A stretch of 64,000 bases of DNA from Candidatus Aenigmatarchaeota archaeon. GTDB lineage: Archaea; Aenigmatarchaeota; Aenigmatarchaeia; Aenigmatarchaeales; JACQIB01. This document shows positions 1 to 64,000 of the stretch, in pieces. The notes below the pieces were generated by a model. That model was not told where the DNA came from. It made no database searches and saw nothing but the letters and a program-made list of their open reading frames with translations. The position numbers and the translations under genes are program-made. The DNA lies in NCBI GenBank assembly GCA_016198755.1, contig JACQIB010000003.1:1-64000 (forward strand), in the 5' to 3' direction. Each line of letters begins with the position of its first letter. Positions within the stretch are counted from its first letter, which is position 1.

Positions 1-167
1 ATATTATAAATATTATAATACAATAGATATAATACAAACTATATTTTACAGCACAAGTTAGACCCAACCCTCCCAGCCAAATGTGAGAGTTCGTGGAAAA
101 GCACGAGTGAAAACAGATTTCTATCTACAGCTAAACACTCACACAGTCAATAAAACATACCAGCTCG

Positions 168-590
168 TTATTTACCCTTTTTATCTTCCATTATAGCAAC
201 AGGCATGGAAACAGGCGGAGGAAGCTGCAAATAGTCAGCAAGTTCTACAACCTTTATCAAAGATTTTCTTAGAACAGCATTCATAATGCTCAAATGAATA
301 TCCTCAGGCAAAAGCTTGCTCTTTTTCCATAACTCAACAGCCCTCTCTCCATCCCCATCTACAAACAGTATCTGCCCGTTCACGAAAAAGTTTCCAAGGG
401 ATTTCTTTCCCTTATCCACATAATCACTTGTAAAATCAAACTCAAGCTGCAGTCCTTCCTTATTTATTCCTGGGAGTGATATGGCTTTAATGTCTTTGAG
501 AGTTGTGTTGTTATTTACGTTTATTTCCCCAACTACATCTCCAATCCTTTTTCCCCTCACTTCTTTCATTGTAAGACCTACTATTGGCAT
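168..590 (-). CDS. Conserved archaeal hypothetical protein, possibly SecB-like fold
   Basis: 140 aa; beta-rich N-half, C-terminal helix and LPPP motif; SD-like AGGTG upstream. Confidence 0.6.
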   Translation of the reverse strand: MPIVGLTMKEVRGKRIGDVVGEINVNNNTTLKDIKAISLPGINKEGLQLEFDFTSDYVDKGKKSLGNFFVNGQILFVDGDGERAVELWKKSKLLPEDIHLSIMNAVLRKSLIKVVELADYLQLPPPVSMPVAIMEDKKGK

Positions 591-654
591 TCAAACACCT
601 GCAACCTATTAATAACAGGAAGGTATTAATAAATAACACATATGAGGTGGTTTT

Positions 655-1191
655 ATGTCCAAGGCTTTGATTTTACTTGCAGATGGGTTTGAAGAGACTG
701 AAGCTATAGCAACAGCAGATATACTCCGCAGGGCTGGAATACAGACAACAATCTCAGGAATAAGCGGTGCAATGGTTACAGGAAGGAGCAAAATCCGCCT
801 ATACTCAGATACCCATCTAATGGATGCAGATCCAACAAAATATGACTGTTTAGTTATACCTGGCGGAGATGCCTCTGTTGAGGCAATGATAAGAGACAGC
901 AAATTACTTGAGTTAATAAGGAATTTTTACTCTTCAGGAAAGGTAGTTGCAGCAATTTGTGCTGGTCCTTTAGTTCTTGTAAAAGCAGGAATTCTAAAAG
1001 ACAAAAAAGCAACAATTTTTCCAGGAATGGAAAGAAATTTAGATAGACCAAGAGCAGAAAAAGTTGTAGTTGATGAAAATATTATAACTTCACAGGGCCC
1101 AGGAACAGCAATTGAGTTTGGGTTGAAAATTGTTGAAGTCCTGTTAGGAAAGCCAACCAGTGCGAAAATCAGGCAGGAAATCGTGGCTTAA
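655..1191 (+). CDS. DJ-1/PfpI (YajL/ThiJ-like) family protein
   Basis: GFEETE, IPGG, AAICAGP nucleophile elbow, TSQGPGT; GAGGTG SD. Confidence 0.95.
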   Translation: MSKALILLADGFEETEAIATADILRRAGIQTTISGISGAMVTGRSKIRLYSDTHLMDADPTKYDCLVIPGGDASVEAMIRDSKLLELIRNFYSSGKVVAAICAGPLVLVKAGILKDKKATIFPGMERNLDRPRAEKVVVDENIITSQGPGTAIEFGLKIVEVLLGKPTSAKIRQEIVA

Positions 1192-1216
1192 ATAGATTTC
1201 CTTTCTAACTTTTACT

Positions 1217-2137
1217 ATGCCTGTAAAAGTTGATTTGCATACACACACAACATTCTCAGATGGTTCTCTAACACCCGTAGATATTGTAGAAAGAGCAAAA
1301 AGAAATGGTGTAAGATATCTTTCTGTTGTGGATCATCACACAGAATATGGTTCTGCAGCTGCGATTGAAGCTGCTAAAGGAACAGAACTGCAGGTTTTAA
1401 GGGGAGTTGAAGTAGATGTTCGTATTTTTGGTTTAGAACACCATCTGCTTGTTTACAGGAAACCTGAAAAAGGCGATTTCGGAGAAGATTTCAGAGGTTA
1501 TCTAAAAAGGATTAGAGATTTCCGCAGTAATTACTGGAAAAGTGTTGCTCAGCGTTTTCCAGAACTTGTAGCAAGAAAACTGGAAGAAAAAATAAATCAT
1601 GACAACGACTTGAACTATGGTGTAGGCAGGTATACACTTTCTCAAGTGTTAGTAGAAAATGGTGTTGCAGAAAATGATATTTCAGCAAGAGTTCAGATAA
1701 AACAGGCAAAAGAATCTCTAAAAGGAAAAACAGATACAGCAGATTATCCAGAGGGATTTACACAACCATATGCAGAAGCCATAAAAGCTGCAAAGGCTGA
1801 TAGTAACATTGCTGTTCTCGCACATCCAAACAGAAATGCGCCCCCGCCCGGCGGAAATTTAGGCAATGTTTTAACCAGTGCAAGAGAAGCTGGCGTTGAC
1901 GGAATAGAAGTTTACTATCCATACAAAGATGACACGGATGTTGGGATACTGGAAGTTGGACAATTTGCAGAAAGACATGGTTTGTTGATGACAGTTGGCA
2001 GCGATTTCCATGGTGACATTATACCAAGCAGGGTTGCAAGTGTTGGAATAAAGCCTGCTGACGTAGGCAGCATGGACGCGCCTCCAGATGTTGTTAACAG
2101 AATTATAGAACGTTTCTTTGCCGAGCAAGCAGCTTAA
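1217..2137 (+). CDS. PHP-domain metallophosphoesterase (TrpH/YciV-like)
   Basis: DLHTHT..SDG, VDH, GVE, AHP, GSDFH motifs. Confidence 0.9.
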   Translation: MPVKVDLHTHTTFSDGSLTPVDIVERAKRNGVRYLSVVDHHTEYGSAAAIEAAKGTELQVLRGVEVDVRIFGLEHHLLVYRKPEKGDFGEDFRGYLKRIRDFRSNYWKSVAQRFPELVARKLEEKINHDNDLNYGVGRYTLSQVLVENGVAENDISARVQIKQAKESLKGKTDTADYPEGFTQPYAEAIKAAKADSNIAVLAHPNRNAPPPGGNLGNVLTSAREAGVDGIEVYYPYKDDTDVGILEVGQFAERHGLLMTVGSDFHGDIIPSRVASVGIKPADVGSMDAPPDVVNRIIERFFAEQAA

Positions 2138-2197
2138 ACACCATAAAAGAGATTGTACAGTCACATATTTATTAGCCTAGGCAGAGAACTAGGATTT

Positions 2198-2337
2198 AGC
2201 CCCGTCGTCTAGCGGCCAAGGATGACTGGCTCTGAAATTGGAGAGACCAGTATACAGAGGTTCGAAGCTCAGGGGGAAGTTTCCCCCTACAGCCCTACCC
2301 CCTCAGGTAGAGCGTGAAAATCCTCTCGGGGCTACCA
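2198..2337 (+). tRNA. tRNA-Gln(CTG) with two introns: 37/38 (2236-2245, 10 nt) and 59/60 (2267-2320, 54 nt)
   Basis: Acceptor AGCCCCG/CGGGGCT with A1-U72, anticodon stem ACTGG/CCAGT, T stem AGAGG/CCTCT, encoded CCA; BHB-like helices CTCT/GGAG and TTCG/TGAA. Confidence 0.92.
2267..2310 (+). repeat. 44-nt intron core, copy 1 (identical to reverse complement of 53823-53866)
   Basis: GCTCAGGGGGAAGTTTCCCCCTACAGCCCTACCCCCTCAGGTAG read directly at both loci. Confidence 0.97.
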
Positions 2338-2371
2338 ATTTATTTATATTACCTAAAAGTAAAATTATAGC

Positions 2372-2710
2372 ATGCCGCGCATAGATAGTTTGTATTTCGG
2401 TTCGATAATTATAGATGGAAGGAAGTTTGATCATGACCTTATTTTGACTTCGAAAGGGGACATTATGCCTCTGGACAGGAATCATAGGTTCTCGGAAAAG
2501 CAGTTTTCAGACTTGCTTTTGCATGGTCCGGAAGTAATTTTGATTGGTACAGGCCGTTCGGGAAGCTTCAAAGCTGAAGCTGGGATAGAGGTTGCAGCAA
2601 AGCTGCAGGGTATAGAAATACACCAGCTGCCTACAGCAAAGGCCGTGGAAGAGTTTAACAAGCTTTCAAAAAGGAAAAATGTTGTTGCAGTCCTGCATGT
2701 TACATGTTGA
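2372..2710 (+). CDS. Mth938-like (DUF498/DUF598) protein
   Basis: FGSIIIDG, PEVILIGTG..G, T.KAVEEFN, C-terminal LHVTC. Confidence 0.9.
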   Translation: MPRIDSLYFGSIIIDGRKFDHDLILTSKGDIMPLDRNHRFSEKQFSDLLLHGPEVILIGTGRSGSFKAEAGIEVAAKLQGIEIHQLPTAKAVEEFNKLSKRKNVVAVLHVTC

Positions 2711-2716
2711 TTTTTT

Positions 2717-3769
2717 ATGGTAAAAGAATCAGGAGCTGCAGGTCAGGCAGATGAGTTCAAGGGCATGAAAACAGCAGATGAGGTTATAGAGCTGTACAAG
2801 CTTGGAAGGAGAGATTTCCGCTTTGTTGCAGTAGTAACATCAAATTTTAATGGTGCAGACCTTACTGGTGCAGATTTTTCCCACTCCACAATTTTTCTAT
2901 GTAATTTCAACAACTGCAACCTTTCCAGTTGCAAGTTTGAACATTCAGACCTCTCAGACTGTACATTTGTTAATGCAGAATTCTATAATGCTGATCTTAC
3001 CAGCACAAACATGTATGGTTCAAACCTTATGGGAGCAAAACTCGGCAGTGCTATTTTTGTAAAGACTATTCTTGCAGGCTGTAAAATTGAAAAAGAGCAG
3101 CTGGATGAAGCAGCTGAAGTTGAGGATATAGTTTGGGAGGTAGATAAAAAACAAAGGACAAAAATGAGTGCTTCAGATATTTATGCAGAATACAAAAACG
3201 GAAGGAAAGATTTTTCAAATATAGATGCGCAGGCCCAGGATTTCTCAGGCATGATACTGAAAGGCATAATTTTCAAAGGCTCTAATCTACATGCTGCAGA
3301 TTTTGCAAATGTAGACCTTACAGATGCTGATTTTAGTGAGTGTGATATAACAACATGCAGTTTCAAAAGTGCAACACTTAAAAGAACTAATTTCTTCCGC
3401 TCCAATTTCTTCTGGTCAACTTTAAACGGAGCCTATCTGGAGAAAACAAACATGAGAAATTCAAACCTTACATGGTGTGATTTAAGGGGATTGGATTTAG
3501 GACAGGCAGATACGATAGGAGCAGATATTTCAGGATCCAGGGTAGATGAAACAGCTCCAATGATGGCAATACAATCAGAATCTGTTAGGGAGAGCGGTAT
3601 ACTCGGAGACTATAGAGTAAAGGGTGGAGAAGAGAGCTTTGGAGCTATTGGCAGCACCTATATATCTCAGGGTGTTCTGTCTCAGCATACAACTTTAGGT
3701 TTAGGTGAGTCTGGTGGAACAACTTACAAGAGTGGTGGCAGCGGAGAGAAAGCATACAGAAAGCGCTGA
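2717..3769 (+). CDS. Pentapeptide-repeat protein with two repeat modules
   Basis: A(D/N)(L/F)xx repeats in two blocks, each preceded by a Y..GR.DF cap. Confidence 0.9.
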   Translation: MVKESGAAGQADEFKGMKTADEVIELYKLGRRDFRFVAVVTSNFNGADLTGADFSHSTIFLCNFNNCNLSSCKFEHSDLSDCTFVNAEFYNADLTSTNMYGSNLMGAKLGSAIFVKTILAGCKIEKEQLDEAAEVEDIVWEVDKKQRTKMSASDIYAEYKNGRKDFSNIDAQAQDFSGMILKGIIFKGSNLHAADFANVDLTDADFSECDITTCSFKSATLKRTNFFRSNFFWSTLNGAYLEKTNMRNSNLTWCDLRGLDLGQADTIGADISGSRVDETAPMMAIQSESVRESGILGDYRVKGGEESFGAIGSTYISQGVLSQHTTLGLGESGGTTYKSGGSGEKAYRKR

Positions 3770-3808
3770 AAGCAAAGCTATTTGTTTCTGCGTTCCATAT
3801 AGTTTCGC

Positions 3809-4633
3809 ATGTTTGTAATCAAAACAACGGGTGAACGGGAAGAGTTTTCAAGGGAAAAAATAATAAAGACCTGTTTAAGAGCCGGTGTTTCAAAAGAGAC
3901 GGCAGAAAAAATAGCAGCAGAGGCAGAGCTCCATGCTTACGAAGGCATAACAACACAGGAGATTTTGCAGTTTGTTTTGCGTTTGCTTAGCAGAAAAGAG
4001 GTGGCAGCAGCAGCTAGATATGACTTGAAAGGATCTATAATGAGGCTTGGTCCTGCAGGTTTCCTTTTTGAAGCTTTTGTGGGGGAACTTTTGAAAGAAT
4101 ATGGATATAAAACAAAAACTCATGTTTTCCTAAACGGGAAGTGCGTTAAGCATGAGATAGATGTTATAACAGAAAAACAGGGCGAAACAACAATAATAGA
4201 ATGCAAATACCATAATGCACCTGGAATTTTCACTGGTGTTAAGGACATTCTTTATACTTATGCACGTTTTTTGGATGTTAAAGAAGGTGCAGCAATTGGG
4301 AAATCAAGGCAGGTAAATGCCGTTTCTCTATTTTCAAACACAAAATTCTCATCGGATGCTGAGAAATACGGGAAGTGCAAGGGAATAGAGCTTGTTGGAT
4401 GGAGATATCCACAGGATGGAGGATTAGAGAAACTTATAGAGGAAAAAAAGCTATATCCAATAACAGTGCTCAGAACACTTTCGCGCGAGGATTTGCAAAA
4501 GTTTTCTGCTTCCAAAATGATGCTGTGTAAAGACCTTTTAAGATACAGGCCGGAAGATCTGAAAAAGCTTACAGGAGTTTCAGAAGGAAAGATAAAGGCA
4601 GCAGCACGCGAAGCAGAGCTTATTCTCACTTAA
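3809..4633 (+). CDS. ATP-cone plus PD-(D/E)xK (Mrr-like) nuclease domain protein
   Basis: VIK..GERE.F..EKI ATP cone; HEIDV..IIECK nuclease motif. Confidence 0.85.
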   Translation: MFVIKTTGEREEFSREKIIKTCLRAGVSKETAEKIAAEAELHAYEGITTQEILQFVLRLLSRKEVAAAARYDLKGSIMRLGPAGFLFEAFVGELLKEYGYKTKTHVFLNGKCVKHEIDVITEKQGETTIIECKYHNAPGIFTGVKDILYTYARFLDVKEGAAIGKSRQVNAVSLFSNTKFSSDAEKYGKCKGIELVGWRYPQDGGLEKLIEEKKLYPITVLRTLSREDLQKFSASKMMLCKDLLRYRPEDLKKLTGVSEGKIKAAAREAELILT

Positions 4634-4934
4634 TTTCTCTTTCTGCCCACTTGCCATATTTTTTGTTTATACTCACATCAATAGCTGCAATACAAGGTAT
4701 TGTATAGGGATGTATTTTAGAAAGTTCTTTTTCTATTATATTTCTCTTAGATGATAAAGTTTTGACAATTGCAACCCATTCTTTTTCTTTTGTTATTTTT
4801 CCCCCCCATCTGTAAACAGATTCTATAGGAAAAATATTTACACACACCCCAAGCCTTTTCTTAATCAGGTGAACAGCAACTTTGTTTGCAACAGCTTCCG
4901 AAGGATTTGTTATGTAAATCCATACCATTTTCAT
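4626..4934 (-). CDS. cutA: Divalent cation tolerance protein CutA
   Basis: CVNIFPIESVYRWGG, HPY.IPCI. Confidence 0.93.
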   Translation of the reverse strand: MKMVWIYITNPSEAVANKVAVHLIKKRLGVCVNIFPIESVYRWGGKITKEKEWVAIVKTLSSKRNIIEKELSKIHPYTIPCIAAIDVSINKKYGKWAEREIK

Positions 4935-5007
4935 AAGAAAAATTGTATCCTGCTTATATATATTGGCTAATAGAAAACAATATTAATACCTTATGTGATG
5001 TTTTTTC

Positions 5008-7113
5008 ATGGTTCTTCGCTTTGTTATAAAGAGAGACGGCTCCAAAGAACAATTTCTGCAAACAAAAATAACAATAGCAATTCTGAAAGCACTTGAACCA
5101 ACTAAAACAGGAACCCTTATGGACGCAGAAAAAGTTTCTCAAAGAGTCGTTTCTATACTTGAAAAAAAGTTCCAGCGAAAGCCACCCAACATAGAAGAAA
5201 TACAGGATACAATAATCAGGGAACTTGAAGCAGCAGGATACAGAAAAGCTTCCCACGCCTATACAGTTTACAGGCAGAGAAAGTCTGAGGAAAGGGAGAT
5301 AAGGGAAAAATTCGGCGTTTCAGATTTTCTAAAACTTGGTGCAAATGCACTTAATGTTTTATGCAAACGCTACCTTCTCAGGGATGAAAAGGGAAAAATT
5401 ATAGAAACCCCAGCCCAGCTTTTTATGCGCGTTACAAAAGCAATAGCTGCAGTAGACTCAAAATATGGTGGTGATTCAAACAAGACTGCCGAAGAGTTTT
5501 ACAACATGATGGCAGCCAGAGAATTCATGCCTGGCAGCCCGGCTTTCAATGCTGGCACAGGCGCTGGTTCACTAAGCTCTTGTTTTGTTCTGCCTGTAGA
5601 GGACTCGTTAAAAAGCATTTTTAAAACCCTTGGAGATATGGCACTTGTCCACCAGTCTGGTGGGGGAACTGGCTTTGATTTTTCCCATTTAAGATCAAAA
5701 GGCGGATTTATTAAAACAACGCAGGGAGTTTCCTCAGGTCCAATATCTTTTATGGAAATTTATGATTCAGCAACAAACACAATGAAAGCAGGCTCCAAAC
5801 GGCGCGGGGCAAACATGGGAATAATGAGGTTTGACCATCCTGATGTTATGGATTTTATTGTTGTAAAGAGGGATGAAACAAAACTCCAGAACTTTAACAT
5901 TTCTGTTTCTGTAACAGACGAATTCATGAATAAAGCAGAGAAACGGGAGAATTACTGGCTTGTAAACCCCAAAACAAAAGAAAAAGTAAAGGAACTTAAC
6001 GCAGGAAAAGTAATGGATCTTATTTGCGAGTCTGCGTGGATGACTGGAGATCCTGGGCTCATTTTTCTGGATACAATAAACAGGAACAACCCAACAGCTC
6101 ATTTAGGTCCAATAGAAGCCACAAATCCCTGTTCTGAATTACCTTTACACTCGTACGAATCCTGTAATTTAGGCAGCATAAACTTAGGAAAGTTTGTTTT
6201 CTCAGATGGAAAACCAGATATAGACTGGGAAAGGATGAAAAAAGTAATCTGGTCAGGAGTACATTTCTTAGACAATCTTATAGATGCAAACAAGTATCCA
6301 ATACCAGAAATAGATAAAATGACAAAGGCAAACCGCAGGATAGGTTTGGGTGTAATGGGCTGGGCTGATATGTTGTTTTTCCTTGGAATACCATACAATT
6401 CAGAAGAGGCTCTAAAACTCGCTGAAAAAGTCATGAAATTCATACAGGAAGAGGGCCAGAAAGCATCCATAGAACTCGGGAAGAAGCGCGGATCATTTCC
6501 AAACTTCAAAGGCAGCCTTTGGGAAAAGAAAGGATTCCCATCAATGAGAAACGCAACAGTTACAATGGTGGCTCCCACAGGAACCATAAGCATTATTTCA
6601 GGCTGCTCCTCAGGAATAGAGCCTGCTTTTGCTATATGTTTTATACGCAATGTTCTTGAGGGAACACAATTGCTGGAAACTAACTGGGTGTTTGAGAAGA
6701 CTGCTGAAGAGAAGGATTTCTATAGTAAGGATCTTATGGAAAGAGTTGCAAAGAGCGGTTCTGTTCAGAGTATAAAAGAAATACCAGAGGATGTAAGGAA
6801 GGTTTTCATAACAGCTCTTGAGATTCCTCCGGAGTGGCACATAAAAATGCAGGCAGCTTTCCAAAAATATTGTGATTCAGGCATTTCCAAAACAGTTAAC
6901 CTTCCAAATGAAGCAACGCCAGCAGATATAAAAAAGATATACTTTTTAGCTTGGAGAATGAAATGCAAAACAATCTGTATTTACAGGTATGGTTCCAAGT
7001 CTCAGCAGGTATTGTATATAGGAGAGGTGAAAACACGCAAACCAATGAAAAAAGCTGTTATAGTAGAATCCGAATACTCTCCGGATTGCCCAAGTGGAAC
7101 ATGCCCCACCTAA
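5008..7113 (+). CDS. nrdJ: Class II (B12-dependent) ribonucleotide reductase with N-terminal ATP cone
   Basis: LSSCF, GGGTG, RRGANMG, TNPCSE, APTGTIS, C-terminal CPSGTC. Confidence 0.95.
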   Translation: MVLRFVIKRDGSKEQFLQTKITIAILKALEPTKTGTLMDAEKVSQRVVSILEKKFQRKPPNIEEIQDTIIRELEAAGYRKASHAYTVYRQRKSEEREIREKFGVSDFLKLGANALNVLCKRYLLRDEKGKIIETPAQLFMRVTKAIAAVDSKYGGDSNKTAEEFYNMMAAREFMPGSPAFNAGTGAGSLSSCFVLPVEDSLKSIFKTLGDMALVHQSGGGTGFDFSHLRSKGGFIKTTQGVSSGPISFMEIYDSATNTMKAGSKRRGANMGIMRFDHPDVMDFIVVKRDETKLQNFNISVSVTDEFMNKAEKRENYWLVNPKTKEKVKELNAGKVMDLICESAWMTGDPGLIFLDTINRNNPTAHLGPIEATNPCSELPLHSYESCNLGSINLGKFVFSDGKPDIDWERMKKVIWSGVHFLDNLIDANKYPIPEIDKMTKANRRIGLGVMGWADMLFFLGIPYNSEEALKLAEKVMKFIQEEGQKASIELGKKRGSFPNFKGSLWEKKGFPSMRNATVTMVAPTGTISIISGCSSGIEPAFAICFIRNVLEGTQLLETNWVFEKTAEEKDFYSKDLMERVAKSGSVQSIKEIPEDVRKVFITALEIPPEWHIKMQAAFQKYCDSGISKTVNLPNEATPADIKKIYFLAWRMKCKTICIYRYGSKSQQVLYIGEVKTRKPMKKAVIVESEYSPDCPSGTCPT

Positions 7114-7146
7114 ACTGTTTAAATAGTGTAAGAGAACATTTTGTTT

Positions 7147-8076
7147 ATGGTCACAAAACCATATGATTGTATTATTATAGGAAGTGGTCCTGCAGGTTTA
7201 ACAGCAGCAATTTACTCTGTGCGTGCAGGGCGCAGTACACTTGTTGTTAGCGGTCCGCTGCCAGGCGGGCAGCTTATGCTTACAGATCTTGTAGAGGATT
7301 ATCCTGGCTTTCCAGAACCTGTTAAGGGATCTGAGCTTATGGATAGAATGAGAAAACAAGCTGAAAATCTGGGTGTAAAGTTTATTTCAGGTTCAGCCAC
7401 TGAAGTTGAATTTAAAGAAAAGCCATTTGTTGTTTTTGTAGATGGGAATCCAGTTAAAGGAAAAACAGTTATAATAGCTTCCGGTGCCTCAGCAAAAACT
7501 CTAGGAATTCCTTCAGAATGGAAGTTTATGGGAAAGGGCGTTTCCACATGCGCAGTATGCGATGCGTTTTTCTATAAAGGAAAAGATATTGTTGTAGTTG
7601 GCGGAGGGGATAGTGCAATGAGGGAAGCTCTTTTTTGTTCAAAGATCTGCAAGACAGTTACTGTTATACACCGCAGGGACAAGCTGAAAGCCCAAAAAGT
7701 TTTGCAGGACAGAGCCTTCGCAACAAAAAATATTAAATGGGTGTGGAATACTGAGGTAAAAGATTTTATTGGAAAAGACAAATTGGATGCAATAAAACTA
7801 TTGAACAACAAAACCAAGAAGGAAACAACAATGAAAATAGACGGAGTTTTCATAGCGATAGGTCACAGGCCCAATACAGATATTTACAAGGGCCAGCTTG
7901 AACTTGATGAGAAAGGATACATAGCTGTAAAGGATAGAACAAAAACTTCTGTCCACGGTGTTTTCGCATCTGGTGATGTGCATGACTATATGTATATGCA
8001 GGCTGTAACAGCAGCAGGTGCAGGATGTATGGCTGCGCTTGATGCGAACGAGTTTTTGCAGGGCGATGAAAAATGA
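7147..8076 (+). CDS. trxB: Thioredoxin reductase
   Basis: GSGPAG, CAVCD, GGGDSA, HRRD; ATG at 7147 chosen over TTG at 7141. Confidence 0.96.
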   Translation: MVTKPYDCIIIGSGPAGLTAAIYSVRAGRSTLVVSGPLPGGQLMLTDLVEDYPGFPEPVKGSELMDRMRKQAENLGVKFISGSATEVEFKEKPFVVFVDGNPVKGKTVIIASGASAKTLGIPSEWKFMGKGVSTCAVCDAFFYKGKDIVVVGGGDSAMREALFCSKICKTVTVIHRRDKLKAQKVLQDRAFATKNIKWVWNTEVKDFIGKDKLDAIKLLNNKTKKETTMKIDGVFIAIGHRPNTDIYKGQLELDEKGYIAVKDRTKTSVHGVFASGDVHDYMYMQAVTAAGAGCMAALDANEFLQGDEK

Positions 8077-8543
8077 ACAGAGATACGATGAGGAAGATAA
8101 TGTTGGGTATTATTTTGTTCTCCTTTTTAGGCAGTACATTTACTTTGGCAATATTGTATGCTATTCCAGGTTCTCCTCCGGGAAAAACAACAACCACCAA
8201 TCCCTATGTTTTTGAGAACCCTCTGGATCAGGCAAAAGAAAATGAAATACTCTCGGGAGATAATGTCATAGTTAATTTTTTCTACACATCTCCCTGTCCA
8301 GTATGCGATGAGGCTGAAAAGACTCTGGCAAATCTTTACTCTGTTTCCAGAGGGAAAATTTACGTTGTAAGAATAAACACCGAAATCAATACTCTTTACT
8401 CAAGCAGTGTTGGCGTGAAATCTGTTCCAGCCCTTTACGTAAAAGGCACAACAACAGAGCTTTTAAACGGAAGTCCCCTACCAACAGAACTCAAAACAAA
8501 GGTTTGTTCAAAATATAAGGTTCAACCAGCTTTCTGTTCTTAG
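8073..8543 (+). CDS. Membrane-anchored thioredoxin-like protein
   Basis: N-terminal TM, FFYTSPCPVC, GVKSVP cis-Pro loop; ATGA overlap with trxB. Confidence 0.8.
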   Translation: MNRDTMRKIMLGIILFSFLGSTFTLAILYAIPGSPPGKTTTTNPYVFENPLDQAKENEILSGDNVIVNFFYTSPCPVCDEAEKTLANLYSVSRGKIYVVRINTEINTLYSSSVGVKSVPALYVKGTTTELLNGSPLPTELKTKVCSKYKVQPAFCS

Positions 8544-8598
8544 GAAATGGCCAAACAATACAGAAGCCTTTTTATATAGGCTTAGGCTTAAATGAAAC

Positions 8599-11500
8599 AT
8601 GAAAGGGGTTCTTGTTTTCACCATTTTAGTTATTTCCCTATTCTCAGTTTCAGCATTTGCTCTTTCACCTATTCCTCTACAGGTTTCAACTTCTCTGGAC
8701 AAAAGCTCTCTTGGTGTTGGTGAAAAACTTATTGTAAGCTCAAAAGTCTCCTATGATGGAACCATGCTCACAAATGCAACAGTGTCAATGTGGGTGGAAC
8801 AGGCAGGCTCAAAGGTGGCTATATTGTCTCCGGCAGTTTCCGGTGGCGTATACACAGCCGGTTATGTTCCAGATAAAGCAGGCTCCTTTAAGGTTAATGT
8901 AAACGCTACATATGGGGAATTTTATGCCACAAGTTCTACAGATTTTTCTGTCCAATCAGTACAGACAACTGTTACAACTTCAACTACTATTCCGCCCAAA
9001 GCCATTTCAGATACAGTGAAAAACCTGAATACCAGATACTTTCCTGCAGATTATTTTGAGCCAAGGATAACAATAACAGATGAGAATGGAAAAGTTGTAA
9101 CAGATGCTTCTGTTGCAGGCAGTATTTCCCAGAATGGCGTGAACATACAAACTCTCTATTTCTTTTATTCAAATCTCTGCGATTGTTACAAGTCTTCAGC
9201 TTATTTGAAAGAGAGCATGATTGGAGGTTATTCGTTGGACTTTACAGCCACCAAATCAGGCTATCCCTCCCTGAAAAAAAGCTATCCGTTTACAATAGAT
9301 AAACCAACACTTCTCGTAACTGTCAAGTCTGAAAAAGAGACATATTACGGGGAGGAAAATGCAGTGTTTTACATAACAGCCACAGACAAATCCGGAACAT
9401 CAGTTGACGCTTCTTTTTCCGGAGAATTAAGAGACGAGAAGGGCTTTCTTATAAATCAGGTATATCCATTCAGAGACGGAAATCAGTATAAATACAGCTA
9501 TTATATTGGAAGGGATCAAGTAGGGAAGACGCTTACACTTAAAATAACAGGTACATGGAAAGAACAAAAAACAGATTCTTCAGTTTCCATAGCAATACAA
9601 AAAAGAACGCTTTCTGTGGACGTTTCACTTTCCAGTGAAAATCTGAAAGCCGGAGACTATTTGCGCGGGAAAATAAAGGTAACAGACCAGTTTGGAACTG
9701 CTGTAAAGGATGCTTTCGTGGATGCTAATCTGTTCGATCCGCAGGGAAAGAGCATTTCCTATTTCACATCAAGTTTCAAAGATGGTGTATACGAGCTTGA
9801 TCAAAGAAGAGTTGAAGATTGGTTTTCAAGCGGAACATATATTTTAAAGATAAAAATCGACAAAACTGGAGATACAAGCTTTATAGAAAAGAAAATAACT
9901 ATACAGAAAGACAAGCTGGGTCTTATAATTGAGTTCGATAAACCCAACTACAGGCCGGGTGACAGGGTTTTTGTTAAGTTTCTTGTTACTTCCCCAACAG
10001 GAGAGGTTCTGAGTGATGCATTTGTATCAGGTGAACTTTTCCCACTGACAACCGAAACAAGAAAGCTTCCGGAATTCCCACCACAACCACAAGTCTGCAG
10101 GAATTACATAAATCCACAAGGTCCGATATTTTACAAAGGTCAGTTTATACAAAAATACTATGTTGGAGAAACCTTCCTAAATGACTTTTGTCCAGAAGGA
10201 AAATATGCGCTTAGAATTAAAGTAGAAAGGCAGGGATACGAGCCAATAACAGAAGAGAGGGAGATAGAAGTAACACTCACAAACATGCTTATGGAAACCG
10301 GCACTAAGGTTACAGCAGAAGTTGATGCAAGAGTGGATATGTATGCTGAATTAAAGGATGAGCGCGGAAACTTCATCAAGGACGCGCAGATATTTGGCTA
10401 TATTCACCCGGAAGCTGGAGGCGGATGCATAAAGAATTTTGATATGTTCTGGGACTTTAAAACAAACAGGTTTAGTTCAAACCAATATCTAAATAGGTAC
10501 GAGTGCCCTGAGGGCAATTATATCGTAGAGATAAATGCAAAGCACAGGAACTTCCGCCCAGTAAACACAACACAAGTTATTTTAGTAAAATACAATAAGA
10601 ATTTTGAATATAGGGATATAAGACCCATAGCAATCCCAGTGCCTATAGGACCCAATGGACCTCCACCTGAGCAGTGCCAAGTGGTTTCCTGTGGTCCAAA
10701 TTGTTTTGAAAAGTTTTGCGGTCCGCCAGCATGCACAAAAACTCAGGATGTTGCATGCGTTTCCAATTGTAAATCCCTTAACATAGAACAGGTAGGCATA
10801 CAGACAGTACAGACCTGTTTGCAGCAGTGTGAGAAGGAGCAGTGCAATTATCCTCAGTCATCCTCACAGGATGACATAAGGCAAAAGCTTGACCAGATAC
10901 AAAAGGATGTGAGGGATACAAAGCAGCAGGTCAATGTTGTTGAAGGATTGTTAAGGTCTATAATAGATTTCATAAACTCTCTATTTGGAACCAAGACAGC
11001 AGAAATAAGGCCGATTACAACACTCCCACCATCAACTTTTATTCAGACTCCAACAACCCCAATAGTAACATCAGTCCCACAGGTACCATTAACAAAACCT
11101 CTGCTTATAGACACATCTAATGCACCTCTAAAAGGCGGTTCAAAAGCAAAGGTTTCACTTATAATTTTCTCTGATTTTCAGGATCCATTCTATGGGCGCT
11201 TTATTAGAACAACTCTTCCTGATATAGAGAAAGAATATGTTTCAACAGGCAGAGTAAATATTTACTTCAAGCATTTCCCTCTGAGTTTCCACCCGGATGC
11301 ACAGAAAGCTTCTGAAGCTGCAGCATGTGCACAGGATCAGGGCAAATTCTGGGAATATCATGATTCTCTCATAAACAATCAGGCAGCTCTAGATTCAGAC
11401 AGCCTAAAGAAATATGCGCTTAGTCTTGGTCTTGATTCTGTAAAGTTTGACAGCTGCCTAGATTCTAGACTTAAGTTCTCTGTTGTCAACAAAGATATGC

Positions 11501-11625
11501 AGGAAGCAGAGAAGATTGGTGTTTCAGGCAGTCCAACCTTCTTTACGAAGAACAAAATGCTCGTGGGTGCTCAGCCATATCCAGACTTTAAAGCCCTATT
11601 AGACAGTGAATTGTCAATTGCCTAA
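8599..11625 (+). CDS. Large secreted protein: tandem Ig/MG-like repeats, Cys-rich segment, coiled coil, Pro/Thr linker, C-terminal DsbA-like domain lacking CxxC
   Basis: Signal peptide; repeated beta domains; SDFQDPFY, KHFPL.FH, A.CA.DQGKFWEYHD, GVSGSPTF. Confidence 0.8.
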   Translation: MKGVLVFTILVISLFSVSAFALSPIPLQVSTSLDKSSLGVGEKLIVSSKVSYDGTMLTNATVSMWVEQAGSKVAILSPAVSGGVYTAGYVPDKAGSFKVNVNATYGEFYATSSTDFSVQSVQTTVTTSTTIPPKAISDTVKNLNTRYFPADYFEPRITITDENGKVVTDASVAGSISQNGVNIQTLYFFYSNLCDCYKSSAYLKESMIGGYSLDFTATKSGYPSLKKSYPFTIDKPTLLVTVKSEKETYYGEENAVFYITATDKSGTSVDASFSGELRDEKGFLINQVYPFRDGNQYKYSYYIGRDQVGKTLTLKITGTWKEQKTDSSVSIAIQKRTLSVDVSLSSENLKAGDYLRGKIKVTDQFGTAVKDAFVDANLFDPQGKSISYFTSSFKDGVYELDQRRVEDWFSSGTYILKIKIDKTGDTSFIEKKITIQKDKLGLIIEFDKPNYRPGDRVFVKFLVTSPTGEVLSDAFVSGELFPLTTETRKLPEFPPQPQVCRNYINPQGPIFYKGQFIQKYYVGETFLNDFCPEGKYALRIKVERQGYEPITEEREIEVTLTNMLMETGTKVTAEVDARVDMYAELKDERGNFIKDAQIFGYIHPEAGGGCIKNFDMFWDFKTNRFSSNQYLNRYECPEGNYIVEINAKHRNFRPVNTTQVILVKYNKNFEYRDIRPIAIPVPIGPNGPPPEQCQVVSCGPNCFEKFCGPPACTKTQDVACVSNCKSLNIEQVGIQTVQTCLQQCEKEQCNYPQSSSQDDIRQKLDQIQKDVRDTKQQVNVVEGLLRSIIDFINSLFGTKTAEIRPITTLPPSTFIQTPTTPIVTSVPQVPLTKPLLIDTSNAPLKGGSKAKVSLIIFSDFQDPFYGRFIRTTLPDIEKEYVSTGRVNIYFKHFPLSFHPDAQKASEAAACAQDQGKFWEYHDSLINNQAALDSDSLKKYALSLGLDSVKFDSCLDSRLKFSVVNKDMQEAEKIGVSGSPTFFTKNKMLVGAQPYPDFKALLDSELSIA

Positions 11626-11756
11626 TCATTCATCTCCTTTTTCATTTTCCTTATATTCTGCAGCAATTGTTCTCTGTCTATACCAAGCTTTCCAGCAGCT
11701 TCATCCAATATAGCTTCTTTCTTCCTTAAAACTTCTACTTTCTTTTTTTCCATCAT
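11622..11756 (-). CDS. Small helical protein (44 aa), absent from the ORF track
   Basis: MMEKKKVEVLRKKEAILDEAAGKLGIDREQLLQNIRKMKKEMND; ATGA overlap with upstream HAD gene; fills the gap exactly. Confidence 0.65.
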   Translation of the reverse strand: MMEKKKVEVLRKKEAILDEAAGKLGIDREQLLQNIRKMKKEMND

Positions 11757-12409
11757 ACCAACCTCAGTCTTGTTATATTGTTTAGCAGCATAAATGGCTT
11801 TAGTTTTTTTCCCTGCTTCTTGTGCAGTGCCCCAGTAAGAACAATAACTGTCTTTATTCCAGTCCTCTTACCCATTATGTAATCATTCATTGCATCCCCA
11901 GCATACAAAACCTCCCTCTTTCTAAACCCAAAACGCTTCAAAACTTTTTTCAACATCTCAGGTGCTGGTTTTCCTCTTCTAACTTTATCATCCCCTATAA
12001 CGTAGTCAAAATATTTGTATATACCCATGAACTTAAGCCAGTTATTTACAACTTTTGTGTCATTCCCAGAAGCTACAGCCAATTTTATTCCATTTAGTTT
12101 GAGTTTTGCCAAAAACTTATCTAATCCCTTTATTTTCCTGAAATTTTTAGGATAGTTTTTATCTAAAATTATCTTATAGAAATTTTCCAAAACCTCCTTT
12201 TTCCTACCATCTGCTCCGCACAGTTCATCTACTATCTCCACATATCCGCGCCCCATCTCTTTCAATACATCCAGTTTTGTTGGGGCTTTGTATCCTGCGC
12301 TAAGCATGGCCTTTCTCCAGGAAACAGCATGTATATGTGAAGACCTTGTAAGTGTTCCGTCAAAATCTGTTACAAGAAGTTTTATTCCATTAATTCCTTT
12401 CTTACCCAC
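11753..12409 (-). CDS. HAD-superfamily phosphatase (Gph-like)
   Basis: DFDGTL, VASG, KPAP, GDAMND. Confidence 0.92.
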   Translation of the reverse strand: MGKKGINGIKLLVTDFDGTLTRSSHIHAVSWRKAMLSAGYKAPTKLDVLKEMGRGYVEIVDELCGADGRKKEVLENFYKIILDKNYPKNFRKIKGLDKFLAKLKLNGIKLAVASGNDTKVVNNWLKFMGIYKYFDYVIGDDKVRRGKPAPEMLKKVLKRFGFRKREVLYAGDAMNDYIMGKRTGIKTVIVLTGALHKKQGKKLKPFMLLNNITRLRLV

Positions 12410-15096
12410 TCCAACACCTCTCCAATCTTTTCTTTATTTTGTCCAATACCCTGCGCAAGCTCCTGTCTCCCCCCTCCCCTACCTCCAAGTTTCTCGCATG
12501 CAGTTTTCAAAACCTTCCCAACATCTACCCCAGTTTCAATAGCCTTTTTCCCAGCAGATGCAAATACAGAAATCCTTTCTCCGGAAATTATAAGGAATAT
12601 AACAGTATCATCTCCGCTAAGTTCCTTTGAAATTTTTTGTGCATCAGCCCCCTCCAAAGCTTTAATCAAAAACTTCAGTCCTTTTACTTCCTCAAACTTG
12701 AGCTGCGCAGCAGTTTCCTTTGCAGCAGCTTCTATTTTCCGTTCCTTTAGTTTCAAATGATTTTTCCAATCTACAAACAGCTTTTCTACAGCTTTTGGTA
12801 TTTTTCCCTCAGGCACATCCAAAATATCAGAAAGCTCTTTAATTTCCCTTCCCACTCCCTCCAGATGTTTTATTGCAGCAGGCCCAGCTTTGTAAACAAG
12901 TCTTACAGTCCCGTCAGCAGGCCTCTCAGCCTTTGTAATCAAAATAGGGAACAAATCTTTCGTATTGTTTCCGTGTGTCCCCCCACAAGCTTCGACACTA
13001 AAATCTCCTATCTGCACAATCCTTAACTTATCAGAAGGCACAGCAGCACCCTGATAAATTTTAAATCCAAATTTTTTCTCAGCTTTAGTGCGATCCCACA
13101 CTCTTTTATCAACATTTAAGCCCCTTTCAGCTACTTTATTAGCTAGGGTTTCAATCTTTTCAACATCTTCCTTGCTAAGTGGTTGATAGTGATCAATATC
13201 TAAATGTGCTCTTTCAGTGTCTTTCTTTGAACCCTCCTGCCAAACCCAAGGACCCAGAACTTTCCGTGCTGCTGCATTGATTACATGTGTTGCATCATGG
13301 TGCAGAGTAATCTGCCATCTGCGTTCCCAGTCAATTTTCCCTTTAATTATCTCCCCTACCTTGAAGTTTGGATTTTCAACAGCATGTACAATAACACCGT
13401 TGATCTTTTCCGAATCAAAAACTCTCTTCCCGTTTAGAGTTCCAAAATCCGGTTCCTGACCGCCGCCACGCGGATAGAAAAGGGTTTTATCCAGTACTAC
13501 AAATTTCCCCCCAATAATCTTCAACACTCTGGCCGAAAATTCCCGTTTTTCCATGTCTTCATAATAAAGCAGCTCTGTTTCAGGAAGACCTGATATATCT
13601 ATATCAGATACTTTCTTTTCTCCCTTTTCTACAGTATGCAGGTCAGCTACATTTGCCCAAAATCCAGCAGGAAGTTCTATCTTGAGGCCCTTTTCTGCTG
13701 CAACTTGTGCAATCAATTCGGGTGTTATGCCCTGGCTATCATACAATTCAGCAAGCTTATCTTCCGTTAGTTTTTCATGCCTGCCAAGAAGATTATCTAT
13801 AGCCCGTTTCGTTCGCTCCGTTGCATTCTTGTAACGTTTCTCTTCCACACCTATTATTTCATGTATTGCTGGCAGAGCTTCACGCAATTCCGGAAACATA
13901 GGCTTAAGAAATTCTGCCATCTTTTCAGTCGACCAATAAAGATCAAATGGAATGTTATATTTTTCAATAAAAGATAATGCTCTTCTCAAAATAACGCGCA
14001 GGTTATAGCCACCCCCGATATTTGATGGCAAACCACCATCAGCTATAGCAAGAGCCAAAGTTTTTGAATGGTCAGCAATAGAATAGAGGGCAGTCATAGG
14101 ATCTATTTTTTGTACAAGCTCAGACTTGTCAATTCCTAAAATATGGGCAATATCTTCGCGCGTTGCTTCTAAGTCAGGACATTCATCAAAGTTCAACCTT
14201 CCCGCAAGCTTAGAGTATCTAAGGAAAAGCTCCTTGTCGTATTTTATACCAGCTTTAGCTTTCATTTTATCTATAACTTCCCCATAAACAGCATCGTAAA
14301 TTGTTGGAGTACCTGCGCTGGCCCATACAAATCTTTCCAAGCCGGCTCCCATATCTATAACTTTTTGTTGCATAACAGTGTAGTTATCTGGAGAACCGGC
14401 AAATTCTGTGAAGACACAATTTCCAAGCTCAACACCAGCTATATGGTATTCTAGACTAGATCCAAATGCACCATGGCCCAGCCACGCATCTTCCAGGAAA
14501 TTTATTGCCTCAGGTTTTATTTTGAAAACTTCTGTAAGCATCCTATAGTCAAGTCCTATAGCATGGTCTTTCCAGTAACCTTGTTTTCCATCCCACAAGG
14601 CGCTTTGCTGTACCATACAGAATGATGTGTCAGCCCTGCCTGTGACGCCAATATTAGGAATGTTATTAAACCTAAGGCATGGTTGCAACATGATAGAAGG
14701 ATTAGCTGGAAATTCAAACGTCAATTTATTTCCGCTCATTCTGTAAAAATTTACAATACCCGCTATATTGAAGTATAGAGGATACCATCTGCAGAGTACA
14801 GGATATCTTTCCAGAGGCACATGTTCCTCCTTCACAAAGAACTTTCTTATAGCATCCCATGCACTGAAGTAGCTATATTTTTTAGGTATGAAGGGTTTTC
14901 CAAGAAATTCATATGGCCTGCAGGATGAGTCATTACATTTATCCTGATCTACAACAGCCCAGAACCATTTTCCGCAGTTTTTGCAGTTCTGCCTTTTGAA
15001 GCCATTCTCTCTGAGTATAGGTAAATCCCAGTATTTTTTCCAGTCTTTCTGGAAGTTGGCTAAAAGCTCTTTCTTCCCTGTGGGCATAAGAAACAC
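12382..15096 (-). CDS. alaS: Alanyl-tRNA synthetase (archaeal type)
   Basis: QPCLRF, IDMGAGLER, GGGYNLR, editing HDATH and CGGTH, C-terminal GGRGGG. Confidence 0.97.
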   Translation of the reverse strand: MFLMPTGKKELLANFQKDWKKYWDLPILRENGFKRQNCKNCGKWFWAVVDQDKCNDSSCRPYEFLGKPFIPKKYSYFSAWDAIRKFFVKEEHVPLERYPVLCRWYPLYFNIAGIVNFYRMSGNKLTFEFPANPSIMLQPCLRFNNIPNIGVTGRADTSFCMVQQSALWDGKQGYWKDHAIGLDYRMLTEVFKIKPEAINFLEDAWLGHGAFGSSLEYHIAGVELGNCVFTEFAGSPDNYTVMQQKVIDMGAGLERFVWASAGTPTIYDAVYGEVIDKMKAKAGIKYDKELFLRYSKLAGRLNFDECPDLEATREDIAHILGIDKSELVQKIDPMTALYSIADHSKTLALAIADGGLPSNIGGGYNLRVILRRALSFIEKYNIPFDLYWSTEKMAEFLKPMFPELREALPAIHEIIGVEEKRYKNATERTKRAIDNLLGRHEKLTEDKLAELYDSQGITPELIAQVAAEKGLKIELPAGFWANVADLHTVEKGEKKVSDIDISGLPETELLYYEDMEKREFSARVLKIIGGKFVVLDKTLFYPRGGGQEPDFGTLNGKRVFDSEKINGVIVHAVENPNFKVGEIIKGKIDWERRWQITLHHDATHVINAAARKVLGPWVWQEGSKKDTERAHLDIDHYQPLSKEDVEKIETLANKVAERGLNVDKRVWDRTKAEKKFGFKIYQGAAVPSDKLRIVQIGDFSVEACGGTHGNNTKDLFPILITKAERPADGTVRLVYKAGPAAIKHLEGVGREIKELSDILDVPEGKIPKAVEKLFVDWKNHLKLKERKIEAAAKETAAQLKFEEVKGLKFLIKALEGADAQKISKELSGDDTVIFLIISGERISVFASAGKKAIETGVDVGKVLKTACEKLGGRGGGRQELAQGIGQNKEKIGEVLEWVRKELME

Positions 15097-15160
15097 TGAT
15101 TTTCTATACTAAAATAGCTAACTGAGTAAGCAGTTTGGTTTCATAGCTAAAAACTAAAGC

Positions 15161-15463
15161 TCAACCGAACAAAGCTCCGAGTCCCTCCGCGGCTTGCTCT
15201 GCTTTTGCCTGCTGATCTTCCTCTTTCTTCTCTTCCTTCTTTGCCTCTCCCGCTCCTGCAGCTGGTGCTGAAGCAACAGCAACTGGCATTGCAGCCTTTG
15301 ATATAGCTTCTTCTATGTTAACGCCCTCTAGGCTCACAACCAAAGCCTTTACAAGAGCAGGGTCTGAATTACCGCCTGCAGCCTGTAGTACCTTTGTTAC
15401 ATTTGCCTCGCTTATCTGCTGCTTTGCATCATGGAGCAAAAGTGCACTGTATATTAATTGCAT
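15161..15463 (-). CDS. rpl12: 50S ribosomal stalk protein P1 (aL12)
   Basis: YSALLLH, Ala-rich hinge, acidic tail ending GLGALFG. Confidence 0.97.
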
Positions 15464-15477
15464 TTTTTCACCTCCTT

Positions 15478-16332
15478 TTATTTTTTAACTAAATTTTGTA
15501 AAGCTTTAGCCTGCCTTCCAGCCTTTGTTAAAACATCCTCTATAATCCCCTTATCCAAAATCCCAGCTTCCACTCCAACAGCTTTTGCTTCTCTGTAGGA
15601 TTTCGAAATCATAAGTTCTATTGTTTGCTTTGTTGGGAAGCCTGTGTTTACAGAGAGGTTAATACCATGCAGTGTCCCCATCTGTAAATCAGCCAGAACT
15701 TTATTCTCATCTATAGTCAAACTATCTTTACCATACACAATAGAATCCTCAAGCATGAAAGGCACATTCATACCCACTTCCATTGGCTGGATTTTTAACA
15801 TAGACAAAGCACCAGCCAAATCCGCGGAAATAACACCCCCCTTCTTTACAACAACCACATCCTTTGCAACAGCAATTTTTCCACCTTCAACTTTCGCAGG
15901 GATTTTAACTTTTGATAAAGCTGAAATAGCAGGTCCTGGAGGAATGTCTGTTGGCCCTGCCCGTACAGTTATATCATCTATTGCAATATCCCCGGGTTTT
16001 GCACTGGCCTTTGACTTGCTTTTTTGTATAAGCTTGAATATTCTGAATGGATTTTCAGTGGAAAATATAAGCGCAGGCTGTATTCCCAGTTTCTCTTTCA
16101 AAACAATCTTTTCAGGAACAATATCAAAAGCACGTTCAACAATGCTGCGTTTTGCAACCTTTATTTCTGCTTTCCCTCTCAGGCTAACCCTCATTTTTTG
16201 CAGTGCATTTGCAGGGAGTTTATACAGGTCAGCTATGCCTATAACAGGATATTTTTTCAGCATTTCAGCTAAATCTTTCACACCTTTTATTTTTGATTCC
16301 GGAGGCTTTGCTCTCCCTTTCTTATCAACCAT
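15478..16332 (-). CDS. rplP0: 50S ribosomal protein uL10 (P0)
   Basis: AKPGDIA..DITV.AGPT..PPGP; operon position. Confidence 0.95.
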
Positions 16333-16975
16333 TTTGTCCCACCTTTATTGGTTCTCCCATTGTCAGCTTCAGATAAACTGTCCTTATCTGTTCCTTTCCT
16401 TTTGGAGCAGCTCCCTCAACAGCTTTTATAACAGCTTCCACATTCTCAGCTATATCCCCATCTGCCATTTTTTCAGATCCAACAATACAGTTTAAAACAG
16501 GAGATTCCTTTACAGCAAGTCTTATTGTTCCTCTAAGGCGTTTAACAAAACCCGCAAGATCAGGAAGATTTGGCGGTATTGGTTTTGGCATCTTATTTCT
16601 GACAGCAAGCACAGGACCGAATGCCCTACCGACAGTTGGCATTAAAGGAGCTTCAGAAAGGAAAGCAAAACACTGCTTAGCAAGTGAACGTGCAGATTTT
16701 TTATCCCTAGAGTATCCTTCAATTTCATCCTTTTTAATAATAACAATATTTTCTATATTTTTTGCAGCAGGTATAAGTGCATCCAGAAACGCGCCAATTT
16801 TCAGCTCTTTTCCAATGCCTTTAGGGAGAGCAATTTCTACCTTTATCTTATTTTCAGGCTTTTTCATGTCCATTCCTTTCAAAGCTATAGACAAGTCAAA
16901 AGACTGGGAAAAGTTTCTCTTTCCTCCTTTCTCTCTAGCTTCCTTTACAGCTTTCAATATGGCTTCTGACGTCAT
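16325..16975 (-). CDS. rpl1: 50S ribosomal protein uL1
   Basis: RNFSQSFDL, GPVLAVRNKMP, YLKLTMG. Confidence 0.97.
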   Translation of the reverse strand: MTSEAILKAVKEAREKGGKRNFSQSFDLSIALKGMDMKKPENKIKVEIALPKGIGKELKIGAFLDALIPAAKNIENIVIIKKDEIEGYSRDKKSARSLAKQCFAFLSEAPLMPTVGRAFGPVLAVRNKMPKPIPPNLPDLAGFVKRLRGTIRLAVKESPVLNCIVGSEKMADGDIAENVEAVIKAVEGAAPKGKEQIRTVYLKLTMGEPIKVGQNG

Positions 16976-17061
16976 TTTTAAAACCTTCGCACGATTGCTC
17001 CTGCCTAGGCAGTGCTGCTATATCAATCCTAAAGAAAGTATTTAAACCTTTCCAAAGCTCC

Positions 17062-17565
17062 CTATTGCTGTACCTGTGGATGTACTTCCACATATTCTTC
17101 AGTTTCCTCTACTGCAGGTTCAGGTTCAGCAGCCCCTTCCAAAGCCCTCAGTCTGTCATCAAAAGCAGCAATAGCAGCAGAAAACCCCTTTTTCATGTCA
17201 CTCAGTCTATTTTCAATATCTATGGCCTTTTCAGCAACCCTATCCAAATGATCTTTTACCTCAGCTCTTACAGAATCTTTATGTTTTTCTAAACTCTCTT
17301 CAATTCCACCCAATGTAACATTTTGAGTTTCCTTTGTCTTTATGAAAGATACCATATCCAGTACATGTGTCTCTATTGTAGACAGCTTTTTTTCAAAAGC
17401 CCCAAAAACTTCATGATTTCCGTGCTTTCCAACTGAGTATTTTATTGCTACAAGATCAATTATCACAACTCCTGACAGAAGAACAATGACATTATAGCCT
17501 GCAGCCTGCACAGCAATCAGAATTAAGGCTAGTATAGATAATACCCACGAAAGCTTTGAGACCAT
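17062..17565 (-). CDS. Membrane-anchored coiled-coil hypothetical protein
   Basis: Two N-terminal hydrophobic segments, heptad-like C-half, acidic tail. Confidence 0.7.
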   Translation of the reverse strand: MVSKLSWVLSILALILIAVQAAGYNVIVLLSGVVIIDLVAIKYSVGKHGNHEVFGAFEKKLSTIETHVLDMVSFIKTKETQNVTLGGIEESLEKHKDSVRAEVKDHLDRVAEKAIDIENRLSDMKKGFSAAIAAFDDRLRALEGAAEPEPAVEETEEYVEVHPQVQQ

Positions 17566-17590
17566 AGCAAATTTAGTCCAATAAAAGGAT

Positions 17591-18076
17591 TTAAGCCTGT
17601 AATTTTGAGTCTAATTTACCCTCTTCTATCTCTTTCATTACTTCCTTCGGGTTCTTTTCATCTACCTGTGCCCCAAAGCTTACGCAGCTTCCAACAACCT
17701 GTTTTACACCAGCTTTCAGGCTTTTGCTCTTAAGGCTGCCTTCTTTTGACTTGGCGATTTTAACAACAGTATCAAATGAAACAGACCCAACAGGTGGTTC
17801 CTTCCAAGCTGTTTTTGCCAGCTTTTCAACCTTTAACTCTTTTTTTATCAGCTGTGAAACAGAGGGTGTTCCAACAGTAAGTTCAAACTCTTTTGTACCT
17901 GTATCCACAGAAACTTCCACTGGCACCTGTATACCTGCAAACTCTTTTGTTTTATCATTTATAGCAGAAACAATCTGCTGTATGTTCACTTTTAGCGGTG
18001 CAAGTGTTGGACCCAAAGGAGGTCCAGCAGAGGCTTTCCCTCCCTCAACCAATAATTTAAGATTTACTTTCCCCAC
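17591..18076 (-). CDS. rpl11: 50S ribosomal protein uL11
   Basis: GGKASAGPPLGP, FAGIQVPV; likely GTG start at 18076 after AAGGTGG. Confidence 0.95.
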   Translation of the reverse strand: MGKVNLKLLVEGGKASAGPPLGPTLAPLKVNIQQIVSAINDKTKEFAGIQVPVEVSVDTGTKEFELTVGTPSVSQLIKKELKVEKLAKTAWKEPPVGSVSFDTVVKIAKSKEGSLKSKSLKAGVKQVVGSCVSFGAQVDEKNPKEVMKEIEEGKLDSKLQA

Positions 18077-18524
18077 TTTTACCACCTTTTTCAAAGCTTT
18101 CTATAAGTCTTACAGAATCCAAAGGAACGCTTATAGGTATTGGAATTGCAGCTTCCAGCATTTCTATTGTTACTTCTTCTTTCGATTCATCCACCCTAGT
18201 AACCCTTCCTCTCTCATTCTTAAATGGACCACCCATGACCTCTACAATATCCCCTTTATTGATTTTTATCTCAGTTCTTTTAGTTTCCAAAAATCTCTTA
18301 ATATCAGCAAGTGCAACCTCTTTTCTTATTATTCCCCTTATATGCGGTATACCGGCAGCAGTCTTTTCTATACTTTCAATATTCCCTTCTACAAACAGGT
18401 ATCCCTTTAATTCCTCAGGATGGAAAACTGCCCTAACATCAGTTCCCATATTCCTTGCTCTGTTAGACAAAGTCTCAATAACAGCATTTTCCCTCCCAAC
18501 TGTTGTTCTTAATGTAACAATCAT
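18057..18524 (-). CDS. spt5: Transcription elongation factor Spt5 (NusG)
   Basis: RTTVGRE, LKGYLFVE, KOW motif GDIVEVMGGPFK. Confidence 0.97.
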   Translation of the reverse strand: MIVTLRTTVGRENAVIETLSNRARNMGTDVRAVFHPEELKGYLFVEGNIESIEKTAAGIPHIRGIIRKEVALADIKRFLETKRTEIKINKGDIVEVMGGPFKNERGRVTRVDESKEEVTIEMLEAAIPIPISVPLDSVRLIESFEKGGKSGESKS

Positions 18525-18725
18525 TTAAACACCCAAAACTTTTGATATTCCAAACTGGAAAAGCAGGAAAAGTGCAAATCCCATAAATCCAATAATCGCA
18601 ATCCCTATCGTTGTGACCCTTGCAGAAGTAACAAATTCTTCCTTATCTGGTTTTGTTGCCACTTCCATAACCCTTCTGTACTCTAACAATTTCTCCTTTA
18701 TTCGGGTAAAAAATCCTATTATCAT
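18525..18725 (-). CDS. secE: Protein translocase subunit SecE (Sec61 gamma)
   Basis: YRRV..VATKPD.EEF plus TM; ftsZ-secE-spt5 synteny. Confidence 0.95.
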   Translation of the reverse strand: MIIGFFTRIKEKLLEYRRVMEVATKPDKEEFVTSARVTTIGIAIIGFMGFALFLLFQFGISKVLGV

Positions 18726-18786
18726 TTTTCTCCCTCAGAACCATTTCCTATGGTATAGAAGAGTATTTAAGCCTTTTCTCTCCCCT

Positions 18787-19869
18787 TTAAACGAAATCTA
18801 TTCCAAGTATCTTTTCAATCTCTTTTTCCTGCTTTTTACTGAAAGGTTTTACAGCAGAGTAAATGTTCGGAGCCTTTACCCCCGTAACAACGATCATGGC
18901 TCTTACCATATCCCCCATTTCCTTGTTTATCTGTGCACCCCAAATGATTTTTGAATCCTGAGAAAGCTTGCTGCTTACACCCTCAACAATCTGCTGGCAT
19001 TCTTTCACTGATACATCTGTCCCGCCGACAATATTCACAAGTGCTCCACTGGCACCATCGATATCCACATCCAAGAGAGGGTTGTTCAGAGCCTTTTGAA
19101 CTGCTTCCAGAGCTCTGCTGTCTGTATCACTCTCACCCAATCCAATCATAGCCATTCCGCCGCCAGTCATTACAGCCTTTACATCAGCAAAATCCAGATT
19201 TACCAATCCCGGTTTTGTAACAAGCTCTGTTATACCCTTTACAGCATTAGCCAAAATCTCATCTGAAACCTTGAATGCCTGTGAAAGTGAAACATCCGGA
19301 ACCACTTCCAGCAATTTGTCATTTGGCACAACAATTATTGTATCCACATTCTGTTCCAGCTTTTCGAGGCCATATCTTGCATTATCCATCCTGTGCCTTC
19401 CTTCCATTGTAAACGGAAGTGTAACAATTCCAACAACAAGAGCCCCAATCTTTTTTCCAATTTCAGCAACAACCGGTGCAGCTCCTGTACCAGTCCCGCC
19501 TCCCAGTCCACATGTAATAAAAATCATGTCCGAGCCCTGCAAAGCCTCCTTTATATCTTCCCTATTTTCCTTTGCAGCCTCCTCTCCAACATTAGGGTCA
19601 GCTCCTGCTCCCAATCCTCTTGTTAGTTCCTTTCCAATCAAAACTTTCTGGTCGGCATCTGTGTAAAGCAAATCCTGTGCATCAGTATTTACAGCAACAA
19701 TCTCAGCTCCCATTATACCAACAGAACTTATCCTTGAAACCGTGTTGTTTCCAGCCCCTCCAACACCAACAACCTTTATTATAGCCTGTTTCATCTCAAG
19801 CATTTTTCTTATATCATCATCCTTTTCAGATGTTCTGGATGACTTTTCACCCGAAGATTTTGTTGCCAT
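18787..19869 (-). CDS. ftsZ: Cell division protein FtsZ
   Basis: GVGGAGNN, GLGGGTGTG, NLDFADV. Confidence 0.98.
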   Translation of the reverse strand: MATKSSGEKSSRTSEKDDDIRKMLEMKQAIIKVVGVGGAGNNTVSRISSVGIMGAEIVAVNTDAQDLLYTDADQKVLIGKELTRGLGAGADPNVGEEAAKENREDIKEALQGSDMIFITCGLGGGTGTGAAPVVAEIGKKIGALVVGIVTLPFTMEGRHRMDNARYGLEKLEQNVDTIIVVPNDKLLEVVPDVSLSQAFKVSDEILANAVKGITELVTKPGLVNLDFADVKAVMTGGGMAMIGLGESDTDSRALEAVQKALNNPLLDVDIDGASGALVNIVGGTDVSVKECQQIVEGVSSKLSQDSKIIWGAQINKEMGDMVRAMIVVTGVKAPNIYSAVKPFSKKQEKEIEKILGIDFV

Positions 19870-19924
19870 GATGAGAAAACAGTCTAATAACCATATAAGC
19901 TTTTCTAGAGTTTTATAAGAGAAC

Positions 19925-20566
19925 TTATAATGCAGGTTCCTGCTCTTTCACGGTTTCAGTGGGCTTGAAAATTTCCGAGAATTTCACGGTTTCAAAGCCT
20001 AAAAGCTTGTTCAAATCCTTTGATATCCTGTTTTTTATTGCAGGGTGTATCAGCGGTGGGGCTGTAATATCAACTTCCTTCCCTTTCTCTGCAACAGAAA
20101 TCTTCTCTCCCTCTATTTTTGTATAGTATCCTACAAGAGCCTTAACCTTATTCTCAATTCCTTCAATCTTTGACTTTATTTCCACATCATAAATAAGTAT
20201 TTTTCCAGCTAATGGATGGTTAAAATCAACCTTAACCCGCCCGCTTGAAACAGACAGAACCCTTCCGCGAAGATTGTCTGCTTCAACAAACATGCCAGGA
20301 TAAGGGTTTGTATTATGCTTCTTGAACTCGTTTTCCGGTATAAGCTTAATTAAATCTTCTCTTCTTGATCCAAACCCATCCTCAGGCTTTATTTCAATAG
20401 TTTTCTTTTCCCCAACATTCATACTTTGTAAAGAAGTATCCAAACCAGTAATAACAAACCCGCTTCCTATAACTATTGATATCTCTTCATTCTTGTCAAA
20501 AACCTCCCCACCTTCCTTTAGCTTCCCAGTGTAAGCTATTTTTACGAAATCTCCCTTCTCCATCAA
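19925..20566 (-). CDS. slyD: FKBP-type peptidyl-prolyl isomerase (long archaeal SlyD type)
   Basis: GDFVKIAYTG, VDFNHPLAGK. Confidence 0.93.
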   Translation of the reverse strand: MMEKGDFVKIAYTGKLKEGGEVFDKNEEISIVIGSGFVITGLDTSLQSMNVGEKKTIEIKPEDGFGSRREDLIKLIPENEFKKHNTNPYPGMFVEADNLRGRVLSVSSGRVKVDFNHPLAGKILIYDVEIKSKIEGIENKVKALVGYYTKIEGEKISVAEKGKEVDITAPPLIHPAIKNRISKDLNKLLGFETVKFSEIFKPTETVKEQEPAL

Positions 20567-20647
20567 ATCACTTTTTCTATAGGACTGTATACACTTATAA
20601 ATCTGCCTTCCAAAGCGAATTTAAGCTAGTATGTAGAATAAAGAATA

Positions 20648-21406
20648 ATGGCAAACCCTCTACAGGAAGAGCTGCTTTCTATGCTGTCTTCTACAGGAAT
20701 GTTCCATGATATGGAATCAAAAGTACTGCGTGGTCTGCTTTCTCTTCGTTCCAATGGAAAAAAGAAGGTCTCTGCAGCTGAAATAGCTTCAGCAGCTTCA
20801 ATTTCAGTTACAAATACATACAAATATCTTTATTCCCTTGAAATGAAAGGTGTTGTAGAGACAAACAAGGAAAAGAACAAGCTCTTCTGGCTCTCTTCCT
20901 CTTCAAATCCATTTCCAAGGCTTTTCAGCTTTGTTGGCCAAGACTACCTGAAAAAGAAAGATGCTTTTAAAAAGCTGGAAAATATTTACGACAGGCTCGT
21001 TCCAATAGACAGGAATATCTGGCTTGGAGAGAAAATACATTCAGAGTATAACGGAAACTTCCGTGAACGTGCAGCTTTCCTGTTGGATATAGCAAAGGAG
21101 GAAGTTCTTATAACCACTTCCCGCGCTTTAAAGGATTTTGTAATTCTGGATGCTGTAGGAAGAGCTCTGAAACGCGGAATATCAGTTAAAATAATATCTT
21201 CAGAATCAGAGCCGGAAACAACTGAAAAGCTCAAGACTCTGGGTGCAGACATAAGGTTTGGAAACTTTTCACAATCCCTTATTGTTGTGGATAACAGGCA
21301 CGGAATTACATTAGACAATTCTGAAGGTGGCTTATGGTTCCTTAACTATAGCACAGATTATAAGAGGAAGTTTACCTCATACTGGAATGGATCAGAGGCG
21401 CTATAA
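20648..21406 (+). CDS. TrmB-family transcriptional regulator
   Basis: wHTH (AAEIA..SIS..NTYKYL.SLE.KG) plus PLD-like C domain (AKEEVLI, LIVVD). Confidence 0.8.
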   Translation: MANPLQEELLSMLSSTGMFHDMESKVLRGLLSLRSNGKKKVSAAEIASAASISVTNTYKYLYSLEMKGVVETNKEKNKLFWLSSSSNPFPRLFSFVGQDYLKKKDAFKKLENIYDRLVPIDRNIWLGEKIHSEYNGNFRERAAFLLDIAKEEVLITTSRALKDFVILDAVGRALKRGISVKIISSESEPETTEKLKTLGADIRFGNFSQSLIVVDNRHGITLDNSEGGLWFLNYSTDYKRKFTSYWNGSEAL

Positions 21407-22167
21407 TGATAGAGAAGAATATAGAGTTTCTTAACTCAAAAACAGAAAAGCTATCCGGAATACTTACTTTACCTGATGGGGAGCCAAAAGCAAAAGCCCT
21501 GTTAGCACATGGCATGTATTATTATAAGAGTGAAGATGGTGTTTTTGATCATTTGGCCGAAAAACTTGCAAAAGCAGGGATAGCTTCCTTACGCTTTGAC
21601 TTTACAGCCCACGGGGATAGTCAAGGAAACTTTATAGACTTCACGTTGGAGCAGGAACTATCTGACTTTTCAAAAGCATATTCTTATCTAAACTCAGCCT
21701 TCCCACAAACCAAGAAAACAATACTCATAGGAACAAGCTTTGGCTGCGTTCCAGTGGTTCTTTCCAAGCTGCCAGCAGATGCCGTTGTTTTACTAAACCC
21801 TTCTGTCTCCGGTGTCACTAGAAGAAATACTTACGACAGGCTCGTTGAGAACTGGGAAGCCCTTTTGGAAAAACAGGGCTACATTAAACATTGGAAAAAG
21901 GGTTACAAAATCTCAAAGACATTTATGAAAGAAACACTAGAAATAAATCTTGTAGAGCATGCAGGAAAATTAAAAGGCCCCCTTCTTTTCGTGCACGGAG
22001 ACAAGGATGATTTGGCTCCAATAAAGGAATCAAAAGAACTGTTTGCTGCAGCAAGCGAACCCAAAAAATTCGTTACCCTGCACGGCGTAGCCCATGGTTT
22101 TCATACTAAAAAATCAGAAGCACAGATGATTCGCACAGTTATGGAGTGGCTTGGAAAAACCTTATGA
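21406..22167 (+). CDS. Alpha/beta hydrolase
   Basis: AHG, RFDF.AHGDS.G, GTSFG, HGDKDD, HGF. Confidence 0.92.
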   Translation: MIEKNIEFLNSKTEKLSGILTLPDGEPKAKALLAHGMYYYKSEDGVFDHLAEKLAKAGIASLRFDFTAHGDSQGNFIDFTLEQELSDFSKAYSYLNSAFPQTKKTILIGTSFGCVPVVLSKLPADAVVLLNPSVSGVTRRNTYDRLVENWEALLEKQGYIKHWKKGYKISKTFMKETLEINLVEHAGKLKGPLLFVHGDKDDLAPIKESKELFAAASEPKKFVTLHGVAHGFHTKKSEAQMIRTVMEWLGKTL

Positions 22168-24867
22168 GATTAAAATTCCCGGCTTCCCAGGTTCAGCATT
22201 CCCAGCTTTTTGTTCTTTGCTTTTTTCAGCCTGTTCAATTGTTATTTTTGCAGAAAACTGTTTTTCAAAAAAGTTTTTAGCTCCATTTAAGTATTCAAAC
22301 TCTTTTTTTGATCCAAAAACAAGATCTTGCTGCGGTCTTTTTTTCTGTAACTTCTGGAAGTAACCTGCTGCAGCATTCCCCTGTTTTCTTATACTATCTA
22401 TTTTCATTATTTCAGAAAGCTGCTTTCCGTTTCTATACATTCCATAAACAGAATATTTCCATTCATGTGAAACTATAATTTTTATCTCTTTCGGCTTCCC
22501 TATACCAGAAACTCTCTTTATCTCCTCTATATCCCTTGCAGTTTCCCTTACAATTTCTTCCCCGTCCTCAGCTTCCTGTTCCATATCTTTATCTGAAAAT
22601 TCTGCCCATTCTTGCTCAGAAACCAATCCCTTTTCACCCAAAATCCTCCATGCCTCCTCAGCAGAGAAAGGCATAAACAATGAAAGAGCTTTTATCCAAG
22701 TCCCAAGCAGGATTTTGTTAATACCTGTTCCACCCCTCTTTTTGAACCAGCTTATATCTGAAATAACTGAGAAAAATATAATATCAGCAGCCTTCTTTAT
22801 TTCCCTTGCTTCCAAAGCTTTTCCAGCCTCAACAACAGCTCTTGTAATCCTGCTTTCTATCCACTTATCTATACCAGACTTTCCAGCCTTCCCTTTCAAT
22901 TCCCCAACAAGCCTAAGCCAGTTTGATACATGCTTTGCATAGATATCACACTCTTCATTCTTCCAGTCAAAATCATCCCATTGGTTTGTTCCATGTGCCA
23001 CATACAGCCTTATTGTATCAGCACCCCACTTCTTAATTGCCTGATCCCAGAAAATCACATTCCCTAAGTGTTTACTCATCTTCTTCCCATAAGCAATCAA
23101 ATGCCAGTTTACTGAAATGCCGCGTGGCCAATATTTTTCAGGGAAAATTGCAGTATGATGGAAAATAAAGAACGGAAAATGAACCTGTTTATGTTCCTTT
23201 CCGGCAGCATTCAAATCCAGCGGATACCAGTATTCAAACTCTTTTCTTATAGTTTTCCACACAGCTTTGTCTGGTTTACCCTTCCCAAGGAAAACAAAAT
23301 CAAAAAACTCATCTGTGAGGTCTTTAAGGCTTATCTTTTGCTCATTGAAAAACTTTGAAACAATATAGAAAGCCATGTAAATAGTGGAATCAGACAGAGC
23401 CTCCACAATCCAGCCCTTTTCAAACGGAAATTCTGTTCCCAATCCCCTGCGCCTAACACATGGCCTCGCATCAAGCCAGTCTACTATAGCAGGCAGCTCA
23501 GCTTTATACTCTTTCGGATAAACATCCATTGTTTCTATACACTTCTTTGCTTTCTCTTTCCATTTTTCATTCCCATAATCAATAAACCACTGCCCTTTCA
23601 CAGCCTTAACAACAATCTCAGCCCCGCACCTGCAGTGTATAGGTTTTACACTGAACTCGTATATTGCATCTGCTTTTCCCTTCTCTTTCAGCCACTCCAC
23701 AATCCTTGCCTTTGCTTTAGGAACGGCCAATCCACCCAGTACAGGTACTGATTGCATAATTTTTCCCCTAGACCATTCTAGTTTGTAAACCTCTTTCACA
23801 AGTTCCTCTATTTTCTGGTCATCTGTACTAGTTATTTTATTTTGCTTTATCAGCTCACCAGCAGCATCAGCTTCCAGCCCTTCCGTTTCAACAACCTGTA
23901 TAGGTTTTATCTCAGGTTTAGCTTTGTTTAGGTTTATCCAGTCAAAAGGATCATGTGCAGGCACGGACATGACAATTCCAGTTGCCTGTACAGAATCCAC
24001 AAATCCACCAGCCAAAACCTCTAATTCTTTCCCATTAAATGGACTTTTAACCTTCTTTCCCAGCAGTTCCTTCCCATAAACACTTCCAATTATCTCCACT
24101 TTCTTATCCAGCAGTCTCAGCTTTTCAACAGCTCCCTCAGAGACAATCCAAACCTCCCCCCCAACTTTTGCTTTAACATACTTCCCTTCAGGAGAGATCC
24201 AGAGGTTTGTTGCCCCAGGCAGTGTTTCAGGCCTGAGAGTTGCAGCAGGGAAAACAATGTTCCCCTCTCCAATAAACTTTATAATCACAAAGTCCTTTAT
24301 CTGCGCTCCCTTCCACTCTGAAATATCAGCCTCTGCAGGATCTAAACTAACAGGATTCTGATCATTTGGACACCAAGCCAGCCTATAGTCTCTCTGCACC
24401 AAGTACCCAGCTTCTTTCAGTTTCCTCATCTGCCACTGAACAAACCTGTTATACTGTGGTTGTATCGTTGAAACAACTTCCCTTGTGTCTAAAGAAAGTC
24501 CCAAATCCCTGAAAGCTTCAATCATTTTCCCTTCCAAGTACCTATCCACATCTATTGCAGTCTTAAACTTTTTAACCTCTTCTTGCGGAATCCCATACTT
24601 TTTCGCTTCCTCCAAATCTTTTTTGCATTTATCCAGAATTTTCTGGCAGTCTATACCAGTAGCATGGAATCCAAGCGGGAAAAGTACATTAAATCCTTTC
24701 ATCCTCTTGTATCTGGCTACAATGTCCGGCAAAGTATAGGAACGTGCATGCCCAACATGAAGTGTTCCGGAAACAGTTGGGTATGCAAAAAGCATATACC
24801 ACTTCTTCCCCTTTCCAGCTTTCGGCTCAAAAACACCTTCTTTTGCCCACTCCTTCTTCCAGTCCAT
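22162..24867 (-). CDS. leuS: Leucyl-tRNA synthetase (archaeal type)
   Basis: LHVGH, ATLRPET, ATGIVMSVPAHDP, LSDSTIY, KMSK. Confidence 0.97.
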   Translation of the reverse strand: MDWKKEWAKEGVFEPKAGKGKKWYMLFAYPTVSGTLHVGHARSYTLPDIVARYKRMKGFNVLFPLGFHATGIDCQKILDKCKKDLEEAKKYGIPQEEVKKFKTAIDVDRYLEGKMIEAFRDLGLSLDTREVVSTIQPQYNRFVQWQMRKLKEAGYLVQRDYRLAWCPNDQNPVSLDPAEADISEWKGAQIKDFVIIKFIGEGNIVFPAATLRPETLPGATNLWISPEGKYVKAKVGGEVWIVSEGAVEKLRLLDKKVEIIGSVYGKELLGKKVKSPFNGKELEVLAGGFVDSVQATGIVMSVPAHDPFDWINLNKAKPEIKPIQVVETEGLEADAAGELIKQNKITSTDDQKIEELVKEVYKLEWSRGKIMQSVPVLGGLAVPKAKARIVEWLKEKGKADAIYEFSVKPIHCRCGAEIVVKAVKGQWFIDYGNEKWKEKAKKCIETMDVYPKEYKAELPAIVDWLDARPCVRRRGLGTEFPFEKGWIVEALSDSTIYMAFYIVSKFFNEQKISLKDLTDEFFDFVFLGKGKPDKAVWKTIRKEFEYWYPLDLNAAGKEHKQVHFPFFIFHHTAIFPEKYWPRGISVNWHLIAYGKKMSKHLGNVIFWDQAIKKWGADTIRLYVAHGTNQWDDFDWKNEECDIYAKHVSNWLRLVGELKGKAGKSGIDKWIESRITRAVVEAGKALEAREIKKAADIIFFSVISDISWFKKRGGTGINKILLGTWIKALSLFMPFSAEEAWRILGEKGLVSEQEWAEFSDKDMEQEAEDGEEIVRETARDIEEIKRVSGIGKPKEIKIIVSHEWKYSVYGMYRNGKQLSEIMKIDSIRKQGNAAAGYFQKLQKKRPQQDLVFGSKKEFEYLNGAKNFFEKQFSAKITIEQAEKSKEQKAGNAEPGKPGILIS

Positions 24868-24933
24868 GAGAGTTAGTTTAGCCGATTTCTATTTAAATTG
24901 CTCCCTCTAAAGCTTAACTGCCCTCTCTAATGA

Positions 24934-25058
24934 GCCCCCCTAGTTTTTGGGGAAAGCTCAGCATGGATGGAGCGCCTGACTTCTAACGAGCGTTAGAAGA
25001 TCTGACAACAGATGAAGAAATCAGGAGGTCGCGGGTTCAAATCCCGTGGGGGGCACCA
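24934..25058 (+). tRNA. tRNA-Arg(TCT) with two introns: 8/9 (24942-24954, 13 nt) and 37/38 (24986-25019, 34 nt)
   Basis: Acceptor GCCCCCC/GGGGGGC, D stem GCTC/GAGC with A20, anticodon stem CCTGA/TCAGG, TTCAAAT, CCA; helices CCCC/GGGG and CTTC/GAAG each followed by AA|A. Confidence 0.92.
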
Positions 25059-25095
25059 AATCAGCTTTTTATTCCTGTAGAACCTAGAAATACGC

Positions 25096-25860
25096 ATGAC
25101 AACCGTTGTTTCTATAGTAAGCGGAAAGGGTGGTGTGGGTAAAACCACCACTACTTTAAACCTTGCTGCAGCTCTTGCAGAGAGGGATCATTATGTTACT
25201 GTTGTTGACGGAAATCTAACAACCCCAAACATAAGCCTTCACTTGGGAATTCCGTTGTTTCCAACAACTTTACATGATGTTCTGCAGGGAAAAATAGACA
25301 TAACAAAAGCAGTCTATATACACGAGTCTGGAGTAAGGGTTGTTCCAGCCTCCCTTTCAGTTGAAAACCTAAAGGGAATAAAGGCTTCAGATTTGCAGAG
25401 AGCACTTGATCCTTTGGTGGAGAGAAAGGGCTGGATTCTGCTGGATGGTGCAGCTGGTTTGGGAAAGGAAGCTAGGACAGTTATGAGGGTTTCTGATACT
25501 TCCATAATTGTAACAAATCCTGAAATTCCTGCTGTTACAGATGCCCTAAAAGCAATAAAAGTTGCAAATCAGATTGGAACTCCTGTTGCAGGTGTTATAA
25601 TAAACAGATGGACAGGAAAAAAACATCAAATGACTCTAAATAATATTTTTGAGATGCTTGAAAAGCCAATTCTGGGTGTTGTACCTGAGGACCAGAAAAT
25701 ACAAGAGTGTATTTCCCAGAAAAAGATGTTCTTCCATACACATCCGCAGAGTAGGACAGCTTACAGGTACAGGTATATTGTTTCAAATATTTTAGGCCAG
25801 CCATATCCAAGGCCAACAGGCTTAACAGGAGCCTTCAAGAGAACTTTCCTAAACTACTAG
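25096..25860 (+). CDS. minD: MinD/ParA family ATPase
   Basis: SGKGGVGKTT, LDGAAGLG, VTNPEIPAVTD. Confidence 0.92.
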   Translation: MTTVVSIVSGKGGVGKTTTTLNLAAALAERDHYVTVVDGNLTTPNISLHLGIPLFPTTLHDVLQGKIDITKAVYIHESGVRVVPASLSVENLKGIKASDLQRALDPLVERKGWILLDGAAGLGKEARTVMRVSDTSIIVTNPEIPAVTDALKAIKVANQIGTPVAGVIINRWTGKKHQMTLNNIFEMLEKPILGVVPEDQKIQECISQKKMFFHTHPQSRTAYRYRYIVSNILGQPYPRPTGLTGAFKRTFLNY

Positions 25861-26720
25861 GATAGCGTAATTAACAAAACTCCAATAATCATTATAATAG
25901 AACCTATTAATCTCTCCTTAATGTTTTTTTCTCCAAAAACCATATAGCCTGCTATTACACCAAATACTATGATCAATCTTTTTATTGAAATAACATAAGC
26001 TACAAGCGTTGTGTTAATAGCCAGCATAAATGTTATGCTCATTAAAGCGGCGCTCAAGCCTATTGGCAAAAGCCATTTTAAATTGGTTCTAATACCTTTC
26101 ACTCCGCCAGTTGATTTATGTAACATTATAGGCAGCATAACTGCGGCTATAGCCATATTATTTGCTATCAGCCAAAATATTGGAGAGGAATTTTGCAGGC
26201 CAATTTTGTCCAGATTTGCTGCAATACTCCAGATAAAAGCCACTATAAGCATCAACCTTGGTCCAGATCCCCGTAACAGTGCTTTGAAAGGCTCAAAGAA
26301 GCCCTTGTGCAGTTCTCTTATGTTCAGTACATAAGAGCCGAGAAAACCAAGCAAAACCCCAATTATACCCAAAGTGTTTGGCAGTTCATTGATCAATATC
26401 GGGGAAGTTATTAACATGAATGCAGGTGTAAAGGAAGCCATAGGAACTGTGACAGAAATATCAGAAGTCGAGAGTGCTTTTGAATAGAGTATATAGGATG
26501 CAGCATAGAGTACGGCTGCTATAATCAATGTAGGAAAAAATAAGGTCCCGATTTTCGGAATTTCTATAAAGAAAAGCAACGGCAGCAGGAATGGCAAAGT
26601 AAAAAATATACCTGAAAAAGAAGCTGTATACACATCCACCTTTTCTAAACTCTTCTTGCTTGTTATATCCCTAAGGTTTGTAAATAAAGCAGTTAACAGA
26701 GACAGTATCAACCAAAACAT
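25857..26720 (-). CDS. EamA/DMT family transporter
   Basis: About 10 TM, duplicated EamA halves. Confidence 0.9.
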   Translation of the reverse strand: MFWLILSLLTALFTNLRDITSKKSLEKVDVYTASFSGIFFTLPFLLPLLFFIEIPKIGTLFFPTLIIAAVLYAASYILYSKALSTSDISVTVPMASFTPAFMLITSPILINELPNTLGIIGVLLGFLGSYVLNIRELHKGFFEPFKALLRGSGPRLMLIVAFIWSIAANLDKIGLQNSSPIFWLIANNMAIAAVMLPIMLHKSTGGVKGIRTNLKWLLPIGLSAALMSITFMLAINTTLVAYVISIKRLIIVFGVIAGYMVFGEKNIKERLIGSIIMIIGVLLITLS

Positions 26721-28333
26721 TATATCACATTCAGGTCCAGCTCAAAGGCGATGGCAGGCTTTTCCAGCCCGAAGTTTTGCAGAAGAGAGGGATGTATCTC
26801 GCCGAAAATACCAATAGATTTCCCTTCGGAAAAAACTTCTGCTGCACGGGAATCTATAAAACTCTTATGTTCTACAGGTCTTATCTCAATTTTCTTTCCC
26901 ATAAGCTTGCAGAAGGCTTCCAAGAAAGATTTTATTTCAGTCAGGTTTGCTGTATCATGTGTAACAACTGCTGCAATTTTTCTCACGTTTTTATACCCAG
27001 TTTCTTCCCCTCCTTTCAAAACACAATCACCAATTTCAAATATCTTCTGCGGGTAGTCCCTGTGTTTGTTAGGCTCCAAAATCTTTAGCATACCAGGCAA
27101 AAGCCATGCACGTGCTGTTTCAAACTCAGAGGAAATAGGATTCTCAATTTTTATTCCCTCACCCTTTAGTTCCATGCGCTGGAACTGGTTTTTATTTGAA
27201 GTAAGCACAAAAGTCAGAATTTCCTGAAATCCCAGTCCAGCCATAACTTCCCTTGCTTTCCTGTTCATTTTTGTTTTTTCAAGTATTTTTCCAACAGTTC
27301 CAATCCTTGGTATAAACGGCTGTATATTGTTATACCCATAACCTATAGCCACGTCCTCAGCAATATCTATCCAGTGCAGTATATCCCCGCGGTATGCCGG
27401 AATTGAAACTTCTATAACACCCCCTTTCAGCGCTTTTGCTCCATATCTCATCCTTTCAAGAATAGAAACAACTTCTTTCTCTTTCAATCCTAACCCAAGG
27501 GTTTTGTCTATATCCCCCACAGAAACTTTGATTGTTTCAGTGGAAAAGTTTGGATATTGTTTCCCCCCAACAGTTACACTCTTTATTTTACCTCCCCTTT
27601 CAGCTATTGCAGAAACAACAAGATTCAGGACAAGACTGACAGCTTTCAAGTCAGTTCCAGTAACATCCACAAAAATGTTTTTTGTCCCAGCTCCAATCTT
27701 TACTCTTTCTGACATTACAATAGGAGGCATTGAAATAACTTTTCCCGCAGAATCCATAAGTATTGGATATTTTTTAAATCCTTCCAGCAGCTTCCCATAA
27801 GCCTTTCCCTGAGCAGTTTTCTCCAGAATATCCTTCAGTGTAATATCTTTTGTTAAACCTAAGGGAGTGAACTTAAACTCCTCTGTTTTTTCAGTATAGT
27901 TTACAGGAAACTTTATCTTATCCAGATCGTTTATACCCAAAGCAACTTTCATTCTTTTCCTTCCAACACCCTCATGCAGTTTTTCCTGCATCTGCACAAT
28001 ACTTTTTATTAGCTGGTCTGTTAGTTTTACACCTTCAATAACAGCACCCAGTATATAGGGGCGTGCAGAAACTTTCCCAACCTTCAGTTCATATTTACTC
28101 TTTTCAACCTTATACTCTGCTAATCCTGTTTCCTTTCCAATAAACCCAAGAACAGCTCTTGCAACACCCTCAGTTGAAAGTAAATCAGGTCTGTCTCCTG
28201 TTATCTCCAGTTTCCACTTCCCAACCTTTTCATCCACAGAGGCCTTTACCATCTGCAAGACAGCTTCTAATTCCCCTTCAGGTATCTTGCAAAGTCCAGC
28301 CAAATCTTTCTGGTCAACTTCTATTACAGGCAT
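26720..28333 (-). CDS. pheT: Phenylalanyl-tRNA synthetase beta subunit
   Basis: DRPDLLS.EG, QEKLH, YRGDILHWIDIAEDVAIGYG. Confidence 0.97.
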   Translation of the reverse strand: MPVIEVDQKDLAGLCKIPEGELEAVLQMVKASVDEKVGKWKLEITGDRPDLLSTEGVARAVLGFIGKETGLAEYKVEKSKYELKVGKVSARPYILGAVIEGVKLTDQLIKSIVQMQEKLHEGVGRKRMKVALGINDLDKIKFPVNYTEKTEEFKFTPLGLTKDITLKDILEKTAQGKAYGKLLEGFKKYPILMDSAGKVISMPPIVMSERVKIGAGTKNIFVDVTGTDLKAVSLVLNLVVSAIAERGGKIKSVTVGGKQYPNFSTETIKVSVGDIDKTLGLGLKEKEVVSILERMRYGAKALKGGVIEVSIPAYRGDILHWIDIAEDVAIGYGYNNIQPFIPRIGTVGKILEKTKMNRKAREVMAGLGFQEILTFVLTSNKNQFQRMELKGEGIKIENPISSEFETARAWLLPGMLKILEPNKHRDYPQKIFEIGDCVLKGGEETGYKNVRKIAAVVTHDTANLTEIKSFLEAFCKLMGKKIEIRPVEHKSFIDSRAAEVFSEGKSIGIFGEIHPSLLQNFGLEKPAIAFELDLNVI

Positions 28334-29578
28334 TTAAACCACCTTTTGCTGGCGAAGCCAGCCTAAATCTTCTGCAAATAGCATTCTAATATCCTCCAAT
28401 CCCATTTTTAACATAACAAGCCTTGTCAGTCCAATTCCCCATGCTATGACAGGGTTCTTAATTTCCAAAGCAGCCAAGAGTTCAGGCCTGAACATTCCAG
28501 CTCCTGCAGCTTCTACCCACTTTCCCAATTTCGGAAACCATATAGCCATATCCACAGAAGGCTCTGTAAAGGGATAATAGCTTGGTATAAATTTTACCTT
28601 TTCTGAACCAGTGAAAACAACAGCAAATTCTTTCAATATCCCAAGCAATTCTCTTAAGTTAAGCTTCTCTCCCATTACAATACCATCGCACTGGTCAAAC
28701 TCAATTAGATGGGTTTTATCCAGCACATCTGGCCTGAAAACCCTGTCTATACAAAACATTTTCTGCGGCGGGGTTTTATTCTGGTTCAAAAACCTGCCAG
28801 AAACAGCTGTTGTGTGCGAGCGCAGCATTAGTTTGGTTGCTCTTTCAGCTGACCATGAATACTGCCAGCCCTTGCTTCCAGTAATCCAGCCGTTCTCATG
28901 AACTTTTTTCACTCTTTCAACCAATCCCTTATCCAACAATTTTCCCCTTCCAGAAACAACAAAGCTATCATGTATCTCACGTGCAGGATGGTTCTGGGCT
29001 TGGAAAAGAGTATCAAAGTTCCAGAACTCCTCTTCCACAAAAGGTCCAGCAGCTTCCTGGAACCCCATCCCAACCAGTATATCCTTTGCCTCTTCTATAG
29101 CTTCAATATAGGGCTGCATTTTGCCTGCAAAAACAGCTGGTGCAGGAGTTTTCACATCATATTTCCTGAACTTTGCCCCTTTCCATGCCCCGGAAATTAT
29201 CATTTCAGGCGTTAATTGTGCAATCTCTCCCTCTATTGTAACAGCTTTCCTTTTCTCAGTTACAAGTCCCCTGTCTTCCAGCTGTTTAAGCAAGTTTCCA
29301 GAGATATCCCTGCCAACCGAAATCAGTCCCAATGCCTCCTCCAACTCTGTCCTGTTTCCAGCTGCTCCTCTCCCCTCCTTTGTAAGCTCTAACATGCCTG
29401 AAGAAACCTTAATCCAGCCCAGCTTTTTCGCCCAGTTAAAACCAATAGCAGAATCTTCAACTCCCTTCAGCTCAACAATTTTTACATTTCCATTAAGCAG
29501 AAGCTGCAAAAGCCTTCGCTCCGGCAACCCCACCTTTACATATTTTTTCCCTTCTTCTGTTAGCTCCATACAAATCAC
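28334..29578 (-). CDS. pheS: Phenylalanyl-tRNA synthetase alpha subunit
   Basis: FWNFD.LF..QNHPARE, LRSHTT, YPFTEPS; likely ATG start at 29569. Confidence 0.97.
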   Translation of the reverse strand: MICMELTEEGKKYVKVGLPERRLLQLLLNGNVKIVELKGVEDSAIGFNWAKKLGWIKVSSGMLELTKEGRGAAGNRTELEEALGLISVGRDISGNLLKQLEDRGLVTEKRKAVTIEGEIAQLTPEMIISGAWKGAKFRKYDVKTPAPAVFAGKMQPYIEAIEEAKDILVGMGFQEAAGPFVEEEFWNFDTLFQAQNHPAREIHDSFVVSGRGKLLDKGLVERVKKVHENGWITGSKGWQYSWSAERATKLMLRSHTTAVSGRFLNQNKTPPQKMFCIDRVFRPDVLDKTHLIEFDQCDGIVMGEKLNLRELLGILKEFAVVFTGSEKVKFIPSYYPFTEPSVDMAIWFPKLGKWVEAAGAGMFRPELLAALEIKNPVIAWGIGLTRLVMLKMGLEDIRMLFAEDLGWLRQQKVV

Positions 29579-29640
29579 TGGTTTTTACCAAAATATAAGC
29601 ATTTTAATTCCTTTAAAACCAAGACTGCAGCAGGATCTGC

Positions 29641-30753
29641 ATGGTCATGGAGTATATAGCAGCACTGGTTCTTCTAGAGGCCATTATATCTTTCAAGCTC
29701 CTCTGGAACTTTCCAAAACTCCCTCCAGCAGGTAAAATACAATACTATCCCATGGTTTCTATAATAGTTCCTGTCAGGAACGAGATAGACAACATAAAAC
29801 TGTGCATGGAATCTATACTGAATCTGGACTATCCAAACAAAGAGATAATAGCTGTGGATGGAAGCTCAACAGACGGTACATACGAATACCTCAAAACCCT
29901 GAAAGGCATAAAACTTATACATGAAGAGAGCCTCCCTTCGGGCTGGGTTGGAAAGAATTATGCCTGTTTTCTGGGTTACAAAGCCTCAAAGGGAGAGTTT
30001 CTCCTTTTTACTGATGGTGATACAACCCACCATAAAGACCTGCTAAAAAACAGCATAAGCTATTCTATGGAACAGAAAGTTGGTTTATTGACACTTGGAC
30101 CAAAACTTTTTTACAGAGTCTTCTCTGAAAAAATTATACTTCCCTTTATAGTTGGTGTAATAACTACACTTTCAGGCGGCAAAAAAGTAAATGATGACAA
30201 TTCAGGCAGTTGGATGGCTGACGGTCAGTATATGCTCTTTGACAGGAACGCTTATGAGAAAATTGGTGGACATGAAAAGGTGAAAGGCAACATGATAGAG
30301 GATGTTTCCCTTGCAGGATTGATTAAAACCTCTGGCTTAAGGCTAAGGGTTTTAACAGCTCAGAACTATTTTGAGACAAGAATGCACCAGAACTTTTCAG
30401 AGCTATTAGAAAGCTGGACTAAAAACTTCTATGCTTTCACAAACCACAGGCCTGCCAAAGCAGCTTTAATTCTCCTTTATGTTTCAGTATTCTACCTGTT
30501 GCCAGCAGCAGTCTTTATCCTCTCCTTCGGTTCTTCCATATGGGCAGGAGTTGCCTATATAATAAGTCTCGGGAAGATGGCAGCAATCTATAAGGGACTA
30601 AGATCCAAGGCAAGATACTCCCCCCTTTATCCAATAGCAGCTTTAGTTTACTTTTTTGCAGGCCTTACTTCAACCCTGCGCGGTATCTTTGGCTTAGGTG
30701 CTCATTGGAAGGGGAGGGTTTATTCCAGCGAAAAAGTACAGTTCAGTCCCTGA
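29641..30753 (+). CDS. Membrane GT2 glycosyltransferase (HpnB/CrtQ-like)
   Basis: IIVPVRNE, GWVGKNYAC, FTDGD, GQYMLF, IEDV, C-terminal TMs, WKGR. Confidence 0.9.
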   Translation: MVMEYIAALVLLEAIISFKLLWNFPKLPPAGKIQYYPMVSIIVPVRNEIDNIKLCMESILNLDYPNKEIIAVDGSSTDGTYEYLKTLKGIKLIHEESLPSGWVGKNYACFLGYKASKGEFLLFTDGDTTHHKDLLKNSISYSMEQKVGLLTLGPKLFYRVFSEKIILPFIVGVITTLSGGKKVNDDNSGSWMADGQYMLFDRNAYEKIGGHEKVKGNMIEDVSLAGLIKTSGLRLRVLTAQNYFETRMHQNFSELLESWTKNFYAFTNHRPAKAALILLYVSVFYLLPAAVFILSFGSSIWAGVAYIISLGKMAAIYKGLRSKARYSPLYPIAALVYFFAGLTSTLRGIFGLGAHWKGRVYSSEKVQFSP

Positions 30754-31843
30754 GCATAAACTTATCCAGAACCTTTTTAGCTTGTTCCCTCTTCCTTTGA
30801 TGTTCTTTTAAGAAAGTGTTTAATTTGTCTATCAAAATCTGCTTCAATTCCCCAGTAAGCATCTTCCCAGATTTATAGTCATCGTATATTTTCTTCAGCT
30901 TTTTATCATCCTCCTCAAAGAAAGTCAGATACTGATAAGCAATATCTATATCAGGGTTTCCTCCAAGTTTTCTATGATCTTCAACAGATATTTTGCCTCC
31001 GGAAAATGCATGTTTCATGATTTTTTCTTTTATTTCTACAGGAGTATCTGTTGTGTAAATGGCACTAGTTGGGTCAGAAGCAGACATTTTTCCACCTTCT
31101 TTCAGTCCAGGAAGGAATTTGCACAAAAGTGCAGCAGGCTTTGGAAGTCCACTTTTTTCTGCAATATCCCTTGCAAGCCGTATAAAAACATCCTGATCAA
31201 TTGCCACCGGAACCAAAACTGGCAGCTTCATTTTTTCTGATGGATAAAGTATGTGAGCTGCCTGCATTGCAGGATAGAATGTTATGCCTATATTGTGTTC
31301 ATCAGTAAACCCAAAAGCAGACTTAACAGTGCTGTGCGTAAGCTTTTTCGCACATTTCATAGCAAGATTATAGACATCCTGATTCATGTTTTTCATATCC
31401 ACTACTATTTTGGTTTTCTCAGGGTCAAATCCTATAGCAATAACATCCAGCAAATTCTCATCAACAAATTTTTCAACAGAATCAAAATCCAAGTTTTCTT
31501 TGTAAAGGAATTTTTCATCATCTGAAAACGGTATAAAAACAAAGCAGCCAAATATATCCTGCAGCTCCTTTACAAATTTCATTAGCACAAGATGCCCCAA
31601 GTGCATCTTTTCAGAAACACCCCTGCCAGAAACAATAGCAAACTTTTTCTCCCTAAGTATTTTGTCAAAATCTCTATGTGCGTAAATATAGCCACGCCTC
31701 ATTAAAAGCGGCATATTTTTGAAGTGCTTCCGTATATTTTCATCTATCAAACTTACTCCGAAATCTTCCACAAGCTTTTCATAGTCAACCTTTCCCTCAA
31801 CTTCATACGGTGTTACAACAAACTCTTTTGCCATATCTATCAC
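30743..31843 (-). CDS. trpS: Tryptophanyl-tRNA synthetase
   Basis: VTPYEVEG, SGRG.S.KMHLGH, DQD, KMSAS. Confidence 0.97.
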   Translation of the reverse strand: MIDMAKEFVVTPYEVEGKVDYEKLVEDFGVSLIDENIRKHFKNMPLLMRRGYIYAHRDFDKILREKKFAIVSGRGVSEKMHLGHLVLMKFVKELQDIFGCFVFIPFSDDEKFLYKENLDFDSVEKFVDENLLDVIAIGFDPEKTKIVVDMKNMNQDVYNLAMKCAKKLTHSTVKSAFGFTDEHNIGITFYPAMQAAHILYPSEKMKLPVLVPVAIDQDVFIRLARDIAEKSGLPKPAALLCKFLPGLKEGGKMSASDPTSAIYTTDTPVEIKEKIMKHAFSGGKISVEDHRKLGGNPDIDIAYQYLTFFEEDDKKLKKIYDDYKSGKMLTGELKQILIDKLNTFLKEHQRKREQAKKVLDKFMLRD

Positions 31844-31868
31844 TTTGTTCAGCTGGTTTTTAAGCCTT

Positions 31869-32867
31869 TCAACTCCTGCGTACCTCCTTTCTCATACGTT
31901 CTATAGCTTCAAATTTTGAAGCCTTTTCCAGATGCTCTATACTCATTCTTCCAAACTCCTTTGCACGTTCCATATCTTTATCGACCCTATACACTGAAGA
32001 TATTGACAGTTGCATAGCTCTACCTAAATTAAACAGGGCAGAAGCATGGTCTTCAGTTATTCCTATTATTGGTCCAACTTCATTCACAGCAAACGATTCC
32101 ATGGTCGCATATCCTTCTCTAGCTCCTGGCAGATTGTAAGAATCTCTCGAAACTCCAGCAAAAGCAGCTAAAGAAATTATAGGACAACCTCTAACCCTAC
32201 TTTTAGGGTCAGGATATTTTATATTACGTTCTCTCAAGAAAACGTCTTCCGGCGTGAAGTCGTAACAACCAAAGGCACTGTAATGTGGAGAGAGAGCGTT
32301 AGTGTCAAGTCCGTCAACAAGTTTAACATCTCTATCGTCTACAAATCCCCGTCTTTTCAAAACACCCTCATACTTAGATTTTATGTTTGACTTCACTTCA
32401 TTTAACATCCTTCTAGATTCATCATCAAGTTTCAATGTAACTATACACAAGTCCCTGAATGCCAGAATAAGATCCTTATATAATTCAACAGGGGTTTCAT
32501 GTTTTAAAGCCGTATCATAGAAACTATCACCAAGATCCTCCATTACTACTGCCGCAAATTCTCCCTTATTGCACTCTTCTATTATTAATGGCAACACATA
32601 GCCTATACCATCCTCCCTGATAGCAGTGTAACCTCGTATGTTATCTTCTATTTCCCTTCTTCCCTTTCCACCTGCAGCAATCTTTACAACTACATTTAAA
32701 GGTGGTTTTGGTGGTATGTACAAAGGAAATTCACAATGCGGTCCCTTTACACCCCTGTATACCAGAGCCCCAGAATTGCCGCTAGAAAACCGTTGGGTTA
32801 AGTTTATTCCACGTTCCTTTGCAAATCTATCTACATAAATATCTACTTGCCCAAAGACCTTCCCCTC
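31869..32867 (-). CDS. APH/choline-kinase-like protein; start unresolved (frame open to 32867)
   Basis: SGNSGALVY Gly loop lies upstream of the track's TTG start; VVVK, MEDLG, YDFTPEDV, YPDP. Confidence 0.65.
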   Translation of the reverse strand, partial: EGKVFGQVDIYVDRFAKERGINLTQRFSSGNSGALVYRGVKGPHCEFPLYIPPKPPLNVVVKIAAGGKGRREIEDNIRGYTAIREDGIGYVLPLIIEECNKGEFAAVVMEDLGDSFYDTALKHETPVELYKDLILAFRDLCIVTLKLDDESRRMLNEVKSNIKSKYEGVLKRRGFVDDRDVKLVDGLDTNALSPHYSAFGCYDFTPEDVFLRERNIKYPDPKSRVRGCPIISLAAFAGVSRDSYNLPGAREGYATMESFAVNEVGPIIGITEDHASALFNLGRAMQLSISSVYRVDKDMERAKEFGRMSIEHLEKASKFEAIERMRKEVRRS

Positions 32868-33104
32868 TCATTTTTCCAACACCCCCAACAGAAACTTGCC
32901 AAATGGAGTAATGTATAATGGGCTGTTTCTAACAATTACCCCCTTCTTCTCCAATCCCCGTAGAGTGTACTTTGCAGTGCTCTCAGGCATTTCCTTCTTT
33001 AGCAGGCGCGCTGCAGCTGAGATTGTTAGTCCATCAATATCTTTTAGCTTGTGCAGAACTTGCTTTTCCCTATGCGACAGAGATAGCTCTAGAAAGACGT
33101 TCAA
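32868..33104 (-). CDS. Small winged-helix DNA-binding protein
   Basis: TISAAARLL...PESTAKYTL..LEKKG...ITPFG. Confidence 0.75.
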   Translation of the reverse strand: MNVFLELSLSHREKQVLHKLKDIDGLTISAAARLLKKEMPESTAKYTLRGLEKKGVIVRNSPLYITPFGKFLLGVLEK

Positions 33105-33240
33105 CCCCTTGTGCCCAAAGTAAATCCCTCATCTCTGTCACCTCTATTTAATAGTTACTCATGGGTGATATATAAAGCAGGTGGGCAGGATTTCTGACTA
33201 GGAAAGAAAGCTTTTATTCGCTCGCGTGCAAAACAAACCC

Positions 33241-34716
33241 ATGGTTGCAGAGGAAGTAGAGAGTATAGCAAAGCGCAGAGGGTTCTTTTGGCCAGCTGCA
33301 GAAATTTACAAGCCAATAGCAGGTTTCTGGAACTGGGGGCCGTTGGGAACAAGGCTTAAGGGTAACTTTCTTGCTGAGTGGAAAAATATTTTTGTTAGGG
33401 GGGAGAATGCATACGAAATAGAGACAACAGATATTTTACCGGAAATAGTTTGGCAGGCCTCAGGCCACTCTGAAGGGTTTAATGACAAACAAACAATGTG
33501 CAAGAAGTGCAAGAGCAGGTTTAGGGCAGATCATTTTATTGAGGAGTTCTTAAAGGGAAAAGAAAAGCTTGAAGGAAAGAGCTGTGAGGAGCTGACAGCT
33601 ATAATAGAGAAAGAAAAGCTGCGCTGTCCCAAATGCAAAGGTACTCTGTCGGAGGTTTTTGTTTTCAACCTTATGTTTTCTGTTGGTGTGGGACCGACTG
33701 GAGAGCAGAAAGCCTATCTGAAGCCAGAAACCACCCAAAGTTCTGTTTTAGACTTTCCAAATGTTTACAGGACAATGAGGGGTAAGCTTCCACTGAAGAT
33801 AGCACAAGTAGGTAGGAGCTTTAGGAATGAGATTTCTCCACGCAACATAATGCTCCGAATGAGGGAGTTTGATATGGCTGAGCTTCAGGTTTTCTTTAAT
33901 TCAGAGCAAAAGGAGTTTGCAGGATTTGAGAACATTAGTAAGGAAAACATAAGGATTCTCCCGGCAGAGCTTAGAAAGGGAAAGGAAGGAAAAGAAGTTG
34001 AAGTTAGTATAGAAGGGGCTTTGAAAAAGGGCTGGGTGCCAAATGAGATTACAGCTTACTATTTGGCAAAGGTCTTCACGTTCTACTTGTCTCTGGGCTT
34101 TGAAAGGAAAAACCTGCGCTTTAAAGAGCTTCTGCCAGAGGAAAGAGCCCACTATGCAAAAGTGCACTGGGACTTTGAAGTTTATACAGAGGATTTTGGA
34201 TGGGTTGAGTGTGTGAATAATGCTTGGCGCACAGATTATGACCTTAGCAGGCATCAGCAGTTCTCAAAGCAAAAGCTGACAGTTTTCGAGGACAACAAAC
34301 ATGTTTTGCCTAACATGTATGAGCCAAGCTTTGGAATTAACAGGACACTTTTCCTGTTGTTGGTTTCTACCTATAGGAAAGATGAAAAGAGGGTTTGGTT
34401 TGCCTTTCCACCTGCGTTAGCTCCATATTCTGTTGCTGTTTTCCCGCTTGTAAAGAAAGATGGAGTTGATAAGAAAGCTCAGGAGGTTTTTGACCTGCTT
34501 AGTAAAGAGGGACTGGAAGTTCTTTATGATGAATCAGACTCTATAGGTAGAAGGTATGCAAGGGTAGATGAGATAGGCATACCATTTGCTGTAACAGTAG
34601 ACTATCAGACACTTGAGGACAAAGCTGTGACAGTGAGGTTCAGGGACAGCACGAAGCAGGAGAGGGTTCCAATAGAAGGCTTGGGCAAGTTTATTAAGTC
34701 TGCCGCAAAATTCTGA
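33241..34716 (+). CDS. glyS: Glycyl-tRNA synthetase (alpha2 type)
   Basis: RRGF, ASGH, LKPET.Q, SFRNEISPR, EPSFG, SIGRRYAR.DEIG. Confidence 0.97.
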   Translation: MVAEEVESIAKRRGFFWPAAEIYKPIAGFWNWGPLGTRLKGNFLAEWKNIFVRGENAYEIETTDILPEIVWQASGHSEGFNDKQTMCKKCKSRFRADHFIEEFLKGKEKLEGKSCEELTAIIEKEKLRCPKCKGTLSEVFVFNLMFSVGVGPTGEQKAYLKPETTQSSVLDFPNVYRTMRGKLPLKIAQVGRSFRNEISPRNIMLRMREFDMAELQVFFNSEQKEFAGFENISKENIRILPAELRKGKEGKEVEVSIEGALKKGWVPNEITAYYLAKVFTFYLSLGFERKNLRFKELLPEERAHYAKVHWDFEVYTEDFGWVECVNNAWRTDYDLSRHQQFSKQKLTVFEDNKHVLPNMYEPSFGINRTLFLLLVSTYRKDEKRVWFAFPPALAPYSVAVFPLVKKDGVDKKAQEVFDLLSKEGLEVLYDESDSIGRRYARVDEIGIPFAVTVDYQTLEDKAVTVRFRDSTKQERVPIEGLGKFIKSAAKF

Positions 34717-34720
34717 TGGT

Positions 34721-35770
34721 ATGAAATACATTTTCATTCTTGGACAGAATGCAGAGCTGAGCAAGGCTGAGATAAAGGCGCTTGTGCATGATTTTGTAAT
34801 TATAGATGAGGGGAAAGATTTTCTTTTGGGCGAGACTGCAATGCACTTTGAAATGGGCAGGTTAGGGGGTACAATAAAGATAGCGGAGCTGTTGGATACG
34901 GAATTTGTTCCGGATGGTATGTTTAGTGTTTCAGCTTATCTTCCAAAAAACTCAAAAAAAACGCAGAAAGAATTTGCTAAAAGTATGAAAGAAAAAGCCA
35001 AGGCAGAAGGCAAAAAGAGCAGGTACTTTGAGAGCAGAAAGTCATTTACAACAGCTGTTGAGATTTTGAAGAAAAATTTGATAGGACGTGAGATTATTTT
35101 GGTTCAGGGAAAGAGCCTATACAAAGGGAAAACTATATGGGTCTATGATCCATTTTCCTTCAAACTGAGGGATACAGGCAGGCCAATGCAGAGACCAGCT
35201 CAGTCAATGCCAATTTCACTCGCTAAAATAATGGTAAATCTTTCCGGAGCTGAAGCTAATGATACTGTGCTAGACCCGTTTTGTGGGTATGGAACAATAG
35301 TGCAGGAGGTTGTTGCAGCAGGGTTTAATGCAGTTGGTTCTGATATTGACGGGAAAGCAATAACTGCTGCAACTGAAAACTTAAGGTGGTTTTCTGAGAA
35401 GTTCACTCCTGTTGGTACATGGAAGCTGGATATTTCTGATAGCAGGGAACTTTCTGAGCACTTCCAGCCAGATAGTATATCAGCAATTATAACAGAGCCT
35501 TTCCTAGGGCCACCCTTAACTGGAAAAGAAACAGAAGAACATCTCAGGTCTGTTTTCTCAGATCTATCCTCCCTATATACAGGGTTTTTTTCAGAAGCAA
35601 ACAAAATACTCAGGCTAGGGGGAAAGATTGTTATAACACTCCCATTTTTCAAAGGTATCAATACTGTTGCAGCTCCAGTTACACAGAAAAACATGAAGCT
35701 GTTAGAGAGCTTTACAATAGACGGGAAAACAAGGTTAACTAGGATTTTAAGGGTTTATCAAAAGGTGTGA
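34721..35770 (+). CDS. Trm11/TrmG10-like SAM-dependent RNA methyltransferase
   Basis: LAKIMVNLS, LDPFCGYGT, GSDID, ITEPFLG. Confidence 0.8.
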   Translation: MKYIFILGQNAELSKAEIKALVHDFVIIDEGKDFLLGETAMHFEMGRLGGTIKIAELLDTEFVPDGMFSVSAYLPKNSKKTQKEFAKSMKEKAKAEGKKSRYFESRKSFTTAVEILKKNLIGREIILVQGKSLYKGKTIWVYDPFSFKLRDTGRPMQRPAQSMPISLAKIMVNLSGAEANDTVLDPFCGYGTIVQEVVAAGFNAVGSDIDGKAITAATENLRWFSEKFTPVGTWKLDISDSRELSEHFQPDSISAIITEPFLGPPLTGKETEEHLRSVFSDLSSLYTGFFSEANKILRLGGKIVITLPFFKGINTVAAPVTQKNMKLLESFTIDGKTRLTRILRVYQKV

Positions 35771-36396
35771 GTATGGGACTGGAAGAGTATTGGTCTGTGA
35801 GGATAATAGCAATAACAGCTGTTGTTTTTGTTTTACAGATGGTTTTCCCATGGATAACAAACAATTTTGCACTAAACTCTGCAGAAGCCCTTGGAAAGCC
35901 ATGGGAATTTGTAACTCATATGTTTCTGCATGGTGGATTTGAGCATATATTTTACAATATGTTTGCTCTTGGATTGTTTGGTATTATACTGGAAAAACTT
36001 ATAGGAGGGAAAAGGTTTATGTTTATTTACTTTGTGGGTGGTGTTATAGCTGGTATAGCAGCTTTCCTGTTTTACCCTTCAGCTATAGGTGCTTCGGGAG
36101 CTGTATTTGCTATAATGGGAACATTGGCTGTGCTAAGGCCCAAGTTAACTGTATTTGTTTTCGGTATACCAATGCCAATGATAGTGGCTTCGGCAGTATG
36201 GATAGCAATAGATATTTTCGGCGTATTTTTTCCAGCAGGCACAGCAAACACAGCACATTTAGCAGGTCTGTTCTTTGGATTTATTATAGGATTTTTACTA
36301 AGAAAGCAGTTTGGTGAACCTTTGTTCAGTGAGAAAGGAAAGCAGGCTTTTACAGACAGAGAATTTAATAGATGGGAAAACAGATGGATGCACTAA
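35767..36396 (+). CDS. Rhomboid intramembrane serine protease
   Basis: HMFLHGG.EHI.YNM, GASG, AHLAG. Confidence 0.95.
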   Translation: MSMGLEEYWSVRIIAITAVVFVLQMVFPWITNNFALNSAEALGKPWEFVTHMFLHGGFEHIFYNMFALGLFGIILEKLIGGKRFMFIYFVGGVIAGIAAFLFYPSAIGASGAVFAIMGTLAVLRPKLTVFVFGIPMPMIVASAVWIAIDIFGVFFPAGTANTAHLAGLFFGFIIGFLLRKQFGEPLFSEKGKQAFTDREFNRWENRWMH

Positions 36397-36524
36397 TGAT
36401 AGGCAATTTTCAGTTTTCTCTTGCAGAATTTACATATCTTTTGTTTCAGCCCTTTCCAGTGCACATTTGTAAGCCTTCCAACTTTTTTTATAGACTCTCC
36501 ACATCTATCACAAATAGTCTGCAC
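36393..36524 (-). CDS. Small basic zinc-finger protein (43 aa), absent from the ORF track
   Basis: GTG start overlapping upstream TAG; MQTICDRCGESIKKVGRLTNVHWKGLKQKICKFCKRKLKIAYH with two CxxC. Confidence 0.65.
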   Translation of the reverse strand: MQTICDRCGESIKKVGRLTNVHWKGLKQKICKFCKRKLKIAYH

Positions 36525-37678
36525 TAAGCCCCGCCCCTATAATCTTTTATCTTTTTAAGGTTCTTGAATAACTTTGTTTTTATCATTCCACGTTCTTTGA
36601 AAACTTCCCTTTCCAAATTATCCAATCCCTCCCCAACAGCATCCCTTGCATCCCATGCCCAGGAGCGGGAAGTGAAAAGATCCCTTCCTGTTCTCAGTCT
36701 TATACGCACAGAATATTTTGTTTTAAGACCCTTGCTTTTGTACTTTTTGAAATGCACAAAAAAGAACTGCACCTCCTCAACAGAAGCTATTTTTTTCAGA
36801 ACATCTCTTATCATCCTGTCCACAGTTTCCAGTGTAAACTCATCCTCTTCATCAAGACCAATAACCTGATAATAAATCCCCTCTTTTCTGAAACCTGACA
36901 CAAAATATTCCAGAAGGTCTTTTAGTGTAACAATTCCAATTGGTTTCTTCCCATCTGTAATCACAACACCTGAATTTTTATATTTAGTCATTAAGCCGAC
37001 AACATCAGAAAGTTTTGCGTTTTCTTTTGCAACAACAGGGTTCTTGTTTAGTGCAATACTCACAGGAAGGTTAGCGACTCTGTCCATTTCAGCAGCCATA
37101 GAGAACCAGCCCATTTTTTCCTTTGGTTGTTTTAAAGATTGTATAAGATCAAAAACAGTAACTATTCCTGCCAAATCTCCCTTCTCGTCCACTACCGGGA
37201 TTCGTGAAACATTATGCTGGCGCATAATAACCCTGACACTTCCTATGTCCGTATCCAGTGTAACTGTTTCTGGTTTGGACATTACAAGCTTTGCAACCCC
37301 ATCCTTAAACATTCTTGTATCGGCTGCAGCTCTAACAACATCGGTTATAGAAAGCAATCCAATAACATTACCCTTTTCCATAACAGGTAAAGCCCTAAGC
37401 CCAGTTTGTAAAAGCAGTGTAGCCGCTTCATCTAAGCTTTTACCCCCCTCCAGAGAAGCAGGTTTTGGACCAACAATAGAAGCTAGTTTTTGCCTGCTTG
37501 GGTCTGTTATACCTTTTGATGCAAGAGACTCAAAATTTACCATACCCCTGAATTTTTTACCATCAAGCAGCGGAACTTCATGAACATGTTCCATTTCCAT
37601 CATAGAAATAAACTTTGTAACAGGGTCTGAAGGCTTAAGATACAAAAAATCCCTGCTCATTATATCGCTTACTAACAT
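36524..37678 (-). CDS. Four-CBS-domain protein with C-terminal HPF/RaiA-like domain (putative ribosome hibernation factor)
   Basis: Four CBS repeats; C-terminal beta-alpha-beta-beta-beta-alpha pattern ending WDARDAVGEGLDNLEREV. Confidence 0.8.
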   Translation of the reverse strand: MLVSDIMSRDFLYLKPSDPVTKFISMMEMEHVHEVPLLDGKKFRGMVNFESLASKGITDPSRQKLASIVGPKPASLEGGKSLDEAATLLLQTGLRALPVMEKGNVIGLLSITDVVRAAADTRMFKDGVAKLVMSKPETVTLDTDIGSVRVIMRQHNVSRIPVVDEKGDLAGIVTVFDLIQSLKQPKEKMGWFSMAAEMDRVANLPVSIALNKNPVVAKENAKLSDVVGLMTKYKNSGVVITDGKKPIGIVTLKDLLEYFVSGFRKEGIYYQVIGLDEEDEFTLETVDRMIRDVLKKIASVEEVQFFFVHFKKYKSKGLKTKYSVRIRLRTGRDLFTSRSWAWDARDAVGEGLDNLEREVFKERGMIKTKLFKNLKKIKDYRGGA

Positions 37679-37747
37679 GGAATCACTCTCAAATTTCCCA
37701 GTGCCTGTATAAATAGTTGCTTTTGAAGCTTAAATAATAAAATTTTA

Positions 37748-38284
37748 TCATGGCTTGAAGAACTTTACCGCATAATATCCAACAGAATCTTTGTAAACAA
37801 CAGCCCAGAGCATGTTTGCGCGGATATTATGGGCTAATCTGACAGCTCTGCTGAGTTCAGGGAAAGAGAAAACATAGTTTTCCGGAACAGCAAACACAAT
37901 CCATTTTGTGTGTTCCCCAGCACTTTTAGGCCCCCTTTTCAGTGGTTTCACACCTTTGTTGTAAACCCTGAAGTCACATCCAAACTTAAACCCTGTTCTG
38001 GTTGGTAGTTCTTTGTTTCTCAAATCTTTGTAAACAGCATAGCGGAAGCTGAAGCGCGGATCTTTTTGGTTGCAATACTGGAACATTTCCTCCTTTCCAA
38101 CCTCTTTTCCTGTCTTATCCACCATAGTTACCTTTCCAATATCCAGTAAATATGCAGCTTCTATTAACGCAAGTTCAAGCCTGTCTTCCCTGGGCTTTCC
38201 CAGATAAAGCTCTTCAAACAGCTCATTTCCCTTTTCCCTGTCCCATACAACAGCTCTATTTTCTGCTAAAACAACTTCTATCAT
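37748..38284 (-). CDS. endA: tRNA splicing endonuclease, catalytic (alpha) subunit
   Basis: IEAAYL, VYKDLR, TGFKFGCDFRVY, EH, C-terminal KP. Confidence 0.92.
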   Translation of the reverse strand: MIEVVLAENRAVVWDREKGNELFEELYLGKPREDRLELALIEAAYLLDIGKVTMVDKTGKEVGKEEMFQYCNQKDPRFSFRYAVYKDLRNKELPTRTGFKFGCDFRVYNKGVKPLKRGPKSAGEHTKWIVFAVPENYVFSFPELSRAVRLAHNIRANMLWAVVYKDSVGYYAVKFFKP

Positions 38285-38285
38285 T

Positions 38286-38807
38286 TTATCCCACCTTCGG
38301 AGATTCTATTATGTAGTAAGTACAGTCAGAGTCATTATCCACAACAGCCCAGAGTGCAACAGATTTTATATTTTGTGCAAGTTTTATTGCTTTCCCAAGC
38401 TGCTCTAAAGCACATGGATAATCTTCTGCTGAAGTAAAAACAATCCATTTCACTGTTTCAGCTTTCCCAGGTTTTGCACCACGTTCATAAACCCTGAAAT
38501 CACATCCCTTAAATCCTGTTCTCACTGCTAATCCACGTTCCCTCAGGTCTTTGTATACTGAATAACGGGCCATGAAATGCTCGTCCCTTTCAGAACAATA
38601 ATTCAGAATTTCTTTCAAAGAAAGTTTTTGCTCTCCTATAACTACCTCTAGCTTTCCCCTCTCCAAAAGAGCTGCTGCTTCTATCTGGTCCAGTTCAAAT
38701 CCACTTCCAAGCGGATTACCATACCAGCCTGTTTCGTATAGCTCCTTTGCTTCGGGGCCTTCAACAACAACTTTGTCATTTTCCAGCTTTCCCGTCAGCA
38801 TATTCAA
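38286..38807 (-). CDS. endA: tRNA splicing endonuclease, structural (beta) subunit
   Basis: Paralogue with VYKDLRERG, CDFRVY, no catalytic His, acidic loop DNDSD; likely ATG start at 38801. Confidence 0.88.
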   Translation of the reverse strand: MNMLTGKLENDKVVVEGPEAKELYETGWYGNPLGSGFELDQIEAAALLERGKLEVVIGEQKLSLKEILNYCSERDEHFMARYSVYKDLRERGLAVRTGFKGCDFRVYERGAKPGKAETVKWIVFTSAEDYPCALEQLGKAIKLAQNIKSVALWAVVDNDSDCTYYIIESPKVG

Positions 38808-38887
38808 CAGAATCCTTTCTTCCCAATTCTTTTTAAACCTTCCCTTTCCGAAGCGTGTTTAAATCCTTTACATTCCAAACTCTGCAT

Positions 38888-39160
38888 ATGAAGATATTTG
38901 TTTTATTTACAGCCTTTTCCATTGCTCTGATCTTTACCTTGCCAACAGCTTTTGCTCTCAATTTTGAAAATAATGGGAAAATTATTCATAAAGAAATACT
39001 AAAAGCAAAGCTTTCCAAGTCTGTAAAACCAATTAAAACAATAGCCGAGCCAAAAATAATGGCAAAAAAGCTTCCGTATTTCTGTTCAGATGATTTTATA
39101 GCAGGATACCCAAAAGCTGAACTGTTAAGGAAACACTGTTCTATCTTGGCAAAGAAATAA
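38888..39160 (+). CDS. Hypothetical secreted basic protein
   Basis: Signal-peptide-like N-terminus from ATG 38888. Confidence 0.55.
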   Translation: MKIFVLFTAFSIALIFTLPTAFALNFENNGKIIHKEILKAKLSKSVKPIKTIAEPKIMAKKLPYFCSDDFIAGYPKAELLRKHCSILAKK

Positions 39161-39692
39161 CTTTGGAAGCTTTCACTTCACAGTCCCTGCACATTATTTT
39201 CTGCTTTTTATCCACGTCCCCAGCAGAAGGAGACGGGCTCATTACGCAGGTAGGTCTAAAGCAATGTTCCAATCCCAATTGATGGCCTAAAGTATGTACA
39301 GCTTCTTTTGTAACCCTTTCTCCAAGAAGGTAAAGGTTTATTCCCTGTCCATAGAATTCTGTTCTCAATCTTGCCATGGAAATAATGGAAACAGAATAAA
39401 CAGGATCTTCAACAGCAAATGCAAAGTTCATTTTGTCTGCATACAAGTCCGCATCTGTTATAAAAAGTGCAGGCAAATCTCTGTCTATATACTGTGCAAC
39501 TTGGTTCTTGCAAAGCAAATCAATCATTTTATCTGCATCATGCTGCCTTCTCAGAGCATTATAAGATTCCTTAGGAACAACAAGATTTTCCATAACTCTG
39601 GTTTTAATTCCCAGTGTATTTTCTATTCCCCCGGAAACTTCTTTCAAAAGCTTTTCTGAAACAGTCCCTACAGGTATTATCCTAACAAGCAT
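39141..39692 (-). CDS. Archaemetzincin-like protein (catalytic Glu replaced by Thr)
   Basis: ITDADLY, SMARL, KEAVHTLGHQLGLEHC..CVM..C..C; start moved to ATG 39692 to avoid the tRNA. Confidence 0.88.
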   Translation of the reverse strand: MLVRIIPVGTVSEKLLKEVSGGIENTLGIKTRVMENLVVPKESYNALRRQHDADKMIDLLCKNQVAQYIDRDLPALFITDADLYADKMNFAFAVEDPVYSVSIISMARLRTEFYGQGINLYLLGERVTKEAVHTLGHQLGLEHCFRPTCVMSPSPSAGDVDKKQKIMCRDCEVKASKVISLPR

Positions 39693-39727
39693 GGATAAAA
39701 TTAGTTTCGCAAGCTTAAAAGTTAGAG

Positions 39728-39856
39728 TGGTGGGGCAGGCGTGATTTGAACACGCGACATTCCGCACTGCACACAATAGGTATGCAGTTCCACGGTCTTC
39801 AGCCGTTTAAGCCTCTTTAATTAAGAGTGTGCTCTCCCGAGCTGAGCTACTGCCCC
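39728..39856 (-). tRNA. tRNA-Phe(GAA) with two introns: 27/28 (39807-39828, 22 nt) and 44/45 (39760-39789, 30 nt)
   Basis: Acceptor GGGGCAG/CTGCCCC, anticodon stem CACGG/CCGTG after splicing, loop CTGAAGA, CCA; helices GAGC/GCTT and CCGT/GCGG with AA|N bulges. Confidence 0.92.
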
Positions 39857-39888
39857 TCACACAGAAATAAAGAATACGATTATTTAAA

Positions 39889-40467
39889 TCAATGGCTGCG
39901 GAGCCAGTTGTCTATCATTATAACAGCATAGTGGAAAACAGGATCTGGACTGAGATTGTCTGTGTGCAGAATAATATCGAATGGCTTCAGGTCTCTGCCG
40001 AAGGCAATACCGTATATTTTCTTGTAAATTGCATAGTTCTTTTCGTCCCTTGCTTTCAGCTTTTTAACAGCCGAAGCTATGCTTGTTTTATCCCTCTTTA
40101 CCATTCTTTGGGCTCTAACTAAATCAGAAGCAGTAACCCACAGCTTTATTGCCTTTCCATGGAAAAGCCATGGCATTGTCCAGCTGCTCATAACACAATT
40201 ACCTTTTTTTGCAAGGGAAATAATGTACTTATCAAAAGCTTTGTCTATGCTTGAATCATGCTTCCTTATTTCAGCAAACTTTAATCCTTCTGTGGTTTCC
40301 CACCAGTCCTTTCCTCCAGGCTTAAATCCGTAGCGCCGAGAGAACTCTTTAAGCAAATCTCCTGTATTGTAGTGCTTTATTTTATAATGTTTTGAAAGCT
40401 GCTCAGCAAGAGTTGTTTTTCCGGAAACAGGAGGTCCGCAGACAATTATAGTAGGTATTTTTCCCAT
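39889..40467 (-). CDS. cmk: Cytidylate kinase (archaeal type)
   Basis: GPPVSGKTT, RAQRMVKRD, YKKIYGI. Confidence 0.88.
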   Translation of the reverse strand: MGKIPTIIVCGPPVSGKTTLAEQLSKHYKIKHYNTGDLLKEFSRRYGFKPGGKDWWETTEGLKFAEIRKHDSSIDKAFDKYIISLAKKGNCVMSSWTMPWLFHGKAIKLWVTASDLVRAQRMVKRDKTSIASAVKKLKARDEKNYAIYKKIYGIAFGRDLKPFDIILHTDNLSPDPVFHYAVIMIDNWLRSH

Positions 40468-40503
40468 TCTAGGATTAAGTGCATAAGCAGAATATAAGGT
40501 TTT

Positions 40504-41343
40504 CTATTCAACAAAACCTTCAGCTTCAAGCCATCCTGTAACACCTTTGTAAAATTTTGTCCATGCATCGCTGCGCATGAAAGCATCCCTAAAACTTTCT
40601 CTCTTCCTCCTTTCCACATTAGCTGAATTGTCAACCACAACAGTTGCAACCCTTTCCAGTTCCACTCTAAAGTCTTCAATCCCATAGAACCTCCCATACC
40701 TTGCAATATCCTCAGAGTCTCTTTTTACTGTAATTAGCGTTGCTTCTTCAGGAGTAATGTTAGGCAATCTTTTACTTTTCCTTTCCCTGTTTTCTGGCCT
40801 GTTATCATCCATAGAAATCCTCTGTCCAATTATACCAACATCAGGAACCTTTACCAATGTTCTTAATCCCCATCTACCTGCAACAAGCGGAGCTAATCTG
40901 CCATCAAATATTCCTCCCACAGTAATTGCAGTCTGTAAGGTTTTTGTATCTATTTCTTTATCTATCATCTCACCCATTTCAGTGTTTTCTTTACAATATT
41001 CTAAAAATTTCATTAAATCAGTGAAGTGATACCTTTCAGCAGCTTCTCGCATAAACTGCCCTGCAGTTGTTACTGGCAGAACCAGTCCATAATCTGTTTT
41101 TAAACAATATTGCAGAGTTCCAACAAATCCACCCTTTCCACAGCCTGAAGTACCCCCAATTGTTATAACAGGGTTTTCTGGAACATAGAGTCCAGCATCT
41201 CTACCCTGAGCCAGTCTGTCTCTGTACCTTTTTTCTTCTAACCCAGTTACCCTTCTCCCAAAAAATAATCTCTCATCAGTCTCCAAATTCCTGATAAATG
41301 TTCTTGGAAGCCCCAAATCAATGCCAGTACCCATAAAAACCAT
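40504..41343 (-). CDS. Divergent cytidylate-kinase-like protein
   Basis: GGTSGCGKG, AGQFMRE, DGRLA, RDSEDIARYGRFYGI. Confidence 0.75.
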   Translation of the reverse strand: MVFMGTGIDLGLPRTFIRNLETDERLFFGRRVTGLEEKRYRDRLAQGRDAGLYVPENPVITIGGTSGCGKGGFVGTLQYCLKTDYGLVLPVTTAGQFMREAAERYHFTDLMKFLEYCKENTEMGEMIDKEIDTKTLQTAITVGGIFDGRLAPLVAGRWGLRTLVKVPDVGIIGQRISMDDNRPENRERKSKRLPNITPEEATLITVKRDSEDIARYGRFYGIEDFRVELERVATVVVDNSANVERRKRESFRDAFMRSDAWTKFYKGVTGWLEAEGFVE

Positions 41344-41380
41344 GTTTAATTGCGCAGCAAAATCTTAAATATCTGTTATT

Positions 41381-42493
41381 TTAGTCCAAAAAGTCCTTGG
41401 CTTTTAGCTTTTCCGGCAGGTATTTTTCAGACACAAAGGAAATCCCTCTGCTTACTAAAGCATCCAACTCAACTTTGCCTTTCATCTGCTTCATAAGTTC
41501 AAATTGCTTCTGCCATTCTTTCTTGTCCTTGAACCATGCGTATTTTGAAATTTCATCTATCCTTTTCAGGTCCACATCCTTGAACCTTATAATATGTTTT
41601 TTAAGTGCGTATTTTTCAATGTCATCTGCTGTGAGCCCAAGGAAGCGGGCTGAAGGAACAGCCAGCCTTTCGGAAGCATGTGCAAGGGAAATAGAGCCGG
41701 TTTTTATAACAGAGTAAATATAGAACCCCCAAGGATCAAAGTCAGTAAGTATGTAAATCGGTAGCTTCTCTTCAGTGTTTAATCGTTGCAGCAGCCTTCT
41801 GATTCCTCGTGTTGCCTGACCCTGTGAGGAAATAATTATACAGTTAAGCTTGTCCCAGATTTCATCTTCATTCAGTCTCTCCCACATTGCAGCCTTTTCC
41901 ATGTAAATAACAAATTTTGCATCTACTTTCTTGAATTCTAAATGTTCTACTCTGCTTGGTATGCTCCATCCTCCAGAACCCTGCTTTGACCAGTCTATTA
42001 AAATTTCCTTCCCTCCAATACCCTTGTCTTTTATTATTACATTTCCTGCAATGGAACCAAGTTTGTTTGCATTTATGTGCAGTTGTTCCCTGCTTATGTC
42101 TGTTATAAGTTCTAAGTCTTCCAGAGCTTTGTTAGATTCTACCTGATCGTCTACAATGTCTATGTTTGTACCAGCTATTGTTCTGCGGATAGCATAGAAA
42201 GCCTGCCTTAAACTCAGGCTTTTATCCACAGTCAAAAGTTCTTTAGCAAGGGCAGCAACTTCAGCTGTCTGTACGAATTTACGAACGTGAGCAACATTAA
42301 AGAAAAATCTTTTAGAGCTTTTTATACCGAGGGAAAGCATTCCTGTTTTTTGGCTGTAATTTACATTTGAAAGTGTTCTGATAGGCACATCCATTGCAGG
42401 ATTTTCCCCCTTCTCAGCCTGCTTTACAAGTCCTTTCCCAAAGTCTACAAGCTTTTTCTTTGATTCTGTATTTTTTTCAGCCATTTTCATCAC
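41381..42493 (-). CDS. top6A: DNA topoisomerase VI subunit A
   Basis: SLRQAFY, DQ.ESN..LEDLE, MEK, TDFDPWG. Confidence 0.97.
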   Translation of the reverse strand: MMKMAEKNTESKKKLVDFGKGLVKQAEKGENPAMDVPIRTLSNVNYSQKTGMLSLGIKSSKRFFFNVAHVRKFVQTAEVAALAKELLTVDKSLSLRQAFYAIRRTIAGTNIDIVDDQVESNKALEDLELITDISREQLHINANKLGSIAGNVIIKDKGIGGKEILIDWSKQGSGGWSIPSRVEHLEFKKVDAKFVIYMEKAAMWERLNEDEIWDKLNCIIISSQGQATRGIRRLLQRLNTEEKLPIYILTDFDPWGFYIYSVIKTGSISLAHASERLAVPSARFLGLTADDIEKYALKKHIIRFKDVDLKRIDEISKYAWFKDKKEWQKQFELMKQMKGKVELDALVSRGISFVSEKYLPEKLKAKDFLD

Positions 42494-44355
42494 TCTGTTT
42501 CTTTTTCAGCCTCTTCTTTATTCTCTTCCGGAGCTTTAACTTCCTCCTCTGTATCAATAATAATGTTACCCTTCTTTAGCATTTTCTCAAGGCAAGATTT
42601 TATCTTTCCTTTATCTTCATCAGAAAGCTTTGCCAAAGCTTCAGCAGCTTCTGGTATATATTTTTCAAACAGGCTCTGGCGCTGTTGCTTTTCCTGCGCC
42701 CTCCTGCGACCAGAAAGGAAACGCTGCAGTTTGCGCGCAGCTTCCTGCAAGGCAAGCCTTATCTCTTTTACAATTTCCGGATATGGGTCTATTGCTTCCT
42801 TTGCTTCAGAAACATAAGGTATCCAGACAGAAGCCATGTGAACCGCTATAACAACAGGTCCAATTGGCATGGAACCCTGTGTATCAATAGCATAATGCCT
42901 CCAGTCTATTTTTTGTATTGCTTTTATTGTGGCGCATGAGCCAGCTTGATATAGCAAAGGAACCCTGTTAGCAAATCTTAATATTTTGGCAGGTTCATTT
43001 TTAGGAAGATCTCCCCCATAAGCAATTGCAACTTCAATCTGGAAGGGGCTTCCCCTGTAAACAGCAGTAGGTCTGCTCACAGTTTCTATGAACTCTGCAT
43101 TGTACATTTTTTTCATTCCGGCAACGAACTTTTCCTCTGTTATTGGTGATAAACAGTCCAGTGGAGGTTTCATGAAATTAAATCCCTTTATAGTTCTCCA
43201 GAGTTTTTCTATTTTATCATGATCAAGCTCATGGGGATTTGAGGAGGGCTTTATTCCGGCAAGTTTGCAGACTTGTTCAGCGGTCTGCGGACCTACACGG
43301 CAAAAATCATTTGTAAGAAAACCGGAAGTTGTTCTGGATATAGTAAGCTTTGACATCCTCTCCAGCATTCCCATCTCCACTCCATGTGGGTGTGGTTTCA
43401 GTGGCTTTGATTGTACAGGAAGCTCATTTACAACCCTGTCAATAACTATTGTGTTTCCTTCAGGGTCCGTATAGGTTATTTTTGCAAATGGGTTAACAAC
43501 AACAGTCTGTTTCAAATATTCCTCCACAGAATGGAAGCGCTGCATATACTTTCCTTCTATTTCCAGTTCAACCCTTACACCATGTTCCTTTATACCTTCT
43601 TTCAATGCTTTTTCTTCCAGTATTATAGGCTCGTTTTTTGTTGTGTCTATTCTCAGTTCATAATAATAGACAGGTTTTTTATCAGATATGCGGGACCATA
43701 TGCGCGCAGGTTTTCCAGTTGTTAATTGGGCATACAAAAGAGCTGCCGAAATTCCAATCCCCTGCTGTCCTCTACCCTGTCTACCGCCAGCGAATTTACT
43801 CCCGTACAAGAGCTTCCCGAAAACTTTTGGTATATTTTCCTTTACAATTCCAGGACCATTATCCTCAACAAATACAATAAACCTGTCAGCAGGGATTTTG
43901 TTTATTTTTAATTCTGTTCTCCCCCTCAGAAATTCATAAACCTCTTCTTTTTCCTTTTTATGTATTTTGAACTTGTAGTTTGTTTCCCCAAGAGTAAACA
44001 AAAACACCCTTTCCCTGTCCCTTTCTTTTACTTCTGTTGGTTTTGTTTTTTCTTCCCCAACAATTAAAAGTGTATTTCCATTTTCAATTACAACCCTTCC
44101 AAATTCTGTTCCATCCTCAAGCAGAACCCTGAAAATTTCCCTAGGAAGCTTTACTCCAACCTTTATTTCAGGCAAAATCCTTGCATCCTCTGCAGCATCT
44201 AAAGAGTTGTCTACAGCTTCTTTCACAACCATTAACAGGGCTTTAGCTGGATTATCAAACCCAAGCAAATGCCTGTTTTTCTCAAAAAACTCTGCAATAG
44301 ATATATCGCGCATTTTCCCTGCAAGCTCTTCCGCTGTTTTTCCTTTCTCTGCCAA
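42490..44355 (-). CDS. top6B: DNA topoisomerase VI subunit B with an insertion of about 80 aa
   Basis: AEFFEKN, KEAVDNSLDA, EDNGPG, RGQQGIGIS, RFANRVPL. Confidence 0.97.
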   Translation of the reverse strand: MAEKGKTAEELAGKMRDISIAEFFEKNRHLLGFDNPAKALLMVVKEAVDNSLDAAEDARILPEIKVGVKLPREIFRVLLEDGTEFGRVVIENGNTLLIVGEEKTKPTEVKERDRERVFLFTLGETNYKFKIHKKEKEEVYEFLRGRTELKINKIPADRFIVFVEDNGPGIVKENIPKVFGKLLYGSKFAGGRQGRGQQGIGISAALLYAQLTTGKPARIWSRISDKKPVYYYELRIDTTKNEPIILEEKALKEGIKEHGVRVELEIEGKYMQRFHSVEEYLKQTVVVNPFAKITYTDPEGNTIVIDRVVNELPVQSKPLKPHPHGVEMGMLERMSKLTISRTTSGFLTNDFCRVGPQTAEQVCKLAGIKPSSNPHELDHDKIEKLWRTIKGFNFMKPPLDCLSPITEEKFVAGMKKMYNAEFIETVSRPTAVYRGSPFQIEVAIAYGGDLPKNEPAKILRFANRVPLLYQAGSCATIKAIQKIDWRHYAIDTQGSMPIGPVVIAVHMASVWIPYVSEAKEAIDPYPEIVKEIRLALQEAARKLQRFLSGRRRAQEKQQRQSLFEKYIPEAAEALAKLSDEDKGKIKSCLEKMLKKGNIIIDTEEEVKAPEENKEEAEKETE

Positions 44356-44402
44356 AAAATCACCAAAACTTCTTTCCCTTTATTTTCTGCCCAGCCCACT
44401 AC

Positions 44403-44888
44403 TTAAAGCTTTAGATGTTCTAGGAATCTATATACTGTAGAGTGCATAGAGCCCTGTATAATCATTTGCACAGCTTCTCTCGCATTTTTTATCTGTTCAA
44501 ATGTTCCAATAAGTGATACAGTATCCCCATAAACAGAGAGAGAAACTCCTGTAAATTCCTCTATAAGTTCCCTTGTCCTACCAGCCCTTCCAATAATCCT
44601 CCCTTTAACAACTTCCCTCCTCCTCTCTGAAAGCTCTCCTAAATCCAGTATATCCAACTGTTGTTCAGGGTCCAAAAGGCGGAATGCTTTCTGAGGAGAA
44701 AATCCACGTCCAATAGCATGTATTATGTTTTTCACCTGAAAAAGCTCAAACCCTTCCCCATCCAATATAACAGCATTCCCATCAATCTTAACCTTTACTT
44801 TTATCTCAGCTTCAATTTTTTCTCTTATCTTTGTATTTACAACCCCTATCCTGTCCTTGGGAACCAAAATGGAACTAATCATTTTCAA
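44403..44888 (-). CDS. KH-domain rRNA processing protein (Dim2/Pno1)
   Basis: AIGRGFSP, KGRIIGRAG.TR, GSMHSTVY. Confidence 0.92.
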   Translation of the reverse strand: MKMISSILVPKDRIGVVNTKIREKIEAEIKVKVKIDGNAVILDGEGFELFQVKNIIHAIGRGFSPQKAFRLLDPEQQLDILDLGELSERRREVVKGRIIGRAGRTRELIEEFTGVSLSVYGDTVSLIGTFEQIKNAREAVQMIIQGSMHSTVYRFLEHLKL

Positions 44889-45627
44889 TCACACTCATTG
44901 CCTCGGTTTCTTCACAGTCTACACCAAGCTTTCTAAAAAAGCTGCACACATTTTTAACATCTCTTTCTAAAAATTCATGGGCATCCGGATGGGATAACAA
45001 AACACCTTGAGACAGGTCTATAATATACGGTTTTCCCTCCCAGTAAAGCATATTGTATTCTGAAAGGTCCCCATGCACAATACCAGCCATATTCATCTTT
45101 TTCATTTGTTCCAGCACAGATTTGAACAGCTCTTTCCAGTCTAAATCAGAATGTATGCAGTCAGATAGCCTTGGTGCAGGTGTTGGGTAAGAGCCAATAA
45201 ACCTTTCAACAAGTACATTGTTCTGGAAAGCCAGTGGCTCAGGGCAGTTAACACCCTTTCCAAAAGCAAGCTTCAGGTTGCTAAATTCCTTCCTGCACCA
45301 TGCAAAAATAACAGAGCGCCTGTCTCTCTTTATCTTTGAAAATCTCTTATCCCCGAAAATATAGGTTTCCATACGTTTGAATTTTGTTGCATTCACAGCA
45401 TACACTTTTATGGCAACTGAACCATCAGATCCAACTCCAGCAAGAACAATACTCTCCTTTCCCTCTTTTGCAACACCTCCTATATCCTTTACAAACCCCT
45501 TTTTCATGAGTTTATTTATAGAAAGTATTGTACTCTCATCAAATATCCCAGACCAGGATTTCCTTGCTTCTGACAGGTCTATTCTTTTGTCAAATGCCTT
45601 TGCCATAGCCTGCTTTGTATGCTGCAC
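44875..45627 (-). CDS. rio1: RIO1 family serine kinase
   Basis: GKES, AIKVY, W..KEF.NL, VHGDLSEYN, IDLSQ. Confidence 0.95.
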   Translation of the reverse strand: MQHTKQAMAKAFDKRIDLSEARKSWSGIFDESTILSINKLMKKGFVKDIGGVAKEGKESIVLAGVGSDGSVAIKVYAVNATKFKRMETYIFGDKRFSKIKRDRRSVIFAWCRKEFSNLKLAFGKGVNCPEPLAFQNNVLVERFIGSYPTPAPRLSDCIHSDLDWKELFKSVLEQMKKMNMAGIVHGDLSEYNMLYWEGKPYIIDLSQGVLLSHPDAHEFLERDVKNVCSFFRKLGVDCEETEAMSVIEND

Positions 45628-45641
45628 TTTATAATGCTTTA

Positions 45642-46439
45642 TTATTTCTTTTTCTTGTTATCTTCCTTTTTTTCAGGTGTTTTTGCAGCTTTCTTTTTTA
45701 TTACAAATCCAAGAACAAACCCTGCTATTGTAACTAAAACTCCAGCGAAAAATACAATCTGGAAGTTAAAAGTCATAAGTCCTATTACCTTATCCAAAAA
45801 TGTCGAAACAACATTCCCGAGAGGACCCTCAATAGTTGGTACAAGAAGCTTTAGGCTCCCAACCAAAAAGAACGGAATTCCATCTATAATCAATGTTATG
45901 CCAAGAGCTTTCAGTCTTCCATCCCAGGTTTCAGCAGCACCAACCACTAACAACGCAAAAATTATTGAAAGTGCAACAGTAATTCCCATAGTGTTTTTGA
46001 AGAATGTGTTTGAAGAGCTTGAGAGGAAAAGCAGGCCGCCTCCTGTCTCACCCGAGCTAACACAAGTCATGAAATCACATCCATAATCCTTGTAGTAGGT
46101 TTTTTGGAACAATGCTCCAACAGCATTATCTAAAATAGTTTCTTCCGTACTGTTGCTAATCACAGAACACTCAAGAGAAAGTTCCTGCCCATCCAACGGC
46201 AGCTTTATTGAACCTTCCGGATTTTTATCACACTGAAACTTAAGTGCTTTGTAAAAGATTGATATTTTGCTCTGGTCTGCAAGCTGCGGCAAAGAACCCT
46301 TCAAAGTTTCAGTTAATACAGGTTTTAGTGAAGTAAAGTCTGTTATTTGAGTTAGAACAGAAAGTATAATAGTTGAAATTACAGCAGCAGACATTAACAG
46401 AATCCCAACAGCAACTCCAAATTTTCTAAGCAAAGACAT
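45642..46439 (-). CDS. Hypothetical membrane protein with Cys-containing extracellular loop
   Basis: N-terminal TM, about 130-aa loop, 3 C-terminal TMs, basic tail; ATG 46439 chosen. Confidence 0.7.
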   Translation of the reverse strand: MSLLRKFGVAVGILLMSAAVISTIILSVLTQITDFTSLKPVLTETLKGSLPQLADQSKISIFYKALKFQCDKNPEGSIKLPLDGQELSLECSVISNSTEETILDNAVGALFQKTYYKDYGCDFMTCVSSGETGGGLLFLSSSSNTFFKNTMGITVALSIIFALLVVGAAETWDGRLKALGITLIIDGIPFFLVGSLKLLVPTIEGPLGNVVSTFLDKVIGLMTFNFQIVFFAGVLVTIAGFVLGFVIKKKAAKTPEKKEDNKKKK

Positions 46440-46614
46440 GTTCAATATTGTCTCTTCCAGTATAAAAACTCTCGCCCAGTGTTTTACACCTTCTTTAGGC
46501 AAATACTGTCATTTTATAGCTTTATTGACAAAAATGAAATAAAATACGTCAAACGACGAATTAAAAGATAGGTTTATATGGAGGCCATACTATAATGGGA
46601 GAAGTGACTTTAAA

Positions 46615-46767
46615 ATGAAGTGCGATATTTGCTCTTCCTCGTTGAGCACACAAAACATAGGGTATGTCAAAGTTCTAAGTAAAAGGGAGAAAATATTTGA
46701 ATGTAGGCGCTGCCACAGTAGAAAAAGGGCTAAGATGAAGAAGCCTACTAGCTTATGGGTCTTTTAA
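46615..46767 (+). CDS. Small basic zinc-finger protein (50 aa), absent from the ORF track
   Basis: MKCDICSSSLSTQNIGYVKVLSKREKIFECRRCHSRKRAKMKKPTSLWVF; TTTATA upstream. Confidence 0.6.
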   Translation: MKCDICSSSLSTQNIGYVKVLSKREKIFECRRCHSRKRAKMKKPTSLWVF

Positions 46768-46815
46768 TTTCGTTTAAACCCATAAAACAAGCTCCTTTAA
46801 CTTAGTTAAGCTTAT

Positions 46816-46962
46816 TTAACCAGACCTTGATAACTTATGCTTCTTGATATACTGCCAGATCTTTTTTGTCATCTCTGAAGGGGAAGCTGGTCCCTTTCCT
46901 ATTATTTTTGCCAAATTTTCATCTGGTACAATCCTGAATCCGCCAAAAGGCTTTTTTGCCAC
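46816..46962 (-). CDS. Stand-alone truncated SWIB/MDM2-domain protein (48 aa), absent from the ORF track
   Basis: GGAGGTGA SD then GTG; MAKKPFGGFRIVPDENLAKIIGKGPASPSEMTKKIWQYIKKHKLSRSG. Confidence 0.8.
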   Translation of the reverse strand: MAKKPFGGFRIVPDENLAKIIGKGPASPSEMTKKIWQYIKKHKLSRSG

Positions 46963-47111
46963 TCTTTTCACCTCCTATCTATCTTTTCTCTCTATATTTA
47001 TTGTTTATCCAGAATATAAAGCTAACAAGAATTTAATTAGGAGAACAAAATGATTTTAATATAATAGGCATGTTTTACAATCCTATTTTTAAAAAACTAG
47101 GCAGAAACAGC

Positions 47112-47393
47112 TTATCTTGTTTCAAGAACCCTTATAATATGCCATCCAAACTCAGTTTTAACAGGATTGCTGGTTTCTCCCTTTTCCATAGTAAAGGCAG
47201 TATTCTCAAATGGTTTTACCATCATGCCCCTTCCAAACCATCCCAAATCTCCTCCCTTTCTCTTAGAAGGGCACAAAGAAACTTTCATTGCCAATTCCCC
47301 AAAGTTTGCACCTGTTTTCAACTGTTCTAAAACCTTTTTAGCTTCCTCTTCAGTTTTTACTAGTATATGCACTGCATGCACTTGGCTTACCAT
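47112..47393 (-). CDS. ppiC: Parvulin-type peptidyl-prolyl isomerase
   Basis: HILVK, CPS...GGDLG.F.RG.MV.PFE, TEFGWHII. Confidence 0.95.
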   Translation of the reverse strand: MVSQVHAVHILVKTEEEAKKVLEQLKTGANFGELAMKVSLCPSKRKGGDLGWFGRGMMVKPFENTAFTMEKGETSNPVKTEFGWHIIRVLETR

Positions 47394-47397
47394 ACAA

Positions 47398-47712
47398 TCA
47401 CTCAATTCCCAGTTTTTTTAGATATCCCTTTTTCTTTAACCAGTTTGCCTGTGTTCTTGTATACTTCCATACCACATCTCCCCTCTCATCACTCTGTACT
47501 TTCCAGGGTTCCATAATAATTATGTCCTGAGGGTTTATCCATACTCTTTTTCCCATCCTCCCAGGTATCCTGCATATCCTTGTCTTTCCATCATCACACT
47601 GTACTCTCAATTTCCCAGCTCCAAGCATCTCAAGAACCAGCCCTAAAATTTCCCCCTGAGCCGGTATTCTTGTTCTTGAAATTTCTGCTAGTTCCTGTTC
47701 TGGGGTTATCAT
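47398..47712 (-). CDS. eif1a: Translation initiation factor aIF-1A
   Basis: MLGAG...CDDGKTRICRIPGRM.KRVWI. Confidence 0.96.
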   Translation of the reverse strand: MITPEQELAEISRTRIPAQGEILGLVLEMLGAGKLRVQCDDGKTRICRIPGRMGKRVWINPQDIIIMEPWKVQSDERGDVVWKYTRTQANWLKKKGYLKKLGIE

Positions 47713-47758
47713 GCGCTGTAAATAGTTTTCCAGCTATTTAAACTCCTTCTAAAACAAA

Positions 47759-47903
47759 TGGAGCCCCAGGCAGGATTTTCCACCCTTTTGGGGTTTGCAA
47801 AGACCTTTTAGGGAAAAGGGATTTGCTTTGAACCTGCGGCCTGCTGTTTACGAAATTCGGCAGCTTATGCTTCAGCCACTCTACCGGTCTGAGCCACTGG
47901 GGC
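47759..47903 (-). tRNA. tRNA-Thr(CGT) with two introns: 30/31 (47856-47872, 17 nt) and about 59/60 (47776-47826, 51 nt)
   Basis: Acceptor GCCCCAG/CTGGGGC, U73, CCA; anticodon stem GCTGT/ACAGC after splicing; helix TGGC/GCCG with TG|A and AA|T; T-loop helix imperfect. Confidence 0.9.
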
Positions 47904-47927
47904 AAGAATTGTTTTTATTCCAACCTT

Positions 47928-48443
47928 TTAAGCCTGAGCAAAGCGCACAGAAAACACGCTTCTGTTTACTGGTTTTCCGTCTATTTCTGTAACCTGCTCA
48001 TAGCTTGTTTTCACTTCAGCTCCCTTCTTCCTTAAAAATCCAACAACAGTTTTAGTAGCAGCTTTGCTCCCAACTTTAAAATCTAGCCCACCCCTTACAT
48101 CTTTCACAGTATAGAAAGAAAGCCTGTCTTTCTTTCCAATTCTATCTATTTCTTTTCCTGTGAACCTTGCAGTGGCAGGAGTAAAGTTTCCTCTCAACTG
48201 TATAACAGTCTCATAATAATGTGAAAGTCTTTTATTGCAGAAAATACAGACAAACTTTTTAGCTCCCGGAAGTCTCGTTTCAGAATACTTCCATTTCATC
48301 TTGTCTTTATAATAGCCGCAGCGTGTGCATTGTTCTATAACTTTTTCTTCTTTCTTTTTTTCCTCCGGCTCTTTAAAACAATCTTTACACAAGCCTTCCT
48401 TGAAAGGTTCTTTCCCGCAAACATAGCAAAACTGTCTTGACAT
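47928..48443 (-). CDS. NMD3-family protein (short form)
   Basis: CYVCG..LCKDC, CTRCG, C..C...YYETVIQLRG, GGLDF.VGS. Confidence 0.85.
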   Translation of the reverse strand: MSRQFCYVCGKEPFKEGLCKDCFKEPEEKKKEEKVIEQCTRCGYYKDKMKWKYSETRLPGAKKFVCIFCNKRLSHYYETVIQLRGNFTPATARFTGKEIDRIGKKDRLSFYTVKDVRGGLDFKVGSKAATKTVVGFLRKKGAEVKTSYEQVTEIDGKPVNRSVFSVRFAQA

Positions 48444-48496
48444 AATCAAAAGATTTGCGTACACCTATATAAACCATAAATAGAATATTAATTAGT

Positions 48497-49795
48497 ATGA
48501 AAAACCCAGTTTTCTTTTCCTTCATTCTAGTTTTGGCTATTCTGGTTGCAGGATGTACAGAACAGACAACAGGAGAAACAACCACAACACTTAGAGGCAC
48601 CACACTCCAGACTACAGTGTCTACATCAACTACTCTAGCGCCTTCAGCATACTGGGCTTTAGATGAATTATCAGATGCTGCATGGACATATACACCAACA
48701 GCAGACAACGATTCAACTGCTCATTTGGACAGCTTTTCTGCTACAGCTGATGGAAAAACAGCTGCGGTAGCATGGCACACTGCAAACGGAGGCAGGGCAG
48801 GCCCAACAAAGCTGCTGCTCCTGAAAGACGGCAAAAAGACCTTGGAAAAGGATAATATAATATCTTATGATCAGTCAGCTGTTTCTATATCTCCAGGAGG
48901 CTCTCTAATAGCATTATCTGATTCCAATTACATAACTTTTTATGACAGCTCTGGAAACAACATAAGCACTGTAAAATATTTTTTTGGTAGCAATGTCAGG
49001 GAATCACTGGAAGAACCACCCAGCATATCTTCAGATGAAAAGACGGCAACAATAAGTACACACGGCTCCAGCACAGATACATTGCAATATTTTACTAAGG
49101 GTTCTGGTGTTGTATGGAACAAGAAAGGTGACCTTGGTCCTGTTAGGATATCACCAGATGGGAAGCATGTTATAGTTTTCAATAAACAGTATAATGTATT
49201 GAAGTATTATGACAGCTCAGGCAATGGGTTCTCCGCAGTAGAGCAGCGGCCTCTTCCATTTTACGACGGTGGTGTTGCAGCCCTTCCGGTTTTTTCAAAG
49301 GATAGCTCGAAGATAGCAGCTTTCAATGGAAGACAACTTTACATGATAGATATTGTTTCAAAAACACTTCTTTGGACAGCTGTGACAGAAGGGAATATTT
49401 CTTCTGTTTACATACTCCCGGATAATTCTGTTGCAGCTACTGACGGAAAATATGTATATAGTTTTGGAACAGATGGCGAACAGAAGTGGAAAGTTGACCC
49501 GAAGATAGAGGGTGGAATAAATAAAGTATATAAGGTGTTGTCTGACCCAACAGGCAAATATGTTGCATTTACATCCATGAGCAAGGCTTCAGTTTTTGAG
49601 AATCATCTTATTTTCCTTGGGTTAGATGGAAAGTTTGTTAAGGGATACAAACTGATTAAAAAGGATCCTTGGAGCGATAAATCTTCTACCTACAAAACCA
49701 CAACACTCTCTCCAAGATTAGACGGTGTTTTTACCATAATTAACGACGGCGGAACAACACTCGAAGCTTACTTTTTCCCTTTTACAAAATCTTAA
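48497..49795 (+). CDS. Lipoprotein with beta-propeller (WD40/PQQ-like) repeats
   Basis: LVAGC lipobox, Thr-rich linker, ISPDG-type repeats. Confidence 0.8.
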   Translation: MKNPVFFSFILVLAILVAGCTEQTTGETTTTLRGTTLQTTVSTSTTLAPSAYWALDELSDAAWTYTPTADNDSTAHLDSFSATADGKTAAVAWHTANGGRAGPTKLLLLKDGKKTLEKDNIISYDQSAVSISPGGSLIALSDSNYITFYDSSGNNISTVKYFFGSNVRESLEEPPSISSDEKTATISTHGSSTDTLQYFTKGSGVVWNKKGDLGPVRISPDGKHVIVFNKQYNVLKYYDSSGNGFSAVEQRPLPFYDGGVAALPVFSKDSSKIAAFNGRQLYMIDIVSKTLLWTAVTEGNISSVYILPDNSVAATDGKYVYSFGTDGEQKWKVDPKIEGGINKVYKVLSDPTGKYVAFTSMSKASVFENHLIFLGLDGKFVKGYKLIKKDPWSDKSSTYKTTTLSPRLDGVFTIINDGGTTLEAYFFPFTKS

Positions 49796-49816
49796 TTGTA
49801 AATGTTTTGTCCAAGC

Positions 49817-50711
49817 CTATTTAACCCTTTCTTTTGAACCAAAATAACTGACCAGTAGAGCTGCGCCTATCATTATGCAGCCCCCAATAATCTCCTGCGG
49901 TAGCAACGTTTCCCCCAGAGCAATAATACCAATTGTTGTTGCTCCTATTGGAATCAGAGCTGTTGTTAATGTTGTAAACATATGTGCTGTTAAGTAGCGT
50001 GAAACTGTAACAGCTACAGCCCCCAGTCCAATAACAAGTACAAGTATCATGAAGGCAAAAGTACCTATACTAATATGTATTTAATGGAGGTATGGCGAGC
50101 ACCCCTAAAGCCAAAGCCGCAATTATTGTAGGTACAAGTATGAATACTGAATCAAGGAACATTATTTCTCTTGTTCCAAGTTTCTTTATGTATTTTCTGT
50201 TCACAATTGGCGTAAAGCTAAAAAGGAAAACACCCAAAATTATAAATAAATCCCCCCAACCCAATCCAGTTATACTTCCGCTCTTGAAAACTATTGCGCC
50301 TATAACAGCAAGCAAAGCAGCAACCCAGAGAATTTTTGAGGGAGTTTCTTTTAACAATCTTGAGGAGTAAAACCCCACAATAATCGGCATTGCAGAGATA
50401 AAAATTACAAAGGCTTTTACAGGCAGGTAAAGTATTGAAAAATCAAGCAAAAGATTGCCTACTGCAGCAGGTATAATAAGCATATAAAAATATTTTCTTT
50501 CCTTTTTCTCCAGAGCTAAAAAATTTTTAAGTTTGCCGCGCAGCAGAAAAATCAAAACAATAGAGCTTACAAGGAAAATGTATGTATCAATAGCCAAAGG
50601 ATGCAGGGAACCAGTCAAAAACTTGAATGTTGGTACGTAAAATGACCTGAGGAGAATGAATATTGCAACCAACCAGAGTCCATAAGTAAACCCACTTCTG
50701 CCCGTTTTCAT
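49817..50711 (-). pseudogene. EamA/DMT transporter split by a frameshift near 50075
   Basis: 213-aa and 77-aa ORFs are consecutive parts of one DMT protein of about 300 aa (LLKE.P, then LGE.L...IIGG) in different frames. Confidence 0.7.
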
Positions 50712-50752
50712 AAAGTTAACAGATTCTCTGAGAATAAAAACCTGAGCAGTAA

Positions 50753-52405
50753 TTAGAACTCTTCGTGGTCGCCGCCATGGCCCATTCCTGGAGGCATTCC
50801 AGGTGGTCCGCCGCTCAGCCTGTTTGCTGTTATTATGTCATCTATCCTTAGTATCATTTCTGCTGCTTCAGAAGCAGAGCTTATTGCCTGTGTTTTTATT
50901 TTCAAAGGTTCTATTACACCTTCTTTCCACATATCAACTATTTTTCCTGTGAAAACATTCACTCCAGAAGTGTTCTGTCCCTTGTCATGTGCTGCTCTCA
51001 GTTCAACTAAAATATCTATTGGATCTAATCCAGCGTTCTCTGCTAAAGTTCTTGGTATAACTTCCATTGCTTCTGAAAATGCTAAAATAGCAAGCTGCTC
51101 ACGTCCAGAGTATTTCTGTGCAAAATCCCTTAAACCCTTTGCAACAGCCTCTTCAGGAGAACCCCCTCCAGCAACAACCTGCCCAACCTCTATAGATGAG
51201 GCAACTCCTCCTATAGCATCCTCAACTGCCCTGTAAACCTCTTCCACAACATGTTCTGTTCCACCCCTTACGAGCAGGGAAACAGCTTTCGGGTCTTTGC
51301 ATTCTTTCACAAACAGCATCTGTTCTCCTGCCACCTTCTTCTCCTCAACTAACCCTGCAAATCCTAAATCATCCTTTCCCAAATCATCCAAACTTGTTAC
51401 AATTCTGGCTCCAGTAGCCCTGACTAATTTTTCCATGTCAGATTTCTTTACTCTGCGTGCAGACATAATTTTCTTCTTTGATAAGTAATGCTGTGCCACA
51501 TCATCTATTCCCTTCTGGCAGAAAAGCACAGTGCACCCTGAATTTGCAATTTTCTCAACCATGTCTTTCAGCATCTTCTCTTCCTGTTCCAAAAACTTCT
51601 GCATCTGGTCAGGAGAAGTAATCTGTATCTGTGCATCAGTTTCAGTCTTTTCAATTTCCAAAGCTGTATCAACCAAGGCAACTTTTGCCCCCTTTACAGT
51701 TCTTGGCATCCCTGGGTGCACAATTTCCTTGTCAATTATAAGTCCGTTAACAAGTTCTGTATCCTCTATTGTCCCCCCCTGTTTCTTCTCAACTTTTATA
51801 TTGTCTGTATCAATAGAAATTTTTCCATCCTGCCTGTCTATAACCATTTTTACTGCTTTCACAGCAAGTCCAGCCAAATGTTCTGAAGCACGTTCAGCAG
51901 ATTTACCTGTCATTGCAGTTATTGCAATCTTTTTTAGGAGATCATCATCTTTTTCTGTTATTTTCTTTGAAACACTTTCAACCAGCTTTAAAGACTGTTC
52001 TTTTGCAAGTTTGTATCCTCTGGTTATAACAGTTGGGTGTATTTCTTGGTCTAAAAGCCCCTCAGCTCTCTTCAAAAGTTCACCTGCAAGTATCGCAGCT
52101 GTTGTTGTCCCATCCCCAACTTCCTCGTCCTGTGTCTTAGCAACCTCAACAACCATTTTTGCTGCTGGATGCTCTACCTGCATTTCCTCTAAAATTGTAA
52201 CCCCATCATTTGTAATAACAATATCTCCCATGCTGTCTACTAGCATTTTGTCCATGCCCTTTGGCCCTAAAGTAGTTCTAACAGCGTCAGAAACAACCTT
52301 TGCAGCAGCAATATTCGTGTGCTGTGCATCCTTTCCCAGCGTTCTTAATGTTCCTTCTGGCAAAACAAATATCTGCTGCCCCGCTCCACCCATTCCATTT
52401 GTCAT
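50753..52405 (-). CDS. ths: Thermosome (group II chaperonin) subunit
   Basis: [26 protein letters not shown]. Confidence 0.98.
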
Positions 52406-52599
52406 TCAAATCACCTCAAATATGTGTATTTAAGTATACCAGCTTTATGTGTATGTAGGTATATTTAAAGCTTATTGCTCTGCACATTTTTTGGCTGTTC
52501 CATGCTAACAGTTTTCCAGAAAAAAATGCAAACGGCGGTTACAATAAAAAATTTATGTCGAACATAAAGCTTATTAACCTGTTCTGCAGGGTTTAGAGC

Positions 52600-53058
52600 A
52601 TGGATATACCTGAAGACTATCTGAAACTTGAGAAAAAATACAAAGGACTGCCTGAATGGAAATGGCTTTCTACTAATTTTAGAGTAAAATTGGAAAATGG
52701 GGGATTAGTTGAACAGGTAAGGCACTCTGTTTCAGAAAAGCTGGACAATGTTTCCCACTCTCTTATAGAGCCGATAATAGGGCCCGGGGAGAGTTATTGC
52801 TGCTGGTTTGAAAGGAAAATGATAACAGATACTGACAGGGACGAGCTTTTCAATATTTACAGGCAGCTGCAGGCTTTAATTTGGAGGTCAAACAAAATTT
52901 CCATAACAGAGAGCGAGAAGGATTTTGCTGAATGGCTTATCAGAGTAGAAAAAGAGTGGGAGGGACTAAGGCCTGCGCTTGAAAAGTTTTGCATGAAGCT
53001 GGAGGAAGGCTGGTTAAAGTACAAGAAACCAATAGAGAGCACATCCTATCACGGTTAA
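52600..53058 (+). CDS. Hypothetical helical protein
   Basis: 152-aa ORF with promoter-like AT box upstream; ends SYHG. Confidence 0.7.
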   Translation: MDIPEDYLKLEKKYKGLPEWKWLSTNFRVKLENGGLVEQVRHSVSEKLDNVSHSLIEPIIGPGESYCCWFERKMITDTDRDELFNIYRQLQALIWRSNKISITESEKDFAEWLIRVEKEWEGLRPALEKFCMKLEEGWLKYKKPIESTSYHG

Positions 53059-53082
53059 ATCCTTTTCCCATATAGAAAGCTT

Positions 53083-53778
53083 ATGAAAAGCAGAATACCT
53101 GCAGGCTTAAAGTATGCTGTTTTTGATTTAGATAATACTTTAGTTGAAGGAAGAGTTGCAAGCTATATTGGTAAAAGCTATTTTTTTAGAGAGTTATTTG
53201 GGCTCAGAATAGGTCATCTTTACAAAGGATGGAAAGGAATGAAAAGTGTTAAAGAAATTCTGAAAGAAGGCGGGGAAGATGCTGAAGCAAGGGGAATGGA
53301 AGCTTTTATGGGAGTTTTGGGGGAAACTAGAATTGCAACATGGGATAGTATATACGATTATGCAAAGAAGGCTGTAGAAAAACATGAATTGCCTGGGGCA
53401 AAGGAATTTGTAGGAAAATGTAAAAATAATGGACTTCAAACTTATATTGCCACTCTTGGGCTGCTTATATCAGCGCAGGCAGCTAGGGATTATTTTGGCG
53501 CAGATGCTGCGCGCGGCAACTCGCTTATAGCTGAAAATGGAATAATTAGGGGAGTTAAGCTGACAATGAAAACAGGTGAAGATAGGCTAAGAGAGGTAAG
53601 AACTATAGCAAATGTCAATGAGGCACTTGTTGTTGGAAACGATAGATTAGACTGGCCTTTGATGGATGCTGCAGGTTTTTCTGTTGCAGCCCCGCTGGCA
53701 GATGAGGAAACTAAAAAAAGAGCTGACATTACTATTACAGATTTCAGGGAATTGGAGTTTGAGCCGCGCAAGGTTTGA
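53083..53778 (+). CDS. HAD-superfamily hydrolase (SerB-like, subfamily IB)
   Basis: FDLDNTL, IAT, VGND.LD..LM..AG.SVA. Confidence 0.85.
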   Translation: MKSRIPAGLKYAVFDLDNTLVEGRVASYIGKSYFFRELFGLRIGHLYKGWKGMKSVKEILKEGGEDAEARGMEAFMGVLGETRIATWDSIYDYAKKAVEKHELPGAKEFVGKCKNNGLQTYIATLGLLISAQAARDYFGADAARGNSLIAENGIIRGVKLTMKTGEDRLREVRTIANVNEALVVGNDRLDWPLMDAAGFSVAAPLADEETKKRADITITDFRELEFEPRKV

Positions 53779-53789
53779 AAAAAAACAAG

Positions 53790-53996
53790 TGGTGGGCGGG
53801 AAGAGATTTGTTCAGCTTAGTCCTACCTGAGGGGGTAGGGCTGTAGGGGGAAACTTCCCCCTGAGCTTTGAACTCTCGGCCACCAGTTAACCTAAACTTT
53901 TCGGAACGCAGCCACGCTTTCACGCGAGTGCGCGATTATAAGACTGGCGCTCCAACCGGGCTTTGCCTTGGCTTTTGCCAAATGAGCTACCCGCCC
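53790..53996 (-). tRNA. tRNA-Ile(TAT) with three introns: 14/15 (53962-53982, 21 nt), 37/38 (53889-53936, 48 nt), 58/59 (53808-53867, 60 nt)
   Basis: Acceptor GGGCGGG/CCCGCCC, A73, CCA; anticodon stem CCAGT/ACTGG, loop CT-TAT-AA; helices CTTA/TAGG and GTTC/GAAC. Confidence 0.9.
53823..53866 (-). repeat. 44-nt intron core, copy 2 (identical to 2267-2310)
   Basis: Direct sequence comparison. Confidence 0.97.
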
Positions 53997-54033
53997 ACAA
54001 GTCTATTTATTCCTTGGAAGGGAATTTAAACTA

Positions 54034-54933
54034 ATGCTAAAGGGTAGTTTAGTAGAGGCTGTCGAGAATCTGCTGGAAAAGAATGATTATGTTACTTTCG
54101 GGTATTCTGGCTGTTTTGATTTGGCAGCTAGAAGGGAAAAAACACTTTTCCTGAAAGTTTTGCAGAATGTGGATTCTTTTTCTGAAGCACAGTCAAATAG
54201 CCTGAAAATAATCTCAAATAACATAAATGCGACAGCCTTCCTTGTTGGACTGCATACGCGCAGGGAAAAGCTTGCAAAGGGTGTTGTATATGAGAGGTTT
54301 GATATACCAACTGTTTCAATGGAAACACTGAAAGAGATAATTGAGTTTGATGTTTTCCCAAAGTTCCAGAGGGATAGGGGAGGGTTTTATGTGGAGATAG
54401 ATTCTGCTGCACTCAAGAAATTAAGAGTTCAGTCAGGCTTTACACAGAGAGAATTAGCAGAGGCTGTTGGAATAAGCAAGAAAGCAATTTACGAACATGA
54501 GAAAGAGCAATTAAGGATGGATTTGAGCATTGCTGAAAAGCTGGAAAAACTGCTTGAAGGGAAAATAACAATGGAGTTTTCTCCCCAGAAATTTTCTGTT
54601 GGCAAATCAATACCCTCCTCAAAAATAGAAGGATCTGTGGCTTCAGCCCTCTCAAAGAAGGGATTTTCAGTTGATTTCGTTTCCTCTGCACCATTCGATA
54701 TTTTTGCAAAAGAAAAGACCGTTATTGTTTCAGATGTGGAAAGGATTGGGGGAGGAAAGAGGACTCTTAATCTGGAAAGGTTCATAGCTGTAGTAAAAAA
54801 GCCCGCTTTTGTTGTTTCAGAGAAAAATACTGAAGAACACGCCGAAATACCTGTTATAGCAAGGAAAGAGCTGGGAAACATAAGCAAGGAAGAAATAATA
54901 AGAATTGCAAAAAGAGCAAAGGTACTGAAATGA
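54034..54933 (+). CDS. Archaeal HTH transcriptional regulator (COG1395/MJ1164-like)
   Basis: CFDLAAR, KVLQNVD, GVVYERF, RGGFYV.ID, Xre HTH, APFD. Confidence 0.9.
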   Translation: MLKGSLVEAVENLLEKNDYVTFGYSGCFDLAARREKTLFLKVLQNVDSFSEAQSNSLKIISNNINATAFLVGLHTRREKLAKGVVYERFDIPTVSMETLKEIIEFDVFPKFQRDRGGFYVEIDSAALKKLRVQSGFTQRELAEAVGISKKAIYEHEKEQLRMDLSIAEKLEKLLEGKITMEFSPQKFSVGKSIPSSKIEGSVASALSKKGFSVDFVSSAPFDIFAKEKTVIVSDVERIGGGKRTLNLERFIAVVKKPAFVVSEKNTEEHAEIPVIARKELGNISKEEIIRIAKRAKVLK

Positions 54934-54974
54934 ATATAAACCTTGGAAACCAAGCTAATACTGGGGTGGGGATA

Positions 54975-55376
54975 ATGAAAAGGGCTGTAAAAGGACAATT
55001 AAAGCAGTTTGAAGTTTTGTTGGAAAACAGGACAGGTGCAATGGCAGATTTGACTGAGGCTTTGGCAAGGAATGCTGTAAATATCAAAGCCATATCAACG
55101 CATGCCAATGGACCACAAGGAAAGGTCTTGCTTGTAACTGAGGATGATATGACAGCACGCGAAGCTCTGGAAAAATCAAAACATAGTTTTGTTGTTTCAG
55201 ATATTCTCTCATTAGAATTATCAGACAGGCCAGGTGAGCTTGCAAAGATTTCAAGATTGCTTGCAAAAGCAGGTGTAAACATGGAATCTGTATATATTTT
55301 AGGAAACAGGGATGGTTCAACAGAAGTTGCCCTTAAAGTGAGTGATATAGCAGCTGCTAAAAAGGTATTTTCATGA
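54975..55376 (+). CDS. Tandem ACT-domain protein, paralogue 1
   Basis: LENRTGAM..L...AVNI, DRPGELA...GVNMESVY. Confidence 0.9.
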   Translation: MKRAVKGQLKQFEVLLENRTGAMADLTEALARNAVNIKAISTHANGPQGKVLLVTEDDMTAREALEKSKHSFVVSDILSLELSDRPGELAKISRLLAKAGVNMESVYILGNRDGSTEVALKVSDIAAAKKVFS

Positions 55377-55750
55377 GGCACTTTGAGGTTACAATATCAA
55401 ATAAAAAGGGTGCTCTATCAGAACTTTGCGAAACTTTAGCTGCAGGTAATGTAAATATACGGGCTATAGCAGCTGAAGGTGAGGGAAAGAAGGGAAAGCT
55501 AAAGTTTGTTGTAGATAATGATTCTCTGGCAAAGCAGGCATTGAAACATGGTGGATACAAGTTTGTAGAGCATGAGATTCTGCCTATAAAAATGCTGGAC
55601 AAGCCAGGTGAGCTTGCCCGCGTGGCAAAAGCCCTTTCCCATTTGGGTATAAACATAGAGTCTCTCTATATTTTAGGAAAAGAAAACGGTCAGACTGAAG
55701 TGGCATTTAAAGTATCTGATTTGCAAAAGGCTAAGAGTATTTTCGGCTAA
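55373..55750 (+). CDS. Tandem ACT-domain protein, paralogue 2
   Basis: NKKGAL...NVNI, DKPGELA...GINIESLY; ATGA overlap. Confidence 0.9.
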   Translation: MRHFEVTISNKKGALSELCETLAAGNVNIRAIAAEGEGKKGKLKFVVDNDSLAKQALKHGGYKFVEHEILPIKMLDKPGELARVAKALSHLGINIESLYILGKENGQTEVAFKVSDLQKAKSIFG

Positions 55751-55788
55751 GTAGAAGACTTTTATTCTTTCTCTGCACAGATTTCTGC

Positions 55789-55948
55789 GGGCCGGTGGTC
55801 TAGTCCGGTATGACATCACCCTGACAGCAGTCAAACCATTATGTTTGTCTTGCGGAACGGTGGGAGTCGCAGGTTCAAAGGAGGAGAAACTACGTATCTC
55901 CCTCCACCCTCTCCCTTTGAGGGGCTGAAAATCCTGCCCGGCCCACCA
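55789..55948 (+). tRNA. tRNA-Val(GAC) with two introns: 37/38 (55827-55857, 31 nt) and 59/60 (55880-55931, 52 nt)
   Basis: Acceptor GGGCCGG/CCGGCCC, CCA; anticodon loop CT-GAC-AC after splicing; helix TTCA/TGAA with AA|G and AA|T. Confidence 0.92.
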
Positions 55949-55983
55949 CCATATATTTATAGTATTTGTACAAACCATAGACC

Positions 55984-56613
55984 ATGGGAATAAGGTTTTT
56001 TTATATTATCTTGTTGTTGGTTGTTATAGCGGCTGGATGCACCAATCAGGGCGATTCCGAAAGAAAGGAGGCAGAGAAAGCGTACCAGAGCGCTGTGCTC
56101 AGCGGAGACCCGCAAAATTGCATGAAATTAAAATCATCTGATAGTCAATCTTGTATAACAAAAATAGCAGAAAACAAAAATGACATTTCAATCTGCGGAA
56201 TGTTAGAATACAAATATAACTGTATAAGTAGCCTAGCAGTTAAAACAGGCGATGTTGTAGCTTGTTCACAGCTGGAGGCACAGAGCCAAATCAAGAACAA
56301 CTGCTTTTTGGGTGCAGCTAACAGAATCTATGAAAAGTTGCATGGTAGAACAGCCTGTGCAGATTCCAAAGAAAACTTCCAAGAAACCAAAAAGCTTATA
56401 GGCTCGAAATATCCAGCAACTACATATGCAGAGAAAACCGTAGATAGATCAGAAGTTAGGGAGGCGAAAGGGTACATACTCATTTTCTGTTCTACTGGCT
56501 GGTCTGTAAGGGGTGAATATAGAGAAGTAATCGGGGACCTCTTTTTCAGTTCTGATGCAAAAGCTGCGATAAGCATATCAACTGGGGAGGTATTGGAAAA
56601 CATACCAAGATAA
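55984..56613 (+). CDS. Cys-rich repeat lipoprotein
   Basis: IAAGC lipobox; repeated C...A....D...C units. Confidence 0.75.
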   Translation: MGIRFFYIILLLVVIAAGCTNQGDSERKEAEKAYQSAVLSGDPQNCMKLKSSDSQSCITKIAENKNDISICGMLEYKYNCISSLAVKTGDVVACSQLEAQSQIKNNCFLGAANRIYEKLHGRTACADSKENFQETKKLIGSKYPATTYAEKTVDRSEVREAKGYILIFCSTGWSVRGEYREVIGDLFFSSDAKAAISISTGEVLENIPR

Positions 56614-56636
56614 CTTATTTTTAATCTGGTGTTCAA

Positions 56637-57884
56637 ATGGCAGATTGGATTGAAGTAAACACAGACTTGCATTTTCATGGGAAGTTTGCAGGAGCTGTTT
56701 CTGAGAGGATGGTACCTGAAGTTATAGCTGAGCAGGCACCCCTGAAAGGTTTGCAATTGGTTTGTACAGGAGATATTTTGCATGCAGGCTGGCAGAAGCT
56801 TGTGAAAGAACAGCTCTCCCAAGCAGAAGGCGGAATTATGGAGCACAAGAATGGTACAAAGTTTCTTTTGCAAACTGAGGTAGAAGATAACAATCGGGTA
56901 CATCATATTGTTTTGTTTCCTGAGTGGAGTAAAGTTGAGGAAGTTAGGGAAAAGTTAAAGGGCAAATGCAAGGATTTGGATTCTGATGGCAGGCAAAAGC
57001 TCTGGCTTTCAGGAGAGGAGATTGCTCAAATAGCTGTGGATGCTGGCTGTGAAGTTGGGTTTTCCCATGCATTCACACCGTTTTTTGGGATTTATGCCCA
57101 TTATAAATCATACAAGGATTGTTACAAGAGTTTAGCAGATAAAATACACTTTTGTGAGCTTGGTTTGTCAGCAGACACAAACATGGCTGATAGGATAGCA
57201 GAACTCCACAATCTAACTTTCACTAGCAATTCAGATGCTCATAGCCCTTGGCCCAATAAACTTGGGAGAGAGTTTAATAGATTGCAAATTAAGGAAATTA
57301 GCTTTGAAGAAGTTTCAAAAGCTCTTAGAAGAGAAAAAGATAGAAAGTGTATATTGAATGTAAAGTTTAATCCTGCTGAAGGCAAGTATAACCAAACGCG
57401 ATGTATGGGCTGCCTTTTGTTTTTCAAAGTAAAGGATGCTGAAAGACTTGGCTGGCGCTGCCCCGAATGCAAGAGGCCAATAAAGAAGGGTGTGGATCAG
57501 AGAATTGGGGAGCTGGCTGATATAGAAGAAGGAAAGCATCCGGACCACCGCCCAAAATGTTTGCATATAATTCCACTGACTGAAATAATAGCAATTGCAA
57601 ACGGAATAAAGAATGCATGGTCACAGAAGGTTCAGGATATGTGGAAAATTTATGTGGATAGATTTGGAAACGAGATTAAAGCCTTAATAGACACACCAAT
57701 AGAAGAGCTTGCTAAAATTGATTTGAAAACAGCAGAATTGGTTAAAGCTTTTCGCGAGGGAAAGTTCAGATATATACCGGGAGGGGCAGGGATTTATGGG
57801 ATACCTGTTCCTCCAGGAAAACCATTAGAGATAAAATACTTTGAAAGCAAACAGGTTAGTTTAAAGAAGTTTAGCGTCCAGTGA
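56637..57884 (+). CDS. endoQ: Endonuclease Q (TIGR00375-like PHP protein)
   Basis: DLHFH, TGD..H..W, HAFTP, ELGLSAD, SNSDAHS, GREFN, Zn ribbon, GGAGIYG. Confidence 0.9.
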   Translation: MADWIEVNTDLHFHGKFAGAVSERMVPEVIAEQAPLKGLQLVCTGDILHAGWQKLVKEQLSQAEGGIMEHKNGTKFLLQTEVEDNNRVHHIVLFPEWSKVEEVREKLKGKCKDLDSDGRQKLWLSGEEIAQIAVDAGCEVGFSHAFTPFFGIYAHYKSYKDCYKSLADKIHFCELGLSADTNMADRIAELHNLTFTSNSDAHSPWPNKLGREFNRLQIKEISFEEVSKALRREKDRKCILNVKFNPAEGKYNQTRCMGCLLFFKVKDAERLGWRCPECKRPIKKGVDQRIGELADIEEGKHPDHRPKCLHIIPLTEIIAIANGIKNAWSQKVQDMWKIYVDRFGNEIKALIDTPIEELAKIDLKTAELVKAFREGKFRYIPGGAGIYGIPVPPGKPLEIKYFESKQVSLKKFSVQ

Positions 57885-58779
57885 CAGTAACAGACTTTAC
57901 AATCTCGTCAAAATACCCGTATTTTGCTGTTATTGTTATTGGTGTAAGCTCTTTGCTCACAGGCATCTTATCAGCAACAATATCGCATACAACTGTTGCA
58001 CGTTTCTTTACAAGCTCAACTTCCTGGCTCCTGCAGTCTGATTGTATAGAAAGAGAAGAAACTGCAGATGGTATGCTTACATTCAGCAAAATCTTGTTTC
58101 TCTCACCTTCAGCAAGGGAAAGATCCGAAGAAGTTATTGAACCAGCTTTATAAACTCCCAATCCATTCCCAACATCCTCTAAATCAATCTGCAAAGTAAA
58201 AGTGTCTCTTGCAAGTTCCACAACATACGGATCTGGTATTGATTTTATTGTTATCTTTACAGGTCCTCTCCCATAAGTGAACTTGCTTTTTTCACTGGTT
58301 TTTTCACCCAGAGGATATGCGTAAATCACACCGTTCACATCAGAAACATAGTCATAGTATATCCTTCCAGCTATATTATCAGGCCTTACCTGCCCCTTTG
58401 GTATCTGCGGTGCCTTCAGGCTCCACCTGAAAGATTGTGTATCGGCTGGTCTGTTTGTCGCAGGATCAGAAGGTCTCAAATCCCTTGTGAAACTTTTATT
58501 CCTTTCCAAATCTGCTGGCCCCCAGTCTGTCGGAACAATAAGCCAAATCACACCAGAATCCTGCTTAACAACAGAATCTCCCTGATTTTCAATATTCATG
58601 GAAACAGAAACAGTTGAGTTGCTTCTTACAGTATCTGGCTGCAAAGCGAATTCAGTTATTTTTACTGTGTTGCCAGATGTGCCTGTTACAGGCGGTTGGC
58701 CTGTGCACCCTGCAACAGCTATTGCTGCTACAATAACAACCGCAAAAATTATTCTCTTGTCCATTTTCTCACATCTCAA
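57871..58779 (-). CDS. Lipoprotein with two Ig-like domains (surface cluster paralogue)
   Basis: AVAGC lipobox; ENQG, YDY, GPVKI, DVGNG, KYGY. Confidence 0.75.
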   Translation of the reverse strand: MRCEKMDKRIIFAVVIVAAIAVAGCTGQPPVTGTSGNTVKITEFALQPDTVRSNSTVSVSMNIENQGDSVVKQDSGVIWLIVPTDWGPADLERNKSFTRDLRPSDPATNRPADTQSFRWSLKAPQIPKGQVRPDNIAGRIYYDYVSDVNGVIYAYPLGEKTSEKSKFTYGRGPVKITIKSIPDPYVVELARDTFTLQIDLEDVGNGLGVYKAGSITSSDLSLAEGERNKILLNVSIPSAVSSLSIQSDCRSQEVELVKKRATVVCDIVADKMPVSKELTPITITAKYGYFDEIVKSVTVTGR

Positions 58780-58838
58780 TTAAGTAACCGCATATATAAA
58801 TCCTTTCCCCAGAGCTTGAAAATATAACAGTGTTATAT

Positions 58839-59222
58839 CTAACCCAGCCCACCCCCAGGAAACAGAGGTCCAATACAGTTCATGCATGCATTTGCTATCA
58901 GAATTATAGTAAAAATAACAGCCAGAAAAATAAGCCAGTCCCTTCTCTTGAAGTAGGTTTCAGCATACCATATAACAAAAGCTGACCAAGCCACAAAATA
59001 CCCTGCAAGAGGAACAATTGGATAGAAAACCATTTTAAACAGATCCAGTCCAATGTTCCATAATCCCCATTCAATCCCAGACCATGAAACAATAAGGAAA
59101 GCAAGTGCCCATCCAAACATCCATTCAGACCTTTTCTCTTTAGCCTCTTTCAACAGATACAGACAAATTCCCATTGCAGCAAGGCTATAGGCAAGCCCAA
59201 CAAAGAGCAGTTCACTGCCCAT
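58839..59222 (-). CDS. Small 4-TM membrane protein with C-terminal CxxC
   Basis: Hydrophobic Trp-rich helices, CMNC. Confidence 0.7.
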   Translation of the reverse strand: MGSELLFVGLAYSLAAMGICLYLLKEAKEKRSEWMFGWALAFLIVSWSGIEWGLWNIGLDLFKMVFYPIVPLAGYFVAWSAFVIWYAETYFKRRDWLIFLAVIFTIILIANACMNCIGPLFPGGGLG

Positions 59223-60089
59223 TCAGCGCACCTGCTCAACCTTAACTTTTGTAGAACTGTCTATTCTGTACCTATAAGATCCGGAAAGCCTTAATGGTTC
59301 TGAAACAATTGGTGTTTTAGCAACAGTTGTAAACAGGCAGGTGGATTTTTTAGTAGCCCCCCTTGTTAATCCAATATCCACATTCAATCCCAATACCCCA
59401 GTCACTGGAGAATAGTCATCGCATCTTACAAGCTGCAAAGCATTCTTAGGATAGTCTATTAAAACACTCCCTTCAGAAACTTTTCCCACAAGCCCCTTTC
59501 CATTGTTTTTATAGTCTATAAACATTGAGATGTTTCCCCCTTCCCTGAAAGGGAGAGATTTGGAAAATGAAAAGTCAGCTAAAAACGGCCCAGCCCGTGT
59601 AAACTTTGTCTTCGGTATCTCTCCCAGAGAGTTTTCTTTATCCCTTCTCTCAAACTCCTCCTCCTGTAAAACTGTTACCGTTTGTACAGAAGAAAAGTTT
59701 CCAGTATACTCAGCTCTTATTTTCAGCTCACACTCCTGTTCAAAATCAATAGCTCCCAGCCTGTACTTTGCTTTCATTATTTCTGTTCTATTTGCTTTTA
59801 ACTTGGGAAAGAAAAACACCTGCTGTGTTGTGTTTACAAACAGGCAGGAATCATAAACATCTACCTTAGCATCCTGCAAATCAACTTTGGGCTTTAATAA
59901 AAGTGTTAAAGTAAAATCTTTATTTTCTCTTGCTGTTTCAATATGTTCAGCAGAAAGTGAAATCTCCTCCTTTTCTCCACCAGCAATCTCCCCTGTAAAG
60001 AACGCAAGCTGCCCCTCCTGACCAACGCAGCCAGCTATGAAAACAGCAGCTGCAACTACCCCAAATAAAGCTATAATCCTTTTTTCCAT
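59223..60089 (-). CDS. Lipoprotein with two Ig-like domains (surface cluster paralogue)
   Basis: FIAGC lipobox; AGPF, KNNGKG, SYRY. Confidence 0.75.
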   Translation of the reverse strand: MEKRIIALFGVVAAAVFIAGCVGQEGQLAFFTGEIAGGEKEEISLSAEHIETARENKDFTLTLLLKPKVDLQDAKVDVYDSCLFVNTTQQVFFFPKLKANRTEIMKAKYRLGAIDFEQECELKIRAEYTGNFSSVQTVTVLQEEEFERRDKENSLGEIPKTKFTRAGPFLADFSFSKSLPFREGGNISMFIDYKNNGKGLVGKVSEGSVLIDYPKNALQLVRCDDYSPVTGVLGLNVDIGLTRGATKKSTCLFTTVAKTPIVSEPLRLSGSYRYRIDSSTKVKVEQVR

Positions 60090-60098
60090 TAAATCCCC

Positions 60099-61154
60099 TT
60101 AAACAGCAGGCTTTATGCTTACAGTAACAGTCCCGCGCATTTCGTAGTTGTATTCCATTTCCGCACTCATAAAGAATTTTTTGCTTGTTCCCTCTTCCAC
60201 AGTAGGCATTATAAACTTGCACTGAAGCTTTGGAGTTTTTTTAGCTGAAAACACAAGCTCTTCATTGTTTGTAAGTATCCAGTTATTCTGATCAATTCCA
60301 GTTCCTCTCTCCTTTGATGCTGAAAATTTATCACACGCTCCCTTATTTGGATCCCAGTCAAATTCTGCCGGAACCTTTAGCTTTAGCTGCCCAGGTTTTA
60401 TACTTCCGTAAATTCCCTGTCCCTTGTTCTCAACCCATAAAAAGAAAACCATGTTCCTTTTGCTTTCCAGTGGCAGTGCGCCTGCTATGGGTGTTGCAGA
60501 ATCTGCAAAGTAAATTTTCAAAGGCCCGCTGTCTATATTCTCTGTTGGTGAAAACTGCGGAGGTTTTCCAGCCCCTTCCAAAGTCCTTCTGTAAACAGGA
60601 TCTATAACCTGTGTATCCATGCTTGTAACAGCTCTTGTAGTAAAGTTAAGCTTATAGTCTATAGCACAGGATGCAGTTAACCCAGCAATTCTTTCCTTTG
60701 CTGGAGATGTTAAATCCAAATCCACAATCTCCTGCGCCCCAGGCCTCAAAACAGTTGAAAACTTATTTCCATCCACAGTTTTTATAACAAACCCTGGGTA
60801 AACAGTCCCTACCTTTAAATCTGCAGCATTTCCCCCCCTTATTTTATCCAGTGTACAGACCCCAGTATCCGTAATCCATACAGAAACAGCTCCAAGTTCT
60901 TTTGCTTTCTCAGGTTTTTCAGTGTTCGTTGCAGTAAACTGGACTCTAAACGGGGATTCTGTTATAATTGGAGGAGAAGGATTAATAACTGGGGATGAAA
61001 CAGCAATCAAATCGCTCCCGGCTTCCACAACTTTTACTTCTGTCTGGCCCTTTACTCCAGTATCCTGTACAGTGCAGCCAGCAGCAGCCAGCGCCAATAT
61101 CAAAACAATTGCTAATGTTCCCTTCATTTTCATCAATCTCCATTCTGTTTGCAA
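60099..61154 (-). CDS. Lipoprotein with two Ig-like domains (surface cluster paralogue)
   Basis: AAAGC lipobox; SGPLKI, ENKGQG, EYNY. Confidence 0.75.
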   Translation of the reverse strand: MQTEWRLMKMKGTLAIVLILALAAAGCTVQDTGVKGQTEVKVVEAGSDLIAVSSPVINPSPPIITESPFRVQFTATNTEKPEKAKELGAVSVWITDTGVCTLDKIRGGNAADLKVGTVYPGFVIKTVDGNKFSTVLRPGAQEIVDLDLTSPAKERIAGLTASCAIDYKLNFTTRAVTSMDTQVIDPVYRRTLEGAGKPPQFSPTENIDSGPLKIYFADSATPIAGALPLESKRNMVFFLWVENKGQGIYGSIKPGQLKLKVPAEFDWDPNKGACDKFSASKERGTGIDQNNWILTNNEELVFSAKKTPKLQCKFIMPTVEEGTSKKFFMSAEMEYNYEMRGTVTVSIKPAV

Positions 61155-61165
61155 CTATAAAACCC

Positions 61166-63754
61166 TTACTGTGCAGGTGCCCTCTCAAGAGCCAGCTCAG
61201 CTCCTGTTATTGTGTTCTCAAACTGGTAGTCAAGATTTGCTGTTATAAGGTCTTTCTTTATGTTGGTTCCTTCCGGATACCTTATCTGGAGCACAACCTG
61301 CCCAATCTGTCCTGAATCCAAATCCTTCAAATTGTAGACTAGTTCTATATTTCCTGCTTTCAATGAACTTGGTGAAGAAGCACTTTTCAATTCTGCTTTA
61401 TCTGTTCTTACCTCAGTATAAGCAACTCCTTCAAATCCAAGTGTTGGAATAAATATATACAGTTTTCCATCTGTTATTTTTCCAGTTTTTTCCTTAAAAT
61501 TGTTCCTTACATTTACAGTAACCAGCGTTTCCTCTCCATACCCAACAGGCTGTTGCGCAATGTTCATATCTATTCCCACAGGCCCACCGCTGTACTTGCT
61601 GTCAGGCTTTAATTCTGCAGCAGTAAGTTTTTTATCCAGTATAAGTTGCTCCCTGTCAGATGGGCTAACAACTGTTATTGGCAGCGAAGCATTCGCAAAA
61701 TAATCAAACCCATACGTTGCCTTTGCCCTTACAAGCCAGCCACCCATTTTATATCCAATTGCTCTATACTCGAGCCCAAAATCATCCCTTAGAATAGTGC
61801 ACTGCTCATTTGTTCCAGGGAAGTTTTTGTTTTCCAGCACATCTTTACAAGCTCCCTCACTGCCAATAGGCTTTATTGTATCTGGTTTAACCTTTTTCTT
61901 TGTTTCTGTGCCAATTGTAACTGGCTCAGTATCACCCTTAAGGCAAACACAAGTATTCAGTTCCCTTCCAAGTGTTTTATCAGAACTCTCAAACCTAAAG
62001 TTCAAAATCCTTGTTTCCCCTTTCTGGAAAGGCAACTCCCATGTACACCCTCCATTTCCATCCTTCTTGAATAATTTTCCACCTCCACATGAGGTAAAGT
62101 TTCCAACAACCCCATCCAGCTTATTTTCAGCTCCAGCAGTTCCAGACTTTATACTTGTTTTTATCGGGTCTATAGCTATAATGTTCTCCAAATTAATTCC
62201 CACTCTTCTAATTGGAAAGTCCCCCTCATTCTTCAGCTGAAGACTTCCAACCAAAGGCTGCGTTGGATCTATTGTAGTGGCAGCTTGTATAATGTTCATT
62301 TTCGCTGTCAATGCTTTATCAGACCCCTCTTTCTTCTGCGCCTTCCCGCATGGGTTCTGTTTTTTGTGCACTTCACATAGCACAGGATTTGCAGCGCAGT
62401 AAAACAGCTCATTTGTCTGGCAGCTTGTATCAGATATAATATCGCTAATAGGGTTCGCAACCACACTCATTGCAGCATACACCTGCGGCCAATAGTCACC
62501 AAACACAGCATTTCCAACAGTTCCTGTTTGTGCAAAAGTGAAGGCAAGTATAGCGAAAACCATGACTATAATTCCTATATATGGCCTTGCAGACCTGTCA
62601 GATATAGCCCCAACAATTATAGAAAATAGCATTACAATTCCTAGAGCAATCTGCACAGTTCCGGTACCGCTCAATAAGGAAGATACGACAGGCAGCGCAC
62701 CGAATGAAGCAAATCCAACAAACATTATAGATCCAGCTATTTTCCAGTTGTTGTGAACATCTTCATCATTTAGAGCATCGTGTATAGATTTGCCTCCCAC
62801 AAAGTTAATGGTGATTTTCAATGGTGCAATTACCTTACCATCTTTATCTCTTTCTATGTTCCTCGTTGGCATAACAACATAAAATGCTGTTGTAAGGAAG
62901 AACAAAGATAATGAAGGGTTCGCATCTTTAACAAAACCAAATATCACAAATAAGAGTACTATTACTACAATAGATACGATACCCACATAACCATTTTTAG
63001 TAAGTGTAGTTATTGCCGATAAAGCAAATACTATAAGTATTGCTATTGGAATTAGTATCAAGTTGTTTCCCAAAGTGCCCCCCGAAAAAACAATCAATAT
63101 TAAGATTGCCATTACAAAACCAAAGAACATCCTTGCCCAGGACTGTATTGCTTTGTAAGGCTCTGTAACTTCATAGCTCCCTGGAAGAGAGAAGTATGTA
63201 ATAAAAAATACAACTATCGAAAGTATTGGGTGAATATAGTAAGTACCCCATCCTATAAACGAAGCAGCCAAAAGCTTCATGAATCCTCTCAGATAAAGGA
63301 AACCTAAATGTTCTGATCCAAGAGTCATTTTTGTAGTTACAAGTGTGTCAGGCGGTATCAGGGTGCCGCAATCATGACAGTGTTTTGCCATTTCTTCATT
63401 ATCTGCATTGCAATAACTACAAATTTTTCCCCTTGGTTTTTGTTGTATAACATCATTTTCATCTGGGAGTAGAATAACAAACGCAAAAATTATTACACCT
63501 ATGCCTATTAGAGCATATCCAAAAATAATAGCTACAACACCGCCTATAAGAAATATGACAAGTTCAAGTGCCCTTCTCTTCAATTTATCAGAAATCAGTT
63601 TTCCATGTTCTATTGCTTTTGGGCTTACATTACCATCTTCATATTGTTTTGTTCTCTCTCGCTGTAGAGTCAGGTCTGCTTTACATGCAGCATTAGGGCA
63701 CACAGCAACTACGCCATTATTTGGTGTCCCACAAATAGTACAACTATGAGTCAT
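61166..63754 (-). CDS. Zinc-ribbon, polytopic membrane and Ig-like domain protein
   Basis: Two N-terminal Cys clusters, about 11 TM segments, C-terminal KNEGD, GGPVGI, LDYQF. Confidence 0.75.
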   Translation of the reverse strand: MTHSCTICGTPNNGVVAVCPNAACKADLTLQRERTKQYEDGNVSPKAIEHGKLISDKLKRRALELVIFLIGGVVAIIFGYALIGIGVIIFAFVILLPDENDVIQQKPRGKICSYCNADNEEMAKHCHDCGTLIPPDTLVTTKMTLGSEHLGFLYLRGFMKLLAASFIGWGTYYIHPILSIVVFFITYFSLPGSYEVTEPYKAIQSWARMFFGFVMAILILIVFSGGTLGNNLILIPIAILIVFALSAITTLTKNGYVGIVSIVVIVLLFVIFGFVKDANPSLSLFFLTTAFYVVMPTRNIERDKDGKVIAPLKITINFVGGKSIHDALNDEDVHNNWKIAGSIMFVGFASFGALPVVSSLLSGTGTVQIALGIVMLFSIIVGAISDRSARPYIGIIVMVFAILAFTFAQTGTVGNAVFGDYWPQVYAAMSVVANPISDIISDTSCQTNELFYCAANPVLCEVHKKQNPCGKAQKKEGSDKALTAKMNIIQAATTIDPTQPLVGSLQLKNEGDFPIRRVGINLENIIAIDPIKTSIKSGTAGAENKLDGVVGNFTSCGGGKLFKKDGNGGCTWELPFQKGETRILNFRFESSDKTLGRELNTCVCLKGDTEPVTIGTETKKKVKPDTIKPIGSEGACKDVLENKNFPGTNEQCTILRDDFGLEYRAIGYKMGGWLVRAKATYGFDYFANASLPITVVSPSDREQLILDKKLTAAELKPDSKYSGGPVGIDMNIAQQPVGYGEETLVTVNVRNNFKEKTGKITDGKLYIFIPTLGFEGVAYTEVRTDKAELKSASSPSSLKAGNIELVYNLKDLDSGQIGQVVLQIRYPEGTNIKKDLITANLDYQFENTITGAELALERAPAQ

Positions 63755-63813
63755 CTTAAATCATCTACAAAACTCTTAGGAGTGCAAGAACAAAAACCTT
63801 TGCTTTAGGGGAT

Positions 63814-63999
63814 TTATGCTATCTGGAGGAAGGCTATTTTGAAGAGGGAGTCTGAGGCTGGCAGGAGTTGGAGCTTGTTTTTCTTCTCTATTGGGATTTG
63901 CAGGAAAATGCTTCCTTCAGGTTCCCCTTCGAAAATTGTTTTCCCGTTTAGTATAACCTTCAGTTCCCCGAAGTTCTTTTCAAAAGCAATTTCAATGCT
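63814..63999 (-). CDS. 3' end of a hypothetical protein entering from beyond the window
   Basis: Open frame SIEIAFEKNFGELKVILNGKTIFEG...FKIAFLQIA-stop. Confidence 0.55.
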   Translation of the reverse strand, partial: SIEIAFEKNFGELKVILNGKTIFEGEPEGSIFLQIPIEKKNKLQLLPASDSLFKIAFLQIA

Positions 64000-64000
64000 C

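Follow-up and report, generated by a model that had tools for sequence, protein, structure and literature searches.

Introns that are nearly identical between tRNA genes for different isoacceptors are known from the Thermoproteales, in which bulge-helix-bulge (BHB) introns of this kind were described as "large-scale tRNA intron transposition" (Fujishima et al. 2010, as summarized in PMC4090602 and PMC3239211). For ARMAN-2 (Candidatus Micrarchaeum acidiphilum), an ultrasmall archaeon, PMC3239211 describes tRNA introns at position 59/60 and double introns at 53/54 and 59/60, with relaxed or strict BHB motifs, one of which was cut in vitro by the ARMAN-2 endonuclease. In Caldiarchaeum subterraneum, tRNA-Thr(GGU) is described as having gained an intron via an integrated mobile element (PMC3293823). 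The mechanism by which introns arrive in archaeal tRNA genes is called unknown in PMC4090602, and a 2026 preprint on Asgard archaea in which copying, mobile elements, and reverse transcription were tested reports no general route. Our searches of the literature on repeats in archaeal tRNA introns and on DPANN tRNA introns turned up no families such as those described here.

The window analyzed here is a stretch of 64,000 nucleotides from the genome of a Candidatus Aenigmatarchaeota archaeon. The initial annotation had reported that positions 2267 to 2310 equal the reverse complement of 53823 to 53866 and had placed both copies in T-loop introns, one of tRNA-Gln and one of tRNA-Ile, with unlike exons and unlike intron 3' ends. 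The identity is exact and extends one base further on the 5' side, giving 45 nt instead of 44: the 45-mer at 2266 to 2310 on the plus strand matches the reverse complement of 53823 to 53867 with 0 mismatches, and 100 dinucleotide-preserving shuffles gave a chance expectation of 0.00 for a 45-nt match. Reading of the sequence assigned the two hosts to tRNA-Gln(CTG) and tRNA-Ile(UAU), and their exons and intron 3' ends do differ as had been stated (AGCGTGAAAA versus GACTAAGCTGAACAA).

The tRNA-Gln(CTG) gene (2198 to 2337, plus strand) encodes its CCA end and has two interruptions. Its cloverleaf was read by hand and recovered by a scan for acceptor and T stems, and the exons were confirmed by the intron-free ortholog in genome G001. 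Compared with that ortholog, the anticodon loop carries a 10-nt intron at position 37/38 (2236 to 2245, ends ±1 nt). The T-loop intron has 54 nt (2266 to 2319), which makes the loop 61 nt long instead of 7, and lies at 58/59 or 59/60, a repeated A leaving the choice ambiguous. The core occupies its first 45 nt (2266 to 2310) and consists of hairpin 1 (AGGGGGAAGTTTCCCCCT) and hairpin 2 (CTACC-loop-GGTAG). The tRNA-Ile(TAT) gene (53790 to 53996, minus strand), identified by hand reading and by the scan and represented by an ortholog on metagenome contig L012, also encodes CCA and is interrupted in the D-, anticodon-, and T-loops. By loop length and minimum-energy fold, its T-loop intron has 60 nt (53808 to 53867, minus strand) and includes the second, identical core copy (53823 to 53867, minus strand). 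BLAST showed the other two introns, both on the minus strand, to be single copy in the genome: a 21-nt D-loop intron (53963 to 53983), seen as an alignment gap because the L012 ortholog lacks it, and an anticodon-loop intron of about 48 nt with approximate ends (53887 to 53936), which differs from L012 at 1 position.

The picture of two loci had to be replaced by that of a family. A census of the 0.89-Mb genome found nine copies of this family, which we call family A: seven in T-loop introns, one in a D-loop intron, and one between genes. The T-loop hosts are Gln(CTG), Ile(TAT), Ile(GAT), His(GTG), Lys(CTT), Ser(GCT), and Arg(GCG), and all seven copies share one site, 58/59 to 59/60, in tRNAs whose exons are unrelated to each other. 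They have a 5' AGCTC in common and most also have a GAAAA-type 3' end. Family A presents near-identical introns in different isoacceptors with unrelated exons within one genome. The eighth host is tRNA-Glu(CTC), in which the core sits at the apex of a D-loop intron that has no T-loop-type ends; the base and the site of this intron match those of a core-less D-loop intron in the paralog tRNA-Glu(TTC). The initial annotation had proposed a BLAST-type search for copies outside tRNA genes, and this returned one intergenic copy in the genome, a truncated 38-nt stretch with 2 mismatches (contig 3, 31444 to 31481) flanked by a serine-hydrolase-like gene and a DUF1275 gene. It could be a relic, and no clear tRNA fragment was seen beside it. 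Copies outside tRNA genes, as REP- or MITE-like repeats have them, thus make up one of nine in family A, and they also occur in the sister family C, in this genome as well as in others. The core of Arg(GCG) here and that of Ile(TAT) in L012 contain a nested 51-nt segment, which is missing from Ile(TAT) here. We considered this segment as a separate repeat and rejected the idea, as it is single copy in the genome and was found in 0 of the 41 other genomes of the order.

Family A is one case of a wider colonization of T-loops by a few repeated intron families. The tRNA scan accepted sequences that encode CCA, have fully paired stems, and begin the T-loop with TTC; from 186 candidates, 38 genes with GC-rich stems and a readable cloverleaf were kept by eye and the others were dropped as chance, so that this census of CCA-encoding genes is a lower bound. 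A T-loop insert was present in 22 of the 38 genes, and also in a 39th and a 40th gene read by hand, i.e., in at least 24 of about 40. Beside A stand at least three other T-loop intron families that are built alike (B, C, and D) and follow the same T-loop-site pattern, and most of the T-loop inserts fall in these four families. Clusters spanning several tRNA genes took in 14 of the 22 introns at ≥90% identity and 19 at ≥80%. Within the window, loop listing from the scan gave a tRNA gene with a family B T-loop intron (47759 to 47903, minus strand) and one with a family C T-loop intron (55789 to 55948, plus strand). In family B the nested helices are kept by compensatory changes (3 pairs, 8 cells), with a covariation of 0.226 against 0.069 ± 0.026 in shuffled alignments, a value reached by 0 of 500 shuffles. 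ARAGORN run without introns found 0 tRNAs in the window and Rfam at the gathering threshold found 1. Most tRNA genes of this genome escape standard tRNA finders, a point of importance for annotation.

The inserts lie within tRNA genes that give a standard cloverleaf once they are removed. Their removal leaves a 7-nt loop, TTCGAAT or TTCAAAT, like that of uninterrupted tRNAs of the same genome, and in all seven T-loop copies of family A the sequences on either side of the insert pair with each other as a 7-bp acceptor stem and a 5-bp T stem. The core folds into two adjacent hairpins at the intron apex. For the tRNA-Gln T-loop intron, the two hairpins have a folding energy of -22 kcal/mol (z of -2.56), and the z score is -2.76 for the Ile(TAT) T-loop intron, likewise a short form, and -6.60 for the long form. 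For the Ile(TAT) T-arm, the fold of lowest energy comprises the T stem, a 3-nt AAA bulge, a 5-bp GUUCA/UGAAC helix, and the two hairpins. For most other copies, a central helix of 3 to 4 bp (TTCG/TGAA or TTC/GAA) together with GCTC/GAGC could be drawn by hand, outside the minimum-energy fold. MAFFT misplaced the gap of the long form in the family A alignment, and we used the hairpin-1 columns alone: the stem is unchanged in 10 of 10 aligned copies, and the sole variable site is a loop base. The stems of this family are invariant and so carry no covariation.

The window also encodes a pair of adjoining predicted splicing endonuclease subunits on the minus strand, both with PF02778 and PF01974. 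The alpha-like subunit (178 amino acids; 37748 to 38284) has as its best solved relative the catalytic chain of Nanoarchaeum equitans, 3IEY_A (E value of 8.8e-29). The beta-like paralog (173 amino acids; 38286 to 38807) aligns with its best stretch on the first, EndA-like unit of 5X89_A, matches NEQ261 (3IEY_B) weakly, and is nearest to the beta-like unit of the M. kandleri enzyme. Judged by sequence, the pair is probably of the type known to accept noncanonical sites. We infer from the sequence that the T-loop inserts are removed by splicing, and the intron ends and the T-loop probably pair into a relaxed BHB site. In that pairing the T-loop TTC(G/A) would face (T)GAA close to the 3' end of the intron, whereas GCTC of the intron would face GAGC. 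The unlike 3' ends would then follow from the need to pair with the T-loop and the intron 5' end to build the splice site.

The only close relative that we found is represented by metagenome contig L012, on which the coding flanks are 80 to 82% identical and the orthologous tRNA-Ile(TAT) carries the same core. Because of this shared position, the core is older than the split from that relative. Including introns, the Ile(TAT) gene is identical to that of L012 at 184 of 185 aligned bases. A core nearly unchanged in a relative with such flanks must be constrained or homogenized, and this conservation speaks for constraint rather than recent spread. However, the single-copy intron of Ile(TAT) is as conserved as the core, and conservation may therefore characterize the tRNA locus as a whole. 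The two genomes already differ in the D-loop intron and in the 51-nt segment: Ile(TAT) has the long form in L012 and the short form here, where Arg(GCG) is long. The copying event had been called recent in the initial annotation; with the core in the same tRNA of L012, at 184 of 185 identical bases between flanks of 80 to 82%, this is unsupported as stated, and core identity by itself gives no date for the copies.

Beyond L012, the core was not encountered again in the genomes and public contigs searched. A 21-nt pattern of the hairpin was found in 0 of the 41 other genomes of the order and in 1 of the 370 other genomes of the class at 2 mismatches, no better than a reversed control. Public viral contigs gave 0 matches. 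Public metagenome contigs gave two, a chance hairpin (L011) and the L012 ortholog, and public genome contigs gave one, in a bacterial metagenome-assembled genome, which we rejected as it matches the hairpin only. As regards a gain after speciation, the core is thus absent from the order's 41 other genomes and present in the sole close relative found. Orthologous introns without the core, which had been named as a further check, do exist. Among six genomes of the same family, orthologs of tRNA-Gln in three and of tRNA-Glu(CTC) in four have introns at the same site with unrelated interiors, and the tRNA-Gln ortholog of G001 is intron free. The T-loop intron family found in a given tRNA varies from genome to genome.

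Family C is more widespread. Its hairpin occurs in 19 of the 371 genomes of the class and is kept with 0 to 1 mismatch over two orders, and its alignment with family A beats 2,000 of 2,000 shuffles. Its cores are found in introns of the D-, anticodon-, and T-loops, in both orientations, and also between genes. In all four f3 genomes that hold it, the family C core marks the edge of an insertion at a tRNA 3' end. In these loci an intact tRNA is accompanied by a small cargo segment, the core, and a second copy of the tRNA 3' end, with repeat lengths of 24, 21, 22 (1 mismatch), and about 9 nt. We rejected a reading of the f3 loci as split or permuted tRNAs because each genome has a single core copy, which leaves no pairing partner, and an intact tRNA upstream. 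No recombinase was found next to the f3 insertions, and no att-proximal edge structure was seen at the family A copies.

Our main reading, to which we give a probability of roughly 55%, is that the 45-nt identity is the interior of the lineage-specific repeat family A, a two-hairpin passenger that has been copied among tRNA introns and T-loops. The pre-tRNA would be cut at the relaxed BHB site by the alpha/beta-like endonuclease pair (37748 to 38807), and the core would be a passenger above the splice-site helix. Its position there would explain why the core is identical while the ends vary by gene. Copying, of the module or of an intron that contains it, would take place as DNA among the introns and T-loops of various tRNA genes, and the module would persist because splicing renders the insert harmless. 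A cassette had already been preferred over whole-intron copying in the initial annotation. That preference gains partial support from the D-loop and intergenic copies, the 51-nt segment, the unrelated interiors in relatives, and the spread of family C; the differing 3' ends, on which it had been based, are explained by splice-site pairing. The word "mobile" agrees with the distribution, but we found neither a transposase or integrase nor a target duplication, and it is therefore from the distribution that mobility is deduced. Genes for transposases, tyrosine recombinases, and TnpB-like proteins number 0 in this genome, which is 89% complete, and reading of the flanks of the nine family A copies showed neither terminal inverted repeats nor target duplications. 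Tyrosine recombinases were likewise 0 in G187, G188, G189, G195, and G006. A link to IS200/IS605 was considered and rejected, since this genome has no Y1 transposase and no family C core lies near the Y1 loci of G188 and G187. Three Y1 transposase genes are present in G188 and three fragments at contig ends in G187, and in the four loci that surround them no family C core (≤4 substitutions) was found within flanks of about 1.5 kb.

Alternatively, whole T-loop introns may have transposed in the manner of the Thermoproteales and adapted their ends to the exons afterwards, in which case the core would be no independent module. We hold this to be rather unlikely, though several points favor it: seven of the nine copies lie at exactly one T-loop position with a common 5' AGCTC and mostly a GAAAA-type 3' end, families B, C, and D repeat the pattern, and near-identical introns in different isodecoders are what PMC4090602 describes for Thermoproteales. 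What it fails to accommodate is a Glu(CTC) copy without T-loop-type ends on the base of the core-less Glu(TTC) intron, a copy outside any tRNA gene, a 51-nt segment that comes and goes within the core, and family C cores in three kinds of intron and outside tRNAs. Neither the D-loop intron with its other flanks nor the intergenic position could have received the core by gene conversion, and four distinct families coexist unhomogenized at one site of one genome. Concerted evolution alone, i.e., homogenization of old, independent T-loop introns with no new insertions, is for these reasons quite improbable, even though the 45-nt common core would supply the homology, the distribution of long and short forms in Ile(TAT) and Arg(GCG) needs exchange between loci, and the same tRNA holds different families in different genomes.

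The conservation data would also fit a core that is a functional RNA or protein-binding element under purifying selection, for example as a stable or circular excised intron or as the binding site of some processing factor, with copies that may be old. The contrast between the Ile(TAT) gene and its flanks, the near invariance of the family C hairpin over two orders, the compensatory changes in family B helices, and the confinement of hairpin-1 variation to a loop base all argue for it. The guide RNA of tRNA-Trp-type introns has a C box (RUGAUGA) and a D box (CUGA); by reading, no copy of family A has a C box, and only some have a D-box-like CTGA near the 3' end. Rfam gave 0 family matches, with nothing for the cores in the window at the gathering threshold and four weak, irrelevant matches in a permissive search of 53700 to 56000. 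The core is missing from the 41 other genomes of the order, the orthologs of the host tRNAs do without it or have a different interior, and the single-copy intron is conserved just as well. We therefore consider a functional element improbable. A repeat collapsed or misjoined in the metagenome assembly is hardly credible, since seven of seven T-loop copies have acceptor and T stems whose two strands, one on each side of the insert, are complementary. Moreover, the independent contig L012 has the same intron in the same gene, and the depth of the bin containing the core is 4 to 5 times that of its neighbors in all four runs, as expected for a multicopy 45-mer. The one point in favor of an artifact is that public contigs of these four runs, all from one study from which this DNA possibly derives, stop inside the repeat at 53846 to 53851; they give no independent bridge, but they do not contradict the assembly either.

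Tentatively, and with the odds clearly against it, the cores of A, C, and their kin could serve as recognition ends for a hitherto undescribed class of small DNA elements whose target is the palindromic T-loop hexamer TTCGAA/TTCAAA of tRNA genes. Insertion in one direction would keep the tRNA intact and add a small cargo and a second copy of the tRNA 3' end, as observed for core C in four genomes; an element inserted in the opposite direction, or one of which just the ends are left, would interrupt the T-loop. An interrupting element would survive only because its ends can form a BHB site, i.e., as an intron. If true, this would offer direct evidence, at the sequence level, for the long-standing idea that archaeal tRNA introns arose from integrating elements.

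REP/MITE-type repeats and the hairpin ends of IS200/IS605 elements are short, form hairpins, and occur in many copies, some of them intergenic. Family A resembles REP/MITE repeats as a short, multicopy hairpin repeat and differs in that no terminal inverted repeats, target duplications, or Y1 transposase were seen. To our knowledge, a strong preference for tRNA introns is not a property of REP/MITE or IS200/IS605 elements. The Caldiarchaeum case, as described in PMC3293823, likewise ties together tRNA introns, directly repeated tRNA fragments, and an inserted segment; here, however, the link is sequence identity between intron cores and insertion edges in different genomes, and no such structure was seen for family A. 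With ARMAN-2 this genome shares heavily interrupted tRNA genes, introns at 59/60, and paired introns at 53/54 and 59/60, the latter found here in Glu(CTC) and a Leu-like gene. It differs from ARMAN-2, which has a single three-unit epsilon2 enzyme, in its two adjacent full-length alpha/beta-type paralogs, and in its repeated intron families and cores outside tRNAs, for which the ARMAN-2 account in PMC3239211, in the portion available, offers no counterpart.

The genome is an extreme and clean case for the question of how introns arrive in archaeal tRNA genes, and populations of the same habitat could show gains and losses in progress. As in the Thermoproteales families known from the sources cited above, introns are shared by different isoacceptors of one genome, and many of them lie at noncanonical positions. 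As a rough comparison with differing denominators, clusters at ≥90% identity hold 14 of 22 T-loop introns here versus 12.5% of all intervening sequences in Thermoproteales, according to the 2026 preprint. Unlike the Thermoproteales, which are crenarchaea, the host has a 0.89-Mb genome in a class of small genomes (about 0.3 to 2 Mb), and the spread is centered on one site, the T-loop. The endonuclease genes, the intron type, and the genome sizes in the class are what we base its placement as a small-genome archaeon on. The common part here is an apical module, and it behaves as one, occurring also in another intron type and between genes.

The initial annotation had reported an identical stretch in the T-loop introns of two tRNA genes, and this repeated stretch is real: 45 bases at 2266-2310 (+) equal 53823-53867 (-) with 0 mismatches, and none of 100 dinucleotide-preserving shuffles gave a chance match. 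The hosts, with flanks read by eye, are tRNA-Gln(CTG) at 2198-2337 (+) and tRNA-Ile(TAT) at 53790-53996 (-). In both genes the core starts directly 3' of the T-loop TTCGA/TTCAA and is followed by a tail that differs between the two, then by AT and the 3' strand of the T stem. Removal of the 54- and 60-nt inserts leaves 7-nt loops, TTCGAAT and TTCAAAT, the same as in uninterrupted tRNA genes of this genome. Because ARAGORN without introns detected no tRNA in the window and an Rfam search only one, tRNA assignments were made by a stem-pairing scan and manual reading. Genome-wide, the standard finders also recover few tRNAs (18 by ARAGORN with introns, 16 Rfam matches above cut-off). No RNA sequencing runs are listed for this DNA.

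The pair is not alone, however: in the assembly (890,842 bp in 6 contigs, ~40% G+C, the window being the first 64 kb of contig 1), BLAST and pattern search found nine copies of this core, here called family A. Seven are in the T-loop introns of Gln(CTG), Ile(TAT), Ser(GCT), Lys(CTT), His(GTG), Ile(GAT), and Arg(GCG), and the eighth is in the D-loop intron of Glu(CTC). The ninth (38 nt, 2 mismatches) is intergenic: a serine-hydrolase-like gene and a DUF1275 gene flank its 76-nt spacer. Of the T-loop copies, four match one another over the full 45 nt and a fifth, in the His gene, over 43 nt. In the Arg(GCG) copy, the core's two hairpins are separated by a 51-nt segment that itself has two hairpins and has no second copy elsewhere in the genome. 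Elsewhere in the window, at 50800-52400, variant letters and joints are frequent and summed depth is high in public contigs of four runs, presumably from a conserved gene common to other community organisms.

T-loop inserts occur in 22 of the 38 tRNA genes listed by the scan, all at one T-loop position, and by manual reading also in Glu(CTC) and a Leu-like gene (contig 5, 115577-115740 (+)). Across the 40 listed genes (38 from the scan and 2 read by hand), 31 are longer than 100 nt and all encode 3' CCA; the scan required this feature, so the count does not speak for every tRNA gene. Seven of the 22 inserts belong to family A, five to family B (e.g., 47759-47903 (-)), six to family C (e.g., 55789-55948 (+); seven intron copies and one intergenic copy overall), and three to family D (one short and two long forms), while one of 12 nt is outside the four families. 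Further loci of families B, C, and D include contig 1 68563-68732 and 69155-69298. Multi-tRNA-gene clusters take in 14 of the 22 inserts at ≥90% identity and 19 at ≥80%. All four families have AG at the start and a GAAAA-like tail at the end. Families A, C, and D are probably old relatives, since the scores of A aligned with C and with D exceed all of 2,000 shuffles (A-C, 40 versus 9.5 ± 6.1). The Glu(CTC) gene (contig 3, 17643-17827 (-)) and the Leu-like gene apparently have two T-arm inserts each, at 53/54 and 59/60, and seem alike in this to tRNA-Pro of ARMAN-2, for which two T-arm inserts have been described; in the Leu-like tRNA, the small insert at 53/54 is similar to the D-loop intron of tRNA-Glu(TTC).

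The core is predicted to form two hairpins, AGGGGG-AAGU-UCCCCCU and CUACC-loop-GGUAG, with fold z-scores of -2.56 and -2.76 for short forms, while four hairpins form in the long one (z-score, -6.60). In the minimum-energy fold of Ile(TAT), the T stem is followed by a 3-nt AAA bulge, a GUUCA/UGAAC helix, and the hairpins. For the other copies, pairing drawn by hand joins T-loop TTCG or TTC with the tail TGAA or GAA, and GCUC with GAGC or a G-U variant. Bases outside the core would form the splice site, with the core placed above them, and the 3' ends would be the working part, matched to each exon. The differing 3' ends, earlier taken as a sign of a mobile cassette, are indeed seen but would be explained by this predicted pairing. 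We infer that these inserts are spliced. Two full-length splicing endonuclease paralogs adjoin each other. The first (37748-38284 (-)) most resembles the catalytic alpha chain of Nanoarchaeum equitans and, aligned to it, keeps the Tyr and His and has RAN in place of RKK. The second (38286-38807 (-)) most resembles the Methanopyrus enzyme's beta-like unit, matches the N. equitans beta chain weakly, and in the printed alignments has T at the position of the first paralog's His. Passages in two papers (PMC5829648, PMC3239211) tie a two-subunit architecture to non-canonical introns and describe the Methanopyrus endonuclease as constrained in specificity. Judged by its homologies, the pair here appears to be this two-subunit architecture.

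One comparison that bears on how the core came to lie in so many introns is that of the two Glu genes, which agree in the first 21 and the last 25 bases of their exons and have a D-loop intron at the same site. These introns have a common 3' part of the CACGGA type that pairs with the D-loop. On it, Glu(TTC) has a 4-bp hairpin with a GCAA loop; Glu(CTC) has instead a GCCC/GGGC helix bearing the family A core. Among six other genomes of the same family, four have a same-site intron with a different interior (12-36 nt) at the Glu(CTC) D-loop site and one (G001) has no intron there; at the Gln(CTG) T-loop site, three have a same-site intron with a different interior, two have no intron, and in one the gene was not found. 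Taken with the nested 51-nt segment and the copy between genes, these comparisons favor a core that enters existing introns, or replaces their apex, as a module. They thus lend weight to the mobile cassette proposed earlier, but a mobilizing enzyme was not found in this genome, and copying of whole introns from one T-loop to another is a less likely alternative. The tyrosine recombinase family PF00589, which gave matches in all 14 control genomes, archaea included, had none in this genome (assembly 89% complete) or in five other genomes of the class tested.

The identity of the copies had also been read as recent copying. A metagenome contig from a related organism (L012) holds the ortholog of the Ile(TAT) locus. 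The coding flanks are identical to those here at 163/205 and 242/295 positions (80% and 82%), the promoter at 44/45, and the tRNA gene with its introns at 184/185 aligned positions. Since they are nearly identical despite such diverged flanks, the intron and core predate the split of the two organisms and have hardly changed since, so identity between copies is no proof of recency. On this comparison, constraint or homogenization must be at work on the core. Equal conservation is seen in a single-copy intron of this gene, so conservation may be a property of the whole locus. L012 has the long form of the T-loop intron, its 51-nt segment 48/51 identical to the Arg(GCG) copy here; long and short forms have either changed loci or undergone repeated gain and loss. 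Besides this, another length difference is one base missing in the hairpin 2 loop. L012 is without the 21-nt D-loop intron found here at 53963-53983 (-), a single-copy intron whose presence or absence differs cleanly between the two. The 21-nt family A hairpin pattern (≤2 mismatches) was found in 0 of 41 other genomes of the order, and a search of the class's 370 other genomes gave one two-mismatch match, as did the reversed control. Copies in viruses, suggested earlier as a check for a mobile element, did not turn up: the pattern has no match in the viral contigs searched.

The sister families reach further. Family B has at least six T-loop copies in G006 (81 to 94% identical) and occurs in G002; family C has three copies in G005 and is present in G017, from another family of the order, at 86% identity. 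One tRNA can have different families by genome: the Leu gene has B here and C in G005, and the tRNA with the GCGCCAG acceptor has D here and C in G017. A comparison of 14 family B introns, of which 11 are distinct, finds the pairing of two nested helices preserved in 97.5% of cells, with both-sided changes in three pairs (8 cells). Covariation is 0.226 versus 0.069 ± 0.026, reached by 0 of 500 shuffles (slid controls, ≤0.137), for related sequences from which the structure was itself derived. The 18-nt family C hairpin (≤1 mismatch) occurs in 19 of the 371 class genomes, among them 12 of 44 from a single family of another order, and reaches as many as 10 copies per genome. The loci read include D-loop, anticodon-loop, and other introns, with the hairpin in both orientations, as well as sites immediately upstream of start codons and further intergenic DNA; the one intergenic copy in this genome is just past a stop codon. 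On contig 4 of G187 (L107 and L115), two family C cores sit immediately upstream of start codons of opposite-strand genes (…cat directly followed by aagagGAGAAAC…), which may be coincidence or regulatory use.

The four genomes of one lineage (f3) in which the family C hairpin occurs each have a single copy of it, antisense to a nearby tRNA. In all four, an intact tRNA gene is followed by a segment with the hairpin at its end and then by that tRNA's 3' end in direct repeat, beginning at the first T of the T-loop. The repeat is exact in G039 (24 nt; L065 1156-1545; 288-nt segment with no ORF) and G035 (21 nt; L089 about 590-1545; ~850-nt segment with a SAM-methyltransferase gene). It has one mismatch in G029 (22 nt; L067 871-1548; ~565-nt segment with a Cys-rich 160-aa ORF of no Pfam family) and measures ~9 nt in G027 (L066 842-1425; ~475-nt segment). 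The layout is that left by elements integrating into tRNA 3' ends; no recombinase was seen at these insertions. Because TTCGAA is palindromic, the junction at which TTCGAA meets the core in these loci, read on the other strand, is identical to that at the family C intron 5' splice site. From this match one could derive the intron cores from tRNA-targeting integrating elements, an origin that we consider unlikely and for which the evidence comes from family C, not A.

Repeated tRNA introns distributed over different tRNA genes are a known kind, to which this case belongs. It departs from that kind in its very small archaeal genome and T-loop focus, in a modular hairpin core that is also found outside T-loop introns and outside tRNA genes, and in sister families common to different orders.

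Follow-up and report, generated by a model that had tools for sequence, protein, structure and literature searches.

What is the function of a 34-nt intron that is antisense to the very anticodon loop it interrupts? The first-pass annotation of the window, that is, of the whole 64,000-nucleotide stretch of DNA analysed here, had read the intron of a tRNA-Arg gene as a minimal box D′/C′ guide for 2′-O-methylation of its own wobble base, U34. We consider this reading supported, in that the checks on gene presence and on conservation both came out positive, and propose that the intron of pre-tRNA-Arg(UCU) is probably a natural monopartite (single K-turn) box C/D-type guide, which would act on its own precursor before splicing.

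In its default mode, ARAGORN called no tRNA in the window; with introns allowed, it returned the span 24934-25058 but miscalled it as Phe, and the anticodon UCU was assigned by hand. The Rfam tRNA model (RF00005) matches positions 24955-25047 at 29.3 bits, compared with a gathering score of 29. The low score and the partial span are attributed to a second insertion of 13 nt, which breaks the D-arm region and folds locally into a 5-bp helix, a 3-nt AAA bulge, a 4-bp CCCC/GGGG helix and an 8-nt loop. The anticodon stem is made of CCUGA (24975-24979) paired with UCAGG (25021-25025). Both the gene and its 34-nt anticodon intron, as previously described, could be read from the sequence (Table 1), with the reservation that the intron borders can shift by one because A's flank them. 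The genome as a whole yielded 24 tRNA-model matches only, together with several T-loop insertions, and many of its introns are non-canonical.

Table 1. Features of the tRNA-Arg(UCU) locus, in window coordinates.
Feature	Position	Strand	Remarks
tRNA-Arg(UCU) gene	24934-25058	+	CCA encoded at 25056-25058; two interruptions; acceptor GCCCCCC/GGGGGGC; orthologs aligned
Second insertion, 13 nt, D-arm region, outside the guide	24942-24956 (borders ambiguous within)	+	Absent from all fetched orthologs
C32-A37, anticodon-loop target strand	24980-24985	+	U34 is 24982; invariant in 18-19 of 19 aligned orthologs
Intron, 34 nt, canonical 37/38 position	24986-25019	+	Read from the sequence; the L027 ortholog is a gene without intron
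Antisense (putative guide) element CGUUAGAAG	24991-24999	+	Pairs with 24980-24988, i.e. C32-A37 and intron bases 1-3
Spacer AT, 2 nt, sets the D′+5 register	25000-25001	+	K-turn at 2-nt spacer in 12 of 19 antisense-bearing introns
Box D′-like CUGA	25002-25005	+	GA in proposed sheared pairs; NNGA kept in orthologs (CUGA, UUGA, CGGA, ACGA)
K-loop, CAACA and GAU	25006-25013	+	Watson-Crick stem-loop plus 3-nt bulge in relatives
Box C′-like AUGAAGA	25012-25018	+	GA 25014-25015 opposite the GA of CUGA
GAAG and AAA, 3′ strand of BHB central helix and bulge	25014-25020	+	Overlaps C′; holds the 3′ splice site

The antisense element (CGTTAGAAG, 24991-24999) is the exact reverse complement of 24980-24988, and the annotation was therefore right that it covers C32-A37 and three further nucleotides. 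Its base A24997, the fifth upstream of CTGA, pairs with U34 (24982) and puts it at D′+5, again as had been claimed. This pair has a probability of 0.995 in the predicted fold, and U34 lies inside a continuous duplex in both the sequence and the prediction. Such is the layout of guide RNAs, where the antisense directly precedes box D or D′ and the target faces the fifth base; Lys tRNAs give C32 at this place. The mismatch at D′+2, raised earlier as a caveat, is real, with A25000 facing A31. We also considered an H/ACA pseudouridylation guide and rejected it: U34 is paired in the duplex, and an ACA box is absent 3′ of any pocket.

Beyond the spacer, A25016, G25017 and A25018 can pair with U25003, C25002 and U25001, respectively, next to tandem G.A pairs. 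This agrees with the K-loop of UCUGA and GAAGA (U-A, C-G, U-A, tandem G.A) put forward in the annotation, and the AUGAAGA register is the one that suits the variants in relatives best. What separates the two GA dinucleotides in these is a loop or, alternatively, a covarying stem and then a 3-nt bulge (GAU, UGU or UAU) ahead of the second GA, the C-stem being GC/GC, GCCC/GGGC, GGAC/GUCC or UGCC/GGCA. Judged by sequence rather than by three-dimensional fold, all variants are compatible with the K-turn/K-loop motif, the ligand class of L7Ae, showing the two GA's, possible tandem sheared pairs and short non-canonical stem of the box C/D type; by the same measure, those with a stem and a 3-nt bulge are true K-turns. 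In 27 of the 29 pattern-derived orthologs, CUGA goes with GA-AG and UUGA with GA-AA, such that the first base of D′ agrees with the second base that follows GA (C with G, U with A), a figure that was read by eye and stems from essentially two clades. The MAFFT alignment left the K-turns partly out of register. GAUGA taken as a canonical C′ box (with a U.U pair) is possible in the K-loop forms but misfits the stem-bearing variants, and was rejected because these have a single GA after the 3-nt bulge. A second UGAUGA/CUGA pair was found neither in the 34-nt intron nor in the longer Trp, Met and Leu introns; the bipartite arrangement of C/D and C′/D′ sets is thus absent, and a single motif is what fits in 34 nt.

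Taken bare, the motif CTGA-N3-10-GATGA occurs about 70 times on the two strands of the 890,842-base genome, so that a single copy is insignificant; it is its conservation that makes it more than chance. A pattern scan of 185,579 species genomes returned 76 stretches, 29 of them in a tRNA-Arg(UCU) gene. These 29 are all archaeal and mostly titled Candidatus Aenigmatarchaeota; the remaining 47 are chance matches in unrelated DNA, in agreement with a rough prior estimate of a few dozen. Orthologs found by BLAST rather than by the motif (L006-L018, L021, L023, L029 and L030) retain the antisense, the 2 nt, NNGA, the loop or stem, and GA at 71-86% overall identity. With a looser pattern, CTTCTA..TAGAAG-NN-NNGA, 40 matches were obtained in 34 of 61 relatives, as opposed to 10 for a reversed control pattern. 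Conservation in orthologous introns, which the annotation had named as a check, accordingly extends to the D′-type NNGA, the AUGA-type C′ and the D′+5 register. The intron is missing from one tRNA-Arg ortholog (L027), and the Trp gene of the relative G010 is likewise intron-less.

The cis duplex covaries with the intron bases. Across the 19 aligned orthologs, 96.1% of the duplex cells are paired, as against 26-50% in slid controls; intron base 1 and its antisense partner form AU in 11, UA in 6 and CG in 1, and the next pair is GC in 6, CG in 4, UG in 2, AU in 1 and UA in 1, bearing in mind that the orthologs are related and that counts across them overstate independence.

Contrary to the annotation, which had described a single case in one tRNA, the intron is one of a lineage-wide family with matching antisense elements in other tRNAs. 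In this genome (G000), each of Met, Trp, Leu(CAA) and Glu(UUC) has an antisense of its own, 6-7 nt long, which a 2-nt spacer separates from a K-turn or K-loop. The design recurs in Gln(UUG), Leu(UAA), Glu, Met, Trp and Arg(UCU) of the relative G026, and in Met, Leu(CAA), Gln, Ser(CGA) and Arg(UCU) of G010, and nucleotide 34 stands at D′+5 in every tRNA listed for the three genomes. The antisense changes with the anticodon while nucleotide 34 nearly always keeps this position, with known exceptions. Thus, in Lys(UUU) of G010 and Lys(CUU) of L025 the K-turn lies two bases farther and brings C32 to D′+5; Arg(CCU) of L019 is out of register; NNGA is replaced by GCAA in Glu of G010 and by UGUA in Lys(UUU) of G026; and the Thr(UGU) intron of L034 is antisense to positions 38-43, the only such case seen.

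Among 19 antisense-bearing introns of the three genomes, a parser placed a K-turn at the 2-nt spacer in 12, whereas shuffled introns gave 0.048 per intron, about one sixth of the 0.30 obtained at any of seven spacers; the spacer was 2 nt in 12 of the 14 K-turns that the parser detected. This fixed length could equally be a requirement of the three-way junction. Genome-wide scans for antisense plus K-turn were loose and hit mostly coding DNA, and matches in tRNA genes alone were used; the counts given here draw on none of the 841 rows that one of these scans returned. Antisense to the anticodon also occurs in introns that lack a K-turn, e.g. in Lys(CUU) of this genome, and is therefore not in itself specific to the design. 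Introns of Ser, Ile, Thr, Gly, Tyr, Ala, Arg(UCG), Arg(GCG) and Val are found without a K-turn; the K-turn is mostly seen in tRNAs of purine-ending split codon boxes, Ser(CGA) being the exception.

How would such an element coexist with splicing? C32-C35 has two possible partners, the antisense and the 3′ GAAG, and can take only one of them at a time, so the guide and splicing folds are mutually exclusive, as the annotation had reasoned and the predicted fold bears out. GAAG at 25014-25017 is the sole partner that gives C32-C35 a 4-bp helix followed by the 3-nt AAA bulge, and these four bases are, as had been observed, common to C′ and the BHB helix. The overlap is particular to this sub-lineage: GAAGAAA is kept at the 3′ end of the ortholog introns, frequently apart from the K-turn, and in many of them as a separate module downstream of it. 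Compared with the bulge-helix-bulge (BHB) standard, in which a 4-bp helix lies between two 3-nt bulges with the splice sites, C32-C35/GAAG and the 3′ AAA bulge fit, whereas the 5′ site would fall in a 16-nt loop, and the fold lies 7.3 kcal/mol above the MFE (predicted energies of -8.9 kcal/mol for the BHB-type fold and -16.2 kcal/mol for the guide-hairpin fold). The competing AUCUG/CAGAU hairpin, against which the annotation had cautioned, is present and forms part of the predicted MFE.

We envisage the following course of events. In the primary transcript, the antisense at 24991-24999 would pair over 9 bp with C32-A37 and intron bases 1-3, and CUGA and AUGAAGA, two bases on, would fold into a K-loop bound by L7Ae. 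Nop5-fibrillarin would dock on the L7Ae complex, possibly with two precursors on one Nop5 dimer, and fibrillarin would methylate the 2′-OH of the wobble U34, the partner of the fifth base 5′ of CUGA. The duplex would then open to let C32-C35 pair with the 3′ GAAG in a BHB-like fold that the splicing endonuclease cuts. Since the duplex must open before the splicing fold can form, methylation would precede splicing. Because the naked RNA favours the guide hairpin by about 7 kcal/mol, the proposal needs an additional remodelling step, which counts against it.

The presence of the C/D RNP genes, another check named in the annotation, was confirmed for fibrillarin (PF01269, 238.8 bits), Nop5 (PF01798, 147.9 bits) and L7Ae (PF01248, 99.9 bits). 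In G000 the fibrillarin gene lies at C6:89438-90004, Nop5 in the region C6:88723-89358 and L7Ae at C5:154956-155228. All 61 relatives examined have a fibrillarin match, which in 60 exceeds the curated cut-off, and its presence or absence is for this reason uninformative. Genes for Elp3 and the PP-loop ATPase (PF01171) were not found in the 89%-complete genome; the inverse association with Elp3 (Fisher p = 0.014, uncorrected for phylogeny and genome incompleteness) is a lead only. Two regular-expression scans of the whole genome for classical double-motif C/D sRNAs gave nothing convincing, and about 67 kb of ORF-free DNA, likewise scanned, contained 6 matches, one of them plausible; the Rfam family snoPyro_CD has sub-threshold matches here and in all control genomes. 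Given these uninformative scans and the one plausible match, we do not claim that ordinary C/D sRNAs are absent. A search of G010 for a stand-alone Trp-C34 guide (TTGGAG-NN-NNGA), a weak test, gave 10 matches, none with a recognisable C box or K-turn context.

The choice of targets fits what is reported for other archaea. Pyrococcus C/D sRNAs, stand-alone or intronic, target the wobble base of Leu-CAA, Leu-UAA, Met and Trp (PMC7994747), and the tRNAs that bear the present design include all four; Um34 and s2Um34 have been reported in archaeal tRNA-Gln(UUG) and Leu(UAG) (PMC7668247). Against the proposal stands the description of natural C/D guides as carrying two motif sets in every case, and in an older in-vitro study single-motif complexes were poorly active and non-specific (PMC1635284). 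The target, moreover, sits in a cis hairpin whose closing loop is just 2-8 nt, on a three-way junction with the anticodon stem, where Nop5-fibrillarin may or may not be able to reach U34.

The main rival, unlikely in our view but well short of negligible, holds that the K-turn is an architectural L7Ae site with no role in methylation. L7Ae would kink the intron and order the three-way junction of anticodon stem, loop-antisense hairpin and K-turn stem; this might direct the endonuclease to relaxed splice sites, set the moment of splicing or shield the precursor, and the D′+5 register would be a side effect of junction geometry. Some protein-assisted remodelling is needed regardless, because the 5′ splice site lies inside a very stable hairpin and the canonical BHB is disfavoured by about 7 kcal/mol. 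The same account gains from the introns of the lineage that often have anticodon antisense but no K-turn, from the degenerate GA positions or shifted register of some copies, from the many non-canonical introns of the genome (the 24 tRNA-model matches and T-loop insertions noted above) and from the many non-guide RNAs that L7Ae is reported to bind (PMC5539422). It does not explain, however, why K-turns are biased towards purine-ending split boxes, with the four Pyrococcus wobble targets among them, nor the box D′/C′ order and the exact N+5 spacing, and many other introns of the same genomes are apparently spliced without a K-turn. A guide acting in trans appears less plausible still: the excised 34-nt intron, linear or circular, would join L7Ae, Nop5 and fibrillarin to methylate the spliced tRNA-Arg(UCU) or other precursors. 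The tRNA-Trp intron RNP of Haloferax was concluded to act in trans (PMC4090602, PMC7994747), archaeal introns, once excised, and C/D sRNAs are frequently stable circles (PMC7994747, PMC3491384), the antisense fits the mature anticodon loop at seven of its nine bases, and no unfolding of the guide would be needed for splicing. Yet covariation ties the antisense to one to three bases at the start of the intron, which the mature tRNA lacks; in 6 of the 19 orthologs, intron base 1 is a U paired with an antisense A that would face A38 once the tRNA is spliced, and a duplex of only 6-7 bp would remain with the mature tRNA.

That the motif has no dedicated function, and is an inherited by-product of the need for 3′ GAAG-AAA and of a purine-rich antisense, we regard as very improbable. 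The bare motif is common by chance, shuffling introns at constant composition yields K-turn-like matches, over all spacers tried, in about 30% of trials, and the orthologs are non-independent. On the other side, the motif persists in introns whose K-turn stands apart from the GAAGAAA module, as many as six tRNAs of one genome have it next to antisense and loop sequences that are unrelated to one another, the C-stem shows compensating changes, and the spacer measures 2 nt in 12 of 14 detected K-turns, with shuffles at 0.048 vs 0.30 for any spacer.

If the intron is a cis-acting guide, as we favour, a wider reading may be ventured, although we would put it forward with more doubt than confidence: Aenigmatarchaeota may retain a whole set of tRNA introns (Arg-UCU, Glu-UUC, Gln-UUG, Leu-UAA, Leu-CAA, Lys, Met, Trp and sometimes Ser-CGA), each as a cis-acting single-K-turn guide and two-state device. 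The guide fold would lead to methylation of the wobble ribose and then give way to the splicing fold, such that alternative pairing enforces modification ahead of splicing. Nm34 would restrict wobble in the purine-ending split codon boxes and, after the loss of Elp3 and 2-thiolation in a lineage, take the place of the usual xm5(s2)U34 chemistry; the inverse link with Elp3, itself tentative, hints at a way in which wobble chemistry may be rewired in a reduced DPANN genome. Why tRNA introns persist is an old question, and here the intron would be the specificity subunit of a modification enzyme, a functional reason for its retention in a reduced genome. The system is small, namely a 125-nt transcript and three proteins, and makes a sharp D′+5 prediction: moving the K-turn by one base should shift the methyl group.

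Several known systems resemble the one proposed. The candidate guide is a variant of the tRNA-Trp intron guide type of euryarchaea (Haloferax volcanii, and sR50 of Pyrococcus), with which it shares the 37/38 intron, the antisense to its own anticodon and the wobble base at N+5. That guide depends on L7Ae, Nop5 and fibrillarin (PMC4090602, PMC7994747), whose genes are all present here, and the shared position and register would select U34 of tRNA-Arg and, in G000 and G026, C34 of tRNA-Trp. The euryarchaeal Trp intron has a median length of about 65 nt and is a full C/D sRNA for two sites, C34 and U39 (PMC4090602); the present one has 34 nt, one K-turn or K-loop, one guide and none for U39, and its hosts are tRNA-Arg(UCU) and several others. 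A 2014 review called the Trp case 'a unique example' (PMC4090602), and in the literature searched, as far as the cited portions go, we found no earlier report of K-turns or C/D guides in tRNA-Arg, Glu, Gln or Leu introns or in Aenigmatarchaeota. Intron self-guiding would widen from Trp alone to most tRNAs that read purine-ending split boxes.

A precedent within DPANN is the elongator tRNA-Met of Nanoarchaeum equitans, whose 66-nt intron yields a stable C/D-like RNA with a box D, a variant box C and a GC hairpin, and was likewise proposed as a methylation guide in a tRNA other than Trp (PMC3491384). It is twice as long and is reported there as a single case; tRNA-Met of G000, G026 and G010 has the present design, the Nanoarchaeum equitans intron being compared by its description only. 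The stand-alone Pyrococcus C/D sRNAs for Leu(CAA), Leu(UAA) and Met address the same position 34 in overlapping tRNAs, but as separate, bipartite genes acting in trans, and Arg(UCU), Glu, Gln and Ser(CGA) are not on the target list given in the cited text (PMC7994747). In eukaryotes, modification of the anticodon loop by Trm4 (C34 of pre-tRNA-Leu(CAA)) and Pus1 (tRNA-Ile) needs the intron before splicing (PMC4090602); these are protein-only enzymes that recognise the intron-containing fold, with no K-turn and no guide RNP.

Methylation guide RNAs are described as carrying two sets of C and D boxes (PMC9670817, PMC1635284), and single-motif guides have hitherto been test-tube constructs. The engineered monopartite guides MMG4 (K-turn) and MMG5 (K-loop) share their topology with the present intron, the guide preceding one D-loop-C motif and the target standing at position 5; with L7Ae they are reported to be specific and efficient in vitro (PMC9670817). 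They are synthetic and act in trans on short substrates through a 12-nt free guide, whereas the intron is natural, embedded in its precursor and prepaired in cis. Under the wider reading, its family would be the first natural monopartite C/D guides, and its conservation would show that the minimal architecture is used in cells.

The tRNA-Arg(UCU) gene of the window is interrupted by two insertions, located in the table below. Its acceptor stem is GCCCCCC/GGGGGGC, with A73 and CCA encoded; in the anticodon stem CCUGA (24975-24979) pairs with UCAGG (25021-25025), and C32 (24980) is the first base of the loop. The Rfam tRNA model scores the gene at 29.3 bits (gathering score 29; model positions 9-63), and ARAGORN in default mode reported no tRNA across the whole window. 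The D-arm insertion, absent from every fetched ortholog, folds locally into two helices, one of 5 bp formed with leader bases and one of 4 bp (CCCC/GGGG), with a 3-nt AAA bulge between them and a loop of 8 nt; as modelled, it looks like a non-canonical intron of the bulge-helix-loop type. Immediately 3' of the gene is a 254-aa ORF (25096-25860, plus strand) with GKGGVGKT at its start, presumably a deviant Walker A of the kind in MinD/ParA-type ATPases.

Locations of the tRNA-Arg(UCU) gene, its insertions, and the further genes of the source genome (G000; C5 and C6 are its contigs) that carry the same intron design
Feature	Location	Strand	Basis or layout
tRNA-Arg(UCU) gene	window 24934-25058	+	sequence, Rfam tRNA model, ARAGORN with introns
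intron, 34 nt	window 24986-25019	+	canonical 37/38 site
13-nt insertion, D-arm region	within window 24942-24956	+	sequence, local fold
elongator Met	C5:96089-96195		UAUGAG-UU-UCGA-GCGAAAGC-UGU-GA
Trp	C5:99342 onward		UUGGAG-AG-UCGA-GCAAAAGC-GAU-GA
Leu(CAA)	C6:66988-67109		design present
Glu(UUC)	C6 near 69666-69790	-	design present

The source genome is 89% complete (0.89 Mb, 890,842 bases, six contigs, the window being in contig 1). Only 24 tRNA-model matches were obtained from it, and in many of its tRNA genes there is at least one insertion. Another tRNA gene in the window (39731-39856, minus strand) has an insertion of ~50 nt; it scored 39.7 bits in the genome search, was missed by ARAGORN in default mode, and was called Ile(UAU), a tentative identity, with introns allowed. 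Outside the window, several tRNA genes (C3:183267-183324, C5:94398-94494, C2:209366-209452 and C6:74208-74268) have nearly identical T-loop insertions, which start right after TTCAAA or TTCGAA and contain a GGGGGAAGTTTCCCCC hairpin; these resemble a repeated family of introns in the T-loop.

The first-pass annotation had proposed that the tRNA-Arg intron is a minimal box D'/C' guide for 2'-O-methylation of its own U34, and the elements it described are in place. CGUUAGAAG (24991-24999) complements C32-A37 and intron bases 1-3 exactly; it is followed by a 2-nt spacer, AU, and the box D'-like CUGA (25002-25005), and the fifth base upstream of this box (D'+5), A24997, pairs with U34. The box C'-like AUGAAGA (25012-25018) can pair with UCUGA through U-A, C-G and U-A plus two sheared G.A pairs, as required for a K-loop. 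Both accompanying caveats also hold: at D'+2, A25000 lies opposite A31, and the competing AUCUG/CAGAU hairpin exists and belongs to the predicted minimum-energy fold. With ViennaRNA (24975-25025), the guide hairpin plus AUCUG/CAGAU gave -16.2 kcal/mol and a splicing-type fold, with C32-C35 on the 3' GAAG, -8.9 kcal/mol; the target bases fit only one of the two, in agreement with the mutual exclusion that had been suggested. GAAG (25014-25017) with AAA is the sole partner giving C32-C35 a 4-bp helix beside a 3-nt bulge that holds the 3' splice site. The overlap of box C' with this helix, which the annotation had also pointed out, is present here but is not general: GAAGAAA is a separate module in many orthologs, 2-9 nt downstream of the K-turn, and is fused with box C' in G000 and close relatives of its family (f3). 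By this comparison, the overlap therefore reflects local compaction, the two elements being separate elsewhere.

On its own, one copy of the motif has no significance, since the 890,842-base genome contains about 70 occurrences of CTGA-N3-10-GATGA, most of them in coding DNA. The motifs and the D'+5 register are, however, kept in orthologs collected without regard to motif, by BLAST of the whole gene against 60 relatives. These align through the intron at 71-86% identity and share the order CUUCUA(A), a 5-8-nt loop, (U/A)UAGAAG, 2 nt, NNGA (CUGA, UUGA, CGGA or ACGA), a loop or stem, GAUGA or UGUGA, GAAGAA and the anticodon stem; some orthologs, for instance L027, are without this intron, and L028 has a different one. 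A pattern scan over one genome per species (185,579 species) returned 76 stretches, for which a rough estimate made beforehand predicted a few dozen chance matches. Twenty-nine lie within a tRNA-Arg(UCU) gene, all 29 archaeal; the other 47 are unrelated DNA, mostly bacterial. Public records with the same design (anticodon antisense, 2-nt spacer, NNGA, loop or stem, second GA) are mostly from Candidatus Aenigmatarchaeota, a DPANN lineage. Under a looser pattern (antisense, 2 nt, NNGA) there were 40 matches in 34 of 61 relatives, as opposed to 10 for its reversed control; the looser pattern occurs in 30 of 41 relatives of the same order (31 of 42 including G000) and in 3 of 19 from other orders of the class.

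The sequence separating the two GA dinucleotides is unconserved and takes one of two forms. It is either a short loop, giving a K-loop as in the window's tRNA-Arg(UCU), or a Watson-Crick stem-loop that differs between copies (GC/GC, GG/CC, GCCC/GGGC, GGAC/GUCC, UGCC/GGCA) and is separated from the second GA by exactly three unpaired bases (GAU, UGU or UAU). Judged from these variants, the motif is a K-turn with a C-stem, 3-nt bulge, tandem G.A and non-canonical stem. Because the stem-bearing copies show three unpaired bases and then GA, they support the proposed reading of AUGAAGA as box C'. Read in this way, D' positions 2 and 1 pair with the two bases that follow the second GA. Among 29 pattern-derived orthologs read by eye, CUGA is matched by GA-AG in 12 and UUGA by GA-AA in 15, with 2 exceptions, a covariation that probably represents no more than one or two events in evolution.

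When 19 distinct tRNA-Arg(UCU) anticodon arms are aligned, the loop-antisense helix is paired in 94% of cells, compared with 26-50% in slid controls. The helix extends into the intron with compensating changes, both at intron base 1 (AU 11, UA 6, CG 1) and at the second intron pair (GC 6, CG 4, UG 2, AU 1, UA 1). These changes involve intron bases and therefore indicate that the helix is selected together with bases missing from the mature tRNA, the duplex forming in the precursor. It comprises 7 bp of exon and 1-3 bp of intron, similar to the guide duplex of ordinary C/D particles, roughly 10 bp.

The finding is wider than the single case in one tRNA that had been put forward, since the tRNA-Arg intron belongs to a lineage-wide family. 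Four further tRNAs of G000 carry the design, and seven other intron-bearing genes have no K-turn (Lys-CUU, Gly-UCC, Arg-UCG, Val-CAC, initiator Met, Asn and the gene at 39731-39856). All tRNA-model matches were read in two relatives of other families, G026 (43) and G010 (42). G026 has the design in Gln(UUG), Leu(UAA), Glu(UUC), Met, Trp and Arg(UCU), and introns without it in three Ser, two Ile and two Thr genes, Arg(CCU), Arg(GCG), Gly(CCC), Tyr, Ala and Leu(CAG); G010 has it in Met, Leu(CAA), Gln(UUG), Ser(CGA) and Arg(UCU), with a degenerate copy in Glu(UUC). Nucleotide 34 falls at D'+5 in every design-bearing tRNA of both, and the design is, on this evidence, modular, the antisense following the anticodon. 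A parser identified 19 introns in the three genomes with antisense and closing anticodon stem, 12 of them with a K-turn or K-loop at the 2-nt spacer; composition-preserving shuffles gave 0.048 per intron at this spacer and 0.30 at any spacer of 0-6. One other (Lys-UUU of G010) has it at 4 nt and, like Lys-CUU of L025, places C32 at D'+5; one (Ser-CGA) at 1 nt, a frame slip that is 2 nt by eye; and five have none, including Leu-UAA of G026, missed through a one-base C-stem offset.

Several further features of these genes were observed. The K-turn of G010 Lys(UUU) (G010:C3:76975-77166) is two bases farther from the antisense; Lys(UUU) of L026 and L031 seemingly keeps the usual 2-nt spacer, judging by an unfiltered scan. 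The tRNA-Glu(UUC) of three genomes (G000 C6 near 69720-69790, minus strand; G026:C5:11839-11953; G010:C2:172469-172587) has the loop CCUUCG, with the almost universal U33 replaced by C33; the loop in L032 is the ordinary CUUUCG. The Trp (C5:99342-99600) and Arg(UCG) (C3:21854-21980) introns of G000 have a common 5' module of ~30 nt, CAGAACCUU.ACGGUUCCG.CACCUCCCCAA, with a K-turn only in Trp, which suggests that intron modules may move between tRNA genes.

The C/D RNP genes for fibrillarin and Nop5 (adjacent, contig 6) and L7Ae are all present in G000. All 61 of the 61 relatives searched have fibrillarin, so its distribution is no test of the guide idea. The sole plausible classical C/D sRNA found (L004 ~1848-1895, equal to G000 C5:123103-123150, plus strand) reads AUGAUGA, 13 nt, CUGA, a GAGGAGA-like element, 11 nt and CUGA; this candidate lies in an ORF-free gap adjoining a second L7Ae-family gene and has a sub-threshold snoPyro_CD match.

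Neither Elp3 (TIGR01211) nor the PP-loop ATPase PF01171 was found in the 89%-complete G000, whereas 4 of 4 archaeal controls pass the Elp3 cut-off and 14 of 14 control genomes match PF01171. Elp3 occurs in 30 of 61 genomes (G000 and 60 relatives). Over the 42 genomes of the order, the looser Arg(UCU) pattern is present in 9 and absent from 9 with Elp3, and present in 21 and absent from 3 without it, an inverse association (Fisher's p = 0.014, uncorrected for relatedness or incompleteness). Both genomes whose tRNA-Arg(UCU) has no 37/38 intron (G032, G023) have Elp3. These data hint, purely as a hypothesis, that guide-made Nm34 may replace base modification of U34.

Every available computational test supports the annotation's interpretation, the function being a prediction. 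We consider it rather probable that the intron is a natural single-K-turn box C/D-type guide that would methylate its own precursor at the wobble ribose before splicing takes place. According to an excerpt of PMC7994747, Pyrococcus C/D sRNAs target the wobble base of four tRNAs, Leu-CAA, Leu-UAA, Met and Trp, and all four are among the design-bearing tRNAs; archaeal tRNA-Gln(UUG) and Leu(UAG) are known to carry a ribose-methylated U34 (PMC7668247, in extract); and monopartite guides with one K-turn or K-loop and the guide 5' are described, in a section of PMC9670817, as specific and efficient in vitro with L7Ae. Against this reading, part of an older study (PMC1635284) describes single-motif particles as weak and non-specific and natural guides as always bipartite. 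The supposed substrate geometry, a cis hairpin on a three-way junction, also counts against it. Exceptions occur as well: Lys points to C32, the register does not fit in Arg-CCU (L019), the Thr-UGU intron of L034 is complementary to 38-43, and degenerate bases occupy some D' positions. Some orthologs have no such intron, and a search for a substitute guide, made for Trp C34 in G010, found none.

An architectural L7Ae site that helps a relaxed intron to fold or splice would account for the remodelling needed, but it leaves the choice of tRNAs, the box order and the spacing unexplained, and we regard it as unlikely. Action of the same guide in trans after excision, the mode reported for the tRNA-Trp intron (PMC4090602), appears improbable, as the covariation with intron bases favours the precursor. 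That the motif is without function seems very improbable indeed.

No K-turn or guide in an intron of tRNA-Arg, Glu, Gln or Leu is described in the literature searched, nor are natural single-motif guides or tRNA introns of Aenigmatarchaeota. Only two cases are known there: the tRNA-Trp intron C/D guide of Euryarchaeota, 'a unique example' in the wording of a passage from a 2014 review (PMC4090602), and a C/D-like stable RNA in the tRNA-Met intron of Nanoarchaeum equitans (PMC3491384, in excerpt). The former is confined to the Trp intron, whereas the design here occurs in tRNA-Arg(UCU) and several other tRNAs; the latter intron is 66 nt long, as opposed to 34 nt for the tRNA-Arg intron of the window.

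Follow-up and report, generated by a model that had tools for sequence, protein, structure and literature searches.

The Tyr-His-Lys triad of the tRNA-splicing endonuclease EndA is called conserved in all four types of the enzyme (PMC6379350, in excerpt), and its lysine hydrogen-bonds the scissile phosphate along with the backbone of the residue that follows the histidine (PMC12397907, in excerpt). According to the same excerpt, the K282A mutation abolishes cleavage by the ARMAN-2 enzyme, so that a working site devoid of the lysine is unexpected from known enzymology. Such a site is raised as a question by a locus of a Candidatus Aenigmatarchaeota genome. In the window, that is, the whole 64,000-nt stretch of DNA analysed here, two EndA genes lie side by side, and the one that retains the catalytic Tyr and His reads alanine in place of the Lys. 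Is this gene pair a working EndA, how did it arise, and what, if anything, does the work of the lysine?

A tandem EndA pair and its active site

The two genes are arranged in the order B then A, at the following positions:

38286..38807, minus strand: endA-B, structural (beta-like) subunit; 173 aa from the TTG at 38807, or 171 aa from the ATG at 38801
37748..38284, minus strand: endA-A, catalytic (alpha-like) subunit; 178 aa

The 171-aa form of B is entry P0271 of the protein database. A single base separates the TAA stop of B from the ATG of A, which is in a different frame; downstream of the pair is a gene for a CBS-domain protein, and upstream are genes for an M54 archaemetzincin and a cytidylate-kinase-like protein. 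The two products are EndA paralogues and are 44% identical (E 2e-42). Both carry the EndA domains PF02778 (N-terminal) and PF01974 (C-terminal and catalytic), which score 51.9 and 79.3 bits in A and 55.5 and 66.4 bits in B (cut-offs of 21 and 27), and both exceed the TIGR00324 (endA) cut-off of 59.6 bits, at 94.7 bits for A and 92.3 bits for B. The original prediction, which had been made from the letters of the window alone, spoke of a tandem EndA pair at this place, and the two minus-strand ORFs with their shared EndA domains bear it out; the motifs that it quoted (FRVY, GEH and RLAHNIRA in A; DNDSD in B) are all present.

The active site of A was located through phmmer alignments to the solved EndAs of N. 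equitans, M. kandleri, M. jannaschii, ARMAN-2 and A. fulgidus, which, together with the alignment of homologues, gave the following features:

37961..37963, minus strand: codon of catalytic Tyr108; Tyr in 121 of 121 aligned sequences (A and the homologues listed)
37910..37912, minus strand: codon of catalytic His125, within E-H-T-K-W; His in 121 of 121 aligned sequences (A and the homologues listed)
37817..37819, minus strand: codon GCA of Ala156, at the site of the canonical Lys in gap-free alignment to five solved EndAs
37913..37960, minus strand: Tyr-His loop, residues 109-124 (L3, or NEQ-type insertion), with K110, K113, K116, R117 and K120

The helix motif R-x-A-[HQ]-x-x-R-K of the five solved EndAs matches RLAHNIRA of A with no gaps, the R-K of each solved chain falling on R155-A156. 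Tyr115, His125 and Lys156 of M. jannaschii (1a79 chain, counted with an offset of +8) fall on Tyr108, His125 and Ala156 of A, and this numbering of the M. jannaschii triad was confirmed by an excerpt of PMC2761253. The canonical triad Lys is thus missing from A, as had been claimed: at its site the alignments to all five solved EndAs place Ala156, not a Lys, and the GCA codon is two substitutions away from any Lys codon. By family and fold A is a variant member of EndA, failing only the triad Lys.

The Tyr-His loop, which reads NKGVKPLKRGPKSAGE, was also found to be lengthened as predicted, spanning 16 residues in A versus 9 in M. jannaschii. The further claim that it is a new specificity insertion had to be given up, since the loop aligns with the published L3 loop of NEQ205 (G-V-K-P-L-K-R-G-P-K with G-V-I-P-K-K-G-K-R), a class that is also found elsewhere alongside the canonical Lys. 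Among solved structures, the best match to A is found in the catalytic subunit of N. equitans itself (3iey_A, E 8.8e-29). As excerpted from PMC3488258 (Hirata et al. 2012), the N. equitans loop (residues 90-98, with K93, K94, K96 and R97) lies near the triad, whose His it includes; the authors expect it to have a role in broad specificity, which the ARMAN-2 counterpart was not shown to have. The name L3 was given by Kaneta et al. 2018, who found the loop in diverse DPANN lineages, including those with alpha4-type enzymes, and linked it to disrupted tRNA genes (PMC5829648, in excerpt). Neither the CSL (L1) nor the ASL (L2) insertion is present in A, residues 6-109 of which align with no insertion to residues 6-108 of the M. 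jannaschii enzyme, itself devoid of both loops.

Subunit B retains a Tyr (Tyr107, invariant in 41 B-family rows); its His and Lys sites are occupied by Thr118 and Ser149, respectively, and its Tyr-His loop is short, with 10 residues. The two subunits also differ in the L10 loop:

38325..38339, minus strand: acidic L10 loop of B, D157-N-D-S-D161; the three Asp invariant in 41 of 41 B-family rows
37778..37795, minus strand: degenerate L10 region of A, Y164-K-D-S-V-G169, at the position of DNDSD in B

Complementary losses, which had been read from the pair beforehand, are therefore indeed found, with the acidic L10 lost from A and the His and long loop lost from B. This amounts to a two-gene division in which A is without a working L10 loop, and B has an acidic L10 and no triad. 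The division extends to other genomes of the phylum, where the mean number of acidic residues in the L10 window is 1.65 for 17 paired A subunits, 3.18 for 17 B subunits and 2.95 for 39 unpaired Lys-less units.

Structure models are consistent with such an arrangement. The AF2 model of A (pLDDT 91.1) has a Foldseek TM of 0.85 to 1a79_A, its Foldseek ranks 1-30 are all splicing endonucleases, and its loop block has a pLDDT of 82-90. For the A2B2 model the ipSAE is 0.84 versus 0.00 for the best of three controls, a score that may only reflect likeness, as like complexes have already been solved; the ipSAE mark is attained by 58 of 80 solved complexes and by 2 of 110 mismatched pairs. The A2B2 runs have at least 95% of contacts in common and a partner pLDDT of at least 88. 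In this model the classical contacts are predicted between residues 169-178 of A and 161-171 of B (C-terminal strands), and the L10 loop of B (153-159 in the 171-aa numbering) is placed against residues 39-42 and 97 of A.

Lys loss across the phylum and origin of the pair

The named homologues of A are labelled Candidatus Aenigmatarchaeota, a DPANN phylum. Among the matches listed (120 of the 1093 at E 1e-5, 56-95% identical to A), Tyr, His and Ala are found at the three sites in 120 of 120. Across the phylum, 200 of the 201 genomes searched have an EndA match, and the EndA loci were read in 59 of these 200, with the following layouts:

B-then-A pair: 17 of 59 genomes
single Lys-less gene at the locus read: 30 of 59 genomes
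fused two-repeat Lys-less gene: 2 of 59 genomes
Lys-less gene plus an epsilon-like gene of ~400 aa with the canonical Lys: 5 of 59 genomes
epsilon-like gene only: 5 of 59 genomes

In the 56 catalytic units of the Lys-less clade (from 54 genomes), the Lys site is occupied by Ala (47), Ser (7) or Thr (2) and in none by Lys. The 17 B subunits have a small residue there as well (Ala in 11, Thr in 4 and Ser in 2). In the single-copy forms the Tyr and His share a chain with L3 and an intact acidic L10; these forms resemble the alpha4 enzyme of M. jannaschii in having Tyr, His and acidic L10 together, and look like alpha4 homotetramers. As both these single-copy relatives and the B subunits are without the Lys, it would have been lost before the duplication and not through a division of labour. 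The original prediction had put the loss down to subfunctionalisation of the two subunits, a point on which it fails, given the Ala, Ser or Thr of the single-copy alpha4-like relatives and of B.

All 17 genomes with the pair have the order B then A. At 15 of the 17 loci the spacing is from -4 to +31 nt, and at the remaining two it is 465 and 927 nt; the B stops are TGA, TAA or TAG, and the frames vary. It is these varied stops, frames and spacings that exclude a sequencing frameshift, and they speak against the notion, hardly credible to us, that A is a dead pseudo-enzyme or that B and A are a single alpha'2 gene broken by a frameshift or by mis-assembly. The absence of the canonical Lys from A would fit the former. 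The latter could draw on the matches of B to the N-terminal and of A to the C-terminal half of NF006795, an NCBIfam model of 350 residues (E 2.5e-41 and 3.5e-41), and on the single base between the two genes. Yet Tyr and His of A are invariant among the homologues listed, the source genome is without another EndA (PF01974/PF02778 search), and the true fused forms found elsewhere in the phylum look different. As a class, the alpha'2 type (NF006795) was rejected for the pair, which consists of two ORFs split by a stop, each scoring 141 bits versus a cut-off of 501.

The origin of the two-gene layout was examined in a quick IQ-TREE tree of 122 units, made up of 75 locus units and 47 selected representatives, with the remaining two-repeat representatives left out. 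One clade unites 57 Lys-less L3 units with 20 B rows (SH-aLRT 95), and the window's order forms a clade of 47 rows (17 A, 20 B and 10 single-copy; SH-aLRT 96), in which A and B each make up a clade of their own (17 rows, SH-aLRT 95, and 20 rows, SH-aLRT 99, respectively). The Nanoarchaeota-like P0214 and other canonical enzymes fall outside the Lys-less clade. As the NEQ-like P0214 lies outside the Aenigmatarchaeota clade, the pair would derive from a separate duplication; the position of B inside both the Lys-less clade and that of the window's order agrees with the earlier proposal that the pair is independent of other two-subunit EndAs. A topology with B outside all Lys-less catalytic units stays compatible in the AU test (p 0.137; lnL difference 25.7). 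The duplication is therefore dated by the quick tree and by the restriction of the B/A pairs seen to the window's order.

The pair can be set beside several known systems. NEQ205/NEQ261 of N. equitans (PDB 3IEY; PMC2761253, in excerpt) likewise consists of two genes, encoding a catalytic subunit with L3 and a structural subunit with an acidic L10, but NEQ205 keeps its triad Lys133 where A has Ala156. The (alpha-beta)2 enzymes of M. kandleri and Crenarchaeota (PDB 5X89, 3P1Z and 2ZYZ) are heterotetramers of catalytic and structural paralogues too; they differ from A in having the canonical triad, and the crenarchaeal ones have an N-terminal CSL (L1) loop whereas that of M. kandleri has no specific loop. 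The alpha4 enzyme of M. jannaschii (PDB 1A79) shares fold (TM 0.85) and length with A, but it has Lys156, a 9-residue Tyr-His loop and one gene for both jobs. As for the epsilon2 enzyme of ARMAN-2 (PDB 4FZ2 and 9W2K; PMC3488258 and PMC12397907, in excerpts), it is of DPANN origin and has a lengthened Tyr-His loop and broad specificity, yet it is a single chain of three units that keeps Lys282 and owes its specificity to the ASL loop (K161). Three-unit genes of ~400 aa like that of ARMAN-2 occur in other Aenigmatarchaeota genomes and were not found in the source genome.

The two-subunit architecture (as in NEQ205/NEQ261) and the L3 loop are therefore already known. What is new, judging by the alignments, is a predicted Tyr-His-[Ala/Ser/Thr] site that is conserved across the phylum, including in genomes where it belongs to the sole EndA, along with an apparent separate origin of the two-subunit form from a Lys-less ancestor, which would add a third, independent origin of this architecture. 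No paper mentioning an EndA without the Lys emerged from a full-text literature search; the Ala may already be visible for a Nanohaloarchaea sequence in the supplementary alignments of PMC5829648 and PMC3488258. The excerpted literature to 2025 describes the triad as common to every EndA type and its Lys as one whose mutation kills the enzyme (PMC6379350 and PMC12397907), and it is from this picture that the phylum departs.

Sole EndAs in genomes with interrupted tRNA genes

The source genome (890,842 bp in 6 contigs, ~40% G+C) has no EndA gene besides A and B in a profile search with PF01974 and PF02778 at E<=1. With the assembly being 89% complete by markers, a third EndA in a gap is conceivable; exactly two EndA matches are found in all five sampled genomes of the same family, which speaks against it.

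Five near-closed relatives, assembled in 1, 2, 3, 3 and 7 contigs, have one PF01974 match each at E<=1, and this sole EndA is in each case without the Lys and has both L3 and an acidic L10. Inserts are frequent among their tRNA matches: 7 of the 8 tRNAs at E<=1e-4 in the one-contig genome (G115), for example, span 85-111 nt. Since these five near-closed genomes have intron-bearing tRNAs and a Lys-less protein as their one EndA, that protein must work, and we infer from this that the Lys-less enzyme is active. Part of the work may fall to the epsilon-like EndA, with its canonical Lys, in the five genomes of the phylum that have it beside a Lys-less copy.

The many interrupted tRNAs that had been predicted for the source genome are present: among its 16 tRNA matches above the Rfam cut-off (RF00005), 9 of the 14 full-length ones span 83-127 nt. 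ARAGORN with introns allowed found 18 tRNA genes in the whole genome and none for Arg, Lys, His, Gln or Ser. In the window, ARAGORN at default settings found no tRNA, one partial match was obtained at the Rfam gathering threshold, and one interrupted gene was recovered, in which an insert away from position 37/38 gives an indirect hint of broad specificity (cleavage of introns at such positions and of relaxed BHB motifs):

24934-25058: tRNA gene with a 13-nt insert near the D arm; once this is taken out in silico, the gene reads as tRNA-Arg(UCU) and has an intron of 34 nt in the anticodon loop, at the 37/38 position allowed by ARAGORN

On the strength of these observations we consider it very probable that the B-A operon encodes a tRNA-splicing endonuclease of (alpha-beta)2 type which derives from a duplicated Lys-less single-copy ancestor and is active without the Lys. 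The ancestor would have been alpha4-like, with the L3 loop present and the canonical Lys already swapped for a small residue, and a lineage-specific duplication of it would have given rise to B and A. In the resulting heterotetramer, A would hold the active site (Tyr108 and His125) and the DPANN L3 loop, while B would act as a scaffold, its C-terminal strand pairing with that of A and its acidic L10 plugging the pocket of the opposite A. The complex would cut bulge-helix-bulge introns from pre-tRNA and probably also from pre-rRNA. Stabilisation of the transition state would most likely fall to another invariant basic residue close to the site, namely the loop Lys120, Arg155 or Lys127.

Candidate residues for the role of the lysine

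For these and neighbouring residues, 178 Lys-less catalytic units (database homologues plus genome loci, which overlap and are related, so that the counts overstate independence) were compared with 81 canonical units. The Lys site of the 178 is Ala in 169, Ser in 7 and Thr in 2, and the other positions of interest, numbered as in A, are as follows:

K120: Lys in 178 of 178 Lys-less units; basic in 11% of the 81 canonical units and, among the 13 of them whose loop is long, in 31%
R155: Arg in 178 of 178 Lys-less units; Arg in 41, Lys in 27 and Asn in 10 of the 81 canonical units (84% basic)
K127: basic in 99% of the 178 Lys-less units and in 53% of the 81 canonical units
T126: Thr in 178 of 178 Lys-less units; Ser or Ala in canonical units
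E124: Glu in 177 of 178 Lys-less units; variable, with no majority residue, in canonical units

Within the loop of the Lys-less units, G118 is found in 178 of 178, and positions K116 and R117 are each basic in 96%.

The pattern at K120 (invariant in the Lys-less units versus 11% basic in canonical ones) fits, without singling it out, the mechanism of the original prediction, by which a lysine of the L3 loop, most likely Lys120 itself, would reach the scissile phosphate, the catalytic Lys having in effect moved. This is possible though doubtful. K120 is deleted in 17 of 17 B subunits, every Lys-less unit of the main clade has the long loop, and the loop of A, modelled with fair confidence (pLDDT 82-90), belongs to a class that in N. 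equitans and ARMAN-2 is near the triad and contains the catalytic His (PMC3488258, in excerpt). However, L3 loops of the form K-[KR]-G-x-[KR] coexist with the canonical Lys in N. equitans, P0214, P0219 and P0248, which indicates that the loop predates the Lys loss. In ARMAN-2 the loop mutants K241A and K244A were made, and an involvement of the loop in activity was not shown (PMC3488258, in excerpt). A short-loop enzyme also tells against it: a Candidatus Iainarchaeum protein, the only significant PF01974 match in its 1.1-Mb assembly (one such genome), has Thr at the Lys site, RLAHNIRT and HTKY as the corresponding motifs, and a Tyr-His loop of the normal 9 residues. Its sequence argues that the long loop may not be required for a Lys-less site.

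This same protein, without L3, keeps the equivalents of R155 and K127, as would suit a non-loop residue taking over, with Arg155 (just before the lost Lys) or Lys127 (two after the His) swinging onto the phosphate. Arg155 is invariant in the 178 Lys-less units and variable in the 81 canonical ones, and Lys127 is likewise more consistently basic in the former (99% versus 53%). We nevertheless regard such a substitution as rather unlikely, for basic residues at both positions are common in canonical enzymes too and are thus not specific to Lys loss; moreover, P0192 has Asp at 127, and P0221, a protein whose role is not established, has His at 155 and Leu at 127.

The lysine might also have no replacement at all, with Tyr, His, the backbone or side chain of Thr126 and tight positioning of the RNA being sufficient for a slower enzyme that would be bearable for a slow-growing symbiont. 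Stabilisation of the transition state is ascribed to the Lys together with the backbone amide of the post-His residue (PMC12397907, in excerpt), a residue that is the invariant Thr126 in all 178 Lys-less units, and Ala, Ser and Thr interchange at the Lys site, as expected of a side chain without a role. Such an enzyme seems improbable, however, in view of the heavy dependence of these genomes on splicing, most of their detectable tRNAs being interrupted, and of the ARMAN-2 enzyme, in which no detectable cleavage is left after K282A (PMC12397907, in excerpt).

Returning to the proposed takeover by another basic residue, we tentatively raise a broader possibility: that a rewired EndA site serves tRNA and rRNA splicing in Aenigmatarchaeota, and apparently in some genomes labelled Nanohaloarchaeota or Iainarchaeota, the role of the Lys having moved to Lys120 of L3 or to Arg155. 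If true, an essential RNA-processing enzyme would here provide a natural example of catalytic-residue migration, and the rewired site may tie in with a very loose choice of substrates that let introns multiply in these genomes. The phylum in any case offers a natural experiment on the real role of the lysine and on the contribution of the DPANN L3 loop.

A long loop as the precondition for Lys loss was also considered and is weakened by the single short-loop Lys-less case of Iainarchaeum. Among further proteins, P0125, labelled Nanohaloarchaea, is Lys-less with L3, and P0221 and P0238 combine a short loop with Thr in place of the Lys.

Interrupted tRNA genes in the window and its genome

Across the window's own genome (contigs C1-C6, 89% complete), only 16 tRNA matches above the Rfam cut-off were found, and ARAGORN found no Arg, Lys, His, Gln or Ser tRNAs on these contigs. 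Many tRNA genes of this genome must be too interrupted for detection. CCA was encoded at the end of all 10 of the ARAGORN tRNA sequences inspected in full. Two interrupted tRNA genes in the window, together with an open reading frame that one of them overlaps, were as follows:

24934-25058, plus strand: tRNA gene with two inserts
39728-39856, minus strand: tRNA gene with an intron, lying upstream of the two EndA genes at a distance of ~0.9 kb
39141-39776, minus strand: M54 archaemetzincin-like protein

The first of these, when left unedited, was called by ARAGORN as a Phe tRNA. Close to its D arm sits an insert of 13 nt; with this taken out, the gene reads as Arg(UCU), and its anticodon loop holds an intron of 34 nt. 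The Rfam match to this gene covers model positions 9-63 only. The second was identified by ARAGORN as Ile(UAU) with an insert of 50 nt, and its RF00005 match scored 39.7 bits across 126 nt. It overlaps the N-terminus (TTG start) of the M54 peptidase frame, the true start of which probably lies further inside. Separately, the motif region of the M54-like product reads H-T-L-G-H, to be set against the family motif, H-E-x-x-H; the catalytic Glu may thus have been replaced.

Arrangement and architecture of related EndAs

In two genomes that are members of the window's family, the structural (B) and catalytic (A) subunit genes are separated rather than abutting, with gaps of 927 nt (L010 in G064) and 465 nt (L011 in G188).

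Fused two-repeat EndAs, ~360 aa long and with open frames that span 364-413 aa, were found at L051 and L052 (genomes G058 and G147) and in the database protein P0121. Each repeat carries Tyr and His, with Ser at the Lys site, and the C-terminal repeat clusters with the Lys-less clade (Ala, Ser or Thr at the canonical catalytic Lys site). These proteins are an alpha'2-like form inside a DPANN phylum, whereas PMC5829648 describes the alpha'2 type as missing from DPANN.

Two distinct EndA systems occur together in five genomes of the phylum (G012, G118, G076, G035 and G003; loci L082-L091): a Lys-less alpha4-like gene, and an epsilon-like, three-unit gene of ~400-455 aa that keeps the canonical Tyr-His-Lys and has a loop of the ARMAN type (YFPGASP...). 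The epsilon-like gene was found alone in five others (G009, G021, G025, G030 and G094).

A Lys-less EndA of Candidatus Iainarchaeum

The sole significant EndA match in a Candidatus Iainarchaeum MAG (L067 in G201) keeps Tyr and His but shows Thr where the Lys would stand. Its Tyr-His loop has the normal 9 residues, and its L10 loop is acidic. It is an alpha4-like Lys-less enzyme without the long basic Tyr-His loop (L3). Two database proteins, P0221 and P0238, resemble it.
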